Source: an uncultured Roseicyclus sp. (GTDB lineage: Bacteria; Pseudomonadota; Alphaproteobacteria; Rhodobacterales; Rhodobacteraceae). Taken from it: a stretch of DNA of 64,000 nt. The stretch covers positions 337,400 through 401,399 of the forward strand of contig CANLEH010000003.1 of assembly GCA_947489665.1 (NCBI GenBank), in the 5' to 3' direction. The notes below the pieces were generated by a model that was given only the letters and a program-made list of their open reading frames with translations, searched no databases and was not told the origin of the DNA. A program made the position numbers and the translations under genes. Each line of letters begins with the position of its first letter. Positions within the stretch are counted from its first letter, which is position 1. Of this stretch, positions 1 through 64,000 are shown in pieces.

Positions 1-510
1 GCTTGGGCAGCTTTCGGGCACCGGCGCCCAGAACGTGCCCGCATAAGGCACGAAGCCTGCAAAGGTCTCACCCATGCCGCAGGCGAGCGTCCATGTCATC
101 ATGCCGCCTGCGCTGAAGCCGGTGGCGATCAGGCGCTCGCGGTCCAGATCGATCCGCCCTGCCACATCGTCGATCACGGCCGCTACATATTCGTATTCCC
201 GCGCCTCGGCCTGATCAGGTTCGCGCGGGCGGTGGGCCAGGTTCCAATCATCGGCATCCGCGTTCATCGCGATGAACGCCATCCCCAACCGATCCGCCAT
301 CTCGCGCAACGCCGCATTCCGCATCGCGCCATTCGCGCTGCCGCGATAACCGTGCGCATGGAAAAAAGCGCCGACGGGACCTTCGACGCTTTCGGGCATG
401 TAGTAGCGGTAGGTGCGGTCGCCGCCCGGAACAGAGCAATCGGTATCCGGTCCGCAAGCGGGGGCAGGCGTGGCGGTCAGAGCAAGTAAGGCGGCGAGAA
501 CGTGGCGCAT
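1..510 (-). CDS. Polyhydroxybutyrate-depolymerase-family esterase (LpqC-like), 5' part only; gene runs off the left window edge
   Basis: Not in the ORF track because it is open to the edge. My translation of the minus strand from ATG 510..508 gives MRHVLAALLALTATPAPACGPDTDC (signal peptide), then HAHGYRGS and GFSAGGMM (G-x-S-x-G nucleophile elbow), as in LpqC/PHB-depolymerase-type esterases. Confidence 0.6.
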   Translation of the reverse strand, partial: MRHVLAALLALTATPAPACGPDTDCSVPGGDRTYRYYMPESVEGPVGAFFHAHGYRGSANGAMRNAALREMADRLGMAFIAMNADADDWNLAHRPREPDQAEAREYEYVAAVIDDVAGRIDLDRERLIATGFSAGGMMTWTLACGMGETFAGFVPYAGTFWAPVPESCPS

Positions 511-582
511 CGGGGACTCCATCAAAGCATGTGCTTCAACGGTGGAAGATAGCGCGCCGGGATGCACATCACACCCAAGTGA

Positions 583-1536
583 TCAGCCCCACAAAGCGGC
601 GTCCGGCGGATACACGGTCGAGCCATCAAACCGCAGCGGCGGCACCCGATCCTCGGCCAGCAGGAGCGGCCCATCCAGGTCTACAATCTCCGCCCCTTGC
701 GCCACGATCATCGCGGGCGCCATGGCGAGCGACGAGCCCACCATGCAGCCCACCATCACCGTGTAGCCCTCTGCCCGAGCGGCATCGCGCAAAGCCAGCG
801 CCTCGGTCAGCCCGCCGGTCTTGTCGAGCTTGATGTTCACCATGTCGTACTTGCCCTTGAGCCCGGGCAGGGAGGCCCGATCATGGCAAGACTCATCCGC
901 ACAAACGGGCAGGGGCCGTTCAATCTCGGCCAGCATATCGTCCCCACCGGCAGGCAAAGGCTGCTCCACCATCTGCACGCCCAACCGCACCAGATGCGGC
1001 GCAAGGTCGGAATAAACCTCCGCCGTCCAGCCTTCATTCGCGTCGATGATGATCGGCGTCTTCGGCGCGCCTGCGCGCACCGCCTCCAGCCGCGCCATAT
1101 CACCCGCACTGCCGAGTTTGATCTTCAGAAGCGGGCGGTGACTGTGCTTCGCCGCCGACGCCCGCATCTTCTCAGGCTCATCCAGCGACAGCGTATAGGC
1201 GCTCACCACTGGCCCGGGCGCGGGCTCATTCAGCAACTCCCACGCTCGCATCCCTGTTGCCTTGCACTCCGCATCGATGACCGCGCAATCCACGGCATTG
1301 CGCGCAGCACCAGCCGGCATCGCCGCACTGTCACCGTTGTCGATGTAGCTCTGGATCTGCGCCTCGACGCTCTCCATGGTCTCACCATAACGGGCATAGG
1401 GCACGCATTCACCGTGCCCCTTGCCGCTGGCCCCTTGATCAATCTCGAACGTCAGCACCTGCGCCTCGGTCCGCGATCCGCGAGAGATCGTGAACACCTC
1501 GGCCAGACGAAAGCTGTCGTGCGTGATCCGATACAT
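583..1536 (-). CDS. dgcA: Enolase-superfamily epimerase, N-acetyl-D-glutamate racemase (DgcA-like) / L-Ala-D/L-Glu epimerase family
   Basis: 317-aa ORF with mandelate-racemase/muconate-lactonizing-type blocks KIKLG, IIDANEGW, VEQPL and CADES. Its ATG overlaps the stop of the upstream DUF1611 gene (TGATG), the pairing described for DgcN-DgcA. Confidence 0.7.
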   Translation of the reverse strand: MYRITHDSFRLAEVFTISRGSRTEAQVLTFEIDQGASGKGHGECVPYARYGETMESVEAQIQSYIDNGDSAAMPAGAARNAVDCAVIDAECKATGMRAWELLNEPAPGPVVSAYTLSLDEPEKMRASAAKHSHRPLLKIKLGSAGDMARLEAVRAGAPKTPIIIDANEGWTAEVYSDLAPHLVRLGVQMVEQPLPAGGDDMLAEIERPLPVCADESCHDRASLPGLKGKYDMVNIKLDKTGGLTEALALRDAARAEGYTVMVGCMVGSSLAMAPAMIVAQGAEIVDLDGPLLLAEDRVPPLRFDGSTVYPPDAALWG

Positions 1537-2537
1537 CAGATCGCTTCCAAGGCATCACACAGCTTGCCCGCACCCTGACGGAACGGGTCGCAGGTGGGCA
1601 GGCCCATGCGCTTCTCGACACCTTCCAGATACGTCAACGCCTCATCCTCACCCATCGCAGCCGTATTCACCGAAATCCCAACAACCTCCGCCGCCGGATT
1701 GGCGATCTTCGCCAACGGCAGCGCCATGTCGCGCAGCGCCTCAAGCGACGGCAATTCATAACTCGGCAGGCCGCGCATGTGCTTTCGCGTGGGTTCATGG
1801 CTCAGGATCAGCGCATCAGGCTGCCCGCCGTGGATCAACGCCATCGTCACACCGGAATAGGAGACGTGGAACAAGCTGCCCTGCCCCTCGATCATGTCCC
1901 AGTGATCGTCGTCATTGTCAGGCGTCAGCCATTCGACGGCACCGGCCATGAAATCGGCAATCACCGCGTCCAGCGGCACGCCGTCACCAGTCACCAGAAT
2001 GCCCGTCTGCCCCGTCGCCCGGAACGAAGACTTCAGCCCACGCGCCTTCATCTCCTTGTCCATCGCCAGCGACGTGTACATCTTGCCGACCGAACAATCG
2101 GTGCCCACGGCAAGGCAACGCTTGCCGGAGCGCTTCACACCATTGGCAATCGGGTAGTCGACCGACGGGATGCGCACATCGTGCAACTCGCGGCCATATT
2201 CCTTGGCCACGGCCACCAGATCCGGCTCATCGCGCAGCAGGTTATGCAGGCCGGAGGCCAGGTCAAACCCCTCGCTCAGCGCCTCGATCAGCACGCGCTT
2301 CCACGCGCTGGAGATTACGCCGCCGCGGTTGGCCACACCCACCACCAGCGTTTTCGCGCCGGAGGCCTTGGCAGCCGCCAAATCCATGTCCGCCACTTTC
2401 ACGTCTGCGCCGCAGCCGTCCATGCGGAATTGGCCGATTACGTTCTCCGGGCGCCAATCACGGATGCCCTGGGCCACTTTTGCGGCAAGCTGGTCGGGCG
2501 CATCGCCCAAGAACAGGAGGTACGGTGTTTCGATCAT
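1536..2537 (-). CDS. dgcN: DUF1611-family protein, D-glutamate N-acetyltransferase (DgcN-like)
   Basis: 333-aa ORF MIETPYLLFLGDAPD... with a VGTDCSVGKM block typical of DUF1611. It is translationally coupled to the epimerase gene downstream. Confidence 0.65.
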   Translation of the reverse strand: MIETPYLLFLGDAPDQLAAKVAQGIRDWRPENVIGQFRMDGCGADVKVADMDLAAAKASGAKTLVVGVANRGGVISSAWKRVLIEALSEGFDLASGLHNLLRDEPDLVAVAKEYGRELHDVRIPSVDYPIANGVKRSGKRCLAVGTDCSVGKMYTSLAMDKEMKARGLKSSFRATGQTGILVTGDGVPLDAVIADFMAGAVEWLTPDNDDDHWDMIEGQGSLFHVSYSGVTMALIHGGQPDALILSHEPTRKHMRGLPSYELPSLEALRDMALPLAKIANPAAEVVGISVNTAAMGEDEALTYLEGVEKRMGLPTCDPFRQGAGKLCDALEAI

Positions 2538-2687
2538 GGCTGTGCATCCCCGGGGGCCGAATTTTCGTCGAGTCGCACCATATGTGCGACCCGGCGCAAT
2601 TACTTCGGAAAGGCTGCGTGCAATAAGGCCAGCGGCGGGAGATTATCGCGCCAACAGGCCAGTGCGCGGGGGATCCGTGCGCATGCT

Positions 2688-3038
2688 CTACGCTTTGGAC
2701 AACAATCCAATCGGGCGATTGGCCCGTTGCTCGAAATCAACCGGCGGCGCGGGGACTGCGGCCGTGTTGCGTTTGAAGTCGTACCGCATCAGATCACCGG
2801 CCTCAGCCGAGGCAACGATCAGCGCCTGATACAGGTGCCGCGGTCCCTCATAAATATCCACCAGACCGCGCAGGCGCGGGGCCTCATCGGTGGCCACGGC
2901 AAAGCCGTTGTCTGACATCTCAAGGATCGCAAACGCCTCATCCCCGATATGAACGGAACGGGTCGCGCGCTTGCGCTTCGCTTTGCGGTGCGCGGCGGCC
3001 AGCTGGTCGCGCACCTCTTTGGGCAGGTATTCAGACAT
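2688..3038 (-). CDS. Small hypothetical protein, tentatively PilZ-like
   Basis: 116-aa ORF with ATG at 3038 preceded by AGAGGA. It has RKAKR followed about 25 aa later by EMSDNG, resembling the PilZ RxxxR ... (D/N)xSxxG pair. The function call is weak. Confidence 0.4.
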   Translation of the reverse strand: MSEYLPKEVRDQLAAAHRKAKRKRATRSVHIGDEAFAILEMSDNGFAVATDEAPRLRGLVDIYEGPRHLYQALIVASAEAGDLMRYDFKRNTAAVPAPPVDFEQRANRPIGLLSKA

Positions 3039-3266
3039 CGCATCCTCTGCGGTCAGATAAAGGCCGTTCGATCAATAACTTGGACGTGGTTAATGTCAGG
3101 TCAATGACGGAACTCCGCCGATTTAGCGGCATCGCAGCATGGAGAGTGGACAGGCGCGCTAATCCGCCCGATTCTATTGGAAATCGCAGGAATGCGGCAG
3201 CGCAGAGAACTTATATAAGAATTGCGCATGATCTGTCAGTCGACTTGAGCGGGTTGCAAAAATACC

Positions 3267-3806
3267 ATGTATCACGCCGAAAACGCGGCCTTGAGATTCG
3301 TGAATTCCATCGAGGATGATGGAAAGACGCGGGGCAAAAATGCGTTCCGGGACCAGGCCGGATTACTACACCTTGTGGCTGATCCTGCGCTGCCATCCGC
3401 ACGCGCCGTTCCATTGGAAGAGCTTCTGGCATTTCGTGAGGCGCTCTTTTCAACCCTGTCTGCCATCGCCGCAGGAACCGCGCCCGATCCGGCGCACGAC
3501 ATGGTCGTGCGATCGGCGATCTCAGCGGCCCTGGCGCGGGTCGCGCTGTCGATATCGCCCGACGGTCTGCGCCTCGGCCCCGGTCCTGAAAGCACGCAAA
3601 CCGACGTACTGGCGCTGTCCGCCTATGATCTTCTGAGGTCAGACGACATCACCCGCCTGAAGGAATGCCACCGCTGCACACGCATGTTCATCGACCGGGG
3701 GCGCGGCAAGGGGCGGCGCTGGTGCGACATGTCCCGCTGCGGCAACCGCGCCAAGGCCGAAAGCTTCCGCGCCCGCAAGCGTGCCGAAGGGGAAGCTGTG
3801 CGCTGA
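3267..3806 (+). CDS. CGNR zinc-finger domain protein (ABATE + CGNR)
   Basis: 179-aa ORF. The N-terminus ALRFVNS resembles the ABATE start. The C-terminus CHRCTRMFIDRGRGKGRRWCDMSRCGNRAKAESFRAR is the CGNR zinc-finger signature. Confidence 0.8.
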   Translation: MYHAENAALRFVNSIEDDGKTRGKNAFRDQAGLLHLVADPALPSARAVPLEELLAFREALFSTLSAIAAGTAPDPAHDMVVRSAISAALARVALSISPDGLRLGPGPESTQTDVLALSAYDLLRSDDITRLKECHRCTRMFIDRGRGKGRRWCDMSRCGNRAKAESFRARKRAEGEAVR

Positions 3807-3892
3807 TGCGGAACCGCACGTGCGCCCTTGGGCGTTTATGCGAGGAAAGGGGCGGTCTATCTCGCCCTCGAGCACAGCGAAGGAGCTTTCCC

Positions 3893-4882
3893 ATGGGCCT
3901 GTTGATTGACGGCGAATGGCACGACACGTGGTACGACACCAAGAAATCCGGCGGCGCGTTCAAACGCACCGAGGCGCAGTTTCGCAATTGGATCACCGCC
4001 GATGGCAGCGCTGGTCCAACGGGTGAGGGCGGCTTCAAGGCCGAATCTGGCCGCTACCACCTTTACGTCTCTCACGCCTGCCCATGGGCCAACCGCACCC
4101 TGATCTTCCGCGCGTTGAAGGGGCTTGAGGATCACATCGACATCTCGGTCGTCCACCCTGACATGCTCGGCGACGGCTGGACCTTCGACGATGGCTATAA
4201 CGGCGCCACCGGCGACACGCTCTACAACCTGCCCTTTGCCCGGGACCTCTATGTCAAGGCGCAGCCCGATGTGACCACCCGCGTCACCGTGCCGATCCTG
4301 TGGGACAAGCAGCGTGAGACCATCGTGTCGAACGAATCCTCCGAAATAACCCGCATGTTCAACACGGCCTTCAACGATCTCACCGGCAACACGGATGATT
4401 ACTACCCCGCCGACCTGCGCGAGAAGATCGACGCCATCAACGACCGCGTCTATTCCGAGGTGAACAACGGCGTCTACAAATCCGGCTTCGCCACCACGCA
4501 AGAGGCCTACGACAAAGCCGTCCACACCCTCTTCGATGCCCTCGATTGGCTTGAAGGCATCCTAAGCCAGAACCGCTACCTCACCGGCGACCGCCTGACC
4601 GAGGCCGATTGGCGCCTTTTCACCACGCTGATCCGGTTCGATCTGGTCTACCACCTGCACTTCAAGTGCAACCGTGCGCGGATCGTGGATTATCCCCACC
4701 TCTGGGCCTACACGCGCGAACTCTACCAACGCCCTGGCATTGCCGACACGATCAACTTCGACCACATCGTGCGCCACTACCATTACAGCCACGAGAGCAT
4801 TAACCCGCACCGCATCGTTCCGATCAATCCTGTGATCGATTGGCACGAGCCACACGGGCGCGAGGGCTTGCGGGCCGCTTGA
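3893..4882 (+). CDS. yqjG: Glutathionyl-hydroquinone reductase (Xi-class glutathione S-transferase, YqjG family)
   Basis: In frame with track ORF 3665..4882. I chose ATG 3893, preceded by AAGGAG. The sequence MGLLIDGEWHD...RYHLYVSHACPWANRTLI carries the Cys-Pro-Trp-Ala active-site motif of the YqjG/ECM4 family. Confidence 0.85.
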   Translation: MGLLIDGEWHDTWYDTKKSGGAFKRTEAQFRNWITADGSAGPTGEGGFKAESGRYHLYVSHACPWANRTLIFRALKGLEDHIDISVVHPDMLGDGWTFDDGYNGATGDTLYNLPFARDLYVKAQPDVTTRVTVPILWDKQRETIVSNESSEITRMFNTAFNDLTGNTDDYYPADLREKIDAINDRVYSEVNNGVYKSGFATTQEAYDKAVHTLFDALDWLEGILSQNRYLTGDRLTEADWRLFTTLIRFDLVYHLHFKCNRARIVDYPHLWAYTRELYQRPGIADTINFDHIVRHYHYSHESINPHRIVPINPVIDWHEPHGREGLRAA

Positions 4883-4903
4883 ATTCAGGCTTCAACCGGT
4901 GCC

Positions 4904-5857
4904 ATGGATGCCCCGGTTTCAAAACGCGATCACGGCGGCGGCCTCGACGCCGCCATGGCCCGCTACGGCGGAACGCGCGACCAGTGGCTCGACCTCTCGA
5001 CCGGCATCAACCCGGTCCCCTATCCCGTGGGAAATATCCCTGCTGAAGCTTGGACCCGCCTGCCCGATGCAGGCGCAATGGACCGGCTTCTGCAGGCCGC
5101 CCGCACGTTCTGGAACGTGCCCGACACCGCGCAGATCATCGCGGCCCCCGGCGTCTCGTCCCTGATCGCGCGCCTGCCGACGATGGTGCCGCCTGGTGCC
5201 TATATCCCCGGTCCCACCTACAACGAACACGCCGCCGCCTTTGCTGCACATGGCACGCTTGGCGATCCGACCGACCCTTCGAACCCGACCCATATCCACG
5301 TCCACCCGAACAACCCCGACGGCCGCTTCGCCGTGATCAACTGGGCGAAGAGCGCGCCGCTGACCGTCATCGACGAAAGCTTCGCTGAGACCTGCATGAC
5401 CGAGACCCTGATCGACCACACCGCCCGCCCCGGCGTGATCGTTTACAAGGGTCTGGGGAAGTTTTGGGGCCTCGGTGGCCTCCGCCTCGGCTTTGCCATC
5501 GGCCAGCTCGAAACGGTCGCACCCTTCGCCGAATTGCTCGGGCCGTGGCCGGTGTCCGGCCCCGCGCTCGAGGTCGGCGCACGCGCGCTGGAAGACCACG
5601 CCTGGGCCGACGCCACCCGTGCGCGCCTCACCGCTGACACCGCCCGCCTCGACGCCCTGGTCACCGCCCAGGGCGCGACCCTTGTCGGCGGCACGACGCT
5701 CTTCCGCACCTACGCTGTCCGCAATGCCGCCGCCCTCCAAACCCAACTCGCGGCGTCCCACATCTGGACCCGCATCTTCCCCTATTCCGACGGCTGGATC
5801 CGTTTCGGCCTTCCGGGGACCGAGGCCCATTGGGCCCAACTCCAAGCCGCCCTATGA
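4904..5857 (+). CDS. cobD: Threonine-phosphate decarboxylase (cobalamin biosynthesis, class I/II aminotransferase fold)
   Basis: 317-aa ORF with N-terminal KRDHGGG...LDLSTGINP typical of CobD/CobC. It is followed by cbiB with an ATGA overlap. Confidence 0.75.
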   Translation: MDAPVSKRDHGGGLDAAMARYGGTRDQWLDLSTGINPVPYPVGNIPAEAWTRLPDAGAMDRLLQAARTFWNVPDTAQIIAAPGVSSLIARLPTMVPPGAYIPGPTYNEHAAAFAAHGTLGDPTDPSNPTHIHVHPNNPDGRFAVINWAKSAPLTVIDESFAETCMTETLIDHTARPGVIVYKGLGKFWGLGGLRLGFAIGQLETVAPFAELLGPWPVSGPALEVGARALEDHAWADATRARLTADTARLDALVTAQGATLVGGTTLFRTYAVRNAAALQTQLAASHIWTRIFPYSDGWIRFGLPGTEAHWAQLQAAL

Positions 5858-6765
5858 CCGCCCCCGCCATCCTCGCCGCCGCGCTGATCCTCGACGCCCT
5901 GCTTGGCGAGCCCAATTGGCTCTGGTCCCGCGTCCCCCATCCCGCCGTCCTCATGGGTCGCCTCGTGGGCTACTGCGACCGAACATTTAACCAAGGCAAT
6001 GCCCGCAAACTCAAAGGCGTCGCCGTCACAGCCGCCCTCTCCGCCCTTGCCATCACCCTCGGCCTGCCGATCCAGAGCCTCCCTCTTGGCTGGCTCTGGT
6101 CCCTGATCCTGACCGCCATCCTCCTCGCGCAACGCAGCCTGACCGAGCACGTCACCGCCGTCGCCGACGCCTTGCGCCTCTCCCTCCCCGAAGGCCGGAA
6201 AACTGTCTCCATGATCGTTGGCCGCGACCCCGAGGCATTGGACGAGCCCGCCGTCGCCCGCGCTGCCATCGAAAGCGCGGCTGAGAACCTCTCCGACGGC
6301 GTCATCGCTCCCGCCTTCTGGTTCCTCGTTGCGGGCCTGCCCGGCATCCTCGCCTACAAGATCATCAACACCGCGGACTCAATGATTGGCCACCGCACCC
6401 CGCGCTACGCCGACTTTGGTTGGGCCGCCGCCCGCCTCGACGATGTCCTCAACTACATACCCGCCCGCCTCACCGCGCTGCTGATCGCGCTGACCACCAA
6501 GCTCAGTGCCCTCAAGATCGCCGCCCAAGACGGCCCCAAACACCGCTCGGTCAACGCTGGCTGGCCCGAAGCCGCCATGGCCGCCGCCCTTGGCCTCTCC
6601 CTCTCCGGCCCGCGCGCTTACGGCGGTGAAATGACCAACGACCCCCCGATGAACGCCCATGGCACGCGCGACGCGACCCCGGGCGACATCGCGGCGGCCG
6701 TCAGTGTCCTGTGGCGGGTGTGGGCGCTGCTGCTGGCGATGGTCACCGCCCTGGCGCTGGTCTAA
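5854..6765 (+). CDS. cbiB: Adenosylcobinamide-phosphate synthase
   Basis: Track ORF 5830..6765. The start was moved to ATG 5854, which overlaps the cobD stop (ATGA). The sequence MTAPAILAAALILDALLGEPNWLWSRVPHPAVLMGR is a CbiB-type membrane protein. Confidence 0.8.
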   Translation: MTAPAILAAALILDALLGEPNWLWSRVPHPAVLMGRLVGYCDRTFNQGNARKLKGVAVTAALSALAITLGLPIQSLPLGWLWSLILTAILLAQRSLTEHVTAVADALRLSLPEGRKTVSMIVGRDPEALDEPAVARAAIESAAENLSDGVIAPAFWFLVAGLPGILAYKIINTADSMIGHRTPRYADFGWAAARLDDVLNYIPARLTALLIALTTKLSALKIAAQDGPKHRSVNAGWPEAAMAAALGLSLSGPRAYGGEMTNDPPMNAHGTRDATPGDIAAAVSVLWRVWALLLAMVTALALV

Positions 6766-6769
6766 CGCC

Positions 6770-7603
6770 TCACCCCTCCACCGGCGCCAAGACCCGCCGA
6801 TACAAATGCCATGTCGCGTGCCCAAGGATCGGCAACGTAAAGATCAGACCCAGAAAGGCGGGCACCAGCGACAGCACCATCGTGACCGAGACGATCGCCG
6901 CCCAGCCCAGCATCACCACCGGGTTTTCCACAACAGCCCGAACCGACGTCACCATCGCGGTCACAAAATTCGTCTCCCGGTCCAGCAACATCGGCATCGC
7001 AATCACCGTCACCGCAAACAGAACCGCTGACAAAGCCGCGCCAACCACGGTGCCCACGGCAAGGAAGGTCCAGCCCTCCGGCGTGAAGAAGACCACATTC
7101 AGAAAGCCCTCGAAATCCGAGAAGGAGGAATTCTGCAAGATCAGCGCCAACCAAAGCCGGATCTGGTAAACCCACACCCAGAAGACGAACAGCGTGACAA
7201 ACGCCATCCAGCCCATCTCGCGGTTCCTTTGGTTGGCCATAACCGTCAGGATCTCGGACCAGCCGAAAGGCTCACCCCGCTCCATCCGGCGCGACATCTC
7301 GTAAAGCCCCGCTGCCGCGAATGGCGCGACCAACGGAAAGCCCACGGCGGCGGGAATGATCATCCACAGCATCTCAAGCCAGACGAGGCACCAGACGAAG
7401 AAGATCCCGAATATCGCGTAGAACAGCCCGAAAAAGCCACTCATCACGGGCCGCGCCAGAAAGTCAGAAAACCCCGCTTTAAGGGACGCGCGAATGTCTT
7501 CAGCGGTGACAGCATTCACACGCGGCATCTCTTGCCGATGCGGCGACAGATCTTTCGGTGGTGTGGAACCTGCGGAACCGGACGTCATGTCATATCCTTC
7601 CAA
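6770..7603 (-). CDS. Integral membrane protein, DUF2189-like
   Basis: 277-aa ORF with several hydrophobic spans (FGLFYAIFGIFFVWCLVWL, MIIPAAVGFPLVAPFAAAGL, and others). The family assignment is from memory of COG5473/DUF2189. Confidence 0.55.
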   Translation of the reverse strand: MEGYDMTSGSAGSTPPKDLSPHRQEMPRVNAVTAEDIRASLKAGFSDFLARPVMSGFFGLFYAIFGIFFVWCLVWLEMLWMIIPAAVGFPLVAPFAAAGLYEMSRRMERGEPFGWSEILTVMANQRNREMGWMAFVTLFVFWVWVYQIRLWLALILQNSSFSDFEGFLNVVFFTPEGWTFLAVGTVVGAALSAVLFAVTVIAMPMLLDRETNFVTAMVTSVRAVVENPVVMLGWAAIVSVTMVLSLVPAFLGLIFTLPILGHATWHLYRRVLAPVEG

Positions 7604-7769
7604 GGCATGGCACCGCCCCGGTCATGTGTCACACGGCCCGGCGGTGATACTGACATCGCGCTTCCATGGGCGATCCTGCATCAGGTAGGTCATCAGAACA
7701 AGGTTGGGCTAAATCTCTCGTTCCTGCATCGGGGCGATCCACCCAGCCCCCTGCCAAACAGACCGGTGC

Positions 7770-7997
7770 TCAAGAACAGCAGGACACTCCGTTCTGGATC
7801 GGCGGGCACGCAACATCCCCGTAGGAACAATAAACGCAGCAATCCCCCTCGCGAGGGCGCAGCACAACGCGGCAGGACGTGCATTGGTAAAACCATTGGC
7901 AAGCATCCGTCGGCATCGTCTCCGCCTCAGCATGCCCGCATTCAGGGCAGGTGAGCGTCGACACCAAGGTCAACTCCGTCGCGTCTTTCGCCACCAT
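7770..7997 (-). CDS. GDCCVxC-domain small cysteine-rich protein
   Basis: 75-aa ORF containing CPECGH, CQWFYQCTSC and the literal GDCCVYC motif. It overlaps the end of a MerF-like ORF upstream. Confidence 0.8.
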   Translation of the reverse strand: MVAKDATELTLVSTLTCPECGHAEAETMPTDACQWFYQCTSCRVVLRPREGDCCVYCSYGDVACPPIQNGVSCCS

Positions 7998-8196
7998 GCG
8001 TACCCCGTCAGGAGAAGGAACCCGGCCAGCAGCGGCAACAGGATCGCGTCATTGTACAGGACTCCAATCAACCCAGTCATCCCAAGTGCGCCAAGCACGA
8101 TCGGCAAAAGCGGCGTGAAACAACACAGCGCGGCAAGGATTGACCCGACAATGCCTACGATCAGCAGTTTGTTGTTCAGCGCTCTCGCTCCAGCAT
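7970..8196 (-). pseudogene. MerF-like small membrane transporter ORF with no usable start: apparent 1-nt frameshift after codon 5-6, or a non-canonical start
   Basis: My minus-strand translation gives ...ARALNNKLLIVGIVGSILAALCCFTPLLPIVLGALGMTGLIGVLYNDAILLPLLAGFLLLTGYAWWRKTRRS*, with two TM helices and a vicinal CC as in MerF. That frame has no ATG/GTG/TTG between the upstream TGA and the first TM. ATG 8196 opens MLERER and then hits TGA. Deleting one base would give MLEREALNNKLL... Confidence 0.45.
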
Positions 8197-8409
8197 GGAT
8201 GTTGAATGGATCATAAGTGCAGCGGCAACAGAAAGATACTAACGCGCGACCCCGTCACCCAATCCGCACGTCCTTGCCCGCAAACCTACCTGCGACTGGC
8301 CTCGCCAAAACCGTCCTTTCGAAGGCACCCAGCAGGTCAATATCTGGCAGAAGACCTGGCCCGGTCCGAAGCGCCTTGAAACAACCGGGCTGAAACGGCG
8401 AACAGGCGA

Positions 8410-9036
8410 TCAGAACGTGATGGCTATACCCAATTCGAGCGTTTCCAGGTCGAAGTCGGGCAAAGGTATCGGCCCATCATCATAGAACTCGTAGACCGTC
8501 CACTGGGCTCCGACGAGCAGGTTGTCGAACACCTGAAAATCTGCACCGACCCCGAAAAACATGCCTTGTCGGTTAGTAAAAGTGGTTGGGAATTCGATGT
8601 ACGCTGATGCTGTGCCTGCCGTTCCGTAAGCCAGGATGCGGCCGAAGTCGTATCCCACCTCCGCGCCGAGCCGGTTGATCCTAACGTCTGGCCCTCCGCC
8701 AGTCACGATGACGCCTGGCGCCACAGTGTCTCTGGGCAAAGCGCCGGACAAGGATGCAACCTCAAGACCCACAACAATGTCACCAAAGTCGTGGCGTATG
8801 CCGCCAAAGATGCCAGAGAGATCGCCTTCAAAATCCGCCACGAAACCAAACGTTTCGAGGGATTCGTCAAGATGTGCATTTGCGCTGTACGTGACACCGA
8901 CATAGGCACCTGACCAACTGTTGTCCTCAACCGTGGTAGGTGCCGCGGCAACCGGAGCTGCAGGCGCAACTCCCCCGGCGAAGGCTGGCCCAATCGAAAC
9001 TGCGACGGCCAAAAAGAATGCAAGGCAAGTGCGCAC
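8410..9036 (-). CDS. Outer-membrane beta-barrel protein (OmpA-like / OMP_b-brl family)
   Basis: Track ORF 8410..9114. I prefer GTG 9036, preceded by AGGAGA at 6 nt spacing, giving signal peptide VRTCLAFFLAVAVSIGPAFA. The body has an alternating beta-strand pattern and ends in F (ELGIAITF). Confidence 0.7.
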   Translation of the reverse strand: MRTCLAFFLAVAVSIGPAFAGGVAPAAPVAAAPTTVEDNSWSGAYVGVTYSANAHLDESLETFGFVADFEGDLSGIFGGIRHDFGDIVVGLEVASLSGALPRDTVAPGVIVTGGGPDVRINRLGAEVGYDFGRILAYGTAGTASAYIEFPTTFTNRQGMFFGVGADFQVFDNLLVGAQWTVYEFYDDGPIPLPDFDLETLELGIAITF

Positions 9037-9262
9037 GGTAAGTCTCCTGCTAAGTACGGCATTAGTAACCGAATTCACATCGGTTGGCGCGGGACCCCAA
9101 AGCGTTGACCTCATCTATAGTGGCTTACACGCGACATCTGTGCGGATTGTCTAAAAGATGGCCGCGCCCGTTATGCCGCCTCGGCGGTTTTTCCACCCCC
9201 TTGCTTCACACCCCCCGCCCTGTATCTTCCCGCGCAAACACTTCACCAAAAGGGTCTTTTTT

Positions 9263-10441
9263 ATGCGCCGTTTCCTCGTTCCGCTGCTTCTTTCCCTAAC
9301 CCTCGGCACCACCGCGACCGCCCAACAATGTGGCGGGGATTTCGGGCAATTCGTCCAGGGCCTCCGCGCCGAAGCGGCTGAGCGCGGCCACAGCCAAGAG
9401 GCCATCGACGGCTTCTTCCGCCATGCGTCCTACTACCAACGCGCGCTCGATGCCGACCGCAGGCAAGGCATCTTCACCGTCCCCTTTACTGATTTCGCAC
9501 GCCGCCTGATCAGCCAAAACCGAATGGATGCGGGCCGCCGCAACGCCGACCGTCAAGCCGCCACCTTCAACGCCATCCAGGAACGCTTCGGCGTCTCCCG
9601 CGGCATCCTTCTGGCCTTCTGGGCGTTCGAGACCGACTACGGCGCCTTCCAGGGAGACTACAACACGCTCGACAGCCTCGTGACCCTTGCCCACGATTGC
9701 CGCCGCCCCGAACTCTTCCGCCCCGAGGTCTTCGGCGCGCTGGAACTCTTCGAGCAGGGCGATTTCGACCCCGTGAACACCGTCGGCGCTTGGGCGGGTG
9801 AAATCGGCATGGTCCAGATGCTCCCCGAAGACATCGTGAACTTCGGCATCGACGGCGATGGCGACGGGCAGGTCAATCTGCAAACCTCCGCCCCCGACGC
9901 GCTGCTTTCCGGCGCCAATATCCTCTCCTCCCTCGGCTGGCGCGCCAACGAACCCTGGCTCGTCGAAGTCACCCTGCCCACCGATCTCGACTGGTACCAG
10001 ACCGGCGTCCACACCACCCGCTCCGTGGCGGAGTGGGAGGCTGACGGCGTCCGCGCCCGTGCCGGTGGCACCCTGCCCATGCCCAACACCCAGGCCTCCA
10101 TCGTCATCCCCCAGGGCCGCAACGGCCCCGCCTTCATCGCCTACCCGAACTTCAACGTCCTGTTCGAGTGGAACCAGTCCTTCACCTACGTCCTGACCGC
10201 CGCCTATTTCGCCACCCGGCTTGAAGGTGCGCCGGTCTTCGACGCCCGCAACCCCGACGCGGGCCTGAACGGCGACCAGATGCGCCGCCTGCAAGAACTC
10301 CTCGCCGCCCGCGGCCATGACGTGGGCCGCATCGACGGCATCCTCGGCGTCGGCACCCGCGCCGCCGTGCGTGAGGAACAGCGCCGCCTCGGCCTCCCCG
10401 CCGACGCCTGGCCCACCACCGCGCTCCTGAACGCGCTTTAA
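9263..10441 (+). CDS. Lytic murein transglycosylase (MltB/SLT_2 type) with C-terminal peptidoglycan-binding domain
   Basis: Track ORF 9158..10441 trimmed to ATG 9263 (MRRFLVPLLLSLTLGTTATA signal). It has the block ILLAFWAFETDYG and a C-terminal GHDVGRIDGILGVGTRAAV PG_binding_1-like motif. Confidence 0.8.
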   Translation: MRRFLVPLLLSLTLGTTATAQQCGGDFGQFVQGLRAEAAERGHSQEAIDGFFRHASYYQRALDADRRQGIFTVPFTDFARRLISQNRMDAGRRNADRQAATFNAIQERFGVSRGILLAFWAFETDYGAFQGDYNTLDSLVTLAHDCRRPELFRPEVFGALELFEQGDFDPVNTVGAWAGEIGMVQMLPEDIVNFGIDGDGDGQVNLQTSAPDALLSGANILSSLGWRANEPWLVEVTLPTDLDWYQTGVHTTRSVAEWEADGVRARAGGTLPMPNTQASIVIPQGRNGPAFIAYPNFNVLFEWNQSFTYVLTAAYFATRLEGAPVFDARNPDAGLNGDQMRRLQELLAARGHDVGRIDGILGVGTRAAVREEQRRLGLPADAWPTTALLNAL

Positions 10442-10502
10442 CCTCTCGCTAACCCAACCAGTCGATCCTGCTTGCCCTTCTCCGCTCGCAGGATCGACAC
10501 CC

Positions 10503-11336
10503 ATGCCCGAAATCCACCAAATCCCACTGAACGACATCGACGAATACGCCCTCCCCCGCGACCGCGACGCCCTCGATCAGACCGACCTCTCCGACCTCAC
10601 CCTCTCCATCGCCGCCCACGGCCTCCGCATGCCGATCGAAGTCTTCCCCGCAACCGGCCCCAAACCCTACGGCCTCATCTCCGGCTTCCGCCGCCTCTCC
10701 GCCCACCGCGAGCTCACCCTCGACACCATCCCCGCCTTCATCCGCCAACCCGCCGACATCCCCTCAGCCCTCGCCGCCATGATCGAGGAGAATGAGATCC
10801 GCGCCGACATCACCCCGTGGGAGCGCGCCAAAATCGTCCTCACCGCCATCGACCACGGCCATTTCGACACCATCGACGCGGCCCTCCCCCGCCTCTACCC
10901 CACCTACGACCGGTTCCGCCAAACCCGCCTCCGCGCCGTGGCCGAGGTCGTGGCCCATTTCGGCGAGTCCACTCTGACCGACCCACGCGCCCTCTCCCAA
11001 CGCCAACTCACCCGCCTCGCCACCAACCTGCGCGCGGGCATGGGCGACACCATGCTGGTCGCCCTCCAAGAGTCCTCCGACAAGTCCCCCGCCACCCAAT
11101 GGAGCCTCTTGGCTGCCATCTGTGAGGACGCAGAGGCCGAGGCCAAAGCCTCCAGACTCCAATACAAGGAAGGCCGCCCCCGGCATCACGTCCGCGTCCA
11201 AAACGACCTAACCGTCCGCCGAGAGCGCACGAAAGATGGCTGGACCCTGCGGTTCACGGGGAGGACGGCGTGCGGTCCGCTGATGGAGGACATCATGGAT
11301 TACGTCGAAGACACCTTCGGCCACCGCCAACGCTGA
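10503..11336 (+). CDS. ParB/Srx N-terminal-domain protein (orphan ParB-like, nuclease/CTPase fold)
   Basis: 277-aa ORF. GLRMPIEVF...YGLISGFRRLSAH matches the ParB box (GxRRxxA). IEENEIRADITPWERAKIV matches the ENxxRxDLxPxE block. No parA lies next to it. Confidence 0.7.
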   Translation: MPEIHQIPLNDIDEYALPRDRDALDQTDLSDLTLSIAAHGLRMPIEVFPATGPKPYGLISGFRRLSAHRELTLDTIPAFIRQPADIPSALAAMIEENEIRADITPWERAKIVLTAIDHGHFDTIDAALPRLYPTYDRFRQTRLRAVAEVVAHFGESTLTDPRALSQRQLTRLATNLRAGMGDTMLVALQESSDKSPATQWSLLAAICEDAEAEAKASRLQYKEGRPRHHVRVQNDLTVRRERTKDGWTLRFTGRTACGPLMEDIMDYVEDTFGHRQR

Positions 11337-11346
11337 CGGCTGGCAC

Positions 11347-11401
11347 CCGTAGGGTGGGTGAAACCCACCATTCCGAACCGTAGGGCGGGACTAGTCCCGC
11401 C
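11347..11401 (+). repeat. Two tandem REP-like hairpin elements sharing a CCGTAGGG leader
   Basis: CCGTAGGGTGGGTgaaACCCACC spans 11347..11369 and CCGTAGGGCGGGACtaGTCCCGCC spans 11378..11401. Each is a perfect 7-8 bp stem. A third GC hairpin lies at 11425..11455 (GGGCAG ... GCGCGCaaGCGCGC ... CTGCCC). Confidence 0.7.
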
Positions 11402-11612
11402 GCCCCGGCCAGTTCAACACACCCGGGCAGAATCAAGCGCGCAAGCGCGCTGCCCATCGCCGGGCCGCCCCCCGGCACGGCGATTTGGCTGATCTTGGTA
11501 CTCCGCTTGTTCTGTGGGACGTGCTTGGCTACCATTAAGCGCCTTGAAACGACCGTCGGATCGCCGCACTGCGGCCCGTCGATGGGCCTGTACTTACAAT
11601 CAATAGAGATGA

Positions 11613-13208
11613 CTATTCGATATCAATTGATATCCCTTCCCCATTCTCCATCGCCCGCCACCAAGTCGTTAGATTTCCGTCCATGATTATCGCGCTCGGA
11701 GCGGTGGCTTCCAAACGGATTGATTCAAGTTCTTGGGTCAACGTTTTTTCAAGCGAACTAATGGGCTGTTTGAATGCAAAAGACTTTACGATCTTTGGAT
11801 TGCCAAAATAAAATGTCTGACGCAATCTGTCTCTCTTGCGGGCTTTGTGGTCGATTTGGTAAATCGCACCCACGCTCCAAGAGCCAATTTTCGTACAAGA
11901 ATAGCCGATCAAAAGTTCAAACTCATCCACGTCACTCTTGAATTCACCGTCAAAACGCAACGACCCTGATTGCATAATGGCAGTTGCCAGGTGCATATCG
12001 GCAACGTTTTTCTGAAATTCCGAGAAACTAGTCTGTACTTCGCTAGATTTTTGGGGCCCGAGAAGGTCGCAAATGTGCGCTCCAACTTTGGCATGCTGAT
12101 AAATCCAGTCACCGGGAAGCGGCGGATCGCTGACCTCGCCACCAAACAATTTTCCGTGTTCTAAGTGTACTTCAAAACGTAGCGGCTTCTTGCTCGCATA
12201 CGCGAGCATTGAAACCAATCCGATCTTTTGGTCGAAGGGGCCGTACCCATCTAGGTCAAGTGAGAACCGAATGTCGTTTACACTCTGATTTGGAGATGTG
12301 AGAATATCGATGCCGCCCGCATCGATACGGATGCGAAAGTTCGGGTCCGTTGGGTGAATCAGTTTCGGCACGCGGCAAATCGCTGAAATATCAAAAAAGC
12401 GGCCGTTTTCATCTAGAATTTTCAGTACTGCGGGCATGGGTTCTGATGTGATCTTCATCCGACCATCATCACCGAAGCGATTCTGTACCGGTACTTCAAT
12501 CCCAAAGCGCTGATCAAATAATTGGAAGTTGGCTACTGGTATATCTTCTGAAAGCCCAAGTTCGTGTAGTACGACCTCCTCAGCGGACGCAGTGTTTGGG
12601 ATGGAGAAAACTCCTCGATGTGTGAATTCACCGTAGCCAACGGTGTCGATCAATTCGATCTTTCTTGCAGAGTACTTTCCGGCCCCATGTTTTTGGATGA
12701 CCTCATATAGCCAGTCACTTGGGCATACTTCGATAGCATCTGCCTGCGAAAATGATAGCGACCAAGTTGATTTATGGAGGGGGGCTCCGCCCCCCTTTTG
12801 TGAGTGCATTCGCGCACGTTTTAGTATGGCTTCAATTTCTTCGCGCCAAATATGACGACCATAAAGAACGGGTCCTTCTTTCATCCTCTGATGATGAAAT
12901 AGAAAAATGAATGTGGGACTAGGAGATTTTGCAGCCTTCACCGCGTTGCTGAGTTTAAGTCGGGTCTTGGGCTGTTCCGCGCTAGTGGTCTTGATTTGGG
13001 CAAAGCATTGAAACAAATGATTGGCCAGATCGCTAGGCAATTGCTGATTCGAAGGCGGTCTGAGATCAATAACATGATCCCAGCCGTTCTCGTCGTCAGA
13101 GGCTTTATTTACTACAGCGTCGATTCCTGCGGCTGGACTTTGGCACCGCTCGGAAAATAAAGCTTCGCCGTGTCGTCCCTGCCTGGATGCGTTGTCTGCA
13201 GTCAACAA
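11613..13208 (-). CDS. Orphan 531-aa protein on a low-GC islet: N-terminal DUF4365-like PD-(D/E)xK nuclease-fold domain plus about 400 aa of unknown function
   Basis: Long uninterrupted ORF in an AT-richer stretch with a TTG start at 13208. N-terminal landmarks are GRHGEALF, DENGWDHVIDL, FAQIKTT and PTFIFLF. I recognise no other motif: no Walker A, no TM segment, no repeats. Confidence 0.75.
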   Translation of the reverse strand: MLTADNASRQGRHGEALFSERCQSPAAGIDAVVNKASDDENGWDHVIDLRPPSNQQLPSDLANHLFQCFAQIKTTSAEQPKTRLKLSNAVKAAKSPSPTFIFLFHHQRMKEGPVLYGRHIWREEIEAILKRARMHSQKGGGAPLHKSTWSLSFSQADAIEVCPSDWLYEVIQKHGAGKYSARKIELIDTVGYGEFTHRGVFSIPNTASAEEVVLHELGLSEDIPVANFQLFDQRFGIEVPVQNRFGDDGRMKITSEPMPAVLKILDENGRFFDISAICRVPKLIHPTDPNFRIRIDAGGIDILTSPNQSVNDIRFSLDLDGYGPFDQKIGLVSMLAYASKKPLRFEVHLEHGKLFGGEVSDPPLPGDWIYQHAKVGAHICDLLGPQKSSEVQTSFSEFQKNVADMHLATAIMQSGSLRFDGEFKSDVDEFELLIGYSCTKIGSWSVGAIYQIDHKARKRDRLRQTFYFGNPKIVKSFAFKQPISSLEKTLTQELESIRLEATAPSAIIMDGNLTTWWRAMENGEGISIDIE

Positions 13209-13276
13209 GTCTAGAATTTCCCTAACAAAACCTTAACGCCAAACCTAAAACCCAACAATCCCAATCACTTAACCCC

Positions 13277-13296
13277 TTTGTGCACGCGTGCACAAA
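13277..13296. repeat. 20-bp perfect palindrome TTTGTGCACGCGTGCACAAA just 3' of the smc stop, at the right edge of the islet
   Basis: Read directly. smc stops at 13301..13303. It may act as a terminator stem for smc, but no clean U-run follows. Confidence 0.6.
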
Positions 13297-13300
13297 CCCC

Positions 13301-16300
13301 TCACGCCACCAGGGCCTCGGCCTTTTTCAGGTCCACCGACACCAGCTGGCTCACCCCCTGCTCGCCCATCGTCACCCCGAACAGCCGGTCCATGCGGGCC
13401 ATCGTGACCGCGTGGTGCGTGATCGTCAGGAACCGTGTATCCGTCTGGCGGGTCATCTCGTCGAGCATGTCGCAGAACCGGTTCACGTTGGCGTCGTCCA
13501 GCGGCGCGTCGACCTCGTCCAGCACACAGATCGGCGCCGGGTTCGCCAGGAACACCCCAAAGATCAGCGCCAGCGCCGTCAACGTCTGCTCGCCCCCGGA
13601 AAGCAGCGAAAGCGTCGAGAGTTTCTTGCCCGGCGGTTGGCACAGGATCTCCAGCCCCGCTTCCAGCGGATCGTCCGATTCCACCAGCACCAGCCGCGCT
13701 TCCCCGCCCCCAAAGAGGTGCGTGAACAGTTTCGAGAAGTTCGCGTTCACCTCGTCGAACGCCTTCAACAACCGCTCCCGCCCTTCCTTGTTCAGCGAGG
13801 CAATCCCCGTTCGCAGCTTCGCAATCGCCGCTTCCAGGTCCTCTTTCTCGGTCAGAAGCCCGTCATGCTCCTCCCGAACCTCCCGCGCATCCTCTTCCGC
13901 CCGCAGGTTCACCGCGCCCAAAGCGTCCCGCTGACGCCGTAGACGCATAACATCCGCCTCAATCCGGTCGAGCGACGGCAAAGGCTCCGGCAATTCGCCC
14001 AAGGAGTCACGCAAAGCCTCCGGTGACATCTCCGTATCCTCAGCAATCCGCTCAGCCGCCGCCTGCACAGCCTCCGCCGCCGCATCCCGCCGCGCTTCCG
14101 CCGCAGCCCGCCCTTCCCGCGCTTCCGAGGCCGCGCGCTCCGAATCCCGCTCCGCAGCCGTCGCCGCACGCAGGTTCGACTCACCGACAGACAAAGCATC
14201 CGCCGCCGCCGCCTTCCGCGTCTCAGCCTCGGTGATCTGAATTGCCAGAGTTTCCCGCCGCTCCGCGATTTCCCCAGGCTTCTGCTTGGCATCCGCTAGC
14301 GCACCCTCAGCCTCACCGCGCCGCTTCTCAAGCTCGGCAAGCCGCGTTGCTGCATTCGTCAAACGGTTCTGCCAGCTGGTGATCTCCTGCCCGATCTTGG
14401 TGATGCGAGAGACGCGGTCCTCACCATCGCGCTTCACCTCATCAAAGGCGGCGCGTTTGGCCAGCATGGTCATCCGCGCGGCTTCGACGGTGGTTTTCAC
14501 ATCGGCGAGCTTCTGACGCACGGCCTCCAGATCATCCAGCTCGGCCAAAGCGTCCTGCGCCCGAACCAACTCAGCGCGCGCCGTCTCAGCCTCTTCTGCA
14601 TGGCGGGCCGCTGTCAGCCGCAAAGTCTCCAGCTTGCCATCCAGCACACTTTGATCCGCCTCAGCTCGCGCAGCAGCGCGGCTGGCTTGGCTCAACTGCG
14701 TTTCAGCGTCGCGCCGGGCGGTGCGGGCGGCCTTGTCGGCCTCGGTCAGATCCGCGAGGCGCTTCGTGGCGGCTTCGTGTTTTTCAACTTCCGCATCCGC
14801 AGCGGCGCGGGCCTTGCGTTGCTCAGCCTGCAACTCCGTCAAGCGGTTGGCCTGTTCCAGACGGCGCGCTGCCGTCGAAACGGCATCCGCGGCGGCGACG
14901 GCGAACCCATCCCACCGCCAGAGGTCGCCTTCACGGCTGACAAGGCGCTGGCCGGGCTGGAGAAGCGGCTGCAGGCGCGGACCGTCAGCCACATCGATGA
15001 TGCCGATCTGGGAAAGTCGGCGCGAAAGGATTGCCGGTGCGGTGGTGACGTCAGTTGCCGGTTGCGCACCTGTTGGCAGCGGCGCAGCGCCGTCGTAGCC
15101 GGGCAAATCGGACCAGCCGGAGGCCCCAGGCGTTTCGGCGCGCGCGGCTTTGAGATCGTCGGACAAAGCGGCACCGATTGCGGCCTCAAACCCCGGAGAA
15201 ACGCTAACCTCATCAAGGACTTGGCCGCCATCGCCCCGCTCGCGCTCCAGCACGCGGGACAGCGCGTTGACTTCGGCGTCGAGCGTTCCGGCTTGGCCTT
15301 CGGCCTCGGACCTGGCAGAGCGGGCCTCTGCCTCCGTGGTCTGCGCTTCAGCGCGGGCGGCCTCGGTCGAAAGGAGCGCCTCTTCCGCACGGGCTGCAAG
15401 ATCGGTGGCGGCGGTCAGAGCATCCGCTGCGTCCGTGGCTTCGCGCTTCAACCCCTCGAGACGCGTCGCCGCCTCGGACGCGGCGGCTTTGGCGTTTTCG
15501 GCGTCGGTCTCGTTGCGGGACACCGCTTTTTCAGCTTCGCCAATGCGGCGTTCAATCGCCTGATGGCGGGCCGCCAGTGCAGCGGATTGTTCCGTGAGAT
15601 CAGAGAGTTCCGCCTCCTGCCCTGCAAGAACGGATCGCGCGTCGGTGACTTCATCGCGGGCAAGGGCCAGGCGTTCATCCTGCCCGTCTTGTTGGGCCTG
15701 AAGTTCCACCCGTTCGGTGCGCAAACGCTCCACGGTTTCGGATGCGTCGGCGTTCAGCGTCTCCTCCCGCTCGCGGTCCTTGTTGATTTGCGCGATGCGG
15801 GCGGAGAGGGTTTCAACGGCGGCTTCGGCGCGATCGGCCTCGGCCTGCAGCGAGTCGCGTTCGACCATGAGACGTTGGAGGATCGCGGCGGCGACGGCGT
15901 CTTCTTCGCGGAGGGGCGGCAGCGCCTCTTCCGCGGCTTCGCGGGCCTTCACGGCGTCGCGTGCGGCGGCTTCGGCTTGAGCGGCAGTGGCCAGGCCTGC
16001 ACGCAAAGCCTCTTCCGCGCGGAGGCGGGCTGCGTCGGCGTCGCGCCAGCGCAGGAACAGGAATAGGCCCTCGGCGATGCGCAGCTCGGACCCGATTTCG
16101 CGGTAACGGGCCGCCTGTTTTGCCTGCCTTGCCAATGAGTTAAGCTGCGAGGCGAGTTGTTCGAGCACGTCGTCGATACGGGCGAGATTGGTCTCGGCCG
16201 CTTTCAATTTCAGTTCTGCTTCATGGCGGCGCTGATAGAGGCCGGAGATGCCGGCGGCCTCTTCAAGCACGCGACGGCGCGCCTTGGGGCGGGCGTTGAT

Positions 16301-16756
16301 CAGCTCGGCAATCTGGCCCTGACGGACGAGCGCGGGGCTGTGCGCGCCGGTGGAGGCATCGGCAAAAAGCATCGACACATCGCGCGCGCGGACGTCTTTT
16401 CCGTTGAGTTTATAAGCACTTCCGGCGTCCCGGGTGATGCGGCGGACGATGTCGATTTGGTCTTCATCGTTGAACCCTGCGGGGGCCAGACGGTCCTCGT
16501 TATCGATCTGCAGCGACACCTCGGCAAAGTTGCGGGCGGGGCGCGTGGCGGCACCGCCGAAGATCACGTCTTCCATGCCTGCGCCGCGCATCGCAGTGGG
16601 GCGATTTTCGCCCATCACCCAGCGTAACGCCTCAAGAAGATTGGATTTTCCGCAGCCGTTGGGACCCACAACGCCCGTCAGACCATCGGCAATCACGAGG
16701 TCCGTGGGGTCGACGAAGGATTTGAATCCATTGAGCCTGAGCTTGGTAAACCGCAC
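13301..16756 (-). CDS. smc: Chromosome segregation protein SMC
   Basis: Track ORF 13301..16840. I prefer GTG 16756 (VRFTKLRLNGFKSF), the usual SMC N-terminus. It has Walker A GPNGCGKSN, long coiled-coil Ala/Glu/Arg-rich arms, C-terminal LSGGEQ and DEVDAPLD. ATG 16840 would add 28 non-conserved residues. Confidence 0.9.
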   Translation of the reverse strand: MRFTKLRLNGFKSFVDPTDLVIADGLTGVVGPNGCGKSNLLEALRWVMGENRPTAMRGAGMEDVIFGGAATRPARNFAEVSLQIDNEDRLAPAGFNDEDQIDIVRRITRDAGSAYKLNGKDVRARDVSMLFADASTGAHSPALVRQGQIAELINARPKARRRVLEEAAGISGLYQRRHEAELKLKAAETNLARIDDVLEQLASQLNSLARQAKQAARYREIGSELRIAEGLFLFLRWRDADAARLRAEEALRAGLATAAQAEAAARDAVKAREAAEEALPPLREEDAVAAAILQRLMVERDSLQAEADRAEAAVETLSARIAQINKDREREETLNADASETVERLRTERVELQAQQDGQDERLALARDEVTDARSVLAGQEAELSDLTEQSAALAARHQAIERRIGEAEKAVSRNETDAENAKAAASEAATRLEGLKREATDAADALTAATDLAARAEEALLSTEAARAEAQTTEAEARSARSEAEGQAGTLDAEVNALSRVLERERGDGGQVLDEVSVSPGFEAAIGAALSDDLKAARAETPGASGWSDLPGYDGAAPLPTGAQPATDVTTAPAILSRRLSQIGIIDVADGPRLQPLLQPGQRLVSREGDLWRWDGFAVAAADAVSTAARRLEQANRLTELQAEQRKARAAADAEVEKHEAATKRLADLTEADKAARTARRDAETQLSQASRAAARAEADQSVLDGKLETLRLTAARHAEEAETARAELVRAQDALAELDDLEAVRQKLADVKTTVEAARMTMLAKRAAFDEVKRDGEDRVSRITKIGQEITSWQNRLTNAATRLAELEKRRGEAEGALADAKQKPGEIAERRETLAIQITEAETRKAAAADALSVGESNLRAATAAERDSERAASEAREGRAAAEARRDAAAEAVQAAAERIAEDTEMSPEALRDSLGELPEPLPSLDRIEADVMRLRRQRDALGAVNLRAEEDAREVREEHDGLLTEKEDLEAAIAKLRTGIASLNKEGRERLLKAFDEVNANFSKLFTHLFGGGEARLVLVESDDPLEAGLEILCQPPGKKLSTLSLLSGGEQTLTALALIFGVFLANPAPICVLDEVDAPLDDANVNRFCDMLDEMTRQTDTRFLTITHHAVTMARMDRLFGVTMGEQGVSQLVSVDLKKAEALVA

Positions 16757-16933
16757 GGGATGCCTGCCTGTATTCTTCGATTCTTGGGTCGGGAGAGTTT
16801 CCGGATCGCTCTGCGGTGAGTCAACAGCGGCACGCTTCATCTCGCGTGTTTCGGCGGGTTATCCCCAAGATATGCGGGTCGTGGGCAAATATATGATAGC
16901 GTCGACCCAGTGGCCCAAGCCCGGTGGGAACTG

Positions 16934-17001
16934 TGACCATCTGGTCAGACATGCGTCCATCTGGTCACATTTTTCCGGAAAAAAGCGTCCAACTGGTCAC
17001 A
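16934..17001. promoter_or_regulatory. Three copies of CCA-N-CTGGTCA(C/G)A between the XRE gene end and the smc start; the first copy is the palindrome TGACCATCTGGTCA
   Basis: Copies begin at 16937, 16957 and 16989 (spacing 20 and 32 bp). The last two share 16 of 17 nt (GCGTCCATCTGGTCACA and GCGTCCAACTGGTCACA). Confidence 0.5.
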
Positions 17002-17004
17002 GTT

Positions 17005-17226
17005 TCAGTTGGGCGTTTCGTTTCCTGCGACCGCCTCGAGCAGGTCACCGGGCTGGCATTCGAGCACCTCGCAGATCTTCGCCAGGGTTTCGAACCGGAT
17101 GCCCTTTACCTTGCCGCTTTTGAGAAGGCTCAGATTTTGTTCCGAAATGCCGATCTGTGCCGCAAGCTCCCGGCTTTTCATCTTGCGCAGAGCAAGCATG
17201 ACATCGAGTCGGACCACGATTTCCAC
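17005..17226 (-). CDS. XRE-family helix-turn-helix transcriptional regulator (YozG-like)
   Basis: 73-aa ORF with a GTG start overlapping the stop of the upstream DUF2975 gene (TAGTG). It contains the HTH LAAQIGISEQNLSLLKSGK. Confidence 0.8.
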   Translation of the reverse strand: MEIVVRLDVMLALRKMKSRELAAQIGISEQNLSLLKSGKVKGIRFETLAKICEVLECQPGDLLEAVAGNETPN

Positions 17227-17768
17227 TAGATAAACCCACGATTGTCTTCGGCGATGCGTGCCGCTTCGCCCATGACCCAGCCGATGACCACGATCAACCC
17301 TCCGCCAAGAAAGAAGCCGATGTCACCCTGCGAGAAGGTGATGACGACGGTTTGCGGCCCGGTTTCATTCACCATGGTGAGCAAGAGCACGATCACAGTG
17401 TTCGACAGCACCCCCGCCAGTCCGATGTAGATGAGGCCCTGACCGCAATGTCGAATGCGGGTGGCGCAGCGATCGCTGATGGTTTCTCCGTCGAGATAGA
17501 GGCTGAACAGTCCGCGCATCTGCCACAGGACGTAGAATATGAGCGGGACGCTGACGGCCTGTATCGCGCGCACGAGAATGAGGGTCCAGGTGGGCACCAC
17601 GCTTGGAAGAACGTAGTCGGCAAATTCCCGCTGAAGGGCGGGTTCACCGGCCAGACCCGTCGCAATGGCATAGATAAAGAAGGCCGGCATTAGGATCAGA
17701 CAGGCCGTGCAGATGAGCTTGAGAACCCGTGCAAGGCGTTGAATGCGAGGGAAAGTTCGTTCGTTCAT
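17226..17768 (-). CDS. DUF2975-like polytopic membrane protein
   Basis: 180-aa ORF with 4 hydrophobic spans. It is translationally coupled to a YozG-like HTH gene, the usual DUF2975 context. Confidence 0.6.
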   Translation of the reverse strand: MNERTFPRIQRLARVLKLICTACLILMPAFFIYAIATGLAGEPALQREFADYVLPSVVPTWTLILVRAIQAVSVPLIFYVLWQMRGLFSLYLDGETISDRCATRIRHCGQGLIYIGLAGVLSNTVIVLLLTMVNETGPQTVVITFSQGDIGFFLGGGLIVVIGWVMGEAARIAEDNRGFI

Positions 17769-17840
17769 TTTTCGACTCCAAACATCATAAGTTTCATGCT
17801 TTACATTAAAAACTCATTTTGAAAAGAGGAATCACTTCAC

Positions 17841-18353
17841 ATGTCGAAAACTGATCTTCGTGCGGCCCTTCTGGGGACCGTAATAGCAGCGCTTTGCCTG
17901 CCGGCTTCGGCGACGGAACCGGACCCGATCACGGCGGACCCTGCGGATTTCGTGGCTCGGCTTTCCATGCCTGACAGCGTGGACGTGGCGGAGGGCGGCG
18001 TTGAGGCGACCCTGTCGGCTGTGCTGCCTGATACGGGGCAGCGCTTTGTCGAACGCTACATTCTGCGACCTGCGCAGGAGCCGGGGCATTTCGTGTTCTC
18101 AACCACGGACCGTGTGCGCGTGGCGCGGCAGCAGGGATTGATCCGGCAATATATGGATGCGGGCATTGATGTGGACGGCAGCTTTTCAGTCACGCTGGAT
18201 CCTTGTGTGACGGGCCTGGGCCAACCGCGCCGCGCGCGTGTCTCCATCGATTTGCAGGCAGATCAGGAGAGCGGTTTCATCAACGTCGTTGATGACATGC
18301 GTCTGCGGCGGTTGATCGGGCACTCTATCAGCGAGCTGCAACCCTGTTCATGA
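17841..18353 (+). CDS. Hypothetical secreted protein
   Basis: 170-aa ORF. ATG is preceded by AGAGGA. Signal peptide is MSKTDLRAALLGTVIAALCLPASA. I recognise no family. Confidence 0.6.
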   Translation: MSKTDLRAALLGTVIAALCLPASATEPDPITADPADFVARLSMPDSVDVAEGGVEATLSAVLPDTGQRFVERYILRPAQEPGHFVFSTTDRVRVARQQGLIRQYMDAGIDVDGSFSVTLDPCVTGLGQPRRARVSIDLQADQESGFINVVDDMRLRRLIGHSISELQPCS

Positions 18354-18358
18354 GAAAG

Positions 18359-18390
18359 GATGCGGTCCTGTCAGGTCACAGGGCCGCATC
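18359..18390 (+). terminator. Strong GC hairpin 6 nt after the stop of the 17841..18353 gene
   Basis: GATGCGGTCCTGT-caggtc-ACAGGGCCGCATC forms a 13-bp stem with one G-U pair. No U-run follows, so terminator function is uncertain. Confidence 0.5.
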
Positions 18391-18474
18391 AATTCCGCGA
18401 CACTCCGTTGAGATGCCCATTTGGTGCTGTTATATTATCGGCATCCGGCGCCGGGCGACTCAGGCGCATGAACC

Positions 18475-18891
18475 ATGGAGGATAAGGTCCTGACCGGACT
18501 TACTCAGGCGGCACCAACGGCCGCACCCAGCGCACGCCATGCGCGCCCAGAGCCGACTTACTCCAGCGAGGAGCTGTTGAAGCGGATCCTGACCTCTCTT
18601 GATGAAGACAAGGCCGAAGACGTTGTGCAGATTGATCTGCGCGGCAAGTCGTCGATTGCCGACTACATGGTCGTGGCCTCTGGCCGCTCGACCCGGCAGG
18701 TTGCGGCGATTTCGGAAAAGCTTGTTGAGCGTTTGAAGGCCGAGTTTGGCCTGCTTGCGAAAATGGAAGGCAAGGATGCGGGCGATTGGGTCCTGATCGA
18801 CACGGCGGACGTGATTGTCCACGTGTTCCGGCCCGAGGTGCGTGACTTCTACCAGCTGGAAAAGATGTGGCAGCCCCCGGCGGCCACCTGA
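18475..18891 (+). CDS. rsfS: Ribosome silencing factor RsfS
   Basis: 138-aa ORF. The block IADYMVVASGRSTRQVAAISEKL...DWVLIDTADVIVHVFRPEVRDFYQLEKMW is the RsfS/iojap signature. Confidence 0.85.
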   Translation: MEDKVLTGLTQAAPTAAPSARHARPEPTYSSEELLKRILTSLDEDKAEDVVQIDLRGKSSIADYMVVASGRSTRQVAAISEKLVERLKAEFGLLAKMEGKDAGDWVLIDTADVIVHVFRPEVRDFYQLEKMWQPPAAT

Positions 18892-18898
18892 GGCTTGG

Positions 18899-19366
18899 AT
18901 GAAGGTTCATCTTTGCGTCGTCGGTCGCCTGAAAGGCGGGCCGGAGAAGGCGCTGATTGACGAATATCTGGACCGTTTCGACAAGACGGGGCGTGGCCTT
19001 GGGCTGACGCTTGGCCGTGTTGTGGAAGTGGAAGACCGCAAGGGCGGTGGCATGGCGGCGGAAGCGGAACTGTTGCGCAAAGCCCTGCCGTGTGAGGCCT
19101 TTTGGGTGATGGATGAGCGCGGGGACGTCATGACCTCGCCTGACTTCTCCAGGCGTCTGGGCGCGCAAAGGGATCGTGGGGCCGGGGACCTGGCGATTGT
19201 GATCGGTGGGGCCGATGGCACCGACCCGGGCTTTCGCGCGCAGGCCGGGCTGGCGATTTCCTTTGGCAAGATGGTGTGGCCCCATATGCTGGCCCGCGTG
19301 ATGCTGTCCGAGCAGTTGTACCGGGCGGCGTCGATCCTGTCGGGCTCCCCCTATCATCGGGTTTGA
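18899..19366 (+). CDS. rlmH: 23S rRNA (pseudouridine1915-N3)-methyltransferase RlmH
   Basis: Track ORF 18815..19366 trimmed to ATG 18899 (MKVHLCVVGRLKGGPE). It ends with the SPOUT C-terminus WPHMLARVMLSEQLYRAASILSGSPYHR. Confidence 0.85.
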   Translation: MKVHLCVVGRLKGGPEKALIDEYLDRFDKTGRGLGLTLGRVVEVEDRKGGGMAAEAELLRKALPCEAFWVMDERGDVMTSPDFSRRLGAQRDRGAGDLAIVIGGADGTDPGFRAQAGLAISFGKMVWPHMLARVMLSEQLYRAASILSGSPYHRV

Positions 19367-19369
19367 AGG

Positions 19370-19393
19370 ACAGGAAAACTGGAGTTTTCCTGT
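19370..19393. terminator. Perfect 10-bp hairpin between convergent rlmH and kpsM
   Basis: ACAGGAAAAC-tgga-GTTTTCCTGT starts 4 nt after the rlmH stop and is followed by TGAATTTCTG. Confidence 0.6.
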
Positions 19394-19422
19394 TGAATTT
19401 CTGCAGAAATCCGCGGCGCGCT

Positions 19423-20259
19423 TCACTGCATCAGGATGTCCTGGCGGTGACGGCGCAGCAGTAAGAGCCCGAAGAACAGCGGGATCAGCGCCCAGAGCAT
19501 GACCAATGTGAAGGACACGTAGTCGGGCTGGTAGGTCGGGTAGACCCCTTGCCGGAACAGCGTGGTGGCGTGAATCCACGGCGTCCACCACAGCACGTCC
19601 TGCGCGTTTTGGGGCAGGTCTTCGACGATGAAGAACACGCCGGCGGCCACCAGCAACGGGCGCGAGAGGATACCCCAGACCTGTGCCCATGCCGGAAACA
19701 GGCCAGCAAGCGCGCAGTTGAGGGTGCCGTGGCCCAAGCCAAGCATCGCCATCATGAAGAGTGCGCCGAGGATTGGAACAAGGTCGAGCGTGGTGTTCGT
19801 TTCCGTCCACCAGATGATGCCTGCCATGGAGATGGCGACGACGCCGATGCCGGTGAGCGTGTTGAGGAAGAAACGCGCCAGCACCGCGTCGATCCACGAC
19901 ACGGCGGGGTACATCAGCAGCGGTTTGGAGAAGGTCAGCGCCAGGCTGATATGCTGTTGCAGATTGTTGTAGAGGTAAAAAACCAGGTAGCCCGAGGCGT
20001 AGAACAGCAGAAATGACGACCCGAGCGGCGGCACGCGGATCAGGAATTGCAGGGCGATGGAGATCACGATGACGGCGCCGACAGGCTCCAACACTGCCCA
20101 GACATAGCCGCCGGGTGAGCGGCCATAGCGCGTCGACATCTCGCGGAGCATGAGCGCAAGCGTGGCGCGCGTTGCGCGGGTTAGCTTGCCGGTGGGCAGG
20201 GCGACGCGTTGCGGTTGGGCGTGGCTTGTCACGCGGTCCTCACATTTCGGGCGGGGCAT
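19423..20259 (-). CDS. kpsM: Capsular polysaccharide ABC-2 transporter permease
   Basis: 278-aa ORF. LMLREMSTRYGRSPGGYVWAVLEP aligns with the KpsM N-terminal motif (FLREIRTRFGK..LGYLWAILEP). It has six hydrophobic spans. Confidence 0.8.
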   Translation of the reverse strand: MPRPKCEDRVTSHAQPQRVALPTGKLTRATRATLALMLREMSTRYGRSPGGYVWAVLEPVGAVIVISIALQFLIRVPPLGSSFLLFYASGYLVFYLYNNLQQHISLALTFSKPLLMYPAVSWIDAVLARFFLNTLTGIGVVAISMAGIIWWTETNTTLDLVPILGALFMMAMLGLGHGTLNCALAGLFPAWAQVWGILSRPLLVAAGVFFIVEDLPQNAQDVLWWTPWIHATTLFRQGVYPTYQPDYVSFTLVMLWALIPLFFGLLLLRRHRQDILMQ

Positions 20260-20337
20260 TCATCGGGAATTAACGGGACTCAGTATCTATGGCGCTGGTC
20301 AACAAGTGATGAATGCACGCTGCAATCTGGGGGCAGA

Positions 20338-21582
20338 ATGTCTGCAAGGCCGAAACCAACGCTGGTCGATGAGGATGGGGCAGCCGCCAGGATTGCAGCG
20401 GCGGCCAAGGCTGCGCGGGCCGTCGACCCGGCGCGGGTCATTCAGGTGCGCGCCACGGTTGGGCCCGCGAAAATGCGGTTCCGGCATTGGGGGCAGATAT
20501 GCTCGTTCCTGCTGTTGGTTGTGGCGCCTTTTGCGTTGGCGGCCCTTTACCTGAACGAGCGGGCGACGCCGCAATATGCCTCGACCGTTGGGTTCACCGT
20601 GCGCTCGAACGAGATGACGATGCCGACGGATCTGCTGGGTGGGATCACCCAGCTTGCGGCGGGGCCTGCGAATGTGGATGGCGACATTCTGCATGAATTC
20701 ATCGAAAGCCAGACCTTGGTGGAACGGCTGTTGGAGCGGCAGGACCTGCGCGCGCATTACGCGCAGACCCACGAGCGGGATCCGATTTTCGCGCTGGCGC
20801 CAGATGCCACGATTGAGGATTTCGTCAGCTATTGGCAGCGGGTTGTCCGGCTGAGCTATGATCAGGCGACCGGGCTGATGGAGTTGCAGGTGTTGGCCTT
20901 CGATCCGCAGACGGCACACGGGATCACACAGGCGATTATCGAGGAAAGCCAAGCGCTTTTGAACGAGTTGAACGCGGTCGTGCGCACGGACTCGGTTCGC
21001 TATGCCGAGGATGATCTGGCGGTGACGACGCAACGCCTTGTCCGCGCGCGGGAGGATTTGGCGGCGTTCCGGTCACGCACGCAGATCGTGGACCCGGAGA
21101 TTGATCTGGAAGGAAGGCTGGGGGTTCTGACGAATTTGCAGCAGCAACTGGCCGAGGTGCTGGTGGAATACGACCTGCTGAACGCCAATACGAGCAACCC
21201 CAACGACACGCGCCTGCAACAGATGCGTCAGCGGATCGAAGCGATCCGGGCGCGGATTGCAGAGGAGCGGGGTACGTTCAATGTGGTGGGTGAGACCGGC
21301 CGGGACGAGGCGTATTCCGACCTGATGACGGAATATGAAGGTTTGGTCGTGGCGCGCGAATTGGCGGAGACGACCCATGGGCTTGCCGTTGCCGCGCTGG
21401 ATCTGGCGCGGACAAATGCGGCCCGGCAAAGCCGGTATCTGGCCGTCTATATCGAGCCGAGCGTGCCGGACGGCCCCGAATATCCGCGCAATGCAATGAT
21501 CCTGGCGCAGGCGGGGCTGTTCCTGCTGATCACCTGGTCAATCCTTGCGCTGATCGTCTATTCGATCCGGGACCGGCAATAA
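20338..21582 (+). CDS. kpsE: Capsule polysaccharide export inner-membrane protein (KpsE/CtrB, PCP-3 family)
   Basis: Track ORF 20209..21582 trimmed to ATG 20338. It has N- and C-terminal TM segments flanking a long coiled-coil periplasmic region. It is divergent from kpsM and followed by kpsT. Confidence 0.7.
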   Translation: MSARPKPTLVDEDGAAARIAAAAKAARAVDPARVIQVRATVGPAKMRFRHWGQICSFLLLVVAPFALAALYLNERATPQYASTVGFTVRSNEMTMPTDLLGGITQLAAGPANVDGDILHEFIESQTLVERLLERQDLRAHYAQTHERDPIFALAPDATIEDFVSYWQRVVRLSYDQATGLMELQVLAFDPQTAHGITQAIIEESQALLNELNAVVRTDSVRYAEDDLAVTTQRLVRAREDLAAFRSRTQIVDPEIDLEGRLGVLTNLQQQLAEVLVEYDLLNANTSNPNDTRLQQMRQRIEAIRARIAEERGTFNVVGETGRDEAYSDLMTEYEGLVVARELAETTHGLAVAALDLARTNAARQSRYLAVYIEPSVPDGPEYPRNAMILAQAGLFLLITWSILALIVYSIRDRQ

Positions 21583-21595
21583 GGCGGCTTGCCCG

Positions 21596-22267
21596 ATGAT
21601 CCGGTTCGAGAACCTCACCAAGAGCTTCATGGTCAACGGCACGCGGCGCGTGGTGATCAACAACCTGAACCTGACGATCCCGTCGGGGCAGTCGCTGGCC
21701 TTGCTTGGGCGGAACGGAGCAGGAAAGTCGACGTTGATGCAGATCATCGCAGGCAATATGCGGCCCGATGCCGGGCGCGTGGTCAGCGATGGGTCGATCA
21801 GTTGGCCGGTGGGTTTCGCGGGCTCGTTCCATCCGCAACTGACGGGCGCGCAGAACACGCGTTTCATTGCACGCATCTACGGCGTCGATACGGACGAGTT
21901 GGCCGACTTCGTGCAGGACTTCGCGGAACTTGGCGCGCATTTCCGGATGCCGGTGCGCACCTATAGCCAGGGTATGCGGTCGCGCCTGACCTTTGGCCTT
22001 TCGATGGGGATCGCGTTCGACACCTATCTGGTCGATGAGGTGACGGGGGCAGGCGATGCCTCGTTCCGGCAAAAGAGCAAGGCGGTGTTTCGGGACCGGA
22101 TGCAAAAGGCCGGGGCGATCATGGTCAACCACAACCTCACTGAGTTGCGGGAATATTGCGACCATGCCCTTGTGCTGGAAGAGGGGCGGTTGCGGTATTT
22201 CACCGACCTGGATGAAGCGATCGAGATTCACCAAACAACGTTGCTGCGCCGCCCTCACGAAGCTTAG
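21596..22267 (+). CDS. kpsT: Capsular polysaccharide ABC transporter ATP-binding protein
   Basis: 223-aa ORF. It is colinear with E. coli KpsT as I remember it (MIxxENLTKS, GxNGAGKSTL, ISWPVGxAGxF, YSxGMRSRLxFGLSM, YLxDE). Confidence 0.85.
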   Translation: MIRFENLTKSFMVNGTRRVVINNLNLTIPSGQSLALLGRNGAGKSTLMQIIAGNMRPDAGRVVSDGSISWPVGFAGSFHPQLTGAQNTRFIARIYGVDTDELADFVQDFAELGAHFRMPVRTYSQGMRSRLTFGLSMGIAFDTYLVDEVTGAGDASFRQKSKAVFRDRMQKAGAIMVNHNLTELREYCDHALVLEEGRLRYFTDLDEAIEIHQTTLLRRPHEA

Positions 22268-22486
22268 TCCTTTGCCGTTTTCCAGTTGACGTGCAGCACC
22301 GCCGGGCTGGCCCAGGCGAGCGCCCGGCGCAACGCGGCACCCTCCGAAAACGTTAAGAACGACCTGAAAATTGAGCGGGATTTTCGCCCTTCCGCCCAGA
22401 TTGTTCGCCATTCCGCCGCGATTATTCCACAGCCAAATCCCGGTCCGCGCCCATCTTCCCTGCTGAGCGATACGGGAATTTGAACG

Positions 22487-25324
22487 ATGCCGCAGTTGGT
22501 ATTCGAAAGTCGGTTTAGTGCCGGCCAAACCAGTTTGGATGTAGGGATCACGGACCTTATGGTCGTCGCGGGAGCGGCTGGCCCGATGTTGTACGCGACC
22601 TCGGGGCAGTTGGGTGGATTGACGGCCTACGACCTTGGCCAGCCCGGATCGGCCAGCCTTGCCGATTTTGCCTATTTCGATGCGGCCTGGTCCGATGGCG
22701 TGATGCGCGATCTGGCGTTGGTGGACAACAATGGCACGGTTTCATTGGCCGTCGCGGCCTCAGGCAGCCAACAGGTGCGCTTGTTTGAATTGGCCAGCAA
22801 CGGAGATATCGAGCAAAGCAGCCTGTTGTCGGGCGTGAACGCGGCCAATGATCGGTCCATCGACCTGTCCCAATGGGGCGCGGACATGCTGTTTATGGCC
22901 CCGGAAAGCTCAGGTGAAATTCAGGGCTACGCCATGGCCGCGAACGGGACCCTGACCCAGCAGATCACCGTAACAGACACCGCGCAGACCTATGTGAGCG
23001 ACGCCATCGGTATCAACACGTTCGAGGTGAACGGCGTGGAGTTCATGGCGAGCGTCAGCCAGGCCGATAGCGGCGTGTCCGTCTTCTACATCGACCCCAC
23101 GAACAAGTTGTTCAACACCGCAAATATGGGTGTGAACCAGGGGCTCGGCATCATGACCCCGACCGATAGCGCGCTGGTCAGCATCGGCGACAAGGTGTTC
23201 ATCATCGTGGCCTCCGCGCCCAATGACGGGCAGGGCCAATCGGGCGCGCTGACGGTTCTGGAGATTGGCGAAGATGGGTCCATCCGGGATGTCGAGCACC
23301 TTAACGATACGGCGGATACGCGGTTCGGGCAGGTGCAGACGCTGGACGTGGTGGAGCATAATGGGCAGGTCTATGTTCTGGCGGGCGGCGGCGATGATGG
23401 CCTGACCCTGTTTGCCATGCTGCCAAGCGGTCGGTTGCAATTGCTCGATATCATGACGTCGGCGGAGACCACGGGGTTCGACAATGTCGCGGCCACCGCG
23501 ACGATGATGGATGGCGATACGATGCGCATCTTTGCCGCGACTGAGGCACAGGGCGGTTATGCGGAGGTGACGCTGGATCTATCGGATCAGGGCACAACGC
23601 AAGTTGCGAGCCATCAGGGGGCCACGCTTTCCGGCGGCGGCCTAGATGATATTCTGATTGGCGGCGCGGGTGCGGACCTGTTGCAGGGCTTTGCCGGGGA
23701 TGACCTGATCGAGGATGGGCATGGCGCGGACACGCTGATCGGCGGCGACGGGGCGGATACCTACATCTTGCGGGCCGATGGCCTGGCCGACCGGATCGAG
23801 GATTTCCAACCCGGACAAGATCGGTTGGACCTGAGCGATTGGCCGATGTTCTACGACCCCAGTCAAATCGAATACACGGCGACGGCCACTGGGGCCCTTC
23901 TGACCTGGCGGTCAGAGACGCTGGAGATCGTGACGCGCAACGCGCAGATGCTGAGCGCGGCGGAGGTACAGGCCGCGATCCTGTCAACGGCCAGCCGCGC
24001 GCCGGATTTTGACGCGATCTTTGGCAATTCCGGAGCGCAGGACGTGCAGGGGACTTCGCTGGACGATGTGTTTGTGACGGGCGCGGGGAATGACACGATC
24101 ACGGCTGGTTTGGGGGATGATTTCGTGGATGGCGGCGCCGATGCGGACAGCATTGCCGGTGGCTTTGGGGATGACACCCTTTTTGGTGGGGATGGTGCCG
24201 ACCAGATGGACGGCGGGATCAACAACGACACGCTGAACGGTGGCGCGGGCAACGACACGCTTTACGGCATGGCCGGGGTCGACACTTTGGTGGGTGGCGA
24301 CGGTGATGACCTTATCTTCGGGGGCGATGACCCGGATATTCTGCTGGGGTTGAGCGGGGCCGATACGCTGGACGGTGGTGAGGGCGATGACCTTTACTAT
24401 GTGGGCGCCGGGCATTTGCTGACCGACACTGGCACGCAGGGGTTTGATGTGGCGATCATTCTGGACGGCGCGGGCGACACGATTTCGCTGAGCGGATGGT
24501 CCGGGGTGGAGCGTGTTGAGGGCAATGTCGGCCATGACGTGATTGACGGCAGTGCGCTGAGCGACGCCATCTTTATCTGGGCCAATGCGGGCAACGACAC
24601 GGTGCGCGGTGGTGCGGGGAATGACACGCTTCTGGGTGGCGATGGGGCCGATAGCATCTCAGGCGGGTCTGGGCAGGACACGATCCTGGGCTGGACGGGA
24701 CATGACACGGTTGATGCCGGGGCGGGAGATGATCTGATTTACGTCTTCGACGATGGGGACGTGGTGCACGGAGGCGCGGGCTACGACGAGGTTGTCATTC
24801 GGAATGCAGCTGGCGTTGATCTGAGCATCGGCGGTTGGAGTGGCGTTGAATGGGTCATGGGGTTCACCGGCAATGATACGCTCAACGCCATCGGATATGG
24901 TGAGGATATCGTTCTTGTGGGCGGCAACGGCGCGGACGTAATCTCGGCCGGGCAGGGCAACGACACCATCTACGCTGATGCGGGCAACGACTATCTGTAT
25001 GGCAGCGCCGGTGACGATGCGTTGATCGGGTCCGGGGGCAATGACACGCTGGAAGGCGGCCAGGGCAAGGACTACCTCGCCGGAGGCGCGGGCGCAGATG
25101 TGTTCATCTTCGATGACGGGTTCGGCGAAGACGTGATCGCCGGGTATGAGGATGGTCTGGACCGGCTGGATGTCAGCGGTCTGAGCGGCGTTTCGGGTTT
25201 TGCGGATCTGACGATTTGGAGTGCGGGCGGGCATACCTTTGTGCATGCCGATGGCGATCCACAGAATTTCGTGACGCTGGCAGATTACACGCTTGGACTT
25301 GGAGCCAGCGACTTCATCTTTTGA
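22487..25324 (+). CDS. Large secreted RTX (hemolysin-type calcium-binding repeat) protein with a non-RTX N-terminal domain of about 380 aa
   Basis: 945-aa ORF with many GGxGxDxL/I nonapeptides from about aa 385 on. There is no N-terminal signal peptide. The C-terminal tail is like type I secretion substrates (...LADYTLGLGASDFIF). Confidence 0.8.
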   Translation: MPQLVFESRFSAGQTSLDVGITDLMVVAGAAGPMLYATSGQLGGLTAYDLGQPGSASLADFAYFDAAWSDGVMRDLALVDNNGTVSLAVAASGSQQVRLFELASNGDIEQSSLLSGVNAANDRSIDLSQWGADMLFMAPESSGEIQGYAMAANGTLTQQITVTDTAQTYVSDAIGINTFEVNGVEFMASVSQADSGVSVFYIDPTNKLFNTANMGVNQGLGIMTPTDSALVSIGDKVFIIVASAPNDGQGQSGALTVLEIGEDGSIRDVEHLNDTADTRFGQVQTLDVVEHNGQVYVLAGGGDDGLTLFAMLPSGRLQLLDIMTSAETTGFDNVAATATMMDGDTMRIFAATEAQGGYAEVTLDLSDQGTTQVASHQGATLSGGGLDDILIGGAGADLLQGFAGDDLIEDGHGADTLIGGDGADTYILRADGLADRIEDFQPGQDRLDLSDWPMFYDPSQIEYTATATGALLTWRSETLEIVTRNAQMLSAAEVQAAILSTASRAPDFDAIFGNSGAQDVQGTSLDDVFVTGAGNDTITAGLGDDFVDGGADADSIAGGFGDDTLFGGDGADQMDGGINNDTLNGGAGNDTLYGMAGVDTLVGGDGDDLIFGGDDPDILLGLSGADTLDGGEGDDLYYVGAGHLLTDTGTQGFDVAIILDGAGDTISLSGWSGVERVEGNVGHDVIDGSALSDAIFIWANAGNDTVRGGAGNDTLLGGDGADSISGGSGQDTILGWTGHDTVDAGAGDDLIYVFDDGDVVHGGAGYDEVVIRNAAGVDLSIGGWSGVEWVMGFTGNDTLNAIGYGEDIVLVGGNGADVISAGQGNDTIYADAGNDYLYGSAGDDALIGSGGNDTLEGGQGKDYLAGGAGADVFIFDDGFGEDVIAGYEDGLDRLDVSGLSGVSGFADLTIWSAGGHTFVHADGDPQNFVTLADYTLGLGASDFIF

Positions 25325-25333
25325 GGGTCTGGC

Positions 25334-26215
25334 TCACGCCGCATAACCGAAATGGCGCGCATAGTCTGATCGTTTGAGGGCGGCTTGCAGGCGCGCGGCC
25401 TCTTGCGTGGCGAAGGCTGCGGAAATGGCGTTGGAGAATGGTTTTCGCCCGCTTTCGTTTGCAACCGGCAGACGCGGTGTCTGACCGAGCGCCCAGTCAC
25501 AAAAGACGGGGAAGGCGGTATCGAGTTCCTCATACCGGATGATCCCGAATTGCGCGTTCCCGTCCGTGGTGTGCCACAGGGGCGTGTCACAGTGGAATTG
25601 CGCCAGATCGAGGCCGAGACCCATGCGGTAATGCTGGTTGAACCAGTCGGCGGGGCGCAGAGCGGACAGCAAAAGCTGGCGCTGCTGGTGCGGCCAATCG
25701 CGGGCCCGACCCATTTGGTGCGGATCGCCGGAGCGGCTGGCCTCAAGACAGTCTTCGACGGACGCGAAATCCGATAGATGCTGTTCCAGTTGGCCGAGAA
25801 AGCGGGTGAGGCCAAGGCGGACGCGCGCATCGCGGCTGGCGCTGGCATGTTCGGGTGCCAGGTCGCACAGCAGGTCAGCGTAGCCGCTGATGTCTTGCAG
25901 GACGCTGGACCGGAACCAGGTGAACGGATCACGCGTCAGGGACAGAACCACCAGACGGCGCGGATCCGTGCCGGCCCGGATGCGGTTGATGGCGCGGGTG
26001 ATGGCGGCATTTTCGGCCATCTGCCCCATCTGATGATTGAAGAAATAGTCCGTATTGGCGGGGTTCAGCGCCACGCGCAGGACCTTGCGCAAGGCGTCTT
26101 CGCCCAGGAAGTGGCAATGGGCGGCTTCGACCTGCCTGAGGGAGCCAAGCGCCTTGGTGATGGCGGTGCTGGCCACCTTGCCCATCTGAAAGACAACGCC
26201 GTAGATCTCAGTCAC
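25334..26215 (-). CDS. Hypothetical polysaccharide-modification protein, tentatively sulfotransferase-like
   Basis: Track ORF 25334..26290 trimmed to GTG 26215, which overlaps the upstream stop (GTGA). N-terminal FQMGKVAST resembles the PKxGST 5'-PSB loop of sulfotransferases. The function is tentative. Confidence 0.45.
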   Translation of the reverse strand: MTEIYGVVFQMGKVASTAITKALGSLRQVEAAHCHFLGEDALRKVLRVALNPANTDYFFNHQMGQMAENAAITRAINRIRAGTDPRRLVVLSLTRDPFTWFRSSVLQDISGYADLLCDLAPEHASASRDARVRLGLTRFLGQLEQHLSDFASVEDCLEASRSGDPHQMGRARDWPHQQRQLLLSALRPADWFNQHYRMGLGLDLAQFHCDTPLWHTTDGNAQFGIIRYEELDTAFPVFCDWALGQTPRLPVANESGRKPFSNAISAAFATQEAARLQAALKRSDYARHFGYAA

Positions 26216-27315
26216 AGGGCGGCCCCTTGGCTGAGCGGTGCGGGGCTGCCGGGGGTAAGAGGCTGCAAATGGCCTTCGGCAACCAGCCAATCGTGAAAGC
26301 CATTTTCCACGTCAAACGGATCACTGAATGCGGCACGCAGGTCAGCGCGATCGCGGTAGAGTTGGCGCACCGTGTCCGGGATGCGGCGCCCATTGCTGAA
26401 CGTGCCGTAGTGCCAGTAGCGCGCCGGTATTTCTGCTGCGCTCGCCTTGGCGACGGCGCGTTTGTACCAGGCCCAAATCTCCAGCACCTCGGGATTGTCA
26501 TGGGCGTAGCGTCGGGTCATCTGATCGCCGACGGGGCCAAGTTTTGTGAAATGGAAAAACCGCAAGGGTGCGGCGTTCACGGTGATGTCGCCGGCTGCGG
26601 TAAAGGCGAGGCGGCGTTGCGACAGGTTCCAGCTGGCGACATTGCAGCCCGGGTCCCGCAGGACGTGGACATCGTCAAAGAAGCTGGGGACAAGGTCACA
26701 CCATTTCTGGTCGGTAAAGAGCCCCTTAGGAAGATTGTCCTGGCACCAATCCAGCAGGCGGTCGCCCCACCATTTGGCAAAGCGCCGCCCCTCGCCATCC
26801 GGCGTGTTGGCGACGCCGACAAAGCCAAGGTTATAGGCCCCCCATTTCAGAGAGGCGATTTCGTTGTCGCCGATTGCGACGGTGTTGGTGCGCGGTTCCG
26901 GATGGAGCTGATGGGGGGTCAGCAGGATGTCGGCGTCATCCAGCGCGGTCACAAGGGAGGAGAGATCATCGAAGATCGCGATGTCGGGATCGAAGAAAAA
27001 GACCTTCTCGGCGTCGGGTTTGTCGAGCAGATGCGCCAGCGCGCGGCCTTTCACGGCGGTGCAGGCCTCAACAATGTTGTGGCAGAACATCCAGCTGGCA
27101 AAGCGCGTGCCAATTTCAACCGACAAGAGATCTTCGGCGGTGAGGATGCTGTCGAAGTCAGACAACAGATCCTGCTGCGATGTGCCGTCCGGCGGCAAAT
27201 CCGTGACAACGGCACAAAGGTGCCAGGTTGGGTGCACCTGCCGCAGGCTTTGGGCGAGGACACGGGCCCGGTCGAGGTAGGAATAGGTGAAGGACGAAAA
27301 GGCGTAGATGGTCAT
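26212..27315 (-). CDS. Glycosyltransferase (GT-A / nucleotide-diphospho-sugar transferase fold)
   Basis: 367-aa ORF with a DxD-like FFDPDIAIF and YNLGFVGV blocks reminiscent of GT8-like enzymes. It overlaps its neighbours by 4 nt on both sides. Confidence 0.55.
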   Translation of the reverse strand: MTIYAFSSFTYSYLDRARVLAQSLRQVHPTWHLCAVVTDLPPDGTSQQDLLSDFDSILTAEDLLSVEIGTRFASWMFCHNIVEACTAVKGRALAHLLDKPDAEKVFFFDPDIAIFDDLSSLVTALDDADILLTPHQLHPEPRTNTVAIGDNEIASLKWGAYNLGFVGVANTPDGEGRRFAKWWGDRLLDWCQDNLPKGLFTDQKWCDLVPSFFDDVHVLRDPGCNVASWNLSQRRLAFTAAGDITVNAAPLRFFHFTKLGPVGDQMTRRYAHDNPEVLEIWAWYKRAVAKASAAEIPARYWHYGTFSNGRRIPDTVRQLYRDRADLRAAFSDPFDVENGFHDWLVAEGHLQPLTPGSPAPLSQGAAL

Positions 27316-29381
27316 GAAACGGCCCGTACTTTCCGGCTTTGTGCGGATTTCTTTGTGGCCCCGTTCTTTGGGAGCTTGGGAAGCGTTGTTGGCTTTGAAG
27401 GTGCATCGAGCACCGAGAAGCTGAGAGTGCTAGGAGCGGCCAAGAGCGCAGGCTGCTTTTTGCGGCGTTGGCGGGTCGCCTTGGCCAAAGCCTTGCGTTC
27501 GAGAAAGGTGTCGAGGTCGGCCGCGTCCGCCAGGATGTGGCCGCGTCCGGTTTCACGCACCAAAGCGGCGACATTTCCGCTTTCGGGATGTGTGATGACA
27601 TGGGCGCCGGCCTGCATGGCTTCGACAGTGGCGAAGGAGTAGGTTTCGACAAATTGCGCCCAGTGCACGACGAAATCGACATTCTCGCGTTGCAGGGCGT
27701 TGATCATGGCGGTGGGTGTTTCGGCGGTGACATCAACGGGGATCGTCTGAACGCCGGGTTCAATATGTTTCGCCGAGCCGAAGTAGAGAAAGCGCACATC
27801 GTTCCGCCCAAGGTTGCGCCGGGCGATATCGCGGAAGGTGGCGTACCCCTTGTGACGTTTGGGCGCCCCGATGAAAGCGATGGTCGTCGGCCCGGATTTC
27901 GCGGGTGCGGTGAAGGGGCCTTCGCTGAGATGGGCGTGGGGCGCAATTTCGAACCGTTCGAACGGCAAATCGCCCTTGGCGAACACGATATCGGCCGCCG
28001 CCTTGGAGGGGGCTATGGCCACTGTCGGGATCAATTGCAGCAGGGCCTTCAGGCGGCTGAGATGTTCATGCCGTTCGTCCCCGAACAGGCACATGCGGCA
28101 TGCGGTGGAGCCCGGATCAGGGGCGCCGCATTGGCGCACCAGGTTGCTTTGCAGGGCGTAGCTTGGGCAAAGGAAAAACTGATCATGCAGCCAGGCGTTC
28201 AGGCGCGTGACCCCGGCGCTTTTGCTAAGCGCTGCGACGTCTTCGGGGGAATGGCCCAATAGCGCGTGCAGGACGATGTCGATCTTGCGGCTGTCGCGAA
28301 AGCGGCGGGCCACGTCGAGCAGGCTGTCGATGTGAAGGGGACCGATGCGGTTTCCGGCGATCGTGGCGTAAAGGATCGGGCTTTCACCCAAGGGTGCCAG
28401 GCGCGGGCGCGGGCGTGCGGGGTGCAGCGCGATGTAGCCAATACCGCGCTCCGTAGCCTGTTGCATTTCCTTGCCGACGCAAAGCTGAATGCCGCCGCGA
28501 ATTTTCAGGAAATCGTCGTGGGTGAATGCAAAAACGAGCCGCTCTGATGTCGCCTCCACCGCTGCGAGAAGCTGTTGCGCGCCCAGTTCGCGTTGCAACG
28601 GCACTTGTTCGGGATGGGCGAAGAGCCAATCGTTTTCAACGCTTTCCAGGGTCGGCGAAGCCGCCAGAATACGGGCGACATCATCGGCACGGTCCTGAGC
28701 CAGCCGCCCTTCGTTGCGGCCTGCGCGGATGTAGTGGAGGAAGGGTGGAATATTGGCATCTGCGATGTCGGGATAGTGGCTGAGATAGGCGCGGGTCGAG
28801 AAAGTCGCCGTGGGATCCAGCCCCTGTTCCCAGCCGATCTGGAGATAGTGGCGCGCGGCGCTGACCGGATCATCGAAGGTCCTGCCGCTGGTTGCCGTGT
28901 AGAAGGCCAAGTCGATTTCATCCGCGATCTCTTTGGCGTCGCGATCGAGTTGTTGGGCCGAATTGATGGCGGCGGTTGCGCGGGCCTGTCGGCTGAGATG
29001 TGAGACCGTGGATGGCGGCACTTCGCGCCCTTCGTCGCGGCCGAAGTTGACGTAGTGCAGTAGGGGGTTCATCCCGGCATCGGCTACATCGAGATGCATG
29101 TCGAGATAGCCGTTGGTCGAGAAGTCAGGATGAGGATCGAGGCCGTCCTGCCAGCCGGTGCGCAGGTAGTGCGCCAAGGGGTCGGACAGAAGATCATCGT
29201 CGGAGAACTGAGCCAGGTAGAAGTCGGGGTCGAAATCGGGGCGCATCCGTTCCAATTCGCCAGCCTGTCTGGAGGATCGGTGGATGACACGGTTCAAGAA
29301 ACCGCGGCCGAGGGCGACCAACGTCTGCATGCTCGAATGTCCTTCGTCTGGAGGGTTGAGAAGCCTAACGGCCCCCGGCAC
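27312..29381 (-). CDS. Glycosyltransferase (GT-B, GT1/GT4-like C-terminal half) with four N-terminal repeats of about 37 aa
   Basis: 689-aa ORF with a GTG start at 29381. An alternative ATG 29330 is preceded by GAAGGA. The C-terminal ETYSFATVEAMQAGAHVITHPESGNVAALV matches the GT4 E..EAM..G.PVI motif. Confidence 0.6.
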   Translation of the reverse strand: MPGAVRLLNPPDEGHSSMQTLVALGRGFLNRVIHRSSRQAGELERMRPDFDPDFYLAQFSDDDLLSDPLAHYLRTGWQDGLDPHPDFSTNGYLDMHLDVADAGMNPLLHYVNFGRDEGREVPPSTVSHLSRQARATAAINSAQQLDRDAKEIADEIDLAFYTATSGRTFDDPVSAARHYLQIGWEQGLDPTATFSTRAYLSHYPDIADANIPPFLHYIRAGRNEGRLAQDRADDVARILAASPTLESVENDWLFAHPEQVPLQRELGAQQLLAAVEATSERLVFAFTHDDFLKIRGGIQLCVGKEMQQATERGIGYIALHPARPRPRLAPLGESPILYATIAGNRIGPLHIDSLLDVARRFRDSRKIDIVLHALLGHSPEDVAALSKSAGVTRLNAWLHDQFFLCPSYALQSNLVRQCGAPDPGSTACRMCLFGDERHEHLSRLKALLQLIPTVAIAPSKAAADIVFAKGDLPFERFEIAPHAHLSEGPFTAPAKSGPTTIAFIGAPKRHKGYATFRDIARRNLGRNDVRFLYFGSAKHIEPGVQTIPVDVTAETPTAMINALQRENVDFVVHWAQFVETYSFATVEAMQAGAHVITHPESGNVAALVRETGRGHILADAADLDTFLERKALAKATRQRRKKQPALLAAPSTLSFSVLDAPSKPTTLPKLPKNGATKKSAQSRKVRAVS

Positions 29382-29414
29382 CCATGCGTGCTGCGCGGGT
29401 TCCCCCCGCGACCT

Positions 29415-32400
29415 TCAGACGAAGTTAAAATCGGATTCGGTCAAAACTCCGTTAAAGTTGGCCAAAGTTATTAGGTCTCCACCGCCGGACACGAGGTTGA
29501 TGTAGGTGTGGGAGCTGTCGGAGGTGATTGAAAGGTCATTGATCGACGCCGTGCCGCTGACCTCAGACAGGTTCATAACGTCGCTGCCTTGCGCGAAATC
29601 GGCGATCACGTCTTCGCCCCAACCGTCGTCGAACTTGAACTCGTCTGCGCCAGCCCCACCAAGGAGGAAGTCCTTTCCCTGCCCGCCCTGAAGCGTGTCA
29701 TTACCCGCGTCACCGATCAGGGCATCGTCGCCCGCGCCGCCGAAAACGTCATCATCATCGCCGTCGGCATAGACGGTGTCATTGCCGTTGCCACCGATGA
29801 TCCGGTCATCCCCAGTTCCGCCGGTGATGACAAAGCCTGCGCCAGCCCCGGTGGCATCAATCGTATCGTTGCCGATGAACCCTTCGATCCGCTCAACACC
29901 CGACCACGCGCCAACGGCGATGTTCACTCCGCCCGCGGTATTCAGGATTGCGGTGTCATATCCGTCGCCCCCGTCAGCCACGACATCGCCGCTTTCGCCG
30001 ATGAAGAACTGGTCGTGGCCATCGCCGCCGTTGAAGGTGTCGTTGCCGGTTCCACCTTGCAAGGTGTCAGCGCCTGCGCCGCCGCTCAAGATGTCGTTTC
30101 CGGTGCCACCGAGGAGGATGTCGTCGCCCGCGCCGCCGGTGATCTGATCGTTCCCGGCCCCGCCCCAAATCAGCCGCGTATCATTGGCCCCGGTCGCGTC
30201 GATCGTGTCGTTGCCGGTGAACCCTTCGACCCGCTCAACCGAGGCCCAACCTCCGATGGAAAGCGAGACGCCCGATGCGTTGTTGACGGTCGCGACGTCA
30301 TAGCCCGATCCGCCGTCGGAGATACTGTCACCACCGCCGTCGATGTAGAAGACGTCGAGCCCGGCCCCGCCTGACATGGTGTCGTTGCCAGCTTCGCCGA
30401 GGATCGTGTCGTTGCCGCCCCCCCCGGACAGAATGTCATTTCCATTGCCCCCCAACAGGATGTCATTGCCATTGCCGCCGGTGATCACGTCGTTGCCGTT
30501 ATGGCCCCAGATGAGGATTTGGTCCTGTTGGCCGGTGGCATTGATCGTATCATTTCCGGTGAAGCCTTCGACCCGTTCCACACCGGACCAGCCAGACATT
30601 TGCAGGTTCTGGCCGGTGGCGACCACGATCTGCGCAAGGTCGTAGCCATTCGCACCAGAGTCGGTCACGACGTCGCCGGTGGTGACGTAGTAGGTGTCAT
30701 CTTCGGCCCCGCCATCCATGCTGTCATTGCCGTCTTCGCCGATCAGGATGTCTGTGCTGAGCCCGCCAAGCAGAATGTCTGCGCCCGTGCCGCCCACAAG
30801 GGTATCGGCCCCGGCCCCCCCTTCGAGTGTGTCGTCGCCCGCATTGCCGTTGAGCAGGTCACGGTCGGCGCCACCATCCAGAAAATCGCCGCCTTCGCCG
30901 CCCATCAGCGTGTCATTTCCGGCGGCGCCGTTCAGGGTGTCGGCCCCGTCATTGCCGATGATCTGGTTTGCGACGCCATTGCCATCAACGGAGTCGTTTC
31001 CGGTGCCAGCGGTATAATTCTCGATCACCGTGCCCCGTGCGATCCACATGTTGTCATTGTGGCCCGCGCCGTAGGGGTTGAGGATGGTTGAGAGGGTCTC
31101 GGCCTCTAGCGAGACAAACTGGTCGGATGTGTCGAAGGAAAAATCGATCAGGTCGGTTCCACCGACATCGTTGATCGTAAAGGCGATGGCCGAATTGTCG
31201 AACATGCCGCCGGGATTTGTCCCGGTCTCCAGATAGTCGAACAGGGCGGCAAGGTAGCTGCCGTTGGTGTTGAGGTCAGACCCGGCAAAGGCGTCGCCCA
31301 AGGTGTGGCCCGCGCCGAAGATCGTGTTCCCGGCTGTTGGGCTGCTTGCGGTATCAGCGGCTCCGTAGAGGTTTTCCAACGCGATGATATCGACAAGCAT
31401 GGGCGAGATGACGGCGGCGTTGGTGGAGCCGGTGAACGGGTTCTCGTTCTGGTCAAAGTAGGACATGACCGAGGCCAGCCAGCTGTCGTTAAGGAAGGTG
31501 TTGGTGTTGCTGGCACCGACATTGTTCAGGCCATAGCTGGCCGAGCCGTTATAATTGCCTTGGTGGCCAAGGCCGAGGGCGTGCCCGATTTCATGGATAT
31601 AGGTCTGGAAACCGTAATCGTTGATGTCGTCCTGGCCCGTCGCGATCCAGCTTTTGTGAATGTTGATGAAGGCCGAGGTGGTGACGGTCGGGTTGTTCCA
31701 GGCGGAGTTGTAGGTCGCATAGGCGCCGGTTTGTTCATCATCGAACGTGATGTCCGCGCCTGAGGTGACAACGTCGAACGTCACGTCGATCACCATCTCG
31801 AAGCTTTGCAGCGCCCAGAGGGCAAGTTTTTGCCCGGCGGCATTCAGCGCGTCGATGTCCACCGTGATGATTTTGCTGGAACCGGTGTTGAAGGAATGGC
31901 CAACACCGCCACGATCCTGCCAGAAGCCGTCGGTCAGATAATTGGCGAGCGTGTCCTGGCTGACGATGGATTTGGACGGGTTCAGGACATCGGTGGTCAA
32001 CCGGTAGCCACCGGTCATCCATTCGCTGTTGCTGGAAGAGCTGATGAACGCACCCACATCGATGAAATACGTCCCCGTTTCCTGCGCCTGGAAGTTGAGC
32101 AGGGCGTTGTAGTCGGTGCCCCCATCATCGTTGATTGCGATCACCGTGCCCTCGTCATCGCGCAGACGCAGGAAGCTGTCGTCCAGCGGATCACCAGTGC
32201 GTCCCGTGACTGAGAACGAATAATGCTGGCCCGCGGTCAGGTCGATGGCGACCCAATCGCGGTCGCCCGCGAAGGAAATGGTGCCGTCAAACGTATCGTT
32301 GGTGCCCATGAAATAGGCCGTTGCCGGGCCATTGGCCGCATCAATATTGGCCTTTTCGACGCCTGAGCCATCGCTTTGCGAGAACAGGAAAGGGCCGTCA

Positions 32401-32522
32401 TATCCGGACGGAATGGCGGTGAAAGGCAGCGGCGCCACGCCAAGGGCTATGTCATCGGCCAGAAGTTCAGCGTAGGTGCATTCCTTGTCTTGCGGGCGGA
32501 ATGCGGCGCAGATCGTACACAT
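29415..32522 (-). CDS. Serralysin-like (M10B) zinc metalloprotease with a PPC-like domain and extensive RTX repeats
   Basis: Track ORF 29415..32630 trimmed to ATG 32522 (MCTICAAFRPQDKEC). It has the zinc site HEIGHALGLGH and Met-turn SVMSY. DRDWVAIDLTAGQHYSFSV is like a pre-peptidase C-terminal domain. The C-terminal half is GGxGxD repeats with a T1SS-like tail. Confidence 0.85.
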   Translation of the reverse strand: MCTICAAFRPQDKECTYAELLADDIALGVAPLPFTAIPSGYDGPFLFSQSDGSGVEKANIDAANGPATAYFMGTNDTFDGTISFAGDRDWVAIDLTAGQHYSFSVTGRTGDPLDDSFLRLRDDEGTVIAINDDGGTDYNALLNFQAQETGTYFIDVGAFISSSSNSEWMTGGYRLTTDVLNPSKSIVSQDTLANYLTDGFWQDRGGVGHSFNTGSSKIITVDIDALNAAGQKLALWALQSFEMVIDVTFDVVTSGADITFDDEQTGAYATYNSAWNNPTVTTSAFINIHKSWIATGQDDINDYGFQTYIHEIGHALGLGHQGNYNGSASYGLNNVGASNTNTFLNDSWLASVMSYFDQNENPFTGSTNAAVISPMLVDIIALENLYGAADTASSPTAGNTIFGAGHTLGDAFAGSDLNTNGSYLAALFDYLETGTNPGGMFDNSAIAFTINDVGGTDLIDFSFDTSDQFVSLEAETLSTILNPYGAGHNDNMWIARGTVIENYTAGTGNDSVDGNGVANQIIGNDGADTLNGAAGNDTLMGGEGGDFLDGGADRDLLNGNAGDDTLEGGAGADTLVGGTGADILLGGLSTDILIGEDGNDSMDGGAEDDTYYVTTGDVVTDSGANGYDLAQIVVATGQNLQMSGWSGVERVEGFTGNDTINATGQQDQILIWGHNGNDVITGGNGNDILLGGNGNDILSGGGGNDTILGEAGNDTMSGGAGLDVFYIDGGGDSISDGGSGYDVATVNNASGVSLSIGGWASVERVEGFTGNDTIDATGANDTRLIWGGAGNDQITGGAGDDILLGGTGNDILSGGAGADTLQGGTGNDTFNGGDGHDQFFIGESGDVVADGGDGYDTAILNTAGGVNIAVGAWSGVERIEGFIGNDTIDATGAGAGFVITGGTGDDRIIGGNGNDTVYADGDDDDVFGGAGDDALIGDAGNDTLQGGQGKDFLLGGAGADEFKFDDGWGEDVIADFAQGSDVMNLSEVSGTASINDLSITSDSSHTYINLVSGGGDLITLANFNGVLTESDFNFV

Positions 32523-32677
32523 GTGAAGCCGGCCTTTCCGTGTCGTGGCAGAAGCGTGTTGGCCCATGAAGCGGCCCGCGGCGTCGGAAAGCGGGCGAAA
32601 ATTGGGGCAAGACTTTGTCTCTTGTCTCAAAGGCTGATAGCCATCGAAACGAAGCAGTAAGAAAAGGCTAAGGCAGC

Positions 32678-34198
32678 ATGGCAGACACGCCGAAACCGGT
32701 GGTTTTGTGTATCCTGGACGGGTGGGGGATTGGTCAGACCGAGGCCGACAACGCGCCGTTGCTGGCGCGGACCCCGACGATGGATCGGTTGATGGACACG
32801 TGCCCGAATGCCACGCTGCTGACCCATGGGCGCGATGTGGGCCTGCCAGACGGCCAGATGGGCAATTCCGAGGTCGGACACACGAATATCGGGGCTGGTC
32901 GGGTCGTGAAGATGGACCTCGTTGAGATCAACGATGCGATTGCGGAGGGGACCTTTGCCTCGCGCCCCGCGCTGGTGGAGTTCATCGAGACGCTGAAGGG
33001 CTCTGGCGGGACGGCGCATTTGATGGGGCTCGTCAGCGATGGCGGCGTGCATTCGCAACTGACGCATCTGGAGACGGCGGTGGAGGTGATCGCGGGTGCG
33101 GGCGTGCCGGTGGTGATCCATGCGATCACGGATGGGCGTGACGTGGCGCCGAAAAGTGCTGCGGGTTTCGTGGAAGGGCTGATGGCGCGGCTTCCGGACG
33201 GCGCGCGGATTGGCACGGTTCTGGGACGCTACTTTGCGATGGATCGCGATAACCGGTGGGATCGGGTGCAAAAGGCGTACGGTGCGATGGTTCTGGGGGG
33301 CGGTGACGCTTTTGGCGACCCACTAGAAGCGGTGCGCGCTGCCTATGACGCAGACAAGACCGACGAGTTCATCCCGCCGAGTGTGATCGGTGACTATCCC
33401 GGAATGCAGGATGACGATGGCATATTCATGCTGAACTACCGGGCGGACCGGGCGCGGGAGATCCTGGCGGCGATTGGCGATCCGGATTTCGATGCGTTTG
33501 ATGTGTTCGGTCGGCCCGAGCTGGCGGCGCGGCTGGGGATGGTCGACTATTCCAAGGCGCATGACGAATACATGACGACTGTTTTCCCGAAGCAGGAGAT
33601 CGTGAACACACTGGGCGAGTGGGTCGCGAAGAAGGGATTGCGGCAGTTCCGGCTGGCGGAGACGGAGAAGTATCCGCATGTGACGTTCTTCCTGAACGGT
33701 GGGGTTGAGGTGCCGGAGGAGGGTGAGGATCGGTCGATGCCGAAATCCCCCGATGTGGCAACTTACGACCTGCAGCCAGAGATGAGCGCGGGCGAGGTGA
33801 CGGCGCAGTTCGTGGGCGCGATCCGCGAGGGCTATGATCTGATCGTGGTGAACTTCGCCAACCCGGACATGGTCGGGCATACGGGCGATTTGCAGGCGGC
33901 GATTGCGGCCTGTGAGGCGGTGGATGAGGGCCTCGGGCAAGCGGTTGCGGCGCTGGAAGAAGTTGGGGGTGCCATGATCGTCTGCGCCGATCACGGCAAT
34001 TGCGAAACGATGGTGGATCCGGAAACGGGCGGGCCGCACACGGCCCATACGACGAATTTGGTGCCAGTGGTGATGGTTGGTGGACCCGAAGGTGCAACCT
34101 TGCGGGACGGGCGTTTGGCGGATCTGGCCCCATCGCTGTTGCAGTTGATGGGGCTGGAGCAGCCGGAAGAAATGACCGGGGAGAGCTTGATCGCATGA
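32678..34198 (+). CDS. gpmI: 2,3-bisphosphoglycerate-independent phosphoglycerate mutase
   Basis: 506-aa ORF with LCILDGWG, MGNSEVGHTNIGAGR and ADHGN motifs. Confidence 0.92.
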   Translation: MADTPKPVVLCILDGWGIGQTEADNAPLLARTPTMDRLMDTCPNATLLTHGRDVGLPDGQMGNSEVGHTNIGAGRVVKMDLVEINDAIAEGTFASRPALVEFIETLKGSGGTAHLMGLVSDGGVHSQLTHLETAVEVIAGAGVPVVIHAITDGRDVAPKSAAGFVEGLMARLPDGARIGTVLGRYFAMDRDNRWDRVQKAYGAMVLGGGDAFGDPLEAVRAAYDADKTDEFIPPSVIGDYPGMQDDDGIFMLNYRADRAREILAAIGDPDFDAFDVFGRPELAARLGMVDYSKAHDEYMTTVFPKQEIVNTLGEWVAKKGLRQFRLAETEKYPHVTFFLNGGVEVPEEGEDRSMPKSPDVATYDLQPEMSAGEVTAQFVGAIREGYDLIVVNFANPDMVGHTGDLQAAIAACEAVDEGLGQAVAALEEVGGAMIVCADHGNCETMVDPETGGPHTAHTTNLVPVVMVGGPEGATLRDGRLADLAPSLLQLMGLEQPEEMTGESLIA

Positions 34199-35325
34199 TC
34201 CTGCGCGCAGCCCTCCTCGGCCTTTCAGCCCTCCTCGCAGCTGCGCCCGGCGGGGCGCAGACGGACCCGTCGATGACAGCGCGGGAGGCCACGCGGATGT
34301 TGGAGGATGCGGCCAGCGCGCTTCGGGATGCTGACGGTGCACGTGACCGGGTCGAGGCCCTGACAGAGACGGTGCGCGCTTATGAGCACGGATTGGATGC
34401 ATTGCGCGCCGGTATCCGCGAAGCCGCCTTGCGCGAGCAGACCATTGTTCTGGTGTTCGAGGCGGAGCGCGAACGATTGGCGCAGTTGCTCGGCGTGCTG
34501 CAACGGATCGAGGAGGCCCCTGCGCCTGCGACGCTGCTGCATCCGGAAGGCCCGCTTGGCACCGCGCGGCTTGGCATGATCGTTGCTGACGTGACACCTG
34601 CCGTGGCCCGCGAGGCGGTAGCACTTCGGGAGCAGTTGGAGGAGTTGGCCGTGTTGCGGGCCTTGCAGGACGGTGCAATCGCTGAGTTGGAGCGCGCCGT
34701 GCAAGGCGTGCAGGAGGCGCGCACTGCGCTGAGCCAGGCGATTGCTGACCGGGTGGATCTGCCCGAACGGTTCGATCTGGACGGCGCAGCCATGGCGCAA
34801 CTGGCGGGTAGCATCGACAGCCTGTCGAGTTTCGCGTCGCTGCTTGGCGAAAGCACGGCTGAGACCACGGCTGATCTGCCGGATTTCGAAAGCGCGCGGG
34901 GGGAATTGCCATTCCCTGTGCTTGGCGCCTTGTTGCGTCGCTTCGATGAGGCGGATGCTGCAGGCATTGCCCGGCCCGGGGTTTTATACGCCGTGGAGCC
35001 GCGCGCGTTGCTGACGGCACCATGGCCAGCCTCGATCCGCTATGCCGGGCCGCTGCTGGATTACGGAAATGTCATTATTCTCGAGCCCGACGCGGATTAT
35101 CTTCTCATTCTGGCGGGTGCGGGTGATTTGTTCGTGACCGCAGGTGAATTGGTGCCCGGAGGCGCCCCATTGGGCTTAATGCCGGGTCAGACCGGTGAGG
35201 ATGAGACGGATTTGATCGTTTCCGACGCGCAAGGCGGTGGCGCCGGGCTGACGGAAACGCTTTATATGGAACTGAGACAGGGCGGGAGCCCGGTGAATCC
35301 GCTGGACTGGTTCGCCGCGAACTGA
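34195..35325 (+). CDS. Murein hydrolase activator EnvC-like / M23 (LytM) family peptidase
   Basis: Track ORF 34000..35325 trimmed to ATG 34195, which overlaps the gpmI stop (ATGA). It has a signal peptide MILRAALLGLSALLAAAPGGAQ, a coiled-coil middle and a C-terminal LytM-type block GNVIILEPDADYLLILAG. Confidence 0.75.
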   Translation: MILRAALLGLSALLAAAPGGAQTDPSMTAREATRMLEDAASALRDADGARDRVEALTETVRAYEHGLDALRAGIREAALREQTIVLVFEAERERLAQLLGVLQRIEEAPAPATLLHPEGPLGTARLGMIVADVTPAVAREAVALREQLEELAVLRALQDGAIAELERAVQGVQEARTALSQAIADRVDLPERFDLDGAAMAQLAGSIDSLSSFASLLGESTAETTADLPDFESARGELPFPVLGALLRRFDEADAAGIARPGVLYAVEPRALLTAPWPASIRYAGPLLDYGNVIILEPDADYLLILAGAGDLFVTAGELVPGGAPLGLMPGQTGEDETDLIVSDAQGGGAGLTETLYMELRQGGSPVNPLDWFAAN

Positions 35326-35365
35326 GGCTCCGGCTGTGACAGATGTTGAGGAAGGACGACGCGCG

Positions 35366-36688
35366 ATGAAGAAGCTGATGATGGCCGCCGTAGGCGGAAT
35401 TGCAGGTGGTGTGCTGGTCAGCACCCAGATTGCCGGACCGCTGCTGGCACAGGAAGCGGCCAACAATACCTCGGTCTATGAGCAGTTGGACCTGTTCGGA
35501 GACATCTTCGAGCGCATCCGCGAGAACTACGTGGAAGAGGTCGACGAGGCCGAGCTGATTGAGGCGGCAATCAACGGCATGCTGATCTCGCTTGATCCGC
35601 ATTCGAGCTACATCTCGGCCAGCGACTTTGAGGATATGCAGGTGCAAACCCGCGGTGAATTCGGTGGGCTTGGCATTGAAGTGACGCAGGAAGACGGTTT
35701 TGTGCGCGTCATCACGCCGATGGACGGCACGCCAGCCATGGAGGCCGGTGTCGAGGCGGGTGATTACATCACGCATGTCGACAGCGAAGCGCTTTTGGGT
35801 CTGACCCTGGAAGAAGCGGTTGATCTGATGCGCGGGCCGGTGGGCAGTGACATCATCATTACGGTGGTGCGTGAGGGTGCGGACGAGCCGTTCGACATCA
35901 CCATCACTCGGGATCGTATTCAGTTGACGGCCGTGCGTGCGCGGCTTGAAGGCAATACTGCCGTGCTGCGCGTTTCGACCTTCAGCGACCAGACCTTCCC
36001 GAACCTGCGCGATGGGTTGGAGGGGCTGATCGAAGAGGTCGGCGGCCTGGAAAACATGAACGGCGTTGTTCTGGATCTGCGCAATAATCCCGGCGGGTTG
36101 CTAAGCCAGGCGATCCGCGTGTCGGATGCGTTCCTTGAGCAGGGTGAGATCGTCTCCACCCGTGGGCGCGAGCCACAGGATGGTGAGCGATATAACGCGA
36201 CGCCGGGCGACATGATAAACGGCTTGCCGATGGTCGTGCTGATCAACGGTGGCTCGGCCTCGGCCTCGGAAATCGTGGCGGGTGCGCTGCAGGACCACCG
36301 CCGCGCGGTGGTTGTGGGCACGCAAAGCTTCGGCAAAGGCTCGGTCCAGTCAGTGATGCCGCTGGCAGGAGATGGCGCGATGCGGTTGACCACATCGCTT
36401 TACTACACGCCGTCGGGCCGCTCGATCCAAGCGCTGGGTGTGGCGCCTGATATCATCGTCGAGCAGCGTGATCCGGTCGAGGTGGACGAGGACGAAGATC
36501 GCCCAGATCGCAGCGAAGCTGGTCTGCGCGGGGCAATCGAGAACTCCTCGCTGACCGAGGACGAATTGAACCTGCTGGAAGAAGAGCGTGCAGCAGCGGA
36601 AGCTGCGGCGACACTCCGGAATGACGACTATCAGCTGGCCTATGCCATCGATATTCTGACCGGCCTGAACGCTCTGGGGCCGAATTGA
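35366..36688 (+). CDS. ctpA: Carboxy-terminal processing protease (S41 family)
   Basis: Track ORF starts at GTG 35336. I prefer ATG 35366, preceded by GAGGAAGGA. It has a PDZ region, then VLDLRNNPGGLL and GSASASEIVAGALQD (catalytic Ser block). Confidence 0.85.
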   Translation: MKKLMMAAVGGIAGGVLVSTQIAGPLLAQEAANNTSVYEQLDLFGDIFERIRENYVEEVDEAELIEAAINGMLISLDPHSSYISASDFEDMQVQTRGEFGGLGIEVTQEDGFVRVITPMDGTPAMEAGVEAGDYITHVDSEALLGLTLEEAVDLMRGPVGSDIIITVVREGADEPFDITITRDRIQLTAVRARLEGNTAVLRVSTFSDQTFPNLRDGLEGLIEEVGGLENMNGVVLDLRNNPGGLLSQAIRVSDAFLEQGEIVSTRGREPQDGERYNATPGDMINGLPMVVLINGGSASASEIVAGALQDHRRAVVVGTQSFGKGSVQSVMPLAGDGAMRLTTSLYYTPSGRSIQALGVAPDIIVEQRDPVEVDEDEDRPDRSEAGLRGAIENSSLTEDELNLLEEERAAAEAAATLRNDDYQLAYAIDILTGLNALGPN

Positions 36689-37161
36689 CCCCAGAGGAGG
36701 CCGCAAAGCTACCGTATCGCCCTTGCGTGGGGGTCGTTCTGACCAATGCGCAGGGGCTTATTTTTGCGGGGCAGCGGGCAGATATGGAAACGCCCGCCTG
36801 GCAGATGCCGCAAGGGGGCGTGGATGATGGCGAGACACCGCTGGAGGCCGCATATCGTGAGTTGGAAGAAGAGACCGGCGTTGGGCGTGCCCATTTGGCG
36901 TTTGTTAGAGAGACGGCGGATTGGCTCTACTACGACCTGCCGCTGGACGTGGTCCCGAACCGTTGGAACGGACGGTTCCGTGGCCAAAAACAGATGTGGG
37001 CGCAGTTCCGGCTGGAGGCGTCCGATAGCGTGATCGACCTGACCCATAAGGATATCGAATTCAGCGCATGGCGCTGGATGTCTGCGCCAGAGATCCTGAG
37101 GGCGATTGTTCCCTTCAAACGTGATATCTATGCGGTGGTTTTTGAGGAATTTGGCCTATGA
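36685..37161 (+). CDS. rppH: RNA pyrophosphohydrolase (Nudix)
   Basis: 158-aa ORF with a TTG start overlapping the ctpA stop. It has the Nudix box GGVDDGETPLEAAYRELEEETGV and N-terminal LPYRPCVGVVL as in RppH. Confidence 0.85.
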   Translation: MTPEEAAKLPYRPCVGVVLTNAQGLIFAGQRADMETPAWQMPQGGVDDGETPLEAAYRELEEETGVGRAHLAFVRETADWLYYDLPLDVVPNRWNGRFRGQKQMWAQFRLEASDSVIDLTHKDIEFSAWRWMSAPEILRAIVPFKRDIYAVVFEEFGL

Positions 37162-37613
37162 TGCGGATGTTTGCCATTGGCTTGGCTCTGTTTGCTCCGG
37201 CTCCAACCTGGGCGCTGAGTTGTGTTGGGGAATCCAGCATCGCGTCGAACTACACCTTTGCCGCCGAGTCCGAGTCCGACTTCATAATTGCAATTGGGCG
37301 GCTGGCGAATAGCGGGCCGCGCCAGACCATTGATGATCAGGGCAGCTACAGTCAGATGACCCGGTTCGAGGGGGAGGTCCTGATCGGAGAGGCTTTTGCG
37401 CCAGGCTGGAGCGCCGATGTCGAGGTGTTCGGCTGGTGCTATGGCGGGGGCTGCGGCACGCATCCTGTGGACCGCGAAGGGCTTTTCTTTTTCGAACGGG
37501 TCGATGGCAGGCTTGAATATGTCGCTGGCGGATGCGGCGGGATGGTTCACCTTGACCCGACCCGCGCGGATATGGACGCTGTCATTCAATGCTATCTTGG
37601 CCAGTGCAATTGA
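37158..37613 (+). CDS. Secreted Cys-rich hypothetical protein, paralog A
   Basis: 151-aa ORF whose ATG overlaps the rppH stop (ATGA). The signal peptide ends in ALSC. It has six Cys in a 1 + CxxxxC + 1 + CxxxxC pattern shared with the next gene. Confidence 0.65.
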   Translation: MMRMFAIGLALFAPAPTWALSCVGESSIASNYTFAAESESDFIIAIGRLANSGPRQTIDDQGSYSQMTRFEGEVLIGEAFAPGWSADVEVFGWCYGGGCGTHPVDREGLFFFERVDGRLEYVAGGCGGMVHLDPTRADMDAVIQCYLGQCN

Positions 37614-37642
37614 CCGGCACGAGCGGAGCGGGAGGCGTTTTG

Positions 37643-38140
37643 ATGTTTGGACGGATCCTTTCTGCGGCGGCTTTGGCCGCCCTTTCGGCAACGCCTGCCC
37701 TGGCGTTGTCCTGCGCCTATCCGACGGTTGCGGGCGCCTATTTGAATGCTGCCGATAGCCCCGCGGATTACGTGATTGGTGTGGGGCGGCTCAGCTTCAC
37801 CGGGCCAAGCGACCCGCCCCACGGGCCGACGATGCAGGGGGGCGATCCCAACCAGATGATCGGCTTTACCCAGCCCGCCCAATTCGATGGTGAACTTTTC
37901 ACGGGTACGGATTTTGACAGCTCGCGCGTGTTGCCAGTCACCATCGCGGTCGGGTGCATTTCGGCGTGGTGTGGGTCAGCGGCGCCGGTCGACTATGGTC
38001 TGTTTTTCTTCCGTGTCGCGGGCGGAACCTACATCCTGGATGAGGGGGCTTGCCCGGCAAATACTTTCCCTGACGCGCATCCGGGTATGTTGCTGGAAGT
38101 GGTCGACTGCCATTCGGGGACCTGCCCGGGCAATTGGTGA
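37643..38140 (+). CDS. Secreted Cys-rich hypothetical protein, paralog B
   Basis: Track ORF 37589..38140 trimmed to ATG 37643, preceded by GGGAGG. The signal peptide ends in ALSC. It shares GRL..GP, F(E/D)GE, PVD..GLFFF and the Cys pattern with paralog A. Confidence 0.65.
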   Translation: MFGRILSAAALAALSATPALALSCAYPTVAGAYLNAADSPADYVIGVGRLSFTGPSDPPHGPTMQGGDPNQMIGFTQPAQFDGELFTGTDFDSSRVLPVTIAVGCISAWCGSAAPVDYGLFFFRVAGGTYILDEGACPANTFPDAHPGMLLEVVDCHSGTCPGNW

Positions 38141-38147
38141 TCCCTAA

Positions 38148-38197
38148 CCCGCCGCGGGCCTGACCCTGTTTGCCGCGCGCGCGGGGCGGGCGTTTTT
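38148..38197 (+). terminator. Imperfect GC hairpin plus T-run after paralog B
   Basis: CCCGCCGCG ... CGCGGGGCGGG is followed by CGTTTTT. The stem has a 2-nt bulge. Confidence 0.4.
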
Positions 38198-38210
38198 CTG
38201 ACGCCCCTCC

Positions 38211-38234
38211 CCATCTTTGTTCCAAAAATATGCA
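38211..38234 (+). repeat. Conserved 23-nt box, copy A (CCATCTTTGTTCcaaAAATATGC), followed by hairpin GCACCCGccgCGGGTGC
   Basis: It matches copies at 39966..39989 (minus orientation) and 46855..46877 at 20 of 23 positions. All three lie between convergent gene ends. Confidence 0.7.
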
Positions 38235-38273
38235 TCTTTTGGAGGTGCACCCGCCGCGGGTGCTGCGGCGCGC

Positions 38274-39452
38274 TCAGAGAACCTGCATCAACCCTTCGCG
38301 CACCAACCGTTTCGCCAAGACCAGCTTGCCGGCATCATCCAACTCGCCGCCCATATCGCCGAGGCGGAATTCGGGTGTGGTCAGGCAGAATTCCATCGCG
38401 GAGGCCGCGAAGTCGGGCATGACGATCTCTGCTCCCTGACAGGAGAGGCGCACCTGCTCGTCCTCAGTCTCCATGTGGAGGGCGTAGACCAGATGCGGGC
38501 GGCCACCCACGCGGCTGTCGACTGTGAGGGTGTCGAGCGCGGCCAGTTGTGCCATCTGCCCTTCAACCCGAGGCACGCGGCCGGTCAGGAAATCCTCGCG
38601 GAAACCGGCCAGAAGTTTGCCCGCCGGCGCATCAGCGACAAGATCCATGAGCTCTTTGAAGGTGTCGTCATAGGCACCCAGATCTGCGCCATGGTTTGCA
38701 AACCCGGGCGGAAGCGCGCGGCGCATCGCGGGTTCGCGATGGGCTTTTGCAATCACGGCCTCGGCCAGCACATCGGCCCAGGTGCGGAACATCAGGCCGG
38801 TGGTGATGTGAAGGGAGGTCTCGTCCGTGGCGACGGCATCGTGCGCCACACCGCGCGGCACGTAGAGCGTATCGCCTGGTTCCAGTACAAACCGCTGAAC
38901 CTCTTCCCCGACATCCATCCCGCGCTCAAAGCCCTGATCATTCAGCGGCAGTTCGACCGGAGTGCCGTAAATGCGCCATTCCTTGGAGCCTGCGATTTGC
39001 AGAACCAGCACATCGTGGCTGTCGTAATGCGGGTTGAAGCCCTGATTGCCTGGAGGGGTCATGTAGATGTTCGTCTGAACGCGGGCCGACATCACCTGTT
39101 CCATCGCACGGCAATAGCGGGCGAGCTGCGGCAGGCGTTCGTGCAGGCCTGACAGGATCACTGTCGCGCCGTCTGCGAAAAGCTGGTTCACGCGCACCGG
39201 GTCGATCTGGCCGGTCTCATACGCGAAATCGGCAGGTGTGATATTGCCGTCCGACTTGGTGACGTTGATCTCAGGATGGTTGAGGCCCATCGTCGAGACG
39301 ACGCGGTCAATCTCGGCATAGCTCAGCAGGTCGGCGAAATAGCCGGGCTGCCCGCGTTTGATGAGCATGGGCTTCTTCTCAAAATACTCGGAAAAGAAGG
39401 TGTCTGGGGTTTCAGGCGCGATGGCCCAGTCGAAGGAAATTGGCTGGCTCAT
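38274..39452 (-). CDS. JmjC / cupin-4 family Fe(II)/2-oxoglutarate oxygenase (ribosomal-oxygenase-like, YcfD/RoxA type)
   Basis: 392-aa ORF. NPHYDSHDVLVLQIAGSKEWRIY carries the HxD part of the facial triad. YVPRGVAHDAV carries the distal His. Confidence 0.7.
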   Translation of the reverse strand: MSQPISFDWAIAPETPDTFFSEYFEKKPMLIKRGQPGYFADLLSYAEIDRVVSTMGLNHPEINVTKSDGNITPADFAYETGQIDPVRVNQLFADGATVILSGLHERLPQLARYCRAMEQVMSARVQTNIYMTPPGNQGFNPHYDSHDVLVLQIAGSKEWRIYGTPVELPLNDQGFERGMDVGEEVQRFVLEPGDTLYVPRGVAHDAVATDETSLHITTGLMFRTWADVLAEAVIAKAHREPAMRRALPPGFANHGADLGAYDDTFKELMDLVADAPAGKLLAGFREDFLTGRVPRVEGQMAQLAALDTLTVDSRVGGRPHLVYALHMETEDEQVRLSCQGAEIVMPDFAASAMEFCLTTPEFRLGDMGGELDDAGKLVLAKRLVREGLMQVL

Positions 39453-39624
39453 TTATTCTGGCTCGTTCATGGCTTGCAGTGTGATTTGTGACAGTCAGAC
39501 CACGGTCGGCGACCATGTTCAATCTTCGACTCGATGCAGGGAATCCCGTCATTGACCGAATGCGTGTCTTCGGACAATGTGCCGCGCAGTAAATAGCAAG
39601 ACATCACGAAAGGAGCTTCGGCTC

Positions 39625-39909
39625 ATGTCCAGCGATAAAAAACAGAAGACCCTGACCGACGCAGAAATCTCGACGGATCGCCCGAAGGGCCGCCGCGGCT
39701 TCCTTGGCCTCGTGGCAGCCGGTGGCGCAGCCGGTGCAGTTGCGACGATCCCGACGGCAGCAGCAGCGGCTGACATCGACAACGGCACCTGGACCGACGC
39801 CGGTTCCTGCCCGCGTGGCAGCGGTGGCGTGGCCACCGGTGCGACCGATGCCGACAACGGCTCGATCACCGATGCCGCCGGCTGGGGCCGCGGCGCGCCT
39901 TACTGCTAA
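39625..39909 (+). CDS. 94-aa twin-arginine-signal small protein with two D-x-D-N-G-x-x-T-D-A-x-G repeats
   Basis: Track ORF 39577..39909 trimmed to ATG 39625, preceded by AAAGGAG. It has a Tat motif RRGFLGLVAAGGAAGAV. The mature part is DIDNGTWTDAGSCPRGSGGVATGATDADNGSITDAAGWGRGAPYC. Confidence 0.65.
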   Translation: MSSDKKQKTLTDAEISTDRPKGRRGFLGLVAAGGAAGAVATIPTAAAAADIDNGTWTDAGSCPRGSGGVATGATDADNGSITDAAGWGRGAPYC

Positions 39910-39965
39910 GGCCAGTGCCCATGGGCTGGTGAGGAGGGGGCTCTGCCCCCGGCTACGCCTCCCCC

Positions 39966-39989
39966 GGCATATTTGAAGAACAAAGATGG
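39966..39989 (-). repeat. Conserved 23-nt box, copy B (minus orientation CCATCTTTGTTCttcAAATATGC), followed on that strand by GGGGGcagagCCCCC
   Basis: The plus strand reads GGCATATTTGAAGAACAAAGATGG. The G5/C5 hairpin lies at 39936..39950. Confidence 0.7.
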
Positions 39990-39991
39990 AG

Positions 39992-40018
39992 CGGGTCGTC
40001 CTTTCGGGCGGCCCGTTT
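39992..40018 (+). terminator. Rho-independent-type terminator (10-bp stem with two G-U pairs, then TTTCGCATTTT)
   Basis: CGGGTCGTCC-tttc-GGGCGGCCCG. The G-U pairs form only in plus-sense RNA, so it probably serves the Tat-peptide gene. Confidence 0.5.
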
Positions 40019-40025
40019 CGCATTT

Positions 40026-40937
40026 TCAGGACAGGCGGTAGGCAAGGGTGCGCGCGGCGCGGCGGAAGGCGGCGTCGGACGAGGGTGAGGCGGCGCGAAA
40101 GCGTAAGAAGCCATGGATCAGGCCTTTGGCCTGTTCGTGCCAGACCGGTGCGTGATGCGAGAGGGCTTTGGCGAGGGTATCGCCTTCATCCACTAACGGA
40201 TCAAGTTCAGCGGTCAGGATCACGGATTGCGGCAGTCCGTATAGATCGCATTTGGTAATATCCGCATAGGGTGCATCTGGCGCGCCGCCCAGATACTCAT
40301 GCCAGCACCGGTGCATGACTCTGTTGGATAGATAGGGCGCGTGGGCGTGGCGTGTGTGGGAGGGTGTTGCACAGGATGGGTCTGTTGCGGGGTAGACAAG
40401 AAACAACCCGTCAGCTTGCGGCGCACCCTGATCGCGCAGGTGGAGCGCGCAACCAAGGGCCAGATTTGCGCCCGCACTATCGCCGCCAAGCCAAAACGGG
40501 CCCGTGCCGCGGAATTGGGCAATCGCGCCAAGGCATTCCGTAAGCGCCGCGGGGTACGGATGTTCCGGAGCAAGGGTGTAGTCGAGACTTACAATGGTCA
40601 AACCAGTCTCGAGCGCCAGATCGGCGCAGACGTGATCATGGCCATTGATGGAGCCGAGCATCCACCCTCCGCCATGCATATACAGCATCGACCCGTTTCG
40701 TGGGTTTGGCGCCGTGTAACTGCGCACTGGGACGTTGCGCCCATTGCAGGGAATGCGCCAGTCGCGGGTCGCAATCGTAGAGGGGAGCGGGGGGAGGGCG
40801 GCCTCCATCCGGGCGACGGCGGCACGCAACGTTTCAACTGAGCGTTCCTCTTCAGGAACGGGGTCGGGATCTGCGGCCATCTCAGCGACCAGATCCCAAA
40901 GGTCGGGTGCAAGCCCCGGATAGGGTGCGCCCGCCAT
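40026..40937 (-). CDS. Alpha/beta hydrolase, hormone-sensitive-lipase-like esterase/lipase
   Basis: 303-aa ORF with the oxyanion motif HGGGW and nucleophile elbow GDSAGANL. Confidence 0.8.
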   Translation of the reverse strand: MAGAPYPGLAPDLWDLVAEMAADPDPVPEEERSVETLRAAVARMEAALPPLPSTIATRDWRIPCNGRNVPVRSYTAPNPRNGSMLYMHGGGWMLGSINGHDHVCADLALETGLTIVSLDYTLAPEHPYPAALTECLGAIAQFRGTGPFWLGGDSAGANLALGCALHLRDQGAPQADGLFLVYPATDPSCATPSHTRHAHAPYLSNRVMHRCWHEYLGGAPDAPYADITKCDLYGLPQSVILTAELDPLVDEGDTLAKALSHHAPVWHEQAKGLIHGFLRFRAASPSSDAAFRRAARTLAYRLS

Positions 40938-40940
40938 GGG

Positions 40941-41663
40941 TCAGACCATCTTGATGACGTCTTTGTCGATGGCGAGAATATAGCCGCGCCGCGCGATGTT
41001 CTTGACCAGAAGCTCGGACACCATCTGGTTGCCGAGGGTATCGCGCAAGCGCTTGATGCGCGTCGCACCTGCGGCTTCGTCCACATCCGTTTCAGACTTG
41101 CCGGAGACCATCGCCTCAATCTGCGCGCCGCTGAGAACGTCGTCGTCCAGGCGCGCCTCTGCCAGAACGGAGAGGGTTTCCATCGCCGCATCAGTCAGCT
41201 TGAATTCGAGGTTGTTGATCAGAACCACCCGTTCCTCACGAGACAGGATCAGCGAGGAGACCTGGATACCCTGACGCTCGATCTCGCCGATGCGGCGGTT
41301 GAGGGTGACGATGGTGACAAGAAACACGAGGCAGGCAACCAGAAGGGCGGTGGCAAAGACGAGCAACACGAAGATCACTGCGCGGTAGCTGGCCAGAACC
41401 TTGGAAAAGGTGGTGCCGGTCTGGGCCATGATCTCAAGCACGCGCGTCGCGTCTGGGTCGCGCACGTCGTTGACTTCAAAGACTGTGACAACGGCGTTGT
41501 TGAAGGCTTCGGCGTCCGGCAGGTTCACAAACAGCAAAATGGCGGAGACCACGAGAACCGCGACCACCGCCAAGACACCCAGTTGAACGACACGCGTGGA
41601 TGCAATCCGCGTATCCGCGACCGACAGTTTCGGGTCAGAAACTGAGGTAGTATTGTCCGGCAT
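40941..41663 (-). CDS. Two-TM membrane protein with a C-terminal OmpR/PhoB-type winged-helix DNA-binding domain
   Basis: Track ORF starts at TTG 41696. I prefer ATG 41663, preceded by AGGAGG. It has TM1 VVQLGVLAVVAVLVVSAILLFV and TM2 AVIFVLLVFATALLVACLVFLVTIV. The C-terminus LTDAAMETLSVLAEA...TRIKRLRDTLG...IARRGYILAI resembles Trans_reg_C. Confidence 0.6.
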   Translation of the reverse strand: MPDNTTSVSDPKLSVADTRIASTRVVQLGVLAVVAVLVVSAILLFVNLPDAEAFNNAVVTVFEVNDVRDPDATRVLEIMAQTGTTFSKVLASYRAVIFVLLVFATALLVACLVFLVTIVTLNRRIGEIERQGIQVSSLILSREERVVLINNLEFKLTDAAMETLSVLAEARLDDDVLSGAQIEAMVSGKSETDVDEAAGATRIKRLRDTLGNQMVSELLVKNIARRGYILAIDKDVIKMV

Positions 41664-41928
41664 CCGCCCTCCTTGAGGCGAGTCCGGAATCGTCAAACAC
41701 CGAAATCACCTGCACCAACGTCCAGCCTTGTGACGCAATGCGACCGGAGACGACGGATGAGGCGGCGCCGACCGAACATGCGCTTTGGGGCACTTCGATC
41801 ACACCGTAATGCAGACGCAAGGGGTTATCCATCCTTGCGCGATAGTCCGCAAAACATGCGGCGTGGAGGGGGCCTGCCAGAACCGCAAGAGCGGCGGCAG
41901 CGAGGAGGGGTTTAAAGAATCGTTTCAT
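41635..41928 (-). CDS. Small secreted hypothetical protein
   Basis: 97-aa ORF with signal peptide MKRFFKPLLAAAALAVLAGPLHA. Its 3' end overlaps the downstream wHTH gene by 29 nt. Confidence 0.55.
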   Translation of the reverse strand: MKRFFKPLLAAAALAVLAGPLHAACFADYRARMDNPLRLHYGVIEVPQSACSVGAASSVVSGRIASQGWTLVQVISVFDDSGLASRRADAGQYYLSF

Positions 41929-42027
41929 TGTGATGGCTCGTTTGTTTGCTGAAAGGGGGCAGCTTCACGAATGAAGATGGGGCAGGTGTGGCCTGTCATT
42001 CAATGACCGGGACCCGTTCACGGGGCT

Positions 42028-42040
42028 GTTATCGGATAGC
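42028..42040. promoter_or_regulatory. 13-bp site GTTATCGGATAGC, 130 bp upstream of the 42170 gene
   Basis: It is identical except for the central base to GTTATCCGATAGC at 42738..42750. It is an imperfect palindrome (GTTATC / GATAGC). Confidence 0.45.
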
Positions 42041-42169
42041 AGGGGTGCGTTTTTGCCTTGCATGCCTGGGTTTGGGAGGGTCGCGCCAACGGCAATTTCC
42101 GCCGCGTACAACACCTTTTCATATGCTTGGGCATTTTGGCCCGTTGGCGATTACAGATAGGCGATTTCG

Positions 42170-42727
42170 ATGACCAAATCCTTCTCCGCCCTTGTGGCTT
42201 CGATTGTGACGGCCTTGTGCCTCCCGGCTCATGCCGATGACCTTGATCAAAATTTGCAAACGGTCCTGGAGCGCTACGACTTCGGCGCCATGATCCAACC
42301 CTTTCACGGTGGACCTGCACCGATTGTACCAGGGCAAATCGGTGCCTCTGATCGGATCTTGATCCTTGGGCCAAACGATTTGCTGGGAAGTTTGCCGTAC
42401 CCAAACCATCATCCGCAGACACTGGAGACAGCCGAGGTACCCGATTGGGTATTCGCGCAAGGCGACCGATCCGCCCGGGATATTGCCTTGATGCGATTGT
42501 CTTCCACGCGCGCCCATACATGGGGCTTGGAAACAGCTCCCTATCAGTTGGCCCATCCCGGACCTGGATATGTCGGATTGATTCCAATGCCTGTCCCGGA
42601 TGGTTGGGTCGTCACCAACCGGTGTCTGGCGTGGGATGATTACTACGCCAATGACGAACGCCCCCTAGGTGATTGCTACATCTTCGAGATGCGTCCGATG
42701 GTGCTGGGTCCCATCGCCATCGACTAA
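42170..42727 (+). CDS. Hypothetical secreted protein
   Basis: 185-aa ORF with signal peptide MTKSFSALVASIVTALCLPAHA. I recognise no family. Confidence 0.6.
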   Translation: MTKSFSALVASIVTALCLPAHADDLDQNLQTVLERYDFGAMIQPFHGGPAPIVPGQIGASDRILILGPNDLLGSLPYPNHHPQTLETAEVPDWVFAQGDRSARDIALMRLSSTRAHTWGLETAPYQLAHPGPGYVGLIPMPVPDGWVVTNRCLAWDDYYANDERPLGDCYIFEMRPMVLGPIAID

Positions 42728-42737
42728 TGCGCCCCCC

Positions 42738-42750
42738 GTTATCCGATAGC
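42738..42750. promoter_or_regulatory. 13-bp site GTTATCCGATAGC, 122 bp upstream of the 42872 gene
   Basis: Second copy of the 42028 site, at a comparable distance from the next start codon. Confidence 0.45.
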
Positions 42751-42871
42751 GCGGCGCCGTAATTGCATGGCGAAGCGAGGAGGGGGGAGGGTTGACCCAC
42801 AAGCGCCGAATGAGTGCGCCCCAACCCAAGACCTGAACCCCTCCTCGAAACCGAAACAAGGGACCCAAGAC

Positions 42872-43321
42872 ATGTTTCGCACCTTCTCCAAGACTCTGAC
42901 CGCTGGTGTTTTGGCCGTCACTCTGGCCGCAACCGGCATCACCGCAACTGCAACGCCCGCCAGCGCGAATGGACATCGCAACAACCAGGGCGCCGAGGCC
43001 GCGGCCATCTTTGGTGGTCTGCTGCTGCTTTATGGGCTCAGCCAGGCCAACCGGAACAACGGCAACCGCCACAACCCCCCGGTGATCCACCAGCCGCAAC
43101 CGCAGCCCCAATATCACCGTATTGCGCCGTCTCGCTGTCATATTCAGGGCCATGGTTACTATGGCAATTACAGCGGCTACCTGCGCCGGTGCATGCAGAA
43201 CCACGCGCAACAGGCGCATCTGCTGCCGTCAAATTGCCTGCGCACGGTTCAGACGCAGCGAGGCCAGCGTCAGATCTACGGCGCGCGTTGCCTGGCGAAC
43301 CATGGCTGGTCGCACGGATAA
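42872..43321 (+). CDS. Hypothetical secreted protein with a duplicated C-terminal two-Cys motif
   Basis: Track ORF 42767..43321 trimmed to ATG 42872 (MFRTFSKTLTAGVLAVTLAATGITATATPASA). It has an Asn/His/Gln/Pro-rich linker, then PSRCHIQGHGYYGNYSGYLRRCMQNH and PSNCLRTVQTQRGQRQIYGARCLANHG. Confidence 0.55.
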   Translation: MFRTFSKTLTAGVLAVTLAATGITATATPASANGHRNNQGAEAAAIFGGLLLLYGLSQANRNNGNRHNPPVIHQPQPQPQYHRIAPSRCHIQGHGYYGNYSGYLRRCMQNHAQQAHLLPSNCLRTVQTQRGQRQIYGARCLANHGWSHG

Positions 43322-43394
43322 CCCCATTGAGAGGCGCAGTCCGGCGGCGTGAGATCGCCGGGCGAGCTGCGCGGCAGTAGCCGACCCGAGCAGC

Positions 43395-43433
43395 GAGGCG
43401 ACGTGACCAACCGGTTGCGTCGCCTCTTTCTTT
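43395..43433 (+). terminator. Rho-independent terminator
   Basis: GAGGCGACG-(14-nt loop)-CGTCGCCTC is followed by TTTCTTT. Confidence 0.65.
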
Positions 43434-43449
43434 GGCCCACATCGCGGGT

Positions 43450-44049
43450 ATGGGACCTGATTTTTCATTGGAAGCGTCGCTTGGCGGCCTTGTCGCAGGG
43501 GTGGATGAAGTGGGCCGGGGTCCCTGGGCCGGGCCAGTGACGGCATGCGCGGTCATTCTAGACCCGGCGCAGATTCCCGAAGGGCTGAACGATTCCAAGA
43601 AACTGTCGGAGGCGCGTCGCGATGCCCTCGCCCTTCAGATTGAGGCCGTCGCAGACGTGTCTCTGGGATGGGCCAGTGTCGAAGAAATCGACACGCTCAA
43701 TATTCGACAGGCAACGTTTCTGGCGATGCGCCGTGCTTTGGGCGGATTGGCACACACCCCGGCCCACGCGCTGATCGACGGCAACGCCGTGCCGCCGGAC
43801 CTGCCATGCGCGGCGACGTGCGTGGTGAAGGGGGATGGCAGGTCCGTTTCCATCGCGGCGGCCTCGATTGTGGCGAAAGTGCGGCGCGACGCCTTGATGA
43901 AGGAGCTTGCGGTGATGCATCCGGGTTACGGTTGGGAGACGAACATGGGCTATGGCACGGCAAAACACACTGCCGGTCTACACGATCTAGGGGTCACCCA
44001 ACATCACCGGCGCAGCTTTGCCCCCATCCACAAGATATTGTGTGGATAA
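43450..44049 (+). CDS. rnhB: Ribonuclease HII
   Basis: Track ORF starts at TTG 43432. ATG 43450 gives MGPDFSLEASLGGLVAGVDEVGRGPWAGPV, the canonical RNase HII N-terminus with the DEVGRG motif. Confidence 0.88.
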   Translation: MGPDFSLEASLGGLVAGVDEVGRGPWAGPVTACAVILDPAQIPEGLNDSKKLSEARRDALALQIEAVADVSLGWASVEEIDTLNIRQATFLAMRRALGGLAHTPAHALIDGNAVPPDLPCAATCVVKGDGRSVSIAAASIVAKVRRDALMKELAVMHPGYGWETNMGYGTAKHTAGLHDLGVTQHHRRSFAPIHKILCG

Positions 44050-44063
44050 AATCGTAAACGGCT

Positions 44064-45262
<1,199 letters not shown>

Positions 45263-45344
45263 GGTTTTTGGGGGCTCCCAAGACCCCCGATCCCGAACCT
45301 TGCCGCCCGCGCGCTTTATCAGGTGTGGCGCGGGCCAACTTCAG

Positions 45345-45370
45345 CCCGCCGGTCTTCCGGCGGGTCTTTT
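45345..45370 (+). terminator. Rho-independent terminator downstream of ccrM
   Basis: CCCGCCGG-tctt-CCGGCGGG is followed by TCTTTT. Confidence 0.7.
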
Positions 45371-45474
45371 CGTGCGCATTGCCCGGAAGTTGCGCATTGG
45401 TCCGTGCCAATCTGGTGCCAGCATCGCGATATGTCTATTTGTGACGAAGGATTATTGGCGCGAAGGGGCTGTCC

Positions 45475-46146
45475 ATGCGACTGAATGCTGATTTCAACGA
45501 ACGGGTTGTCATCCGGCCCCAAGACTACGATTGGGTTTCGTCGCCCGCCAGCGGAGTGGAGCGCATGATGCTTGACCGGATCGGGGATGAGATCGCGCGA
45601 GCAACCACAATCGTGCGGTTCGCCCCGAATTCGAGTTTCGACGCACATTCTCACGGAGGCGGGGAGGAGTTTCTGGTGCTGGATGGCGTCTTCTCGGATG
45701 AACATGCCGACTATCCTGCTGGTACATATGTGCGGAACCCGATCGGCACCTCCCATACCCCCCATATTGGACCTGAGGGCGCAACGATCCTTGTGAAGCT
45801 GTGCCAGTTCGACGAAGCCGACACGGCGCAATTTGCCGTCGACACCAGATCGGCGGAGTTTCTGCCGGGGTCTGCGCCCGGCCTCACGGTGCTTCCCCTG
45901 CATTCGGTCGAAGGCGAAAACGTCGCGCTGGTGCGATGGGCACCCGGCACAAGGTTCTCGCAGCACGCCCATTGTGGCGGCGAAGAAATCTTCGTGATCG
46001 AGGGTACGTTTCAGGATGAGCATGGCGACTATCCGGCGGGCAGTTGGATTCGTTCGCCGCACATGTCGCGGCATACGCCATGGTCGGATGAAGGCTGCCT
46101 GATCTACGTGAAAACCGGACATTTGCCGTTTCAGGCCGCCGCCTGA
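45475..46146 (+). CDS. ChrR-like cupin-domain protein (two cupin halves)
   Basis: 223-aa ORF with HSHGGGEEFLVLDGVFSDEHADYPAGTYVRNP and a second copy HAHCGGEEIFVIEGTFQDEHGDYPAGSWIRSP. It has no N-terminal anti-sigma zinc-binding region. Confidence 0.65.
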   Translation: MRLNADFNERVVIRPQDYDWVSSPASGVERMMLDRIGDEIARATTIVRFAPNSSFDAHSHGGGEEFLVLDGVFSDEHADYPAGTYVRNPIGTSHTPHIGPEGATILVKLCQFDEADTAQFAVDTRSAEFLPGSAPGLTVLPLHSVEGENVALVRWAPGTRFSQHAHCGGEEIFVIEGTFQDEHGDYPAGSWIRSPHMSRHTPWSDEGCLIYVKTGHLPFQAAA

Positions 46147-46197
46147 TTTGGCCATTAGGCGATCCTTCCCTATTTATGAAGGCAGGAGGAATCGCCC

Positions 46198-46827
46198 ATG
46201 AAACTCGCCATTATCGGAGCAAGCCGCGGCATAGGCCGCAAAGCGGTCGACGAAGCGCTGGAGCGCGGCCATCAAGTCCGCGCTATGTCGCGCAGCGCGA
46301 TGGATCTGGAGGCCGAGGGCTTCGAGTGGATGGAGGGCGATGCCACCAACGACGTGGATGTGTTCAACGCGATTGATGGGTGTGACGCGGTGATCCTGAC
46401 GCTTGGTGTGCCGCGCGATGCACGGGTACTGAAGAAGACGACCCTTTTCTCGGATGCCACGCGCGTGCTGATCGCGCAGATGGAGAAAGCCGGGATCAAA
46501 CGATTGCTGACCGTCACCGGGTTCGGCGCGGGCGACTCGGCAGAAAAACTCTCGACACCCGAGAGGCTGACACAGAACGCGTTCCTAGGGCGGGCCTATG
46601 CGGACAAGGATGTGCAGGAGCAATTGATCCGAGAAAGCGATCTGGACTGGACCATCGCGCGCCCGGGCATCCTGAGAGACAATCGAAAAAGCGGCGCGTA
46701 CAAGGTGCTGACCGAAAAGGCGGAGTGGCGCAACGGTCTGATCAGCCGTGCAGATGTTGCGGACTTCCTTGTGACTGCTGCGGAAGGCTCCGAAATGGTT
46801 GGCAAGACGCCGGCGCTGCAGCGCTGA
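46198..46827 (+). CDS. NAD(P)H-binding (atypical SDR / NmrA-like) oxidoreductase
   Basis: 209-aa ORF whose ATG is preceded by AGGAGGA. It has the N-terminal Rossmann motif MKLAIIGASRGIGRK. Confidence 0.7.
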   Translation: MKLAIIGASRGIGRKAVDEALERGHQVRAMSRSAMDLEAEGFEWMEGDATNDVDVFNAIDGCDAVILTLGVPRDARVLKKTTLFSDATRVLIAQMEKAGIKRLLTVTGFGAGDSAEKLSTPERLTQNAFLGRAYADKDVQEQLIRESDLDWTIARPGILRDNRKSGAYKVLTEKAEWRNGLISRADVADFLVTAAEGSEMVGKTPALQR

Positions 46828-46854
46828 TCCACGCCTCTCTGCGGGTCAGCGCCC

Positions 46855-46877
46855 CCATCGTTGTTCAACAAATATGC
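46855..46877 (+). repeat. Conserved 23-nt box, copy C (CCATCGTTGTTCaacAAATATGC), followed by a G-run/C-run hairpin GGGGGGcgaCCCCCC
   Basis: Read directly. It lies 28 nt after the stop of the 46198..46827 gene, between convergent genes. Confidence 0.7.
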
Positions 46878-46944
46878 TGGGGGGTCTGGGGGGCGACCCC
46901 CCCAGTTCGGCGACGACGAAGTCGGCGCAATCCCTCGCGTGCCT

Positions 46945-48078
46945 TCAGCGCGGAAGGGGATGCTGGCCCTTGTTGTAGGCCTGCCAATCCGTGATTTCCG
47001 GATAATACATTTCGCGCCAGCGCCTGACCCGTCTGTTCATGACCCGCTTCCACACAGGCGGCAGCATCGCCACCGCGGTCATGACCGGGTACCCAAATGG
47101 CAGTTGCGGGGCCTCTGCCTCGGTGTAGGTCTGCAATAGGGGAAAGCGGCGGTCGGGCTTATAGTGATGATCCGAATGGCGCTGCAAGTTGATCAGCAAC
47201 CAGTTGGAGGCCTTGTGCGCCGCATTCCAGGAATGGCGTGGCTGAACATGTTCGTATTTGCCGCCACCAAGGTGCTTTCGTGTCAGTCCGTAGTGCTCGA
47301 TGTAGTTGGTCAGTTCCAACTGCCAGATCGCGACAAAGGCCTGGTTGAGGAACATCAGCAGACCGATCCAACCACCGACCATCAGTGCGAGGGCAAGGAA
47401 CCCGGCCTGTAGGGCGAGATATCGCCAGAAGGGGTTGGACCCGTCCCAAACCGGTAGGCCCTTGCGGGCGAGCATCGCTTTTTCTGCACCCCAGGCCGAC
47501 AGCAGCGACTCGCGCAGGACGCGCGGGAAGAAGCGGTGGAAACCTTCGTTGTAGCGCGCCGTCACCGGGTCGCGGCGCGTGCCGACATAGCGGTGATGGA
47601 CCAAAAGGTGCTCGGACCGGAAATGCGAATAAAGGACAGAGGCCAGAAGCACATCACCCAGCCAGCGTTCATGTTTGGGCCGCTGGTGCATCAGTTCGTG
47701 CGAATAGTTGATGCCGATGGTTCCGCTCAGAATCCCAAGGCCGAAGGACAGGGCCCACAACTCGACACCCGACAAGTGATCGGCACTGACCGCATAGGCG
47801 ATGACGCCAAAGATCGTGATGATTTGCAGGGGCGGCCAGATCAGGGTGATGAGGCGGTACCAGAACAATTGCGTGTCCGATGTCGACAGGTCCGCGTTTT
47901 CCAGTTCCAGGCCGGCAAATTGATCAAGGACCGAAAACAGCCACCAAGTACTCAGCGGCACCAGAGCCAGCCACCAGCCGCCTTGCATGGCAACGAAAGC
48001 AATGAGCGGGATCAGCAGAAGGCTCAGCCAGAACGGCAAGGCGCGATGCAGTTTCGCCATGGCGGAGGGTTGGATCAT
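46945..48078 (-). CDS. alkB: Alkane 1-monooxygenase (membrane di-iron hydroxylase, fatty-acid-desaturase fold)
   Basis: It has the histidine boxes HELMHQ, EHLLVHHRYVGT, NYIEHYGL and LQRHSDHH. The start is uncertain: the track gives TTG 48111, I list ATG 48078, and ATG 48060 is also possible. Confidence 0.85.
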   Translation of the reverse strand: MIQPSAMAKLHRALPFWLSLLLIPLIAFVAMQGGWWLALVPLSTWWLFSVLDQFAGLELENADLSTSDTQLFWYRLITLIWPPLQIITIFGVIAYAVSADHLSGVELWALSFGLGILSGTIGINYSHELMHQRPKHERWLGDVLLASVLYSHFRSEHLLVHHRYVGTRRDPVTARYNEGFHRFFPRVLRESLLSAWGAEKAMLARKGLPVWDGSNPFWRYLALQAGFLALALMVGGWIGLLMFLNQAFVAIWQLELTNYIEHYGLTRKHLGGGKYEHVQPRHSWNAAHKASNWLLINLQRHSDHHYKPDRRFPLLQTYTEAEAPQLPFGYPVMTAVAMLPPVWKRVMNRRVRRWREMYYPEITDWQAYNKGQHPLPR

Positions 48079-48107
48079 CGGGTCGTCCTTACGGTTCCCT
48101 TGCAAAA

Positions 48108-49172
48108 TCAACTTTTCGCCCCCGCTGCGTCAACGGTGACGCCACGGCCAAGGTCGAAGGCTTTGCGAAATACGGTAGGCAAGGTACTGGGCGAAAATTG
48201 GGCGACGGGCGTGAACGCGCCGCGGTCGGGTGTCGCATCCTGGTCGGCCTCGGCCACACGCAGCGCAAGCCGAAGGTGGAAATGGGTGAAAGTGTGACGC
48301 ACCTCAAGTTTCGGGTCGTACCAGCTGGCGTTGAGCGGTGGCGTATCCGTGGGCGCTTCGGACCAGTCAGAGGTGGGAAAGGCCAGCATACCGCCCAACA
48401 ACCCCTTGTCTGGCCGTGTTTCCAGCAACAATGCGCCATCGGTTCGGCGCGCGATGTAGACATAGCCAAGGCGTGTCGGCTTTGCCTTTTTCGGCAGCTT
48501 GCGGGGCAACTCAGCGGCGACACCTTGTTTGCGTGCGGCGCATCCTGCCATCAGCGGGCAGATGCCACAGGCGGGCGACTTCGGCGTACAAATCGTGGCG
48601 CCCAGATCCATCAACGCTTGCGCATGATCGCCGGGCCGATGGGTCGGGGTAAGCCGCGTTGCATAGGCCTTGAGCGCCGGCTTGGAGGTCGGCAACGGCT
48701 CTTCCACGCAAAACAAGCGCGACATGACACGCTCGATATTGCCGTCCATGACCGCAGCCTGGCGATTGAACGCGATGGAGGCGATGGCGGCGGCCGTGTA
48801 GGGCCCCACGCCGGGCAAGGTCAGAAGCCCCTCTTCGGTGTCGGGAAACTGGCCGCCGTGCTCTGCCACAACTACTCGCGCGCACTTCAGCAGGTTGCGG
48901 GCGCGGGCGTAGTAGCCAAGGCCCGCCCATTCCCCCATCACCGCCGAATCCTCTGCCGCTGCGAGGTCTGATACGGTTGGCCAAAGCGTCGTGAACCGCT
49001 CAAAATACGCTTTGACGGCTGCAACGGTCGTTTGCTGCAGCATGATTTCGGACATCCAGACGCGGTAGGGATCCGCCGGTTCTGTGGAACCAGGCGGCAC
49101 ACGCCATGGCAAAACGCGGGCATTCGCGTCATACCACGCCAAAAGCTCGCTCCCGATGGCCTCATCACGCAT
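48108..49172 (-). CDS. mutY: A/G-specific adenine DNA glycosylase
   Basis: 354-aa ORF with LPWR, SEIMLQQT and the [4Fe-4S] cluster loop CTPKSPACGICPLMAGC. It has a C-terminal NUDIX-like domain. Confidence 0.9.
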   Translation of the reverse strand: MRDEAIGSELLAWYDANARVLPWRVPPGSTEPADPYRVWMSEIMLQQTTVAAVKAYFERFTTLWPTVSDLAAAEDSAVMGEWAGLGYYARARNLLKCARVVVAEHGGQFPDTEEGLLTLPGVGPYTAAAIASIAFNRQAAVMDGNIERVMSRLFCVEEPLPTSKPALKAYATRLTPTHRPGDHAQALMDLGATICTPKSPACGICPLMAGCAARKQGVAAELPRKLPKKAKPTRLGYVYIARRTDGALLLETRPDKGLLGGMLAFPTSDWSEAPTDTPPLNASWYDPKLEVRHTFTHFHLRLALRVAEADQDATPDRGAFTPVAQFSPSTLPTVFRKAFDLGRGVTVDAAGAKS

Positions 49173-49254
49173 GCGTTATCCAACCTGTGCCGCTTGTTAT
49201 TGGTTAGCACCTCATGAACGCATAGAGTGCGCCTGACGAAAGGATCAACCCGGC

Positions 49255-49791
49255 ATGGCAAAAAGCCCCACACCGACAAATGCTCAGCCGCGCCGCCGAA
49301 TGCGCGGGTTTGAGCGTGCCGTGTCGCTCGTGGGGCCAGAGCTGCGCAGCCCCGCAGAAAAGCGCGGCTTTGCCGAAACCAAGCTGCTCACCCATTGGGC
49401 CGAGATCGTTGGCCCCGATATTGCGGACGTTGCACTGCCGTTAAAGATCAAGTTCGGGCGCGGCATGGGTGGCACCTTGCAGGTGCTGACCACCGGGGCT
49501 CATGCCCCGATGCTGGCCATGCAGAAAGAGGTGATCATCACCCGCGTGAATGCCTGCTACGGCTATTCCGCGATCAAGGATGTGCAGATCACGCAAACCG
49601 CGCCCACCGGCTTTGCCGAGGGCAAAGTCGCCTTTGAAGGCCAAAAGCCGCGCGAAAAGCGCAAACCCGACCCGGCGCGCCTGTCCAATGCGACAGAAGG
49701 GTTGGACACGATCACCGACCCCACGTTGCGCGATGCCTTGCGCAGGCTGGCGGGGAACATAATTAGCAATCAAACGAATTCGAACACCTGA
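49255..49791 (+). CDS. DUF721-domain protein (DciA-like)
   Basis: 178-aa ORF. LLTHWAEIVGPDIADVALPLKI...GTLQVLTTGAHAPMLAMQKEVIITRVN matches the DUF721 pattern. It is divergent from mutY, as in many alphaproteobacteria. Confidence 0.65.
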   Translation: MAKSPTPTNAQPRRRMRGFERAVSLVGPELRSPAEKRGFAETKLLTHWAEIVGPDIADVALPLKIKFGRGMGGTLQVLTTGAHAPMLAMQKEVIITRVNACYGYSAIKDVQITQTAPTGFAEGKVAFEGQKPREKRKPDPARLSNATEGLDTITDPTLRDALRRLAGNIISNQTNSNT

Positions 49792-49801
49792 GGAGATCAC
49801 G

Positions 49802-50488
49802 ATGCATCGCAGAGCCATGTTGTTGGGCGGCGCCACCGGCGTTTTGGGCGCAGGTGGCTACCTGCTTTGGCAGGGCCAAGGCGCACAGGCCCCGGATACG
49901 GCCTCCGACCTTCTGCCCTTCCAGCCTGCCAACGCGCAGGAAGTGTCGGGCGATCTGCCCGAGGTCATCGAGATGTCGAAAGGCAATCCGGACGCGGCGG
50001 TCACGCTGATTGAGTATGCCAGCTTCACCTGCCCGCATTGCCGCAGCTTCCACGAAAACGTCTATCCGCAGCTTGAGGCCAATTATATCGAGCCAGGCCT
50101 GATCAACTTCATCTACCGTGAGGTGTATTTCGATCGCTACGGTCTTTGGGCCGGGATGATGGCGCGTTGCGGCGGCCCGCTGCGGTATTTCGGCATTGTC
50201 GATTTGCTGTATGAAAACCAGTCGGAATGGACGCAAGGCTCCCCCGCCGAGGTGGCCGAGAACCTGCGCCGGATCGGACGTACTGCCGGCCTGACAAACG
50301 AAGAGCTTGATGCTTGCATGACGGACGCCGCCATGGCCGAAGCGATGATCGCCAATTACGAGGCAAATATCGAAGTCCATGACATTCCGGGCACGCCCGC
50401 CTTCGTTCTGAACGACGAGTTGCACGGAAACATGAACTACGCGTCGTTGAGCGGTCTGATTGATGCCGAGCTTGAAGCAGCTGGCTAA
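49802..50488 (+). CDS. DsbA-family thiol:disulfide oxidoreductase
   Basis: 228-aa ORF whose ATG is preceded by GAGGAG. It has a signal/anchor segment and the thioredoxin active site FTCPHC. Confidence 0.8.
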   Translation: MHRRAMLLGGATGVLGAGGYLLWQGQGAQAPDTASDLLPFQPANAQEVSGDLPEVIEMSKGNPDAAVTLIEYASFTCPHCRSFHENVYPQLEANYIEPGLINFIYREVYFDRYGLWAGMMARCGGPLRYFGIVDLLYENQSEWTQGSPAEVAENLRRIGRTAGLTNEELDACMTDAAMAEAMIANYEANIEVHDIPGTPAFVLNDELHGNMNYASLSGLIDAELEAAG

Positions 50489-50491
50489 GAC

Positions 50492-51487
50492 CTAGTCTTC
50501 GTCAGATCCAAGAATACGATCCAGGGCCGCATCAAGCGGCCCTTCTTCGTTGAGGCGTAGGCGTACGGGCAAAGTCGTGACTCGGGCGCGAAACTCGGGC
50601 TTCAGGCGCACCGCGTCCTTTTCGGTCGTGACCACTTGCGCGCCCCTCATGTCGGCCTCGCGGATCAGGCGAGTCATCAGGGTGTCGCTAAGCGGTTGGT
50701 GATCCGCCAAGGCATGCGCCGCATGCAAATCCGCGCCGAGGCTGCGCAGGGTCGCGAAGAATTTCTCTGGATGGCCGATCCCGGCAAAGGCCAGCACCGG
50801 CATTCCATCAAGCGGCAGGCCGGTGGGCAGGGGGACCAACGTGCCAGTCAGATGCGGCTTTGTCACCGATGCGCCCCAACGGTCGGCGAACCTTTGCTGC
50901 GCGGGGTCCGCGCCTATCGACAGCAGCAGATCAGCGCGCGCCATGCCGACGGCGATAGGTTCCCGCAACGGACCTGCTGGCATGACCTTGCCATTGCCGA
51001 AGCCGCGCCACGCGTCGACCACGACAAGCGACAGATCGTGATGCAAAGCGGGGTTCTGGAACCCATCGTCCAGCAGGATCACTTCTGCCCCGGCAGCCAC
51101 CGCCGCGCGTGCACCGGCGGCACGATCCGTTGCAATCCATGCCGGAACGAAGGCGGCCAGCAACAGAGGCTCGTCTCCCACTTCGTCAGCACTGTGGTTG
51201 CGCTCGTCCACCTGTGTCGGCCCCGAAATCGACCCGCCGTACCCACGGCTGACGACATGGGGCTTGAGCCCGCGCCCTCGCAGCTTTTCTGCCAGGGCGA
51301 TTACCGTCGGCGTCTTGCCGGTGCCGCCTGCGTTGATATTGCCGATGCAGATGATTGGCACGGCCACTTTTTCGCGCGGGCCATTTGCCAGCCGCCGTGC
51401 CGTGCCTTTCGCATAAAGTGCGCCAAACGGCGAAAGCAGGGCAGAGGCAAGCCCCGCCGGTTGATGCCAAAAGCCCGGGGCGCGCAT
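50492..51487 (-). CDS. lpxK: Tetraacyldisaccharide 4'-kinase
   Basis: Track ORF 50492..51532 trimmed to ATG 51487 (MRAPGFWHQP), which overlaps the waaA stop (TGATG). It has the P-loop GNINAGGTGKTP. Confidence 0.88.
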   Translation of the reverse strand: MRAPGFWHQPAGLASALLSPFGALYAKGTARRLANGPREKVAVPIICIGNINAGGTGKTPTVIALAEKLRGRGLKPHVVSRGYGGSISGPTQVDERNHSADEVGDEPLLLAAFVPAWIATDRAAGARAAVAAGAEVILLDDGFQNPALHHDLSLVVVDAWRGFGNGKVMPAGPLREPIAVGMARADLLLSIGADPAQQRFADRWGASVTKPHLTGTLVPLPTGLPLDGMPVLAFAGIGHPEKFFATLRSLGADLHAAHALADHQPLSDTLMTRLIREADMRGAQVVTTEKDAVRLKPEFRARVTTLPVRLRLNEEGPLDAALDRILGSDED

Positions 51488-52800
51488 CAGGCTGCGCCTT
51501 TCCGAATGGTGCGCAGCTCCGCCTCGTCCCATGTATCCAGGATCAGGGCCAAGGCCCGGTCCGTCACATCCGCCCCATCCGAAATCACCCCCCAGGCTGA
51601 GGCTGCCATACCCGCCGCCTCCTCCGGGCTGAGAAGGGTGACAACATGGTCCGCCAGCTTTTCGGGCGACGGTGCAAGCCTGGCGGCTTCGGCTTCAGAC
51701 AGGCGTTGGTAGATGTCGACAAAATTCGTCACATAAGGCCCATGCAAGATGGCGGAGCCAAGGGCTGCGGGCTCAAACGGATTGTGCCCGCCAATCGCCA
51801 CAAGCGAGCCGCCCACAAAGCTGATGGGGGCCAGCCTGTACCACAGGCCCATCTCACCCATGGTATCGGCAAGGTAGACTTGTGCATCATCCGTGAGGCT
51901 TTCATCGGCCGCGCGGCGCGTGAAGCGCCAGCCGTCGCTTTGCAGCAGTGTGGCAATTTCATCACCGCGTTCGGGGTGACGGGGCACCAGGATCAACAGC
52001 AAGCGGGGAGAGGCACGCATCGCCATGCGATGGGCCTTCAGCACCAGCTTCTCCTCGCCATCGTGGGTTGAGGCAGCCAACCAGACGGGGCGGCCTGCCA
52101 ACACCTTGGCCAGTTCCGCACGCTCCTCTTCATCACATGGCAGGGCAGCGGCCCCTTCCTTGAGCGTGCCAAGCACTTTCATGCGGTCCGCGGGCATTCC
52201 CAGTCGCCGCAAGTAGCTTTGGGTCAGCTCATCCTGCACCAAGGCCATGTGAAATCGTTCAAGAAGGTTGCGCACAACCCCTTTGGCAAAACGCCATTTG
52301 TCGTGGCTGGCTTTCGACATGCGGGCATTGAGAAGGAGCATCGGAATGCCACGCGCGTCGGTTTCGACGACAAGCGTTGGCCAGAGCTCACTTTCTGTCC
52401 AGATCGCCACATCGGGGCGCCAATGGTCGAGGAATGCGGTCACAAAGGCTTTGGCATCAAGGGGCGCGTAATGGTGGATCGCACGCTCCGGCAGGCGGTC
52501 CGCCATGACTTCGGCCGATGTCACCGTGCCGGTTGTCACGAGCACATGGGCATCGTCACGCTCTTCCAGCACACGGCGGACAAGTTCGAGGATGGCAACG
52601 GACTCACCGACCGAGGCCGCATGGAACCAGATCAAAGGTCCATCAGGCCGGGGCTGGCTTGCGATCCCGCGCCGCTCATCAAGGCGCGGCGCGTCTTCCT
52701 TCCCCGCGGCCACACGCTCGCGCAGTTTGCGCTCGGCAAACGCACGTCCGCCGCGCGCAGACCATGCAAGGTAGAGGCCAAGGAAGATCGAACGCGCCAT
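51487..52800 (-). CDS. waaA: 3-deoxy-D-manno-octulosonic acid (Kdo) transferase
   Basis: 437-aa ORF. WFHAASVGES is the characteristic KdtA motif. It is coupled to lpxK. Confidence 0.88.
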   Translation of the reverse strand: MARSIFLGLYLAWSARGGRAFAERKLRERVAAGKEDAPRLDERRGIASQPRPDGPLIWFHAASVGESVAILELVRRVLEERDDAHVLVTTGTVTSAEVMADRLPERAIHHYAPLDAKAFVTAFLDHWRPDVAIWTESELWPTLVVETDARGIPMLLLNARMSKASHDKWRFAKGVVRNLLERFHMALVQDELTQSYLRRLGMPADRMKVLGTLKEGAAALPCDEEERAELAKVLAGRPVWLAASTHDGEEKLVLKAHRMAMRASPRLLLILVPRHPERGDEIATLLQSDGWRFTRRAADESLTDDAQVYLADTMGEMGLWYRLAPISFVGGSLVAIGGHNPFEPAALGSAILHGPYVTNFVDIYQRLSEAEAARLAPSPEKLADHVVTLLSPEEAAGMAASAWGVISDGADVTDRALALILDTWDEAELRTIRKGAA

Positions 52801-52808
52801 GTCGAGGC

Positions 52809-53054
52809 TTAGCTGCCCAGTTCCTCGGTCGAGGAGGCTTCAGCCTCTTCATCCCTGAGACGGTGAATATGGGCGATGAAATACCGCATATGGGCGTTGT
52901 CCACGGTGCGCTGTGCTTCGGATTTCCAGGCGTCATAGGCGCTGTCGTAATCGCTGAACATGCCGACGATATGGATGTCATCGACGTTCTCGAATTCTGT
53001 CTTCTGCGGGTCGACAAGCTCACCGCCGAAAACAAGGTGCAGGCGTTGGGGCAT
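52809..53054 (-). CDS. DUF4170-domain protein
   Basis: Track ORF 52809..53117 trimmed to ATG 53054, preceded by GGAGAC. The sequence is MPQRLHLVFGGELVDPQKTEFENVDDIHIVGMFSDYDSAYDAWKSEAQRTVDNAHMRYFIAHIHRL. Confidence 0.65.
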   Translation of the reverse strand: MPQRLHLVFGGELVDPQKTEFENVDDIHIVGMFSDYDSAYDAWKSEAQRTVDNAHMRYFIAHIHRLRDEEAEASSTEELGS

Positions 53055-53230
53055 GGGGAGGTCTCCGGTCGTTCTGGATACTGCGTGAACCCTTACGACG
53101 TGTGGCGGGGGCGTCAAGCGACGGGCCCGTTACAAGCGGCTGACAGGATTGTGAGGGTCGGGTTTCCCTGTCTCGCGCCGGGCAACGTGAAGGCGCATAT
53201 TGATGTCATCGAAACGGAGGAACTTTTCCA

Positions 53231-53413
53231 ATGACCAAAGCATTTACCGCTCTGATCGCTGCACTGGCAATTACCGCCACGCTCGCAATCGACACCTCGC
53301 CCGCCCAGGCTTGGTCCTTCGGCGTCGAGGCGCCAGCGACCGTTTCGGGCACTGATCTCGGCTCTGGCCGTGTCAACGGTGTCTCTGGCCTTGATCTCGG
53401 GTCCAGCCGCTAA
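53231..53413 (+). CDS. 60-aa small secreted hypothetical protein
   Basis: ATG is preceded by a good SD (ACGGAGGAA). Signal peptide is MTKAFTALIAALAITATLAIDTSPAQA. It is followed by the C/U-loop hairpins below. Confidence 0.5.
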   Translation: MTKAFTALIAALAITATLAIDTSPAQAWSFGVEAPATVSGTDLGSGRVNGVSGLDLGSSR

Positions 53414-53431
53414 TCCGCGGCGAACCCAATG

Positions 53432-53550
53432 CGGAGCGGCCCTTGTCCCTCTCTCCCCCCCTCTCTCCGGGGTCGCTCCGTCAAACCCCTGTCCGTCTCC
53501 CTCCCCGGCCCCTGGCGCGTCCTCCCCTCCGCGCCGGGGGCTTTCCTTTT
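53432..53550 (+). ncRNA. Candidate CcsR/cuckoo-like sRNA or structured 3' UTR: two 11-bp hairpins with C/U-rich loops, the second acting as a terminator
   Basis: Hairpin 1 pairs 53432..53442 with 53470..53480, with loop UUGUCCCUCUCUCCCCCCUCUCUCCG. Hairpin 2 pairs 53508..53518 with 53531..53541, with loop GUCCUCCCCUCC, then UUUCCUUUU. The linker contains CUCCCUCCCC. Confidence 0.5.
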
Positions 53551-53854
53551 CGGACATGCAGGTAAGGAGAGCCTTACTCGCGCGACTTCGCGGCTCGGCG
53601 TATGTTCAAGGGGTAAGTACGGTAGACGAACGGAAGATTTCGCCGCCCTCCCATTTTGAGCCACAGATTGCTGCCATGACCCTTCGCATATCCCTTGTTC
53701 TCCTGGCCTCGCTTCTGTTTATCACCGTGCTTGCAACACTTTCCCTGCCTGCCGACGCCTATGCCATACCGCCCGAGGGGGACGACACGCTGTCCTCCGC
53801 CCGGATGATGTCCACCGGGCCGTTGAACGTGATCGTGTTCGAATTGTCGGGGCG

Positions 53855-54631
53855 CTAAGCCCGTTGCGTCACCAGCGCCTGATGGACGTCCGGCGCACCA
53901 GCCAAAACTCCATCGACCTGAGCGCTTTGCCCATTGAATACCAGTGGCGCGCCGCGACTTGACGTGGCCCGGCCCCCGGCTTCTTCGATGATGAGCGTGC
54001 CGGCGGCGATGTCCCATTCCCATGTTGGGCGGAACGTCATCATGCCATCGAAACGGCCTTCCCCCACCAAAGACATGCGATAGGCCAAAGACGGGCGATA
54101 GGCGCGCTCGACCGCGGGGATGCCGCCCGGCCAATGCTCGGGCGTGAGGTTCGCCTTGGTGGTCAGGAAGGTGGATTGGGCCGGGTCCGTTGCGCCCGTC
54201 ACGCGAACCGCCTGACCGTTTAGCGTTGTACCCCGCCCCTTTGCGGCCGCGTAGAGTTTTTCGCGCATCGGAAGGAAAACAACGCCCGCGATCACCTGTC
54301 CGCGATGCACCACCGAAAGAGAGTGCGCAAAGCTGCGCCCGCCTTCAATGAAGGCGCGCGTGCCGTCGATGGGGTCGCAAATGAAAACCGTCTCGGTGGA
54401 AAGGCGTGCTGGATCATCCTCGGTCTCCTCGGACAACCAGCCGTAGTGCGGGCGCGCGCCAAGCAGTGTTTCGCGCAGCATAGTGTCGACGGCGAGGTCG
54501 GCCTCGGTCACGGGGCCTTCAGCGCCTTTGTCCCAGATCTGCGGATCGCGTTGGAAATATTGCCCCGCAATGTCGCCTGCGCGTTCCGCGGCCTGGATCA
54601 GCAGCTCAAGGTCGTCGTCAGGCCCCGGCAA
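53855..54631 (-). CDS. Inositol monophosphatase family protein (CysQ/SuhB-like)
   Basis: 258-aa ORF with a TTG start overlapping the pmbA end by 14 nt. It has the motifs WLSEETED, DPIDGT and WEWDIAAG. Confidence 0.8.
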   Translation of the reverse strand: MPGPDDDLELLIQAAERAGDIAGQYFQRDPQIWDKGAEGPVTEADLAVDTMLRETLLGARPHYGWLSEETEDDPARLSTETVFICDPIDGTRAFIEGGRSFAHSLSVVHRGQVIAGVVFLPMREKLYAAAKGRGTTLNGQAVRVTGATDPAQSTFLTTKANLTPEHWPGGIPAVERAYRPSLAYRMSLVGEGRFDGMMTFRPTWEWDIAAGTLIIEEAGGRATSSRGAPLVFNGQSAQVDGVLAGAPDVHQALVTQRA

Positions 54632-55967
54632 TCGTCAATCCTTCAACGAGGAGCGAGGGGACCACGCGGCTCAGATGCGGCCTCGCATCATTGGCAGGCA
54701 CGATTGTGCGCAGCATGTCCTTCAGATTTCCGGCGACCGTACATTCATTCACCGGATAAGTGATCTCACCATTCTCGACCCAGAAGCCGGACGCGCCGCG
54801 CGAATAGTCGCCCGTGGTTGCGTTGATGGACGAGCCGATCATCGACGTGATCAGAAGGCCAGTGCCCATGTCCGCGAGAAGTGCCTCAAGCGACGCGTCA
54901 CCGGCGGTGAGGCGCACATTGCCGACGCTCGGGGAAGGCGGCCCTCCCGTGCCCCGGCTGGCGCTGGCTGTTGATGGCATGTCAAGTTGCCGCCCTGATG
55001 CAAGGTCGAGGGTCCAACCGGTCAACACGCCGTTTTCCACAATCGCGCGGTCCCGTGTCGGCAAGCCTTCGGCGTCAAACGGGCGGCTGCCTGACGTGCG
55101 GGGGCGGTGTGGCTCCTCAATCAGGGAAAGATGTGCGGGCAGTACCTCTTCGCCCAAGAGATCGCGCGCCCATGAGGATCCGCGGGCAATGGACACCCCA
55201 TTGGTGGCCGATAGAAGATGGCCGATCAGGCCCGAGGATATCCGTTCATCGTAGATAACAGGAAACGCGCCCGTGGGTGGCTTCTTTGCGCCTGCGCGCG
55301 CCACTGTGCGCTCGGCCGCGATGCGGCCCACGTCTGAGGCGTGCATCAAATCGCTTAGATGGTTGCGACCGTCGCCGAAATAGTCGCGCTCCATCCCGGT
55401 GCCTTCACCCGTAATGGCAACGCAGAAGACGCTATGGTCGCTGCGCGCGTAACCGCCGGAAAAACCGTTGGATGCGGCAAGATGGATGCGCCGACGGCTA
55501 TAACCGGCCCCGGCGGTAGAGACCTGGCTGATCCCGTTGACGGCAAGGGCGGCGGCCTCGGCTTCCAGGGCGCGGACCTCCAGCCCGGCGGGGTCCGGGT
55601 TTTCGCCCGGATCATTCAGGTCCAGCGCATCGCCATCCCGGATGTCTGACAAAGCCTCTGGCTCGGCCAGCCCGATATTGGGGTCTTCGGGGGCAAGGCG
55701 TGCCATCGCGACCGCGCGTTCGGCCATTTCCGTCAGCGTGCCGGGTTCCGTATCCGAGGCCGAAACGCAGGCCTGCCGTTGGCCGACCAGCACGCGCAAG
55801 CCAAGGTCCACCCCCTCCGAGCGTTCCGCCATTTCGAGCGCGCCATTCAAGACCTCGATGCGGATCGAGGTGCCGTCAACGGCAATCGCGTCAGCTGCAT
55901 CCGCTCCGGCGGCTTTTGCGGCACTCAGCAGAGCCTCGGTCAGCGGTGCAATCTCGGAATGGCTCAT
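54618..55967 (-). CDS. pmbA: TldD/PmbA-family metalloprotease (PmbA/TldE type)
   Basis: Track ORF 54618..56204 trimmed to ATG 55967 (MSHSEIAPLTEALLSAAKAAGADAADAI), giving 449 aa. The C-terminus GFWVENGEITYPVNECTVAGNL is typical of the family. Confidence 0.8.
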   Translation of the reverse strand: MSHSEIAPLTEALLSAAKAAGADAADAIAVDGTSIRIEVLNGALEMAERSEGVDLGLRVLVGQRQACVSASDTEPGTLTEMAERAVAMARLAPEDPNIGLAEPEALSDIRDGDALDLNDPGENPDPAGLEVRALEAEAAALAVNGISQVSTAGAGYSRRRIHLAASNGFSGGYARSDHSVFCVAITGEGTGMERDYFGDGRNHLSDLMHASDVGRIAAERTVARAGAKKPPTGAFPVIYDERISSGLIGHLLSATNGVSIARGSSWARDLLGEEVLPAHLSLIEEPHRPRTSGSRPFDAEGLPTRDRAIVENGVLTGWTLDLASGRQLDMPSTASASRGTGGPPSPSVGNVRLTAGDASLEALLADMGTGLLITSMIGSSINATTGDYSRGASGFWVENGEITYPVNECTVAGNLKDMLRTIVPANDARPHLSRVVPSLLVEGLTIAGA

Positions 55968-56079
55968 GGATACCCCTTTGGCTCTTGTCATTCTCGACGT
56001 AGGGCGCGGGTCAGGGGCATGCAAGCGAAACGGCCCGATCCGTGATGAACCGGGCCGCAAAGACGCGTGAAACTTGGGG

Positions 56080-57570
56080 CTATTGCAGCGGGATCCCGTT
56101 TGCCGTGATCGATCCATCCGCGCCGAACTGAACACTGGTCTCCAGCGTGTCTGGCGCGGCACCGGGCCGAGCGAAGACATTGGCCATGCCGCGCACAAAG
56201 GCACCTTGATCGGATGGAACGAGCCCGCCCGCCATCAACGCATCCAGAAGCGCGTTGCCGCCGGACAATTGCAGCTCGGCCGCGCCAACAGGCATCGGCA
56301 TCAACTGCCCGGGCGCAAAACTCACATCCGCGGTACCGGAAAGCTCGGCGCCGCCTGCGCCAACGCGCAATTCGCTGATGTTGAGCGCGCGCAATTCACC
56401 GGGCGGTCCGGTCATCTCTTCGGGGTCCAGTGTCATGAGATCCACGAACAATTGAATCTGACCGGTTGCATCAAGGATCAGGCTGGCCGGATCACGTGGA
56501 ATGGCATTGGTCGGGTCCATCATAGCCCAAATCCCATCACCCAATACGAGGTCCTCATAGGCCAGACGGACTGAGACGTCCTGCGGTGCGTCCCCAGCGG
56601 AAAGCGGGATCGCAAAGGCGATCTCGGAGGATGCAACCGATACATCGACCGGCACCGGCAGGTCGATGGCGGTGATACGGGTTTGCATGCCGGTCCCGGA
56701 GATGTCGTAGGATATTTCATCCTCGCTGAAGGCAACGCCCAGGCTGCCACCTTCATTGGAATAGGCGACCGCAAATTGCTCGCCCACATCTTCGAATTCG
56801 AATTCCAGCGCAAAGGAATCGTAAGCCGTTGTCCCGCTGAGCTCGACGCCGTCTGGCAACTCCGTGCTGACCTGGTTCAGGGCCGCGATGGAAGAGAATG
56901 TGCCGCTGCTGTTGCCTTCGATGGCGCCGATGAGCAGACCGGCCTTGAAGCGGCCCGTTTCACCAGACGGGGGAAGCAACTCCAACGCCATTTGCATGCC
57001 ACCGGCGGATCCAGTGCTTGCAAAACGCATGGTTTCAGGCGTGTCCCCGGTTACGGAATAGGTGCTTTCCACATCAGTCATCACCATGTCGAGGTCGATG
57101 GTCGGCGGCTCACTTCCGCCGCCCCAGATCGCGCCATCCGTGATCAGGATACGGTCGGCGGAATAGGCATAGGTGCGGTTGCCCGCATCGCCCGATACGC
57201 GCACGTCGAGCCCTTCATGGCGCAATTGCAGTTCGATATTCCCGGGTGGATCATCGTCGTCGACTTCGAACGTGAAGGTCAGCGAATAAAGCTCGGAGAA
57301 GGTGATGGAGAGCGTGCCGTCCGGGTTCTCGGTCATTTGGATTTCATCGATGACGCCACGGGTCATGATGTCATCATCCTCAAAGGCCGAGATGAAGTTC
57401 GTCAGGGTCAAACCGGTATCCGTCGGAGTTTCGGTGGCAGATATGGTTTGCCCGGAAATCGCGGCCTGAGCCTGCCATTCGGCCCAAACCTCGGTGGCCA
57501 ATGTGTCAGAAAAGGCGGGGCTGGCGGCAACAAGAGCAAGGGTTGAAAGCGAAAAACAGAAACGTGTCAT
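56080..57570 (-). CDS. Periplasmic protein, DUF2125-like
   Basis: Track ORF 56080..57606 trimmed to ATG 57570 (signal MTRFCFSLSTLALVAASPAFS). The family call is from memory of the DUF2125 N-terminal W..W pattern. Confidence 0.45.
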   Translation of the reverse strand: MTRFCFSLSTLALVAASPAFSDTLATEVWAEWQAQAAISGQTISATETPTDTGLTLTNFISAFEDDDIMTRGVIDEIQMTENPDGTLSITFSELYSLTFTFEVDDDDPPGNIELQLRHEGLDVRVSGDAGNRTYAYSADRILITDGAIWGGGSEPPTIDLDMVMTDVESTYSVTGDTPETMRFASTGSAGGMQMALELLPPSGETGRFKAGLLIGAIEGNSSGTFSSIAALNQVSTELPDGVELSGTTAYDSFALEFEFEDVGEQFAVAYSNEGGSLGVAFSEDEISYDISGTGMQTRITAIDLPVPVDVSVASSEIAFAIPLSAGDAPQDVSVRLAYEDLVLGDGIWAMMDPTNAIPRDPASLILDATGQIQLFVDLMTLDPEEMTGPPGELRALNISELRVGAGGAELSGTADVSFAPGQLMPMPVGAAELQLSGGNALLDALMAGGLVPSDQGAFVRGMANVFARPGAAPDTLETSVQFGADGSITANGIPLQ

Positions 57571-57754
57571 CAAATTATCGGCTCCATCTACGGGAAGGCT
57601 TATCAAAACAAGGTCGGACTCTCTGCGCGTTGGGTCAAGTAGGGATCACCCTAGCTTGCCCGGCAGCGCGCGGTCACGGGGAAGGGGCTGGCCCAAGTCG
57701 GGCTGGGGCGGTAGGGCTGGACCCACGATATTCCAAACGCGAAAGGTCAGGCAG

Positions 57755-58507
57755 ATGACACATGCTGTATCTGGGAAGGTCGTTGCGATTTCGGGCGCAA
57801 GTCGTGGGATCGGTGCCGCCGCTGCACGGGAATTTGTGGCCCTTGGGGCGAAGGTTGTTCTGATGGCGCGCAGTCGTGATGCCATCGTGGAACTTGCGGG
57901 CGAGATTGGGGATGCGGCCCTTGCCGTGCCGTGCGACGTGGCCCGCTATTGGGAGGTTGAGGCCGCCTACAACGCCGCCGTCGATACGTTTGGGTCGCTG
58001 GATGTTGTCATCAACAATGCCGGTGTGATCGAACCCGTCGCGCGGATTGAAGAGGCCGACGCTGACGCGTGGGGGCAGGTGATCGACATCAACCTGAAAG
58101 GCACGTTCAACGGCGCGCGGGCTGCTTTGCCTCATATGGCGGCGAACGGTGGGACAATCATCGGGATTTCGTCGGGGGCTGCCACCAATGCGCTGGAAGG
58201 CTGGTCGCACTACTGCTCCTCCAAAGCGGCGGCGTTGATGCTGACGCGCTGTCTGCACAAGGAGATGGCCGATAGGGGCATTCGTGCGCTTGGGCTGAGC
58301 CCCGGTACGGTTGCCACGCAGATGCAAAAAGAGATCAAGGCCTCGGGCGTGAACCCTGTCAGCGCGTTGAATTGGGAAGATCACATTCCTCCGGAATGGC
58401 CCGCCAAGGCGCTCGCCTGGATGTGCACGGCCGACGCGGATGAGTATTTGGGTGGCGATATTTCCCTTCGGGATGAAGGCGTTCGGAAAGCGGTGGGACT
58501 GATTTGA
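57755..58507 (+). CDS. Short-chain dehydrogenase/reductase (classical SDR)
   Basis: Track ORF 57494..58507 trimmed to ATG 57755. It has GASRGIG (TGxxxGxG), NNAG and YCSSK (YxxxK). Confidence 0.85.
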   Translation: MTHAVSGKVVAISGASRGIGAAAAREFVALGAKVVLMARSRDAIVELAGEIGDAALAVPCDVARYWEVEAAYNAAVDTFGSLDVVINNAGVIEPVARIEEADADAWGQVIDINLKGTFNGARAALPHMAANGGTIIGISSGAATNALEGWSHYCSSKAAALMLTRCLHKEMADRGIRALGLSPGTVATQMQKEIKASGVNPVSALNWEDHIPPEWPAKALAWMCTADADEYLGGDISLRDEGVRKAVGLI

Positions 58508-59112
58508 TCGATGTTTCAGAGAAGGGCGGATTGTTAAACGTCGCCCTGAACCGGCCAGAAAAAGCAAACTCTCTGACCGGCGCCATGCTGCAGGAATTGG
58601 CGGAGCTTTTTGAGGGTGCGAACCCTAAAGCGGTCATCTTGACGGGCGCCGGAGAGAAGGTGTTCTCGGCCGGAGCCGACCTTGATGAAGCACGCGCGGG
58701 CCTGGCCATATCGCCGCTCTGGGAACGCGTCTCGGGCGCTTTGGCGGCGATGCCGTGCCCCACTATTGCTGCCTTGAACGGCACGCTTGCGGGGGGTGCA
58801 TTCGGGATGGCATTGGCCTGCGATATCCGGCTGTGTGTGCCGGGTGCGTCGTTCTTTTATCCAGTCGCGAAGCTTGGGTTTCTGCCGCAGCCATCTGATC
58901 CGGGGCGCCTTGCGGCACTGATTGGACCGGCACGGGCCAAGTTGGTGCTGATGTCCGGCGCGCGCCTCACCACGGATGAGGCGCTGGCCTTTGGGTTGGT
59001 GGACCGTGTCGTGGAGCGCGACGCTTTGCTGACAGAGGCCAAGGCGCTGTGCGCGCCCGCCCTGGCCGGGGACGCGGAAAATGTGCGTGCAATCAAGGCG
59101 ATGGTGGGGTGA
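58504..59112 (+). CDS. Enoyl-CoA hydratase/isomerase (crotonase) family protein
   Basis: 202-aa ORF with a TTG start overlapping the SDR stop. It has LNRPEKANSL and GAGEKVFSAGADL motifs. It is shorter than a typical crotonase. Confidence 0.7.
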   Translation: MIDVSEKGGLLNVALNRPEKANSLTGAMLQELAELFEGANPKAVILTGAGEKVFSAGADLDEARAGLAISPLWERVSGALAAMPCPTIAALNGTLAGGAFGMALACDIRLCVPGASFFYPVAKLGFLPQPSDPGRLAALIGPARAKLVLMSGARLTTDEALAFGLVDRVVERDALLTEAKALCAPALAGDAENVRAIKAMVG

Positions 59113-59135
59113 GCGGGCTTGCCCCTTCTTGGTGC

Positions 59136-59441
59136 CTATTTGTGTTTCCACGCGCGGCGGCCACCGGCGGTTTTGGAATGAAAATCGGGCGGGCGTTTGG
59201 CGACCCATTTAAAGAACTTTGCCAAGCGCGGATGGCCGCGCAAGGCGTCGGGCGTGTTGTAAACGCGCGCAAGCTCGGCCTCGGACAGGGTGGCATGAAT
59301 CTCGTTATGGCAAATCTGATGGATGAGCACCGTCGGCCCACCTTTGCCGCCGCGCAGCTTTGGCACCAGATGGTGCAGGCTTTGCGGTGCATCCGGCGGA
59401 ATGGGGCGGTCGCACAGCGGGCAAATCGGGGTGTCGTCCAT
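59136..59441 (-). CDS. HNH endonuclease family small protein
   Basis: Track ORF 59136..59630 trimmed to ATG 59441. It has CPLCDRPIP...HHLVPKLRGGKGGPTVLIHQICHNEIH (Cys pair plus HH..N..H). Confidence 0.75.
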   Translation of the reverse strand: MDDTPICPLCDRPIPPDAPQSLHHLVPKLRGGKGGPTVLIHQICHNEIHATLSEAELARVYNTPDALRGHPRLAKFFKWVAKRPPDFHSKTAGGRRAWKHK

Positions 59442-60639
59442 GGCGGATGAGGATGGCGCGGTGGGCATGGAAGGCAAGGTCGATGCGCTTGTTGTGGGGT
59501 CCGGTCCTGCCGGTCTGATGGCAGCGGAGACGTTGGCGAGGGCGGGGCGTAAGGTGCTGATTTGTGAGGGGAAACCTTCCGCCGGGCGCAAGTTTCTGAT
59601 GGCGGGCAAGTCGGGGCTGAACCTGACCAAGGATGAAGACCTTGGCCGCTTTGTGAATGCCTATGGCGACGCCGCCGATTGGCTCTATCCGATGATCGCG
59701 CGGCTTGACCCGGTGGAGGTCATGGCCTTTGCCGAGGACCTTGGGCAGCCCGTTTTCACCGGCTCGACGGGCCGTGTCTTTCCGCGTGCGATGAAGGCCT
59801 CGCCGCTGTTGCGGGCGTGGCTCAAGCGGATCGAGGCGGAGCTGCGGTTGCGTTGGCAATGGGTTGGGTTTGAAGGTGAGGGGCTTGCCTTCGACGCGCC
59901 GGACGGGCGGCACGTCCTGCATCCTCAGGTGACTGTTCTGGCGCTTGGCGGCGCGTCCTGGGCGCGGCTGGGCAGCGACGGCGCATGGGCGCCGTGGCTG
60001 GTAGAGAAGGGTGTTGAAATCGCGCCGTTCAAGCCTGCGAATATGGGGTTCGTGGTTGAATGGTCTGAGTATATGGCCCCGAATTTCGGTGCGCCGCTTA
60101 AGAACATCGCATTGATCGTGAACGGAAAATCGGTGAAAGGCGAAGCGGTTCTGTCGCAGCGTGGGCTTGAGGGTGGCGGGATCTACGCGGTCTCGGCCGC
60201 CGTGCGCGACGGGGCTGATCTGGCGATGGATTTGTTGCCGGGACGTGACGAGGCGGAGCTTGCGCGTCGCCTAAAGGGACGCCCGAAAAAGCAGACGCTG
60301 ACCAAGGCATTGACCAAGCTGGGGCTGGACGACGCGAAGCGCGCGCTGTTGAGAGAATTCGCGCATCCGTTGCCGGAGGATGCCGTTGCGCTGGCCGCTT
60401 TGATCAAGGCACTGCCCATCAAACATAACGGCCCGCGACCGATGGACGAGGCGATTTCGACGGCGGGCGGTGTCACGCAAAACGCTGTGACATCTGGCCT
60501 TATGCTTCGGGACCTACCCGGTATACATGTGGCCGGCGAGATGCTGGATTGGGAGGCGCCAACAGGTGGCTATCTGATCAGTGCGTGCCTGGCGACCGGG
60601 CGTTGGGCGGGAGAGCATGCGGCGCGATATTGGCCCTGA
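59440..60639 (+). CDS. NAD(P)/FAD-dependent flavoprotein (HI0933/BaiN-like, TIGR03862-type)
   Basis: Track ORF 59323..60639 trimmed to ATG 59440. ATG 59467 (MEGKVDALVVGSGPAGLMAAE) is an equally good start. It has the dinucleotide-binding motif GSGPAG. Confidence 0.75.
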   Translation: MADEDGAVGMEGKVDALVVGSGPAGLMAAETLARAGRKVLICEGKPSAGRKFLMAGKSGLNLTKDEDLGRFVNAYGDAADWLYPMIARLDPVEVMAFAEDLGQPVFTGSTGRVFPRAMKASPLLRAWLKRIEAELRLRWQWVGFEGEGLAFDAPDGRHVLHPQVTVLALGGASWARLGSDGAWAPWLVEKGVEIAPFKPANMGFVVEWSEYMAPNFGAPLKNIALIVNGKSVKGEAVLSQRGLEGGGIYAVSAAVRDGADLAMDLLPGRDEAELARRLKGRPKKQTLTKALTKLGLDDAKRALLREFAHPLPEDAVALAALIKALPIKHNGPRPMDEAISTAGGVTQNAVTSGLMLRDLPGIHVAGEMLDWEAPTGGYLISACLATGRWAGEHAARYWP

Positions 60640-60656
60640 AATGGGCATAATGAACC

Positions 60657-60696
60657 TGTAGTGAATCTGTAGTTTTTCCGTAACTACAATTGTAGT
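60657..60696. repeat. AT-rich TGTAGT iteron cluster with the 14-bp perfect palindrome ACTACAATTGTAGT, between convergent genes
   Basis: TGTAGT occurs at 60657, 60668 and 60691, with inverted ACTACA at 60683. The palindrome spans 60683..60696. An alternative hairpin is TGTAGTT-(7 nt)-AACTACA. A GAATC site lies at 60663. Confidence 0.6.
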
Positions 60697-60702
60697 GCAC
60701 GC

Positions 60703-61299
60703 TCAGCCGCCCTGGCTCAACGCGCGTTTGAAGGCGGGCCGCGCGCGCATCATCGCATTGTGGTCGATCAGCCGTTCGTTCGTGACGTCGAATTTCGCGT
60801 TTGATGCCCACCCGACACAGTGGCTGAGCAGGATGTCGGCAATCGAGATCTCAGCCCCCGCAACGAAAGGACCGTCCGCGTTCATCCGGTCCGCAACCGT
60901 ATTCTGGGTCGTGGCGAACTCCCATTTGAGGGACTCCTTGATCGCCGGAACGCGGTGATCTTCGGGCAGGATGAAGCTGTGGCGCGCAGCGGTCCACAGG
61001 AGGCTGTCGATCTCGTCATTCACCAGTTGCACGAAGCTGTCCTGCTGCGCGCGGGCAATTGTTCCGGCGGGCGCGGTCAGGCTGCCATGCTTGTCGGCGA
61101 GATAGGTCATGATCGCGACGCTGTCGGGGATGATCTGATCATCGGCCATCATGAACGGCACCTTGCCGGACGGGTTGATGGCTTTGGCTTCAGGCGAGCG
61201 GGGGGCGGCTTCGACAAATTCGTAGTCCACGTTCAATTCTTCAGCGGTCCAAAGGGCGCGCATCGCGCGGCTACGCACGGAGCCGTAGATCTTATACAT
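60703..61299 (-). CDS. Glutathione S-transferase
   Basis: Track ORF 60703..61584 trimmed to ATG 61299 (MYKIYGSVRSRAMRALW), which overlaps the holA stop (TAATG). It has the GST N-domain block NPSGKVPFMMADDQIIPDSVAIMTYL. Confidence 0.8.
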   Translation of the reverse strand: MYKIYGSVRSRAMRALWTAEELNVDYEFVEAAPRSPEAKAINPSGKVPFMMADDQIIPDSVAIMTYLADKHGSLTAPAGTIARAQQDSFVQLVNDEIDSLLWTAARHSFILPEDHRVPAIKESLKWEFATTQNTVADRMNADGPFVAGAEISIADILLSHCVGWASNAKFDVTNERLIDHNAMMRARPAFKRALSQGG

Positions 61300-62330
61300 T
61301 ATCTTCTCCCTCTGCCCGGCAGCATGGCCAGCCGGATCAATGTGCGTTCCATGACCGCCATCTGCGGTGCCGCGCTGGTTGAGCGCAAGGTCAGGTCGGT
61401 TTCGACAAGCATGGACAGCGCTGATTCCAACGCATCGCGGCCCCAGCGGCTGGCTTGCCGGACCATGCGGTCGCGACGCGGGCCGAAAACGGGGGGGCGC
61501 ATGGCCTGCAACCCTGCGGCGGGGCCATTCGGGTGGCTCGCCGCCAAATGCAAAGCGCGGAAATGGCGAAGGGCTGCGATGCAAAGCGAGACAGGCGTGG
61601 TGCCCTGCTGTTTGAGACGGTTCAGGATCGGACCAATGGCGCCGGTCTCGGCCTCCGCCGTGGCGTGGAGGATGTCATCAAGTTCGGCCTCGCGGGTCAG
61701 GGGGGCCACGGCCTCGATATCCGCGGGCGAAACGGGCGTGGCGTCGCCGCGTTTGTAGAGACCCAGTTTGTCGATCATCTGCCGGAAGTCGCCGGGCGGG
61801 ACGGAGCGAGCGAGGCCTTCAAGGTCAGCCATGGCGTCACGGTCGGGGGCGGTCAGCCCGGCTTCCTTCAGCCAATCCTCGATCTGGGCACGATCGGGCG
61901 GGTCATCATAGATTGCGGCGGCATAGGCGCGTTTGGAGCCTTCGAACACCTTGCGCAGCGCCGATTTGGGGGTGAGGCGGCCGGCAGTGGCGATGATTTG
62001 TGCGTCGCCCTCCGCCCAATCCTCCATCGCGGCGGTGAAGACCTTGGCGAGACCGTCGGTGGCCCCTTCGACCAGAACGGCGCGGGGACCGGGGAAGAAA
62101 CCCACGGCTTTGACAGCATCCAGAAGGGCCGCGCCGTCCGAACGGAGATCCGCGCCTGAAAGGCGGGTCAGGCGCATTTCCTCTTCGGCATTGGGACCGA
62201 GGAGGGCCGCGAGAAGGTCCTGGCGCTTGAGGGCGACACGCATGGCGTCTTCGCCGAAGATCAGGCAGCCCGCGGCGCTTTGATCAGGGCGTTTGAAATA
62301 GGTGTTTGCGTCGCGCGTGCTGAGCTTCAT
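61299..62330 (-). CDS. holA: DNA polymerase III delta subunit
   Basis: 343-aa ORF in the conserved leuS-lptE-holA position. Its ATG overlaps the lptE stop (ATGA). The N-terminus LIFGEDAMRV and the size fit HolA. Confidence 0.8.
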   Translation of the reverse strand: MKLSTRDANTYFKRPDQSAAGCLIFGEDAMRVALKRQDLLAALLGPNAEEEMRLTRLSGADLRSDGAALLDAVKAVGFFPGPRAVLVEGATDGLAKVFTAAMEDWAEGDAQIIATAGRLTPKSALRKVFEGSKRAYAAAIYDDPPDRAQIEDWLKEAGLTAPDRDAMADLEGLARSVPPGDFRQMIDKLGLYKRGDATPVSPADIEAVAPLTREAELDDILHATAEAETGAIGPILNRLKQQGTTPVSLCIAALRHFRALHLAASHPNGPAAGLQAMRPPVFGPRRDRMVRQASRWGRDALESALSMLVETDLTLRSTSAAPQMAVMERTLIRLAMLPGRGRR

Positions 62331-62809
62331 GACCAGCCGGGCGCGCCTGCGAGCAGGCGGGTGACAAGCTGGTCGGCCAAGGCGACGGCCAGCCTGTTCT
62401 CAGCGTCGCGACGGGCTGAAGCCGTTGCAACCGGAGAAGCCGTGGTGGCGTAGGCGGTGAAGGTCGAAACCTCACCCTGTTCGAGAATGCGCCCTGTGCC
62501 GGCTTCACGCAAAGTGAATGCCAGAGAGCCGATCACATTGATCCGGTCGATATTCTCGGCTTCATCGATGGCCAGATTGCGCTGGCCGGTTTCGATGGAA
62601 TAGTCGAGCTCATAGGTGTTGCCCGTGCCAAGCCGATCCTCAAAGCGCGACAGCACTTCAAATTCGATCCGCGTATCCGGATCAGTCACACGGATCTGGT
62701 CGCGGATGGCCGTTCCCGACCTGCCCGGCCCGTAGACGGGCTGGAAATTGCAGGCCGCCAAAGGGGCCAGCAGGAGTATCAGGGCAAGGCGGCGGTTAAA
62801 CGACGACAT
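62327..62809 (-). CDS. lptE: LPS-assembly lipoprotein LptE
   Basis: 160-aa ORF with the lipobox LAAC ([20 protein letters not shown]). It lies immediately downstream of leuS. Confidence 0.8.
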
Positions 62810-64000
62810 TTACGATCCGTCCGGGCACAACGATCAGCTTCTTGGGCGCGTTGCCGTCCAAAGCCTTCACCACAGCGTCGTCTGCCAGCGCGATCTTTTC
62901 AACCTCTTCCTTAGAGGCGTCCTTGGCGACCTTGATCTCGGACTTGCGTTTGCCGTTGATCTGGATGGGCATGGTGACGGTGTCTTCCACCAGCATGGCC
63001 TCATCCGCTTTGGGCCACTCGGCATTGGCGATCAGGCCCTTGCCGCCTTGGTAAGCCCAGATGTCTTCGGCCAGGTGCGGCGTGAAGGGGGCCATCAATT
63101 GGGCGAGCGTCAGGATCGCTTCGCGCTGGGCGGCGTAGGACGCTTTGGATTTCTGCAGCGTGTTGGTGAAGCCATAGAGCTTGGCGATGGCGGCGTTGAA
63201 GCCGAAGCTCTCGATGCCCATCGTGACGTCGTGGATCGCTTTGTGCATGGCGCGCAGGAGGTCCTCGTCGCTGGAAGCGCGCCCAGAAGACGTGTCGCCT
63301 TCGCCTGCTGCGTTGCGGTCCATATTGCCGATGCGGTCGCAGAGCGACCAGACCCGGCCCAGATGTTTATAGGCGGCCTCGGCCCCGGCGGCAGTCCATT
63401 CGACGTCACGTTCGGGGGGTGAGTCGGACAACACGAACCAACGCGCGGTGTCGGCGCCGTATTGTTCGATGATCGCCACGGGGTCGACGACATTGTTCTT
63501 GGATTTCGACATCTTGGCGGAGGGGACGATTTCGACTTCCGTGCCATCCTCCAGGAAGCCCTTGCCGTCCCGCAGGTCCACAGCCTCGGGGTAATGGTAG
63601 ACGGGGCGGCCATCGGCCCCGGTCGTCTTGAAGATCGCGTGGGTCACCATGCCTTGGGTGAAGAGCGCGTTGAAGGGCTCGATCGATTTGCGGGGCAGGT
63701 GGCCGGTCAGGTGCATGGCGCGGGCGAAGAACCGGGAATAGAGCAGGTGCAGGATCGCGTGCTCGATGCCACCGATATATTGGTCAACGTTCATCCAGTA
63801 TTCCGCTTCTTCCCGCGCCGTCGGCGTGTCGGCATGAGGGGAAGTGAAGCGGGCGAAGTACCAGCTTGAGTCGACGAATGTGTCCATCGTGTCCGTCTCA
63901 CGCGTGGCTGGTGCACCGCAGGACGGGCAGGGCACATCGCGCCAGGTCGGGTGACGGTCGAGCGGATTACCGGGGATGTCGAAGGTGACGTCCTTGGGCA
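62796..64000 (-). CDS. leuS: Leucine--tRNA ligase, C-terminal part; gene continues past the right window edge
   Basis: The frame stays open to position 64000. The track start at 63935 is internal. It contains the KMSKS loop ([14 protein letters not shown]) and the LeuRS C-terminal domain. Confidence 0.92.

Follow-up and report, generated by a model that had tools for sequence, protein, structure and literature searches.

In SPARDA, a DREN nuclease domain is joined to APAZ, and the system has a short Argonaute as a partner. Residues Q62 and K64 of the SPARDA protein TmuRE have been aligned as its putative active site, with Q62A/K64A as the inactive control complex (PMC10810196). DREN acts as a tetramer inside filaments, and this tetramer resembles the PD-(D/E)xK homing endonuclease I-Ssp6803I (bioRxiv 2025.04.08.647717). 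Divona is a single-gene DUF4365 protein found in chromosomal-integron cassettes of Vibrio cholerae, and its anti-phage activity has been shown (bioRxiv 10.1101/2024.07.02.601686). At the level of genome organisation, the cDHS1 and cDHS2 regions of Pseudomonas aeruginosa span 1–224 kb (median 26 kb), are built up from many MGEs, and have flank-mediated recombination as their proposed transfer route (PMC10250203).

The window (the whole 64 kb stretch of DNA that was analysed) carries a low-GC cassette that separates a parB-like gene from smc. On a modest balance of probability, this is a horizontally acquired single-gene cassette in a defence hotspot that would encode a stand-alone, two-part immune nuclease with SPARDA-like activation. 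The features of the locus are:

10503–11336, plus strand: ParB_N-domain protein, 277 aa (Pfam ParB_N, E = 2e-10); core left flank, outside the cargo
11349–11401, plus strand: two GC-rich hairpin motifs (GTAGGGYGGG...CCCRCC) directly after the parB-like stop; local conserved element
11395–11587, no strand: conserved non-coding left block, ending exactly at the cassette edge
11588–13219, no strand: variable low-GC cassette, about 1.63 kb without counterpart in related genomes (blastn breakpoints and boundary alignments)
11613–13208, minus strand: cargo gene, 531 aa, unnamed family; TTG start, with a cassette-specific leader of only 11 nt
13220–13300, no strand: conserved right block, from the smc stop to the cassette (five-locus alignment), containing a palindrome at 13277–13296
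13301–16840, minus strand: chromosomal smc, 1179 aa (TIGR02168 SMC_prok_B, 813 bits against a cutoff of 567); core right flank

Composition of the low-GC segment

The GC content is 0.46–0.50 across approximately 11.5–13.3 kb, against 0.62–0.70 on either side (300-nt windows). The lowest 1-kb window (GC 0.476) is 5.7 sd under the mean of the remaining 1-kb windows in the 64 kb (mean 0.620, sd 0.025, minimum 0.568), making this interval the strongest compositional outlier in the stretch (GC 0.48 vs 0.62). The cargo ORF itself has a GC of 0.481 and a GC3 of 0.485, the lowest GC3 among the 42 ORFs that reach 200 aa (mean 0.714, sd 0.081), whereas the parB-like gene, smc and mltB have values of 0.86, 0.74 and 0.83. 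It is the only credible ORF of the interval. The segment at about 11588–13219 thus looks foreign by composition. A first-pass annotation of this DNA had described an abrupt change at about 11.48–13.27 kb, codons favouring A/T at third positions and a single 531-aa ORF, and all three descriptions are borne out by these values.

The same annotation had seen no integrase, transposase, tRNA or flanking direct repeats, and none were found here. The ORF listing of the interval contains no recombinase, integrase or transposase, a tRNA scan of the locus was empty, and an Rfam search of the locus matched no family. Direct repeats flanking the cassette do not exceed chance-size matches, and the sole inverted repeat spanning the edges is 24 nt long with 71% complementarity. 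The cassette therefore lacks the hallmarks of a prophage, ICE or transposon, namely an integrase or transposase, a tRNA target and repeats on either side. The attC and IntI features of an integron cassette are missing too: the neighbours include no integrase, and the cargo stop codon is followed by 25 nt up to the left breakpoint (0 nt in the corresponding gap of locus L015). The view that cargo has been acquired by a core locus stands; how recently this happened cannot be dated, because the whole family is low in GC in every host.

The parB-like/smc junction in related genomes

The junction was compared in five Roseobacter-group loci (L013–L017), of which L016 and L017 are near-duplicates. 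The window and all five relatives keep mltB and the parB-like gene to the left of the slot and smc to its right, with flank DNA identities of 77–92%. The ParB-like protein has 622 homologues at E ≤ 1e-20, reaches 87% identity in Hasllibacter and 75–78% in Gymnodinialimonas, and its gene is syntenic with mltB in all relatives. The smc gene shows 81–85% DNA identity to those of the relatives, whatever cargo the slot carries. A Wadjet- or Lamassu-like functional link between the cargo and SMC was considered and ruled out, as this smc is the canonical chromosomal gene and is conserved with any cargo. The hotspot would belong to a Hasllibacter/Gymnodinialimonas-type Roseobacter lineage. Exact-sequence look-up of the ParB-like and cargo proteins of the window returned no other assembly, and metagenome scans for the conserved right-flank block gave no match.

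Five different cargos were found at the slot, three of which match PADLOC models: Drt8 (E = 2e-145, full length), HEC-07 in L015 (E = 1e-178, full length) and an AAA_21 ATPase with AriAB/AriA/OLD matches (E = 2e-22; OLD/PARIS-like). L016 and L017 carry a two-gene pair (210 + 351 aa) to which no function is assigned. Occupants comprise one or two genes each and measure about 1.6–2.2 kb, and the three alternative cargos measured have a GC of 0.45–0.51. Drt8, HEC-07 and the OLD/PARIS-type ATPase share their position, a similar size (517–562 aa) and a single-gene architecture with the window cargo. Drt8 and HEC-07 also have its orientation, whereas the ATPase is on the opposite strand. These proteins are unrelated to the window protein, and their domains (reverse transcriptase, RelE-type RNase and ABC-type ATPase) differ from it as well. 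The cargo of L015 had been considered as a possible homologue of that protein, but BLASTP found no similarity.

Homology to L013, L014 and L015 (blastn) ends at positions 11582–11587 of the window and restarts at 13220–13223, and the breakpoints, located by blastn and boundary alignments, agree within about 5 nt across loci. Given the shared synteny, the differing cargos and the coinciding breakpoints, the parB-like/smc junction is a defence hotspot, and the window ORF is one of its interchangeable cargos. Since relatives carry known anti-phage genes in the same slot, this ORF is a strong candidate for a new defence against phages or plasmids that consists of one protein. Alignment of the junction in relatives had been suggested by the first-pass annotation as a way to find an empty site; it revealed conserved flanking synteny with other cargos between the flanks, and no strictly empty junction, all five relatives being occupied.

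Like cDHS1 and cDHS2, the slot is bracketed by core genes, has low-GC defence occupants that differ between genomes and lacks a single mobilising element. It differs from those large regions in its one- or two-gene content, in breakpoints that are reproducible to a few nucleotides, and in having a conserved non-coding block at each edge. Mapped defence hotspots are few in Roseobacter-group bacteria. If the hotspot reading is correct, parB-like/smc would be a simple marker pair for new defence genes in the marine members of this group, the two-gene cargo of L016/L017 being an example of such a find, and the sharp, recombinase-free breakpoints would provide a tractable case for how core-genome defence hotspots refill.

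Family and distribution of the cargo protein

The window protein has no sequence match in Pfam, PADLOC, NCBIfam or the PDB, and the family is likewise absent from the first three, in agreement with the earlier view that it corresponds to no named defence system. Among 5.8 billion proteins it has 33 close relatives, the closest 55% identical, and no homologue shares the parB-like/smc context, which argues against an ancient core gene. The wider superfamily comprises 1,409 cluster representatives at E ≤ 1e-3, not one of which bears a name, and the names of ten distant members are all 'hypothetical' or lacking. A word-index search with an alignment of distant members (alignment A2) recovered the close family only. 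No match to the family was found by tblastn in 50,697 phage records, no relative is present among IMG/VR viral contigs, and a literature search for six family accessions or locus tags returned no paper mentioning any of them. The only PADLOC match for the superfamily is the candidate PDC-M02A, which 6 of 37 distant members reach marginally (E of about 0.003–0.005) and which neither the window protein nor its close family matches; unlike the solitary cargo, PDC-M02 is a candidate system of several genes. If the family is defensive, a widespread single-protein defence family (more than 1,000 clusters, in Proteobacteria, plasmids and ICEs) has been missed by annotation tools.

This distribution also bears on whether the gene could be a housekeeping or repair nuclease of unusual composition, or a decaying remnant that no longer functions. 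Some homologues do have purely housekeeping contexts and one (L003) is split by a frameshift, but the family is patchily distributed and is absent from the host's nearest sequenced relatives. Its GC is foreign in every host, homologues lying 9–19 points (mostly 10–19) under their own flanks, with the exception of the truncated L007 (about 5 points). The window ORF is intact at its full 531 aa, and retains all catalytic and family-invariant residues. A housekeeping or remnant gene is scarcely credible on these grounds.

N-terminal nuclease domain

The AlphaFold2 (AF2) model of the 531-aa protein has a pLDDT of 87.6. The parts of the coding sequence referred to below are:

12798–13208, minus strand: DUF4365/DREN-type PD-(D/E)xK domain, residues 1–137 (Foldseek, motifs, transitive PF14280)
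13164–13166, minus strand: putative catalytic codon of E15 (superfamily conservation, as for the next two)
13077–13079, minus strand: putative catalytic codon of D44
12990–12998, minus strand: putative catalytic codons of Q71-I-K73
11616–12797, minus strand: C-terminal region, residues 138–531, proposed sensor/regulator (separate AF2 model)

Foldseek matched the model to SPARDA DREN-APAZ chains (9qcc, 9jt2, 9vx6, 9jsz and 9qbp) with probabilities of 0.77–1.0, those of 0.97–1.0 at E = 3e-6 and the chains 9qcc_M and 9jt2_B reaching 1.0. Hjc resolvases came next (0.90–0.97), followed by EcoRV, HincII and SwaI. The DREN and Hjc matches vanish when residues 140–531 are searched alone. In the 37 sequences of alignment A2, which share 20–47% identity, E15, D39, D44, Q71 and K73 are invariant or nearly so: D44, Q71 and K73 never vary, and at least 90% of the sequences keep E15. 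Their positions fit the predicted secondary structure, with the Glu in helix 1, the Asp in strand beta-2 and QxK in beta-3.

Full-length homologues provide a link to a Pfam family. PF14280 was matched by 10 of 37 superfamily members (best E = 6e-5), and a full-length Vibrio homologue scores 24.4 against a gathering cutoff of 24.3. The window protein and 29 close relatives give no PF14280 match even at E ≤ 10, so their membership of DUF4365 is by transitive homology only. Because the window protein falls under every DUF4365, PADLOC and PDB sequence threshold, the domain call draws on predicted structure, motifs and transitive homology. These together show that residues 1–137 are predicted to adopt a DUF4365/DREN-type PD-(D/E)xK nuclease fold with its motif, in keeping with the nuclease-like N-terminus that the first-pass annotation had suspected. 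A nuclease domain of this kind is already known from SPARDA and Divona.

The predicted nuclease fold is common to the cargo protein and the DREN-APAZ proteins of SPARDA (XauSPARDA, 9qcc; NbaSPARDA, 9jt2 and 9jsz; TmuRE), although there is no detectable sequence similarity to the SPARDA chains. Q71/K73 of the cargo protein and Q62/K64 of TmuRE form the same QxK catalytic signature, and in both the nuclease forms the N-terminal part of a longer, regulatory chain. By analogy, the cargo protein probably works like the DREN of SPARDA, as a non-specific DNase activated by assembly. Divona, compared here by its description, is similar in joining an N-terminal DUF4365/Mrr-type nuclease to a non-nuclease C-terminus within one gene and a compact cassette. 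It differs in its crr6 C-terminus (PF08847), which was not found in the cargo family (30 close members at E ≤ 10; 37 distant members at E ≤ 1), and in being integron-borne, whereas the cargo has neither attC nor an integron.

C-terminal region

Modelled separately, the C-terminal ~390 residues gave a pLDDT of 87.8 and a pTM of 0.75. Fold searches with this model found no significant match in the PDB (best probability 0.25) or in BFVD, so that viral structural mimicry is unsupported, and no sensor or oligomerisation domain was recognised by either search. An APAZ identity was rejected: residues 140–531 return no SPARDA, SPARTA or APAZ chain, and matches to TtAgo have probabilities of only 0.05–0.06. 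SPARDA has both APAZ and a short Argonaute partner, whereas the C-terminal 390 residues of the cargo protein are not APAZ and no short Argonaute gene adjoins its gene in the window or in any examined homologue locus. The cargo protein is not a SPARDA member.

Identity within the family drops from 56% in the nuclease domain to 24–31% in the C-terminal half, and the last ~210 residues are the most variable of the protein. Such a gradient is what one would expect if a diversifying sensor had been attached to a conserved effector. In the first half of the C-terminal region, the polar residues Y179, K183, R234 and R294 are conserved and could contact nucleic acid.

That last property would also suit a solitary restriction-type nuclease (type IV/Mrr-like), whose C-terminus would bind DNA directly and read a modification or structure typical of foreign DNA, which the PD-(D/E)xK domain would then cut, with no abortive infection or oligomerisation switch. 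Such an enzyme would also serve defence, though by another mechanism. The protein is a stand-alone PD-(D/E)xK nuclease with no adjacent methyltransferase, EcoRV, HincII and SwaI are among its structural neighbours, and it shares its slot with other defence genes. However, the fold search found no SRA, winged helix or HTH in residues 140–531. No Pfam or fold match to a modified-DNA reader or DNA-binding domain was obtained, and an unrecognised reader fold is possible. The closest structural relative, DREN, cuts non-specifically and only when assembled, and the highly variable distal C-terminus would suit a sensor of some variable protein or ligand better than a reader of DNA modifications. A restriction-type role is accordingly judged unlikely, while still deserving consideration.

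Genomic contexts of homologues

Several relatives of the cargo gene occur in mobile or defence contexts, the setting that the first-pass annotation had proposed to look for. The homologue of L011 has an integrase, AlpA, a relaxase and a 1245-aa SIR2 protein as neighbours, and that of L012 has DruA, REase-ARP and three transposases. A Legionella homologue is on an ICE, between integrases and traD, while plasmid-borne homologues adjoin integrase and primase fragments in Klebsiella (IncFIB), an integrase in Pectobacterium, and SIR2+DUF87/HerA and a relaxase in Bradyrhizobium. No Piwi or Argonaute gene was found among the neighbours in the window, in L008–L012, or in L001, L002, L004 and L006. The homologues of Paracoccus, Roseibium and an alphaproteobacterial MAG are solitary low-GC islets between housekeeping genes. 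Purely housekeeping contexts of several homologues were counted against the defence reading.

The many relatives on plasmids and ICEs would also be compatible with a toxin or addiction gene of some other conflict system (an interbacterial effector or plasmid-stabilising nuclease), stranded in the chromosome and not anti-phage; one study reports DUF4365 domains among eCIS-associated toxins (PMC11297309). This origin is very unlikely, as the adjacent genes, both in the window and in 10+ homologue loci, include none for a secretion system, immunity or an antitoxin, Pfam detects no signal peptide or delivery domain, and the slot's alternative cargos serve defence.

Low-GC genes inserted singly among housekeeping genes, with no integrase, could be explained if the gene were a selfish, free-standing homing-endonuclease-like element that cuts empty intergenic sites of related genomes and is copied in by repair. 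Precise insertions at different sites (the window, Paracoccus, Roseibium and the MAG), with spacers down to 34–54 bp, fit such a mechanism, as does the likeness of the DREN tetramer to I-Ssp6803I. Yet unrelated, non-endonuclease cargos (Drt8, HEC-07 and the ATPase) occupy the slot with the same breakpoints, and turnover is therefore independent of the window gene. Free-standing homing endonucleases are generally much smaller than this 531-aa protein with its additional 390-aa region. No insertion site is common to two homologues, and the family is missing from phage records and viral contigs, in which genes of that kind are plentiful. Homing is thus an extremely improbable explanation.

Proposed mode of action

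Defence by a single sensor-nuclease protein is the most likely function. The data show the foreign composition, the hotspot, the nuclease fold with its motif, and the mobile or defence settings of relatives; that the gene protects, what triggers it, its oligomerisation and the way in which cargos turn over are inferred. The DREN PD-(D/E)xK domain (E15, D44, Q71-x-K73) would be the DNA-cutting effector, and the ~390-residue C-terminal region, with its distal half diverging fastest, the sensor or regulator. In an uninfected cell, this region would hold the nuclease inactive. On sensing a cue derived from an infection or a plasmid, it would promote self-association, creating the multimeric DREN arrangement needed for dsDNA cutting, as in SPARDA filaments. 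DNA of the invader, and probably that of the host, would then be degraded and spread stopped (abortive-infection-type immunity). Both trigger and self-assembly are carried over from SPARDA, which is activated through an Argonaute partner; none is present here. Cargos would most likely be exchanged by homologous recombination between the conserved flanks once DNA has been transferred, given that the locus has neither a recombinase nor a tRNA nor a target-site duplication. If this scheme is correct, DREN, so far known as an Argonaute-controlled effector, could be under the control of another kind of sensor, whose fold is unassigned, which would give insight into how immune nucleases are silenced and could be of use in engineering triggerable nucleases.

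Conserved blocks at the cassette edges

Comparison with relatives places the hairpins and the palindrome in the conserved flanks, outside the acquired segment. The hairpins (11349–11369 and 11380–11401) had been described by the first-pass annotation as REP-like and as abutting the left edge of the islet. They are present, but the REP reading was rejected as unsupported: the motif has only two matches in the 64 kb, both at 11349–11401, and no dispersed copies in relatives, being found among 24 loci only in L013 and L015, at the same syntenic spot.

The left block carries a 17-nt inverted repeat (11452–11468/11571–11587), is 79–90% identical in L013–L015, and is absent from L016/L017. A known RNA was rejected, since Rfam and tRNA searches were empty and the block folds no better than shuffled sequences (z-scores of -1.4 and -1.8, not significant). 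A small ORF was also rejected, the frame being broken in L014 and the block missing from L016/L017.

A more far-reaching proposal combines a new stand-alone DREN immune family of ~520-aa proteins, in which the C-terminal region with its unmatched fold would replace Argonaute/APAZ as sensor and switch, with a dedicated slot or 'cassette socket'. Its edge blocks, ~190 nt on the left and ~60 nt with a covarying palindrome on the right, would form a shared expression platform and/or recombination sites at which unrelated defence genes are swapped with no linked recombinase. Nucleotide-precise swaps might then take place on fragments small enough for gene-transfer-agent particles. As a whole, this proposal is decidedly doubtful.

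The right block lies upstream of the minus-strand cargo gene, and therefore may provide its expression signals and/or terminate smc, judging from sequence and position. A sigma-70 consensus scan of the block detected no promoter. The 20-nt perfect palindrome that had been noted just after the smc stop is located at 13277–13296; in the five-locus alignment it pairs in 100% of cells, with four of seven pairs changed on both sides.

Composition and gene content of the islet

The GC content falls to 0.46–0.50 between about 11.5 and 13.3 kb, versus 0.62–0.70 outside (300 nt windows), and recovers immediately within smc. The lowest 1 kb window (GC 0.476) lies 5.7 standard deviations below the mean of all other 1 kb windows of the 64 kb sequence (mean 0.620, s.d. 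0.025, lowest elsewhere 0.568), confirming the abrupt change reported in the first-pass annotation. The islet and its borders contain the following features:

10503–11336 (+), parB-like gene
11395–11587, left conserved non-coding block
11613–13208 (−), cargo ORF, 531 aa, TTG start
13220–13300, right conserved block
13277–13296, perfect palindrome after the smc stop, within the right block
13301–16840 (−), smc

The flanking genes had been named correctly: the left neighbour encodes a ParB_N protein, and the right one is a genuine chromosomal smc (TIGR02168 score of 813 bits, with the cutoff at 567). The cargo ORF is the single credible ORF in the interval, and its GC3 of 0.485 is the lowest among the 42 window ORFs of at least 200 aa (parB-like, 0.86; smc, 0.74; mltB, 0.83). 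Searches of the interval for a tRNA, an Rfam family, a recombinase ORF or a meaningful flanking repeat found none, in agreement with the earlier description of a lone ORF lacking an integrase, tRNA or direct repeats. Further along the window, a 465 aa ORF (18500–19897, minus strand) has the second-lowest GC3 (0.523) and gave no match in a PDB sequence search; it may be another foreign gene.

The parB-like/smc slot in related genomes

A Roseobacter-group clade has conserved the ParB-like protein, at 87% in Hasllibacter sp. MH4015, 75–78% in Gymnodinialimonas spp. and 53% in Jannaschia sp. CCS1. The junction was compared between the window and five related loci (L013–L017), all of which keep mltB and the parB-like gene at the left border and smc at the right border. 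The contents of the slot vary, each locus having a different cargo apart from the pair common to L016 and L017.

Contents of the parB-like/smc slot and PADLOC matches
Window: 531 aa protein of an unnamed family
L013, Hasllibacter sp. MH4015: 517 aa reverse transcriptase, full-length match to Drt8 (E = 2e-145)
L015, G. hymeniacidonis: 536 aa protein, full-length match to HEC-07 (E = 1e-178)
L014, MAG GCA_947500415: 562 aa AAA_21 ATPase, AriAB/AriA/OLD-type matches (E = 2e-22)
L016 and L017, two metagenomic contigs: pair of 210 aa and 351 aa proteins, no match

The preprint that defined HEC-07 places this candidate within Hma systems and describes its protein as a RelE-type RNase (bioRxiv 10.1101/2024.01.29.577857). 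The three cargos measured have a GC content of 0.45–0.51 and a GC3 of about 0.48, in hosts of about 0.65 GC. The foreign GC, the variable slot and the defence cargos of relatives thus support the initial reading of the islet as acquired cargo in a core locus and a candidate defence gene, although the low GC, which the family shows in every host, does not date the acquisition as recent.

In blastn comparisons of the window with L013–L015, homology ends at 11582–11587 and restarts at 13220–13223, which places the acquired segment at approximately 11588–13219. The cargo ORF occupies all of it save 25 nt past the stop codon and 11 nt ahead of the start codon. A variable slot between conserved genes matches the pattern of 'core defence hotspots' (PMC10250203), but the parB-like/smc slot is miniature and unusually precise by comparison. 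While hotspot cargo is of an already known kind, parB-like/smc is a previously undescribed hotspot location.

The pair shared by L016 (8883–10979) and L017 (4731–6827), both genes on the minus strand, found no match in Pfam either, and because of its position in the same hotspot is a candidate for an undescribed defence system. L014 carries an extra 184 aa ORF (7372–7926) between mltB and the parB-like gene; it gave no match in a Pfam search, and neither the window nor the remaining relatives have it. Downstream of smc, L013–L015 have an HTH_26 and DUF2975 gene pair, and the window has a DUF2975 gene at 17226–17768 with an HTH gene adjacent; the pair is lacking in L016 and L017, where rsfS directly follows smc. 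It is a second small variable module adjoining smc.

Conserved flanks and turnover of the slot

Alignments of the slot edges (A3, left; A4, right) show that conserved, non-coding blocks border it on both sides. The left block, about 190 nt following the parB-like gene, is 79–90% conserved in L013–L015, ends exactly at the cassette edge, and is missing in L016 and L017. It holds a long-range 17 nt inverted repeat (11452–68 and 11571–87); an Rfam search of the block gave no match, and its folding is not significantly stable. The hairpins at this edge had been likened to REP elements. Within the window their motif is confined to this spot, and in relatives to the corresponding place in the synteny; dispersed REP elements were therefore rejected. 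Like the palindrome at the right edge, the hairpins form part of the conserved flanks.

On the right, a block of approximately 60 nt separates the smc stop from the cassette, and in the five loci it is conserved above the level of the adjacent smc coding sequence. It could serve as the terminator of smc, as an operator, or as a promoter region common to whichever cargo lies downstream. The 20 bp palindrome noted at this edge is present, and belongs to the conserved flank rather than to the acquired segment. Its pairing is retained in 100% of cells across five loci, with both sides changed in four of seven pairs; these compensatory changes indicate a dyad under selection, which would act as a hairpin in RNA or else as a symmetric binding site for a protein.

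Cargos of about 1.6–2.2 kb together with their flanks may be small enough for the gene-transfer-agent particles of Rhodobacterales. Given that no recombinase, tRNA or duplication was found, the simplest account is that the slot is refilled by homologous recombination via the conserved flanks after DNA transfer, a flank-mediated route proposed also for Pseudomonas hotspots (PMC10250203). The sharp common breakpoints may simply lie where, in streamlined genomes, selective constraint on the flank elements stops. Less probably, the slot is a purpose-built socket that itself serves in recombination or expression.

The cargo protein family and its predicted function

Among 5.8 billion proteins, 33 close relatives were found; they come from Rhodobacteraceae, Roseibium and uncultured Alphaproteobacteria, and every one is unnamed and lacks a Pfam domain. 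Identity reaches 47% in the best of them, and 55% in a copy on a contig of Rhodobacter capsulatus SP108. At E ≤ 1e-3 an exhaustive search returned the representatives of 1,409 clusters, 728 of which also passed E ≤ 1e-10; almost all have 500–540 aa and align full-length, and the ten looked up were all 'hypothetical' or unnamed. The family itself is new, being unnamed and missed by Pfam, PADLOC and NCBIfam; the first-pass annotation had likewise matched it to no named defence system. One homologue, in a Neomegalonema MAG (L003, 10001–11573), lies in two reading frames (tblastn pieces 8–424 and 417–530), which makes it a pseudogene unless the assembly is wrong there.

An AlphaFold2 model built from the family alignment was confident (pLDDT 87.6). 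Its best PDB structure matches are DREN-APAZ subunits of SPARDA (9qcc_M, E = 3e-6, probability 1.0; also 9jt2, 9vx6, 9jsz and 9qbp), followed by Hjc resolvases, EcoRV, HincII and SwaI. Pfam DUF4365 was reached by 10 of 37 distant superfamily members, and a Vibrio megaplasmid homologue, which bears the annotation 'DUF4365 domain-containing protein', exceeds the DUF4365 gathering score. Among sequences of only 20–47% identity, residues D39, D44, Q71 and K73 never vary, and E15 is nearly invariant, being kept in at least 90%. The Q71/K73 pair (QxK) corresponds to Q62/K64 of TmuRE, its putative DUF4365 active site by alignment, whose mutation was used to inactivate TmuRE (PMC10810196). Together, the structure matches, DUF4365 matches and invariant residues identify residues 1–137 as a predicted DREN/DUF4365 PD-(D/E)xK nuclease domain with an intact catalytic signature, so that the nuclease-like N-terminus proposed initially holds as both fold and motif (DREN-APAZ probability 1.0; D44, Q71 and K73 invariant).

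Modelled alone, residues 140–531 (pLDDT 87.8, pTM 0.75) matched nothing significantly in the PDB (best probability 0.25) or in BFVD, and the structure search revealed neither an APAZ or Argonaute fold nor that of a known DNA reader. As modelled, a C-terminal region without a match to known folds in these databases is a new feature of the family. Nor was an Argonaute gene adjacent to family members in any locus examined; the resemblance to SPARDA is therefore confined to the nuclease domain. Sequence identity with the window protein declines from 56% over the nuclease domain to 33–38% over residues 138–320 and 24–31% over residues 321–531. Invariant residues outside the nuclease domain (Y179, K183, R234-F235 and R294) are grouped in the middle region.

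Within SPARDA, non-specific cleavage of dsDNA by DREN requires that a filament unite four copies of the domain (bioRxiv 10.1101/2025.04.08.647717). A stand-alone DREN protein would need an equivalent switch. The cargo is best read as a putative single-protein sensor–effector defence. The C-terminal region would hold the DREN domain, the predicted DNase effector, off until it sensed an infection or plasmid cue, leading to self-association; we infer this trigger and oligomerisation, as well as protection with an abortive outcome. The main rival is a direct type IV-like restriction mechanism, and homing-endonuclease, toxin or housekeeping readings are less likely. In favour of the sensor–effector reading, a validated defence protein, Divona, likewise carries DUF4365 and is encoded by one gene (bioRxiv 10.1101/2024.07.02.601686); it differs in its C-terminal domain, crr6, which was found in no cargo-family member searched. 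A DUF4365 nuclease as immune effector is of an already known kind, and the cargo gene is a good experimental lead rather than a categorical surprise.

Genomic contexts of relatives

None of the homologues examined shares the parB-like/smc site. The GC content of every full-length homologue is 9–19 points (mostly 10–19) below that of its own flanks, and that of a truncated relative (L007) about 5 points below.

Surroundings of cargo-family genes in other genomes
Paracoccus: single-gene islet between prfB and the opp operon
Roseibium: single-gene islet between isochorismatase and macB genes
MAG: single-gene islet between nitroreductase and glyA genes, spacers of 34 and 54 bp
L011: AlpA, relaxase, integrase and a 1245 aa SIR2 protein nearby
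L012: REase-ARP, DruA and three transposases nearby
Legionella: ICE, between integrases and traD
Klebsiella: IncFIB plasmid, adjoining integrase and primase fragments
Pectobacterium: plasmid, adjoining an integrase
Bradyrhizobium guangxiense plasmid p53363 (L024, 6197–12222): SIR2 and DUF87/HerA, MobC/relaxase nearby
R. capsulatus: adjoining a primase-like protein

The expected association with mobile or defence genes was thus seen at several loci (the ICE, the plasmids, L011, L012 and the R. capsulatus copy), while other homologues lie between housekeeping genes. No family member was found in the phage genomes and viral contigs searched.

On p53363, an HTH gene lies 16 bp upstream of the distant family member, and the two may form an operon; a SIR2 and DUF87 (HerA-type) pair follows 0.6 kb downstream. 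With MobC/relaxase, these genes make up a small cluster of defence functions carried by a symbiosis plasmid. In Paracoccus halophilus (L002, 11623–13452), the homologue's neighbour encodes a 609 aa protein without a match in Pfam or PADLOC; its GC3 of 0.62 compares with about 0.87 for host genes, and it may be cargo that arrived together with the homologue.

Follow-up and report, generated by a model that had tools for sequence, protein, structure and literature searches.

The DREN nuclease domain corresponds to DUF4365 and carries its catalytic residues D41, Q60 and K62 on strands beta2 and beta3 (PMC12205087), and the motif of DUF4365 has been reported as DxGxD...QxK (PMC11297309). So far, DREN/DUF4365 is known mainly from the Argonaute-guided SPARDA system (short prokaryotic Argonaute, DNase/RNase-associated), in which it is the effector. 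Taken out of SPARDA, the DREN domain is a monomer without activity and must form a tetramer to cleave DNA, and in SPARDA four nuclease heads are joined by filament assembly. An N-terminal DUF4365-type nuclease is also found in Divona, a single-protein anti-phage system of Vibrio chromosomal integrons with an unrelated C-terminal domain, and in EAT16, a two-domain eCIS-associated toxin of Photorhabdus in which D42, D46, Q66 and K68 are conserved and single mutation of three of these four residues abolished toxicity (PMC11297309).

Here, we analysed an ORF in a 64,000-nucleotide stretch of DNA from an uncultured Roseicyclus sp. (referred to as the window; Table 1). The ORF and the five motifs quoted for it by a first-pass annotation are all present in the 531-aa translation at 11613..13208 of the minus strand (GRHGEALF at residues 11-18, DENGWDHVIDL at 39-49, FAQIKTT at 69-75, PTFIFLF at 98-104 and LYGRHIW at 115-121). 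Like the DREN-APAZ subunits of NbaSPARDA and XauSPARDA, the protein has an N-terminal DREN/DUF4365 head with D...QxK on beta2/beta3 after an N-terminal helix. In each case the C-terminal part is larger than the head and non-catalytic, and SPARDA is the best structural match of the full 531-aa model. Unlike SPARDA, its family has no Argonaute partner at any locus and no apparent guide-RNA apparatus: neither a co-encoded short Argonaute (MID-PIWI) nor an APAZ domain was detected, and the body of ~390 aa, compared with ~280 aa for the SPARDA APAZ, is not detectably APAZ/N-L1-L2-like when taken alone. The protein shares its general layout with Divona, but the C-terminal crr6 domain of the latter (PF08847) was matched by no scanned family member. 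EAT16 is delivered by an eCIS, whereas no such context surrounds the 531-aa gene. The archaeal resolvases Hjc/Hje have the same PD-(D/E)xK topology (Foldseek probability 0.9-0.97, target-normalised TM-score up to 0.53), but are housekeeping enzymes of ~125-140 aa with ExK rather than QxK. Weak matches to the PADLOC model PDC-M02A were obtained for 17 of 90 relatives within the first ~100 residues (~3-113; best E = 2.5e-05). However, PDC-M02A models span 165-188 positions and come from a candidate system of several genes, and the body and the 531-aa protein itself were unmatched; the matches reflect the shared nuclease domain only and the family has no conserved partner, so membership of PDC-M02 was rejected. 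In the literature that we searched on PDC-M02 and on standalone DREN systems, this family was not described, and it is also absent from PADLOC 2.0.

Table 1 Features of the 531-aa ORF and of the chromosomal slot that holds it (positions in the window)
Feature	Coordinates	Strand	Remarks
Non-coding border, ParB_N side	11337..11587		Conserved; found in every syntenic genome irrespective of its cargo
Cargo	11583..13222		1,640 bp, 48% GC; from junction alignments (three syntenic genomes), border motifs and composition profile
ORF, 531 aa	11613..13208	minus	TTG start, TAG stop (11613-11615); standalone DUF4365/DREN-headed protein
Acidic fast-evolving body, residues 238-531	11616..12497	minus	Fold conserved but unrecognised; putative sensor/regulatory region
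16-bp perfect palindrome GATATCAATTGATATC	11619..11634		Overlaps last codons (I-S-I-D-I-E); judged coincidental
Helical/beta module, residues 138-237	12498..12797	minus	Moderately conserved; invariant Y179, K183, R234, F235
Predicted DREN/DUF4365-type PD-(D/E)xK nuclease head, residues 1-137	12798..13208	minus	AlphaFold, Foldseek, PF14280 matches in relatives
Q71-I-K73, strand beta3	12990..12998	minus	Both invariant; correspond to DREN Q60/K62
D39-E-N-G42-W43-D44	13077..13094	minus	D39, G42, D44 invariant; D44 starts strand beta2 and corresponds to DREN D41
E15, helix 1	13164..13166	minus	97% conserved; putative metal-site glutamate
Border, smc side	13221..13300	minus	Conserved

The N-terminal head

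Profile scans of the 531-aa protein against Pfam, NCBIfam, PADLOC and PHROGs gave nothing relevant, the only match being SGT1 (E = 0.088), which we regard as noise. Sequence searches of the PDB with the protein, two family profiles and the most DUF4365-like relative returned AnkJ, OSBP-related protein 11 and polyporopepsin by chance. PF14280 (DUF4365) was not matched at E <= 10 by the 531-aa protein or by its 29 closest homologues; in the protein the acidic residues are spaced as D-x-x-G-x-D, not as the D-x-G-x-D of DUF4365 that the first-pass annotation had read into it. By contrast, 31 of 90 distant full-length relatives matched PF14280 over residues ~8-116 (best E = 8.1e-08) and kept the acidic/G/D...QxK signature, P0060 being the sole relative above the gathering cutoff (31.7 bits against 24.3, residues 9-116). 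These relatives fit the query family profile over their full length with E <= 1e-53. Because the 531-aa protein itself stays below the direct Pfam and PADLOC thresholds, its link to DUF4365 is transitive and structural, and DUF4365 membership, as judged from sequence comparison, holds through transitive homology and not through a direct score.

In the AlphaFold model (pLDDT = 87.6), the head consists of H4-22, E30-35, E45-50, E66-75, E81-85, H86-94, E99-105, E114-119 and H122-137, with block means mostly of 79-91 (68 at residues 51-60 and 42 at 1-10). Foldseek comparison of the full model with the PDB placed SPARDA complexes in the top eight positions, with a probability of 1.0 and E values as low as 3.4e-06. 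Hjc, EcoRV, HincII and SwaI ranked next, type II restriction enzymes among them. All SPARDA matches vanished once the head was removed, from which we infer that the matched chain is DREN-APAZ. In an alignment of 101 homologues of about 20% identity, D39, G42, D44, Q71 and K73 occur without exception, and conservation of E15 reaches 97%; given this invariance, the head motifs are, on alignment evidence, far beyond chance. The position of E15 is presumably that of the helix-1 Glu of Hjc-type nucleases in the PD-(D/E)xK superfamily. The predicted catalytic set of E15, D44, Q71 and K73 together with D39 is, as judged from the alignment, under strict purifying selection. These data agree with the earlier proposal of a DUF4365-type head and indicate that residues 1-137, which are basic (pI 9.1), are a predicted DREN/DUF4365-type PD-(D/E)xK nuclease domain.

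A variable slot between ParB_N and smc

In the window, the ORF is flanked by a ParB_N gene on one side and by smc on the other, and the seven syntenic genomes (six sister genomes and the window) carry seven different cargos in this slot. The cargo of the window is the ORF almost alone, with ~12 bp upstream and ~25 bp downstream. Its GC content is 48% against 64% in the flanks, and the GC3 of the ORF is 0.49 against 0.74 for smc. The cargos that were measured are 1.6-1.9 kb long and of low GC, the five that could be delimited having 46-51% GC compared with 64-67% in their flanks. Sister-genome cargos matched Drt8 (2e-145), the PARIS-type ATPase AriA/AriAB (2e-22), HEC-07 (1e-178) and HEC-09 (8e-19), and none of the other cargos has sequence kinship with the 531-aa gene. 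Conserved core genes thus enclose a slot whose content varies and which, in related genomes, is occupied by known defence systems.

The borders do not travel with the gene, and we rejected the possibility that their elements move with it. The ParB_N-side border contains the palindrome GCGGGACTAGTCCCGC at 11385-11400 and a long-range stem pairing 11452-11468 with 11571-11587, and matched no Rfam family and no tRNA. On the other side, compensatory changes between genomes are seen in a hairpin (13277-13296) that immediately follows the stop of smc, and beyond this hairpin lies a G/T-rich, low-GC segment of ~55 bp whose last bases form the AGGG of the putative Shine-Dalgarno sequence. No tRNA, tmRNA or known ncRNA was found as an integration target; a match to Yfr1 was below threshold. 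In different genomes the gene sits at different sites, and it was acquired horizontally. Since the cargo is too small to hold its own promoter, it is probably expressed from the conserved flank or by read-through from smc.

Because the slot carries anti-phage genes in sister genomes, the 531-aa ORF most likely represents an uncharacterised single-protein defence system. The single-protein immune logic suggested by the first-pass annotation therefore has strong positional support. Three of the seven slot cargos, that of the window included, matched no defence model, which makes the hotspot argument one of guilt by association.

The C-terminal body

Residues 138-237 have a pLDDT of 73-93 in the full model, which fell to 48-67 with the head removed, and in the model they appear to pack on the head. 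The alignment with plasmid relatives reaches residue 237. The body evolves fast yet keeps its fold: pairwise identity is 14-21% compared with 37% in the head, and gaps amount to 1-2% across residues 238-481 and up to 13% in the last 50. Nearly all members (98%) have an acidic body; the median net charge is -9 and the family median pI 5.27. Its secondary structure in AlphaFold is mixed alpha/beta, with ~30% helix and 31% strand, rather than beta-rich as first described.

When the body was modelled alone (pLDDT = 84.8), a separate fold search of it against the PDB and BFVD gave no credible match (best in the PDB, E = 6.8e-03 and probability 0.11). SPARDA, SPARTA, SPARSA and APAZ chains were absent from its top 50 matches, and TtAgo was weakly present among the body-only matches, with a probability of up to 0.54 over 80 columns. 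An APAZ-like body, which the SPARDA match of the full model had suggested, was rejected as the body-only model lost all SPARDA matches, though a very remote kinship with APAZ may escape such a whole-body search of the PDB. Four of the 90 relatives matched the WCX domain (best 6.9e-04; over residues 175-208 for P0170), but too weakly and inconsistently to be accepted. Sequence profiles and fold searches thus agree with the original statement that the ~400-aa body is unrecognisable. As no recognisable sensor, oligomerisation or ligand-binding fold was found in the body in the PDB or BFVD, its regulatory role is put forward as pure conjecture.

These properties bear on the reading that the gene product is a lone restriction-type enzyme of the Type IV or modification-dependent kind, in which the body would recognise DNA and the enzyme would cut the invader directly, without infection sensing or cell killing. 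In favour of this, the gene stands alone and is adjoined by no methyltransferase gene at family loci; it has an N-terminal PD-(D/E)xK domain with type II restriction enzymes among the fold matches, and its variable C-terminal region could mirror changing specificity. The position in a defence hotspot would suit such an enzyme equally well. However, the acidity of the body is unusual for dsDNA recognition, and searches of the body found no SRA, winged helix, other DNA-binding fold or Pfam domain, and no recognisable domain for binding DNA or modified bases. Moreover, DREN as the nearest characterised nuclease is non-specific and activated by oligomerisation. We therefore consider a restriction enzyme unlikely, though still a serious candidate.

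The family and its neighbours

The architecture, which had been called unusual, is not rare, with ~1,900 clusters at 50% identity. The family comprises 1,915 representatives at this level, nearly all of about 510-530 aa (535 at E <= 1e-30), in Alpha- and Gammaproteobacteria. Its patchy distribution covers marine Alphaproteobacteria and plasmids or ICEs of Vibrio, Klebsiella and Legionella, and a scan of the genome collection with A1 found 7 loci only. Comparison of 12 independent loci showed that the family gene is the sole gene in common, with no conserved partner; a second apparently shared cluster in these loci was an antisense ORF within the family gene itself. Some distant members adjoin Upx-like and T4SS genes, or TIR/SEFIR and Mrr-nSTAND genes, and others are plasmid-borne beside integrases, ArdA and Tra genes. 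Relatives in Paracoccus and Roseibium have housekeeping surroundings rather than defence islands, which counts against a role in defence.

A toxin or selfish nuclease, be it an EAT16-like effector that is secreted or injected or a free-standing endonuclease of the homing type that spreads its own cargo, appears improbable in the light of these surroundings. EAT16 does need the D/D/Q/K residues of its N-terminal DUF4365 for cytotoxicity, DREN tetramers look like the homing endonuclease I-Ssp6803I, and a cargo of nearly the ORF only at sites that differ among genomes would suit a mobile nuclease. However, secretion systems, immunity genes and eCIS clusters did not recur beside the family at the 12 loci, and no relatives were found in 50,697 phage records. 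Since unrelated cargos use the slot, it is to be ascribed to the site rather than to this nuclease, and the border elements stay behind.

An orphaned or divergent DREN-APAZ subunit of SPARDA, surviving as a relic or with its Argonaute encoded elsewhere, would explain why SPARDA complexes are the best PDB matches of the full model (alignments of ~580 columns), why the PADLOC model Aga_REase-PNTD1-PNTD2 was weakly matched in 3 of 90 relatives (best E = 0.019), and why TtAgo appeared among the weak body-only matches. We hold this to be very improbable, because those SPARDA matches depended on the head, the best body-only match reached a probability of just 0.11, and the body exceeds an APAZ in length. 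In addition, DREN-APAZ and its Argonaute co-purify as a stable, tight heterodimer, whereas a PIWI or other conserved neighbour was found in 0 of 12 loci, with no PIWI gene in the Pfam-annotated loci L001-L005.

Even less credence can be given to a housekeeping nuclease of DNA repair or recombination, for example a junction resolvase of the Hjc kind that carries accessory domains. The fold-search probabilities of Hjc-type resolvases and the proximity of smc and the ParB_N gene would fit this function, but the slot lacks the gene in six close relatives and holds other cargos instead, the GC and GC3 of the ORF depart from those of its flanks and smc, and the family is patchily distributed and occurs on plasmids and ICEs.

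Integrity of the gene

The gene is intact. The TTG is the first canonical start past an in-frame TAA and is followed immediately by a second TTG, and AGGGA is located 9-10 nt upstream of it. The first-pass annotation had correctly noted the TTG start, the AGGGA and the palindrome at the end of the ORF, but its suggestion of poor expression or partial decay found no support: the 531-aa protein aligns end to end with 30 homologues and keeps every invariant residue, and the C-terminal peptide ISIDIE, which is encoded by the palindrome, is matched in homologues. Perfect palindromes of this kind number 4 in the window compared with 1.5 +/- 1.3 in shuffled sequences, and the terminal one was kept in 0 of 9 homologue loci inspected. 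With a count near chance and no conservation, we rejected a function for it. No promoter-like site was found upstream of the ORF, which, together with the TTG start, counts against a defence function. That the gene is a pseudogene, decaying or silent, is least probable of all: its start, weak Shine-Dalgarno sequence, missing promoter-like site and ~12 bp of private upstream sequence, together with disrupted relatives such as L008 (two ORFs of 126 and 281 aa) and the truncated L012, are outweighed by the unbroken, fully alignable frame, by an SD-like AGGG that comes from the conserved flank and by the agreement of ISIDIE with homologues.

Discussion

On balance, we consider it probable, with modest confidence, that the gene product works alone, as a single-protein nuclease of the sensor-effector type directed against invaders. 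In the proposed mechanism, the acidic, fast-evolving body of ~390 aa would act as both sensor and regulator and would restrain the basic nuclease head as long as no cue signals infection. The cue, in all likelihood either a protein from a phage or plasmid or an intermediate of nucleic-acid nature, would alter the conformation or oligomeric state of the body, and the heads would then be gathered into an active oligomer. This oligomer would degrade any DNA, so that the invader is destroyed, possibly together with the genome of the host (abortive infection). The body would thereby stand in for the whole Argonaute/APAZ/guide-RNA apparatus as the trigger.

A further proposal is more tentative, and we regard it as possible rather than probable. 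The body may be a previously unseen sensor fold, shared by ~1,900 clusters, that detects an invader cue and drives head-to-head oligomerisation of DREN, and the ParB_N/smc slot may be a new, compact, cassette-like defence hotspot, in which promoter-less cargos of 1.6-1.9 kb are swapped between fixed structured borders and expressed from the flank.

If the sensor-effector reading is true, a DREN effector would be wired to a wholly different, unrecognised trigger module within one polypeptide, and the effector of SPARDA would be activated independently of Argonaute and guide. The potential of the collateral nuclease activity of SPARDA for nucleic-acid diagnostics has been noted. The 531-aa protein would then offer a tractable one-gene system for asking what controls DREN activation and to which signal the body responds. 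Correspondingly, the slot would be a compact natural test bed of exchanged defence cargos, and at least two further unknown cargos in it could be mined for new immune genes.

An intact gene in a large family

The DUF4365-headed ORF starts at a TTG that is the first canonical start past an in-frame TAA and is immediately followed by a second TTG, with AGGGA 9-10 nt upstream. The coordinates, start, AGGGA and palindrome-overlapping end reported by the first-pass annotation were all seen in the sequence, as were its five quoted motifs (residues 11-18, 39-49, 69-75, 98-104 and 115-121). With ~48% GC against ~64% in the flanks, and a GC3 of 0.49 against 0.74 for smc, the ORF forms a compositional island. 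A first search retrieved 33 full-length homologues (31-47% identity) from Rhodobacterales and Roseibium, all annotated as "hypothetical" and none with a Pfam domain. The gene had been suspected of poor expression or partial decay because of its TTG start, weak AGGGA and palindromic end; however, it is a real and intact gene, aligning end to end with its homologues, including the palindrome-encoded C-terminal peptide, and GATATCAATTGATATC itself is missing from all nine homologue loci that were examined. We treat this palindrome as a by-product of the ISIDI codons. Perfect 16-bp palindromes lie at 262, 11385, 11619 and 13279 of the window (four observed versus 1.5 +/- 1.3 in shuffles); three lie less than 2 kb apart around the slot between the ParB_N gene and smc, two as border elements and one inside the ORF.

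An exhaustive profile search yielded 1,915 representatives at 50% identity (E <= 0.001), 535 of them with E <= 1e-30, and the top 150 are, with few exceptions, 500-555 aa long and matched over their full length. Given this number, the head-body architecture, initially described as unusual, is common though unnamed. Some copies are damaged: in a Neomegalonema MAG the gene is broken into two ORFs (126 and 281 aa), and the match in a Rhodospirillales MAG is limited to residues 9-237, which could reflect real decay or assembly error.

A predicted DREN-type nuclease head

Neither the window protein nor its close homologues matched Pfam, NCBIfam, PADLOC or PHROGs. Among distant full-length relatives (~20% identity), 31 of 90 matched PF14280 (DUF4365) at residues ~8-116 (best E = 8.1e-08), and P0060 was the sole one above the gathering cutoff (31.7 versus 24.3 bits); some relatives are already named "DUF4365 domain-containing protein" in UniRef and RefSeq. 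By these profile matches, Pfam DUF4365 membership of the window protein is transitive rather than by direct score. In an AlphaFold model built from 30 sequences (mean pLDDT 87.6), the head is predicted to have a PD-(D/E)xK core, in which an initial helix leads into four strands and a second helix into the final two. When the full model was searched against PDB with Foldseek, the first eight matches were entries of SPARDA, a short Argonaute system (E = 3.4e-06 to 4.5e-04, probability up to 1.0), followed by Hjc resolvases (probability 0.9-0.97) and then EcoRV, HincII and SwaI.

DREN, the SPARDA nuclease, is also called DUF4365 and has an Hjc-like topology. Its active site comprises D41 on beta2 and Q60/K62 on beta3 (PMC12205087), and mutation of these residues abolished activity or, for K62A, impaired it. 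In the modelled head, D44 lies at the start of beta2, and Q71 and K73 on beta3. D39, G42, D44, Q71 and K73 are invariant across 101 sequences, E15 in helix 1 is 97% conserved, and the head is basic (family median pI 9.06). Judged from this conservation, the DREN-type active site is intact and strongly constrained. The head is predicted with high confidence to be a catalytically competent DREN/DUF4365 nuclease, and the protein is very probably an active DREN-type nuclease. The DUF4365-type PD-(D/E)xK head recognized in the first-pass annotation is thus borne out by the PF14280 matches, the leading SPARDA entries and the invariant D/Q/K, but the acidic motif is spaced D-x-x-G-x-D here, not D-x-G-x-D.

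A divergent body not detectably APAZ-like

Because the SPARDA alignments of the full model spanned ~580 columns, we examined a possible APAZ identity of the body by modelling residues 141-531 separately (pLDDT 84.8, pTM 0.74). This model retrieved nothing credible from PDB (best match LolA3, E = 6.8e-03, probability 0.11), and neither did the BFVD fold search. SPARDA, SPARTA and SPARSA chains were absent from its top 50 PDB matches, where TtAgo was weakly present. An APAZ identity was rejected, as the SPARDA matches were lost when the body was searched alone as one model. The SPARDA match is thus head-driven, and by implication the matched chains are the DREN-bearing ones. The body remains unrecognisable, as first described, both in the four profile collections and in the fold searches, but is modelled as mixed alpha/beta instead of beta-rich.

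Conservation is moderate in residues 138-237 (29% pairwise identity; Y179, K183, R234 and F235 invariant), which probably pack against the head, since their pLDDT falls once the head is removed. Residues 238-531 share 14-21% identity with almost no fixed residues; because gaps amount to only 1-2% up to residue 481 despite this low identity, the sequence has diverged here under a preserved fold. In 98% of members the body is acidic (median pI 5.27, net charge about -9). Seven relatives (P0113, P0114, P0125, P0130, P0154, P0162 and P0167; 449-557 aa) stop matching the family profile at about position 340-440, which suggests modular C-terminal variation, with unrelated sequence taking the place of the last 100-180 residues in some lineages.

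A variable defence hotspot between the ParB_N gene and smc

Using the ParB_N protein as anchor, we compared six syntenic genomes (Hasllibacter, Gymnodinialimonas and related taxa), with the slot at ~7835-10100 in each. The order SLT - ParB_N - slot - smc is conserved, and the seven genomes, including the window, carry seven different cargos. In alignments of the junctions, the conserved borders fall at ~11587 and ~13220, and the window cargo (~1,640 bp) consists of the ORF with ~12 bp upstream and ~25 bp downstream; other measurable cargos are 1,718-1,855 bp. The five delimitable cargos have 46-51% GC versus 64-67% for their flanks. The slot contains no integrase or tRNA, and neither a tRNA nor an Rfam family was found at its borders. 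The slot is a compact variable defence hotspot, in which the DUF4365-headed gene is solitary and horizontally acquired. The single-protein immune logic proposed at first agrees with the Drt8, AriA/AriAB, HEC-07 and HEC-09 matches in sister genomes, and the L019 and L021 cargos are, by position, further candidate defence genes.

Coordinates of the slot, its borders and cargos, and of family members at other loci (window positions unless a locus of another genome is named)
Feature	Position	Strand	Remarks
ParB_N-domain gene	10503-11336	+	one flank of the DUF4365-headed gene
ParB_N-side border	11337-11587		non-coding, ~250 bp; conserved in all syntenic genomes
Border equivalents	L013 ~7835-8083; L014 ~7835-8065; L015 ~7844-8128
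Direct repeat CCGTAGGG[T/C]GGG	11347 and 11378		in ParB_N-side border
Perfect palindrome GCGGGACTAGTCCCGC	11385-11400		in ParB_N-side border
Long-range stem, ~24 bp	11452-11468 with 11571-11587		stops at cargo start
DUF4365-headed ORF (window cargo)	11613..13208	-	531 aa; TTG start at 13208, TAG stop 11613-11615; PADLOC: none
Perfect palindrome GATATCAATTGATATC, 16 bp	11619-11634		within ORF, encodes last residues I-S-I-D-I-E
smc-side border	13221-13300		hairpin and G/T-rich stretch
Palindromic hairpin, 20 bp	13277-13296		directly after smc stop
smc	13301-16840	-	other flank
L013 cargo			reverse transcriptase, 517 aa; PADLOC: Drt8, E = 2e-145
L014 cargo			ABC-ATPase, 562 aa; PADLOC: AriA/AriAB (PARIS-type), E = 2e-22
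L015 cargo			536 aa, without Pfam domain; PADLOC: HEC-07, E = 1e-178
L019 cargo	7883-8515 and 8924-9979	both -	210 aa + 351 aa; PADLOC: none; no Pfam hit on record
L020 cargo			NYN-domain protein, 265 aa, + 135-aa protein; PADLOC: HEC-09, E = 8e-19; AbiEi (weak)
L021 cargo	8187-9884	+	565 aa; PADLOC: none; no Pfam hit on record
L004 family member	8001-9542	+	Alteripontixanthobacter maritimus
L004 Upx-like protein	4181-7897	-	1,238 aa, PF28173
L008 damaged copy	9998-11573		Neomegalonema MAG
L012 damaged copy	2839-3708		Rhodospirillales MAG

The ParB_N neighbour (277 aa) contains the ParB N-terminal domain alone (PF02195, E = 2e-10), and its gene adjoins a lytic transglycosylase (SLT_2) gene throughout Roseobacter-group genomes. 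Since it lies far from any parA, a role as chromosome-partition ParB is not obvious. The border on this side matched no Rfam family, and its near-invariant sequence leaves nothing to be read from covariation; an ncRNA, a terminator array and a recombination site are all conceivable. On the other side, the hairpin is probably the smc terminator, since it stays self-complementary in spite of sequence differences between genomes. It is followed by a conserved G/T-rich low-GC stretch of ~55 bp that contributes the AGGG to the putative Shine-Dalgarno sequence. Because this AGGG lies in conserved flanking DNA and the region upstream of the ORF showed no promoter-like site, the gene is probably expressed from the flank or via smc read-through. 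Three of the four single-gene cargos with recorded strand are oriented away from smc, as if expressed by read-through. These border elements are confined to this chromosomal site and absent beside the family gene at other loci.

Our neighbourhood survey covered ~20 loci. When a conserved partner was sought across 12 independent loci, the family gene itself was the sole shared gene, and no PIWI gene was found in the annotated loci. Distant members in the surveyed loci occur in mobile or defence settings. In A. maritimus, a member directly adjoins an Upx-like protein, with QueC, nucleoside deoxyribosyltransferase and T4SS genes in the vicinity, surroundings that look like an ICE-borne defence cluster. 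Another lies among a recombinase, AlpA, a TIR/SEFIR gene and an Mrr-nSTAND NTPase, and further members reside on Vibrio, Klebsiella and Legionella plasmids beside integrases, ArdA and Tra genes. No family relatives were found in 50,697 phage records.

Proposed function

A defence function of the DUF4365-headed protein is probable, and overall we lean towards a standalone single-protein defence nuclease. A Type IV-like solitary restriction enzyme would fit the solitary gene context but is unlikely, as the body is acidic and without a DNA-binding fold. A toxin or homing-type selfish nuclease is quite improbable, given that there is no secretion or immunity context and that the slot is common to unrelated cargos. 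The failure to find either an Argonaute partner or an APAZ domain leaves very little room for an orphan DREN-APAZ, and hardly any is left for a housekeeping resolvase by the absence of the gene from sister genomes and its foreign composition. Conservation over the full length makes a pseudogene the least credible.

DREN in isolation is a monomer without activity, and only after assembly into a tetramer does it cleave DNA, non-specifically. Other DUF4365 heads drive the EAT16 toxin (PMC11297309) and the single-protein defence system Divona. For the preferred defence nuclease we tentatively propose a specific oligomerisation switch, in which the acidic, fast-evolving body would act as a sensor or regulator that keeps the basic head inactive and, once an invader cue is sensed, would permit or drive head oligomerisation, leading to indiscriminate DNA degradation and abortive infection. 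We take the protein to work like other single-protein nuclease-effector immune sensors. Its head is of the DREN/DUF4365 family, but the lack of an Argonaute and of any detectable APAZ domain sets the protein outside SPARDA. It is not a member of PDC-M02 either, and the searched papers that mention DUF4365 contain no description of this head-body architecture. We regard it as a known effector domain that has been coupled to an unrecognised trigger module, within a family that is large and uncharacterised.
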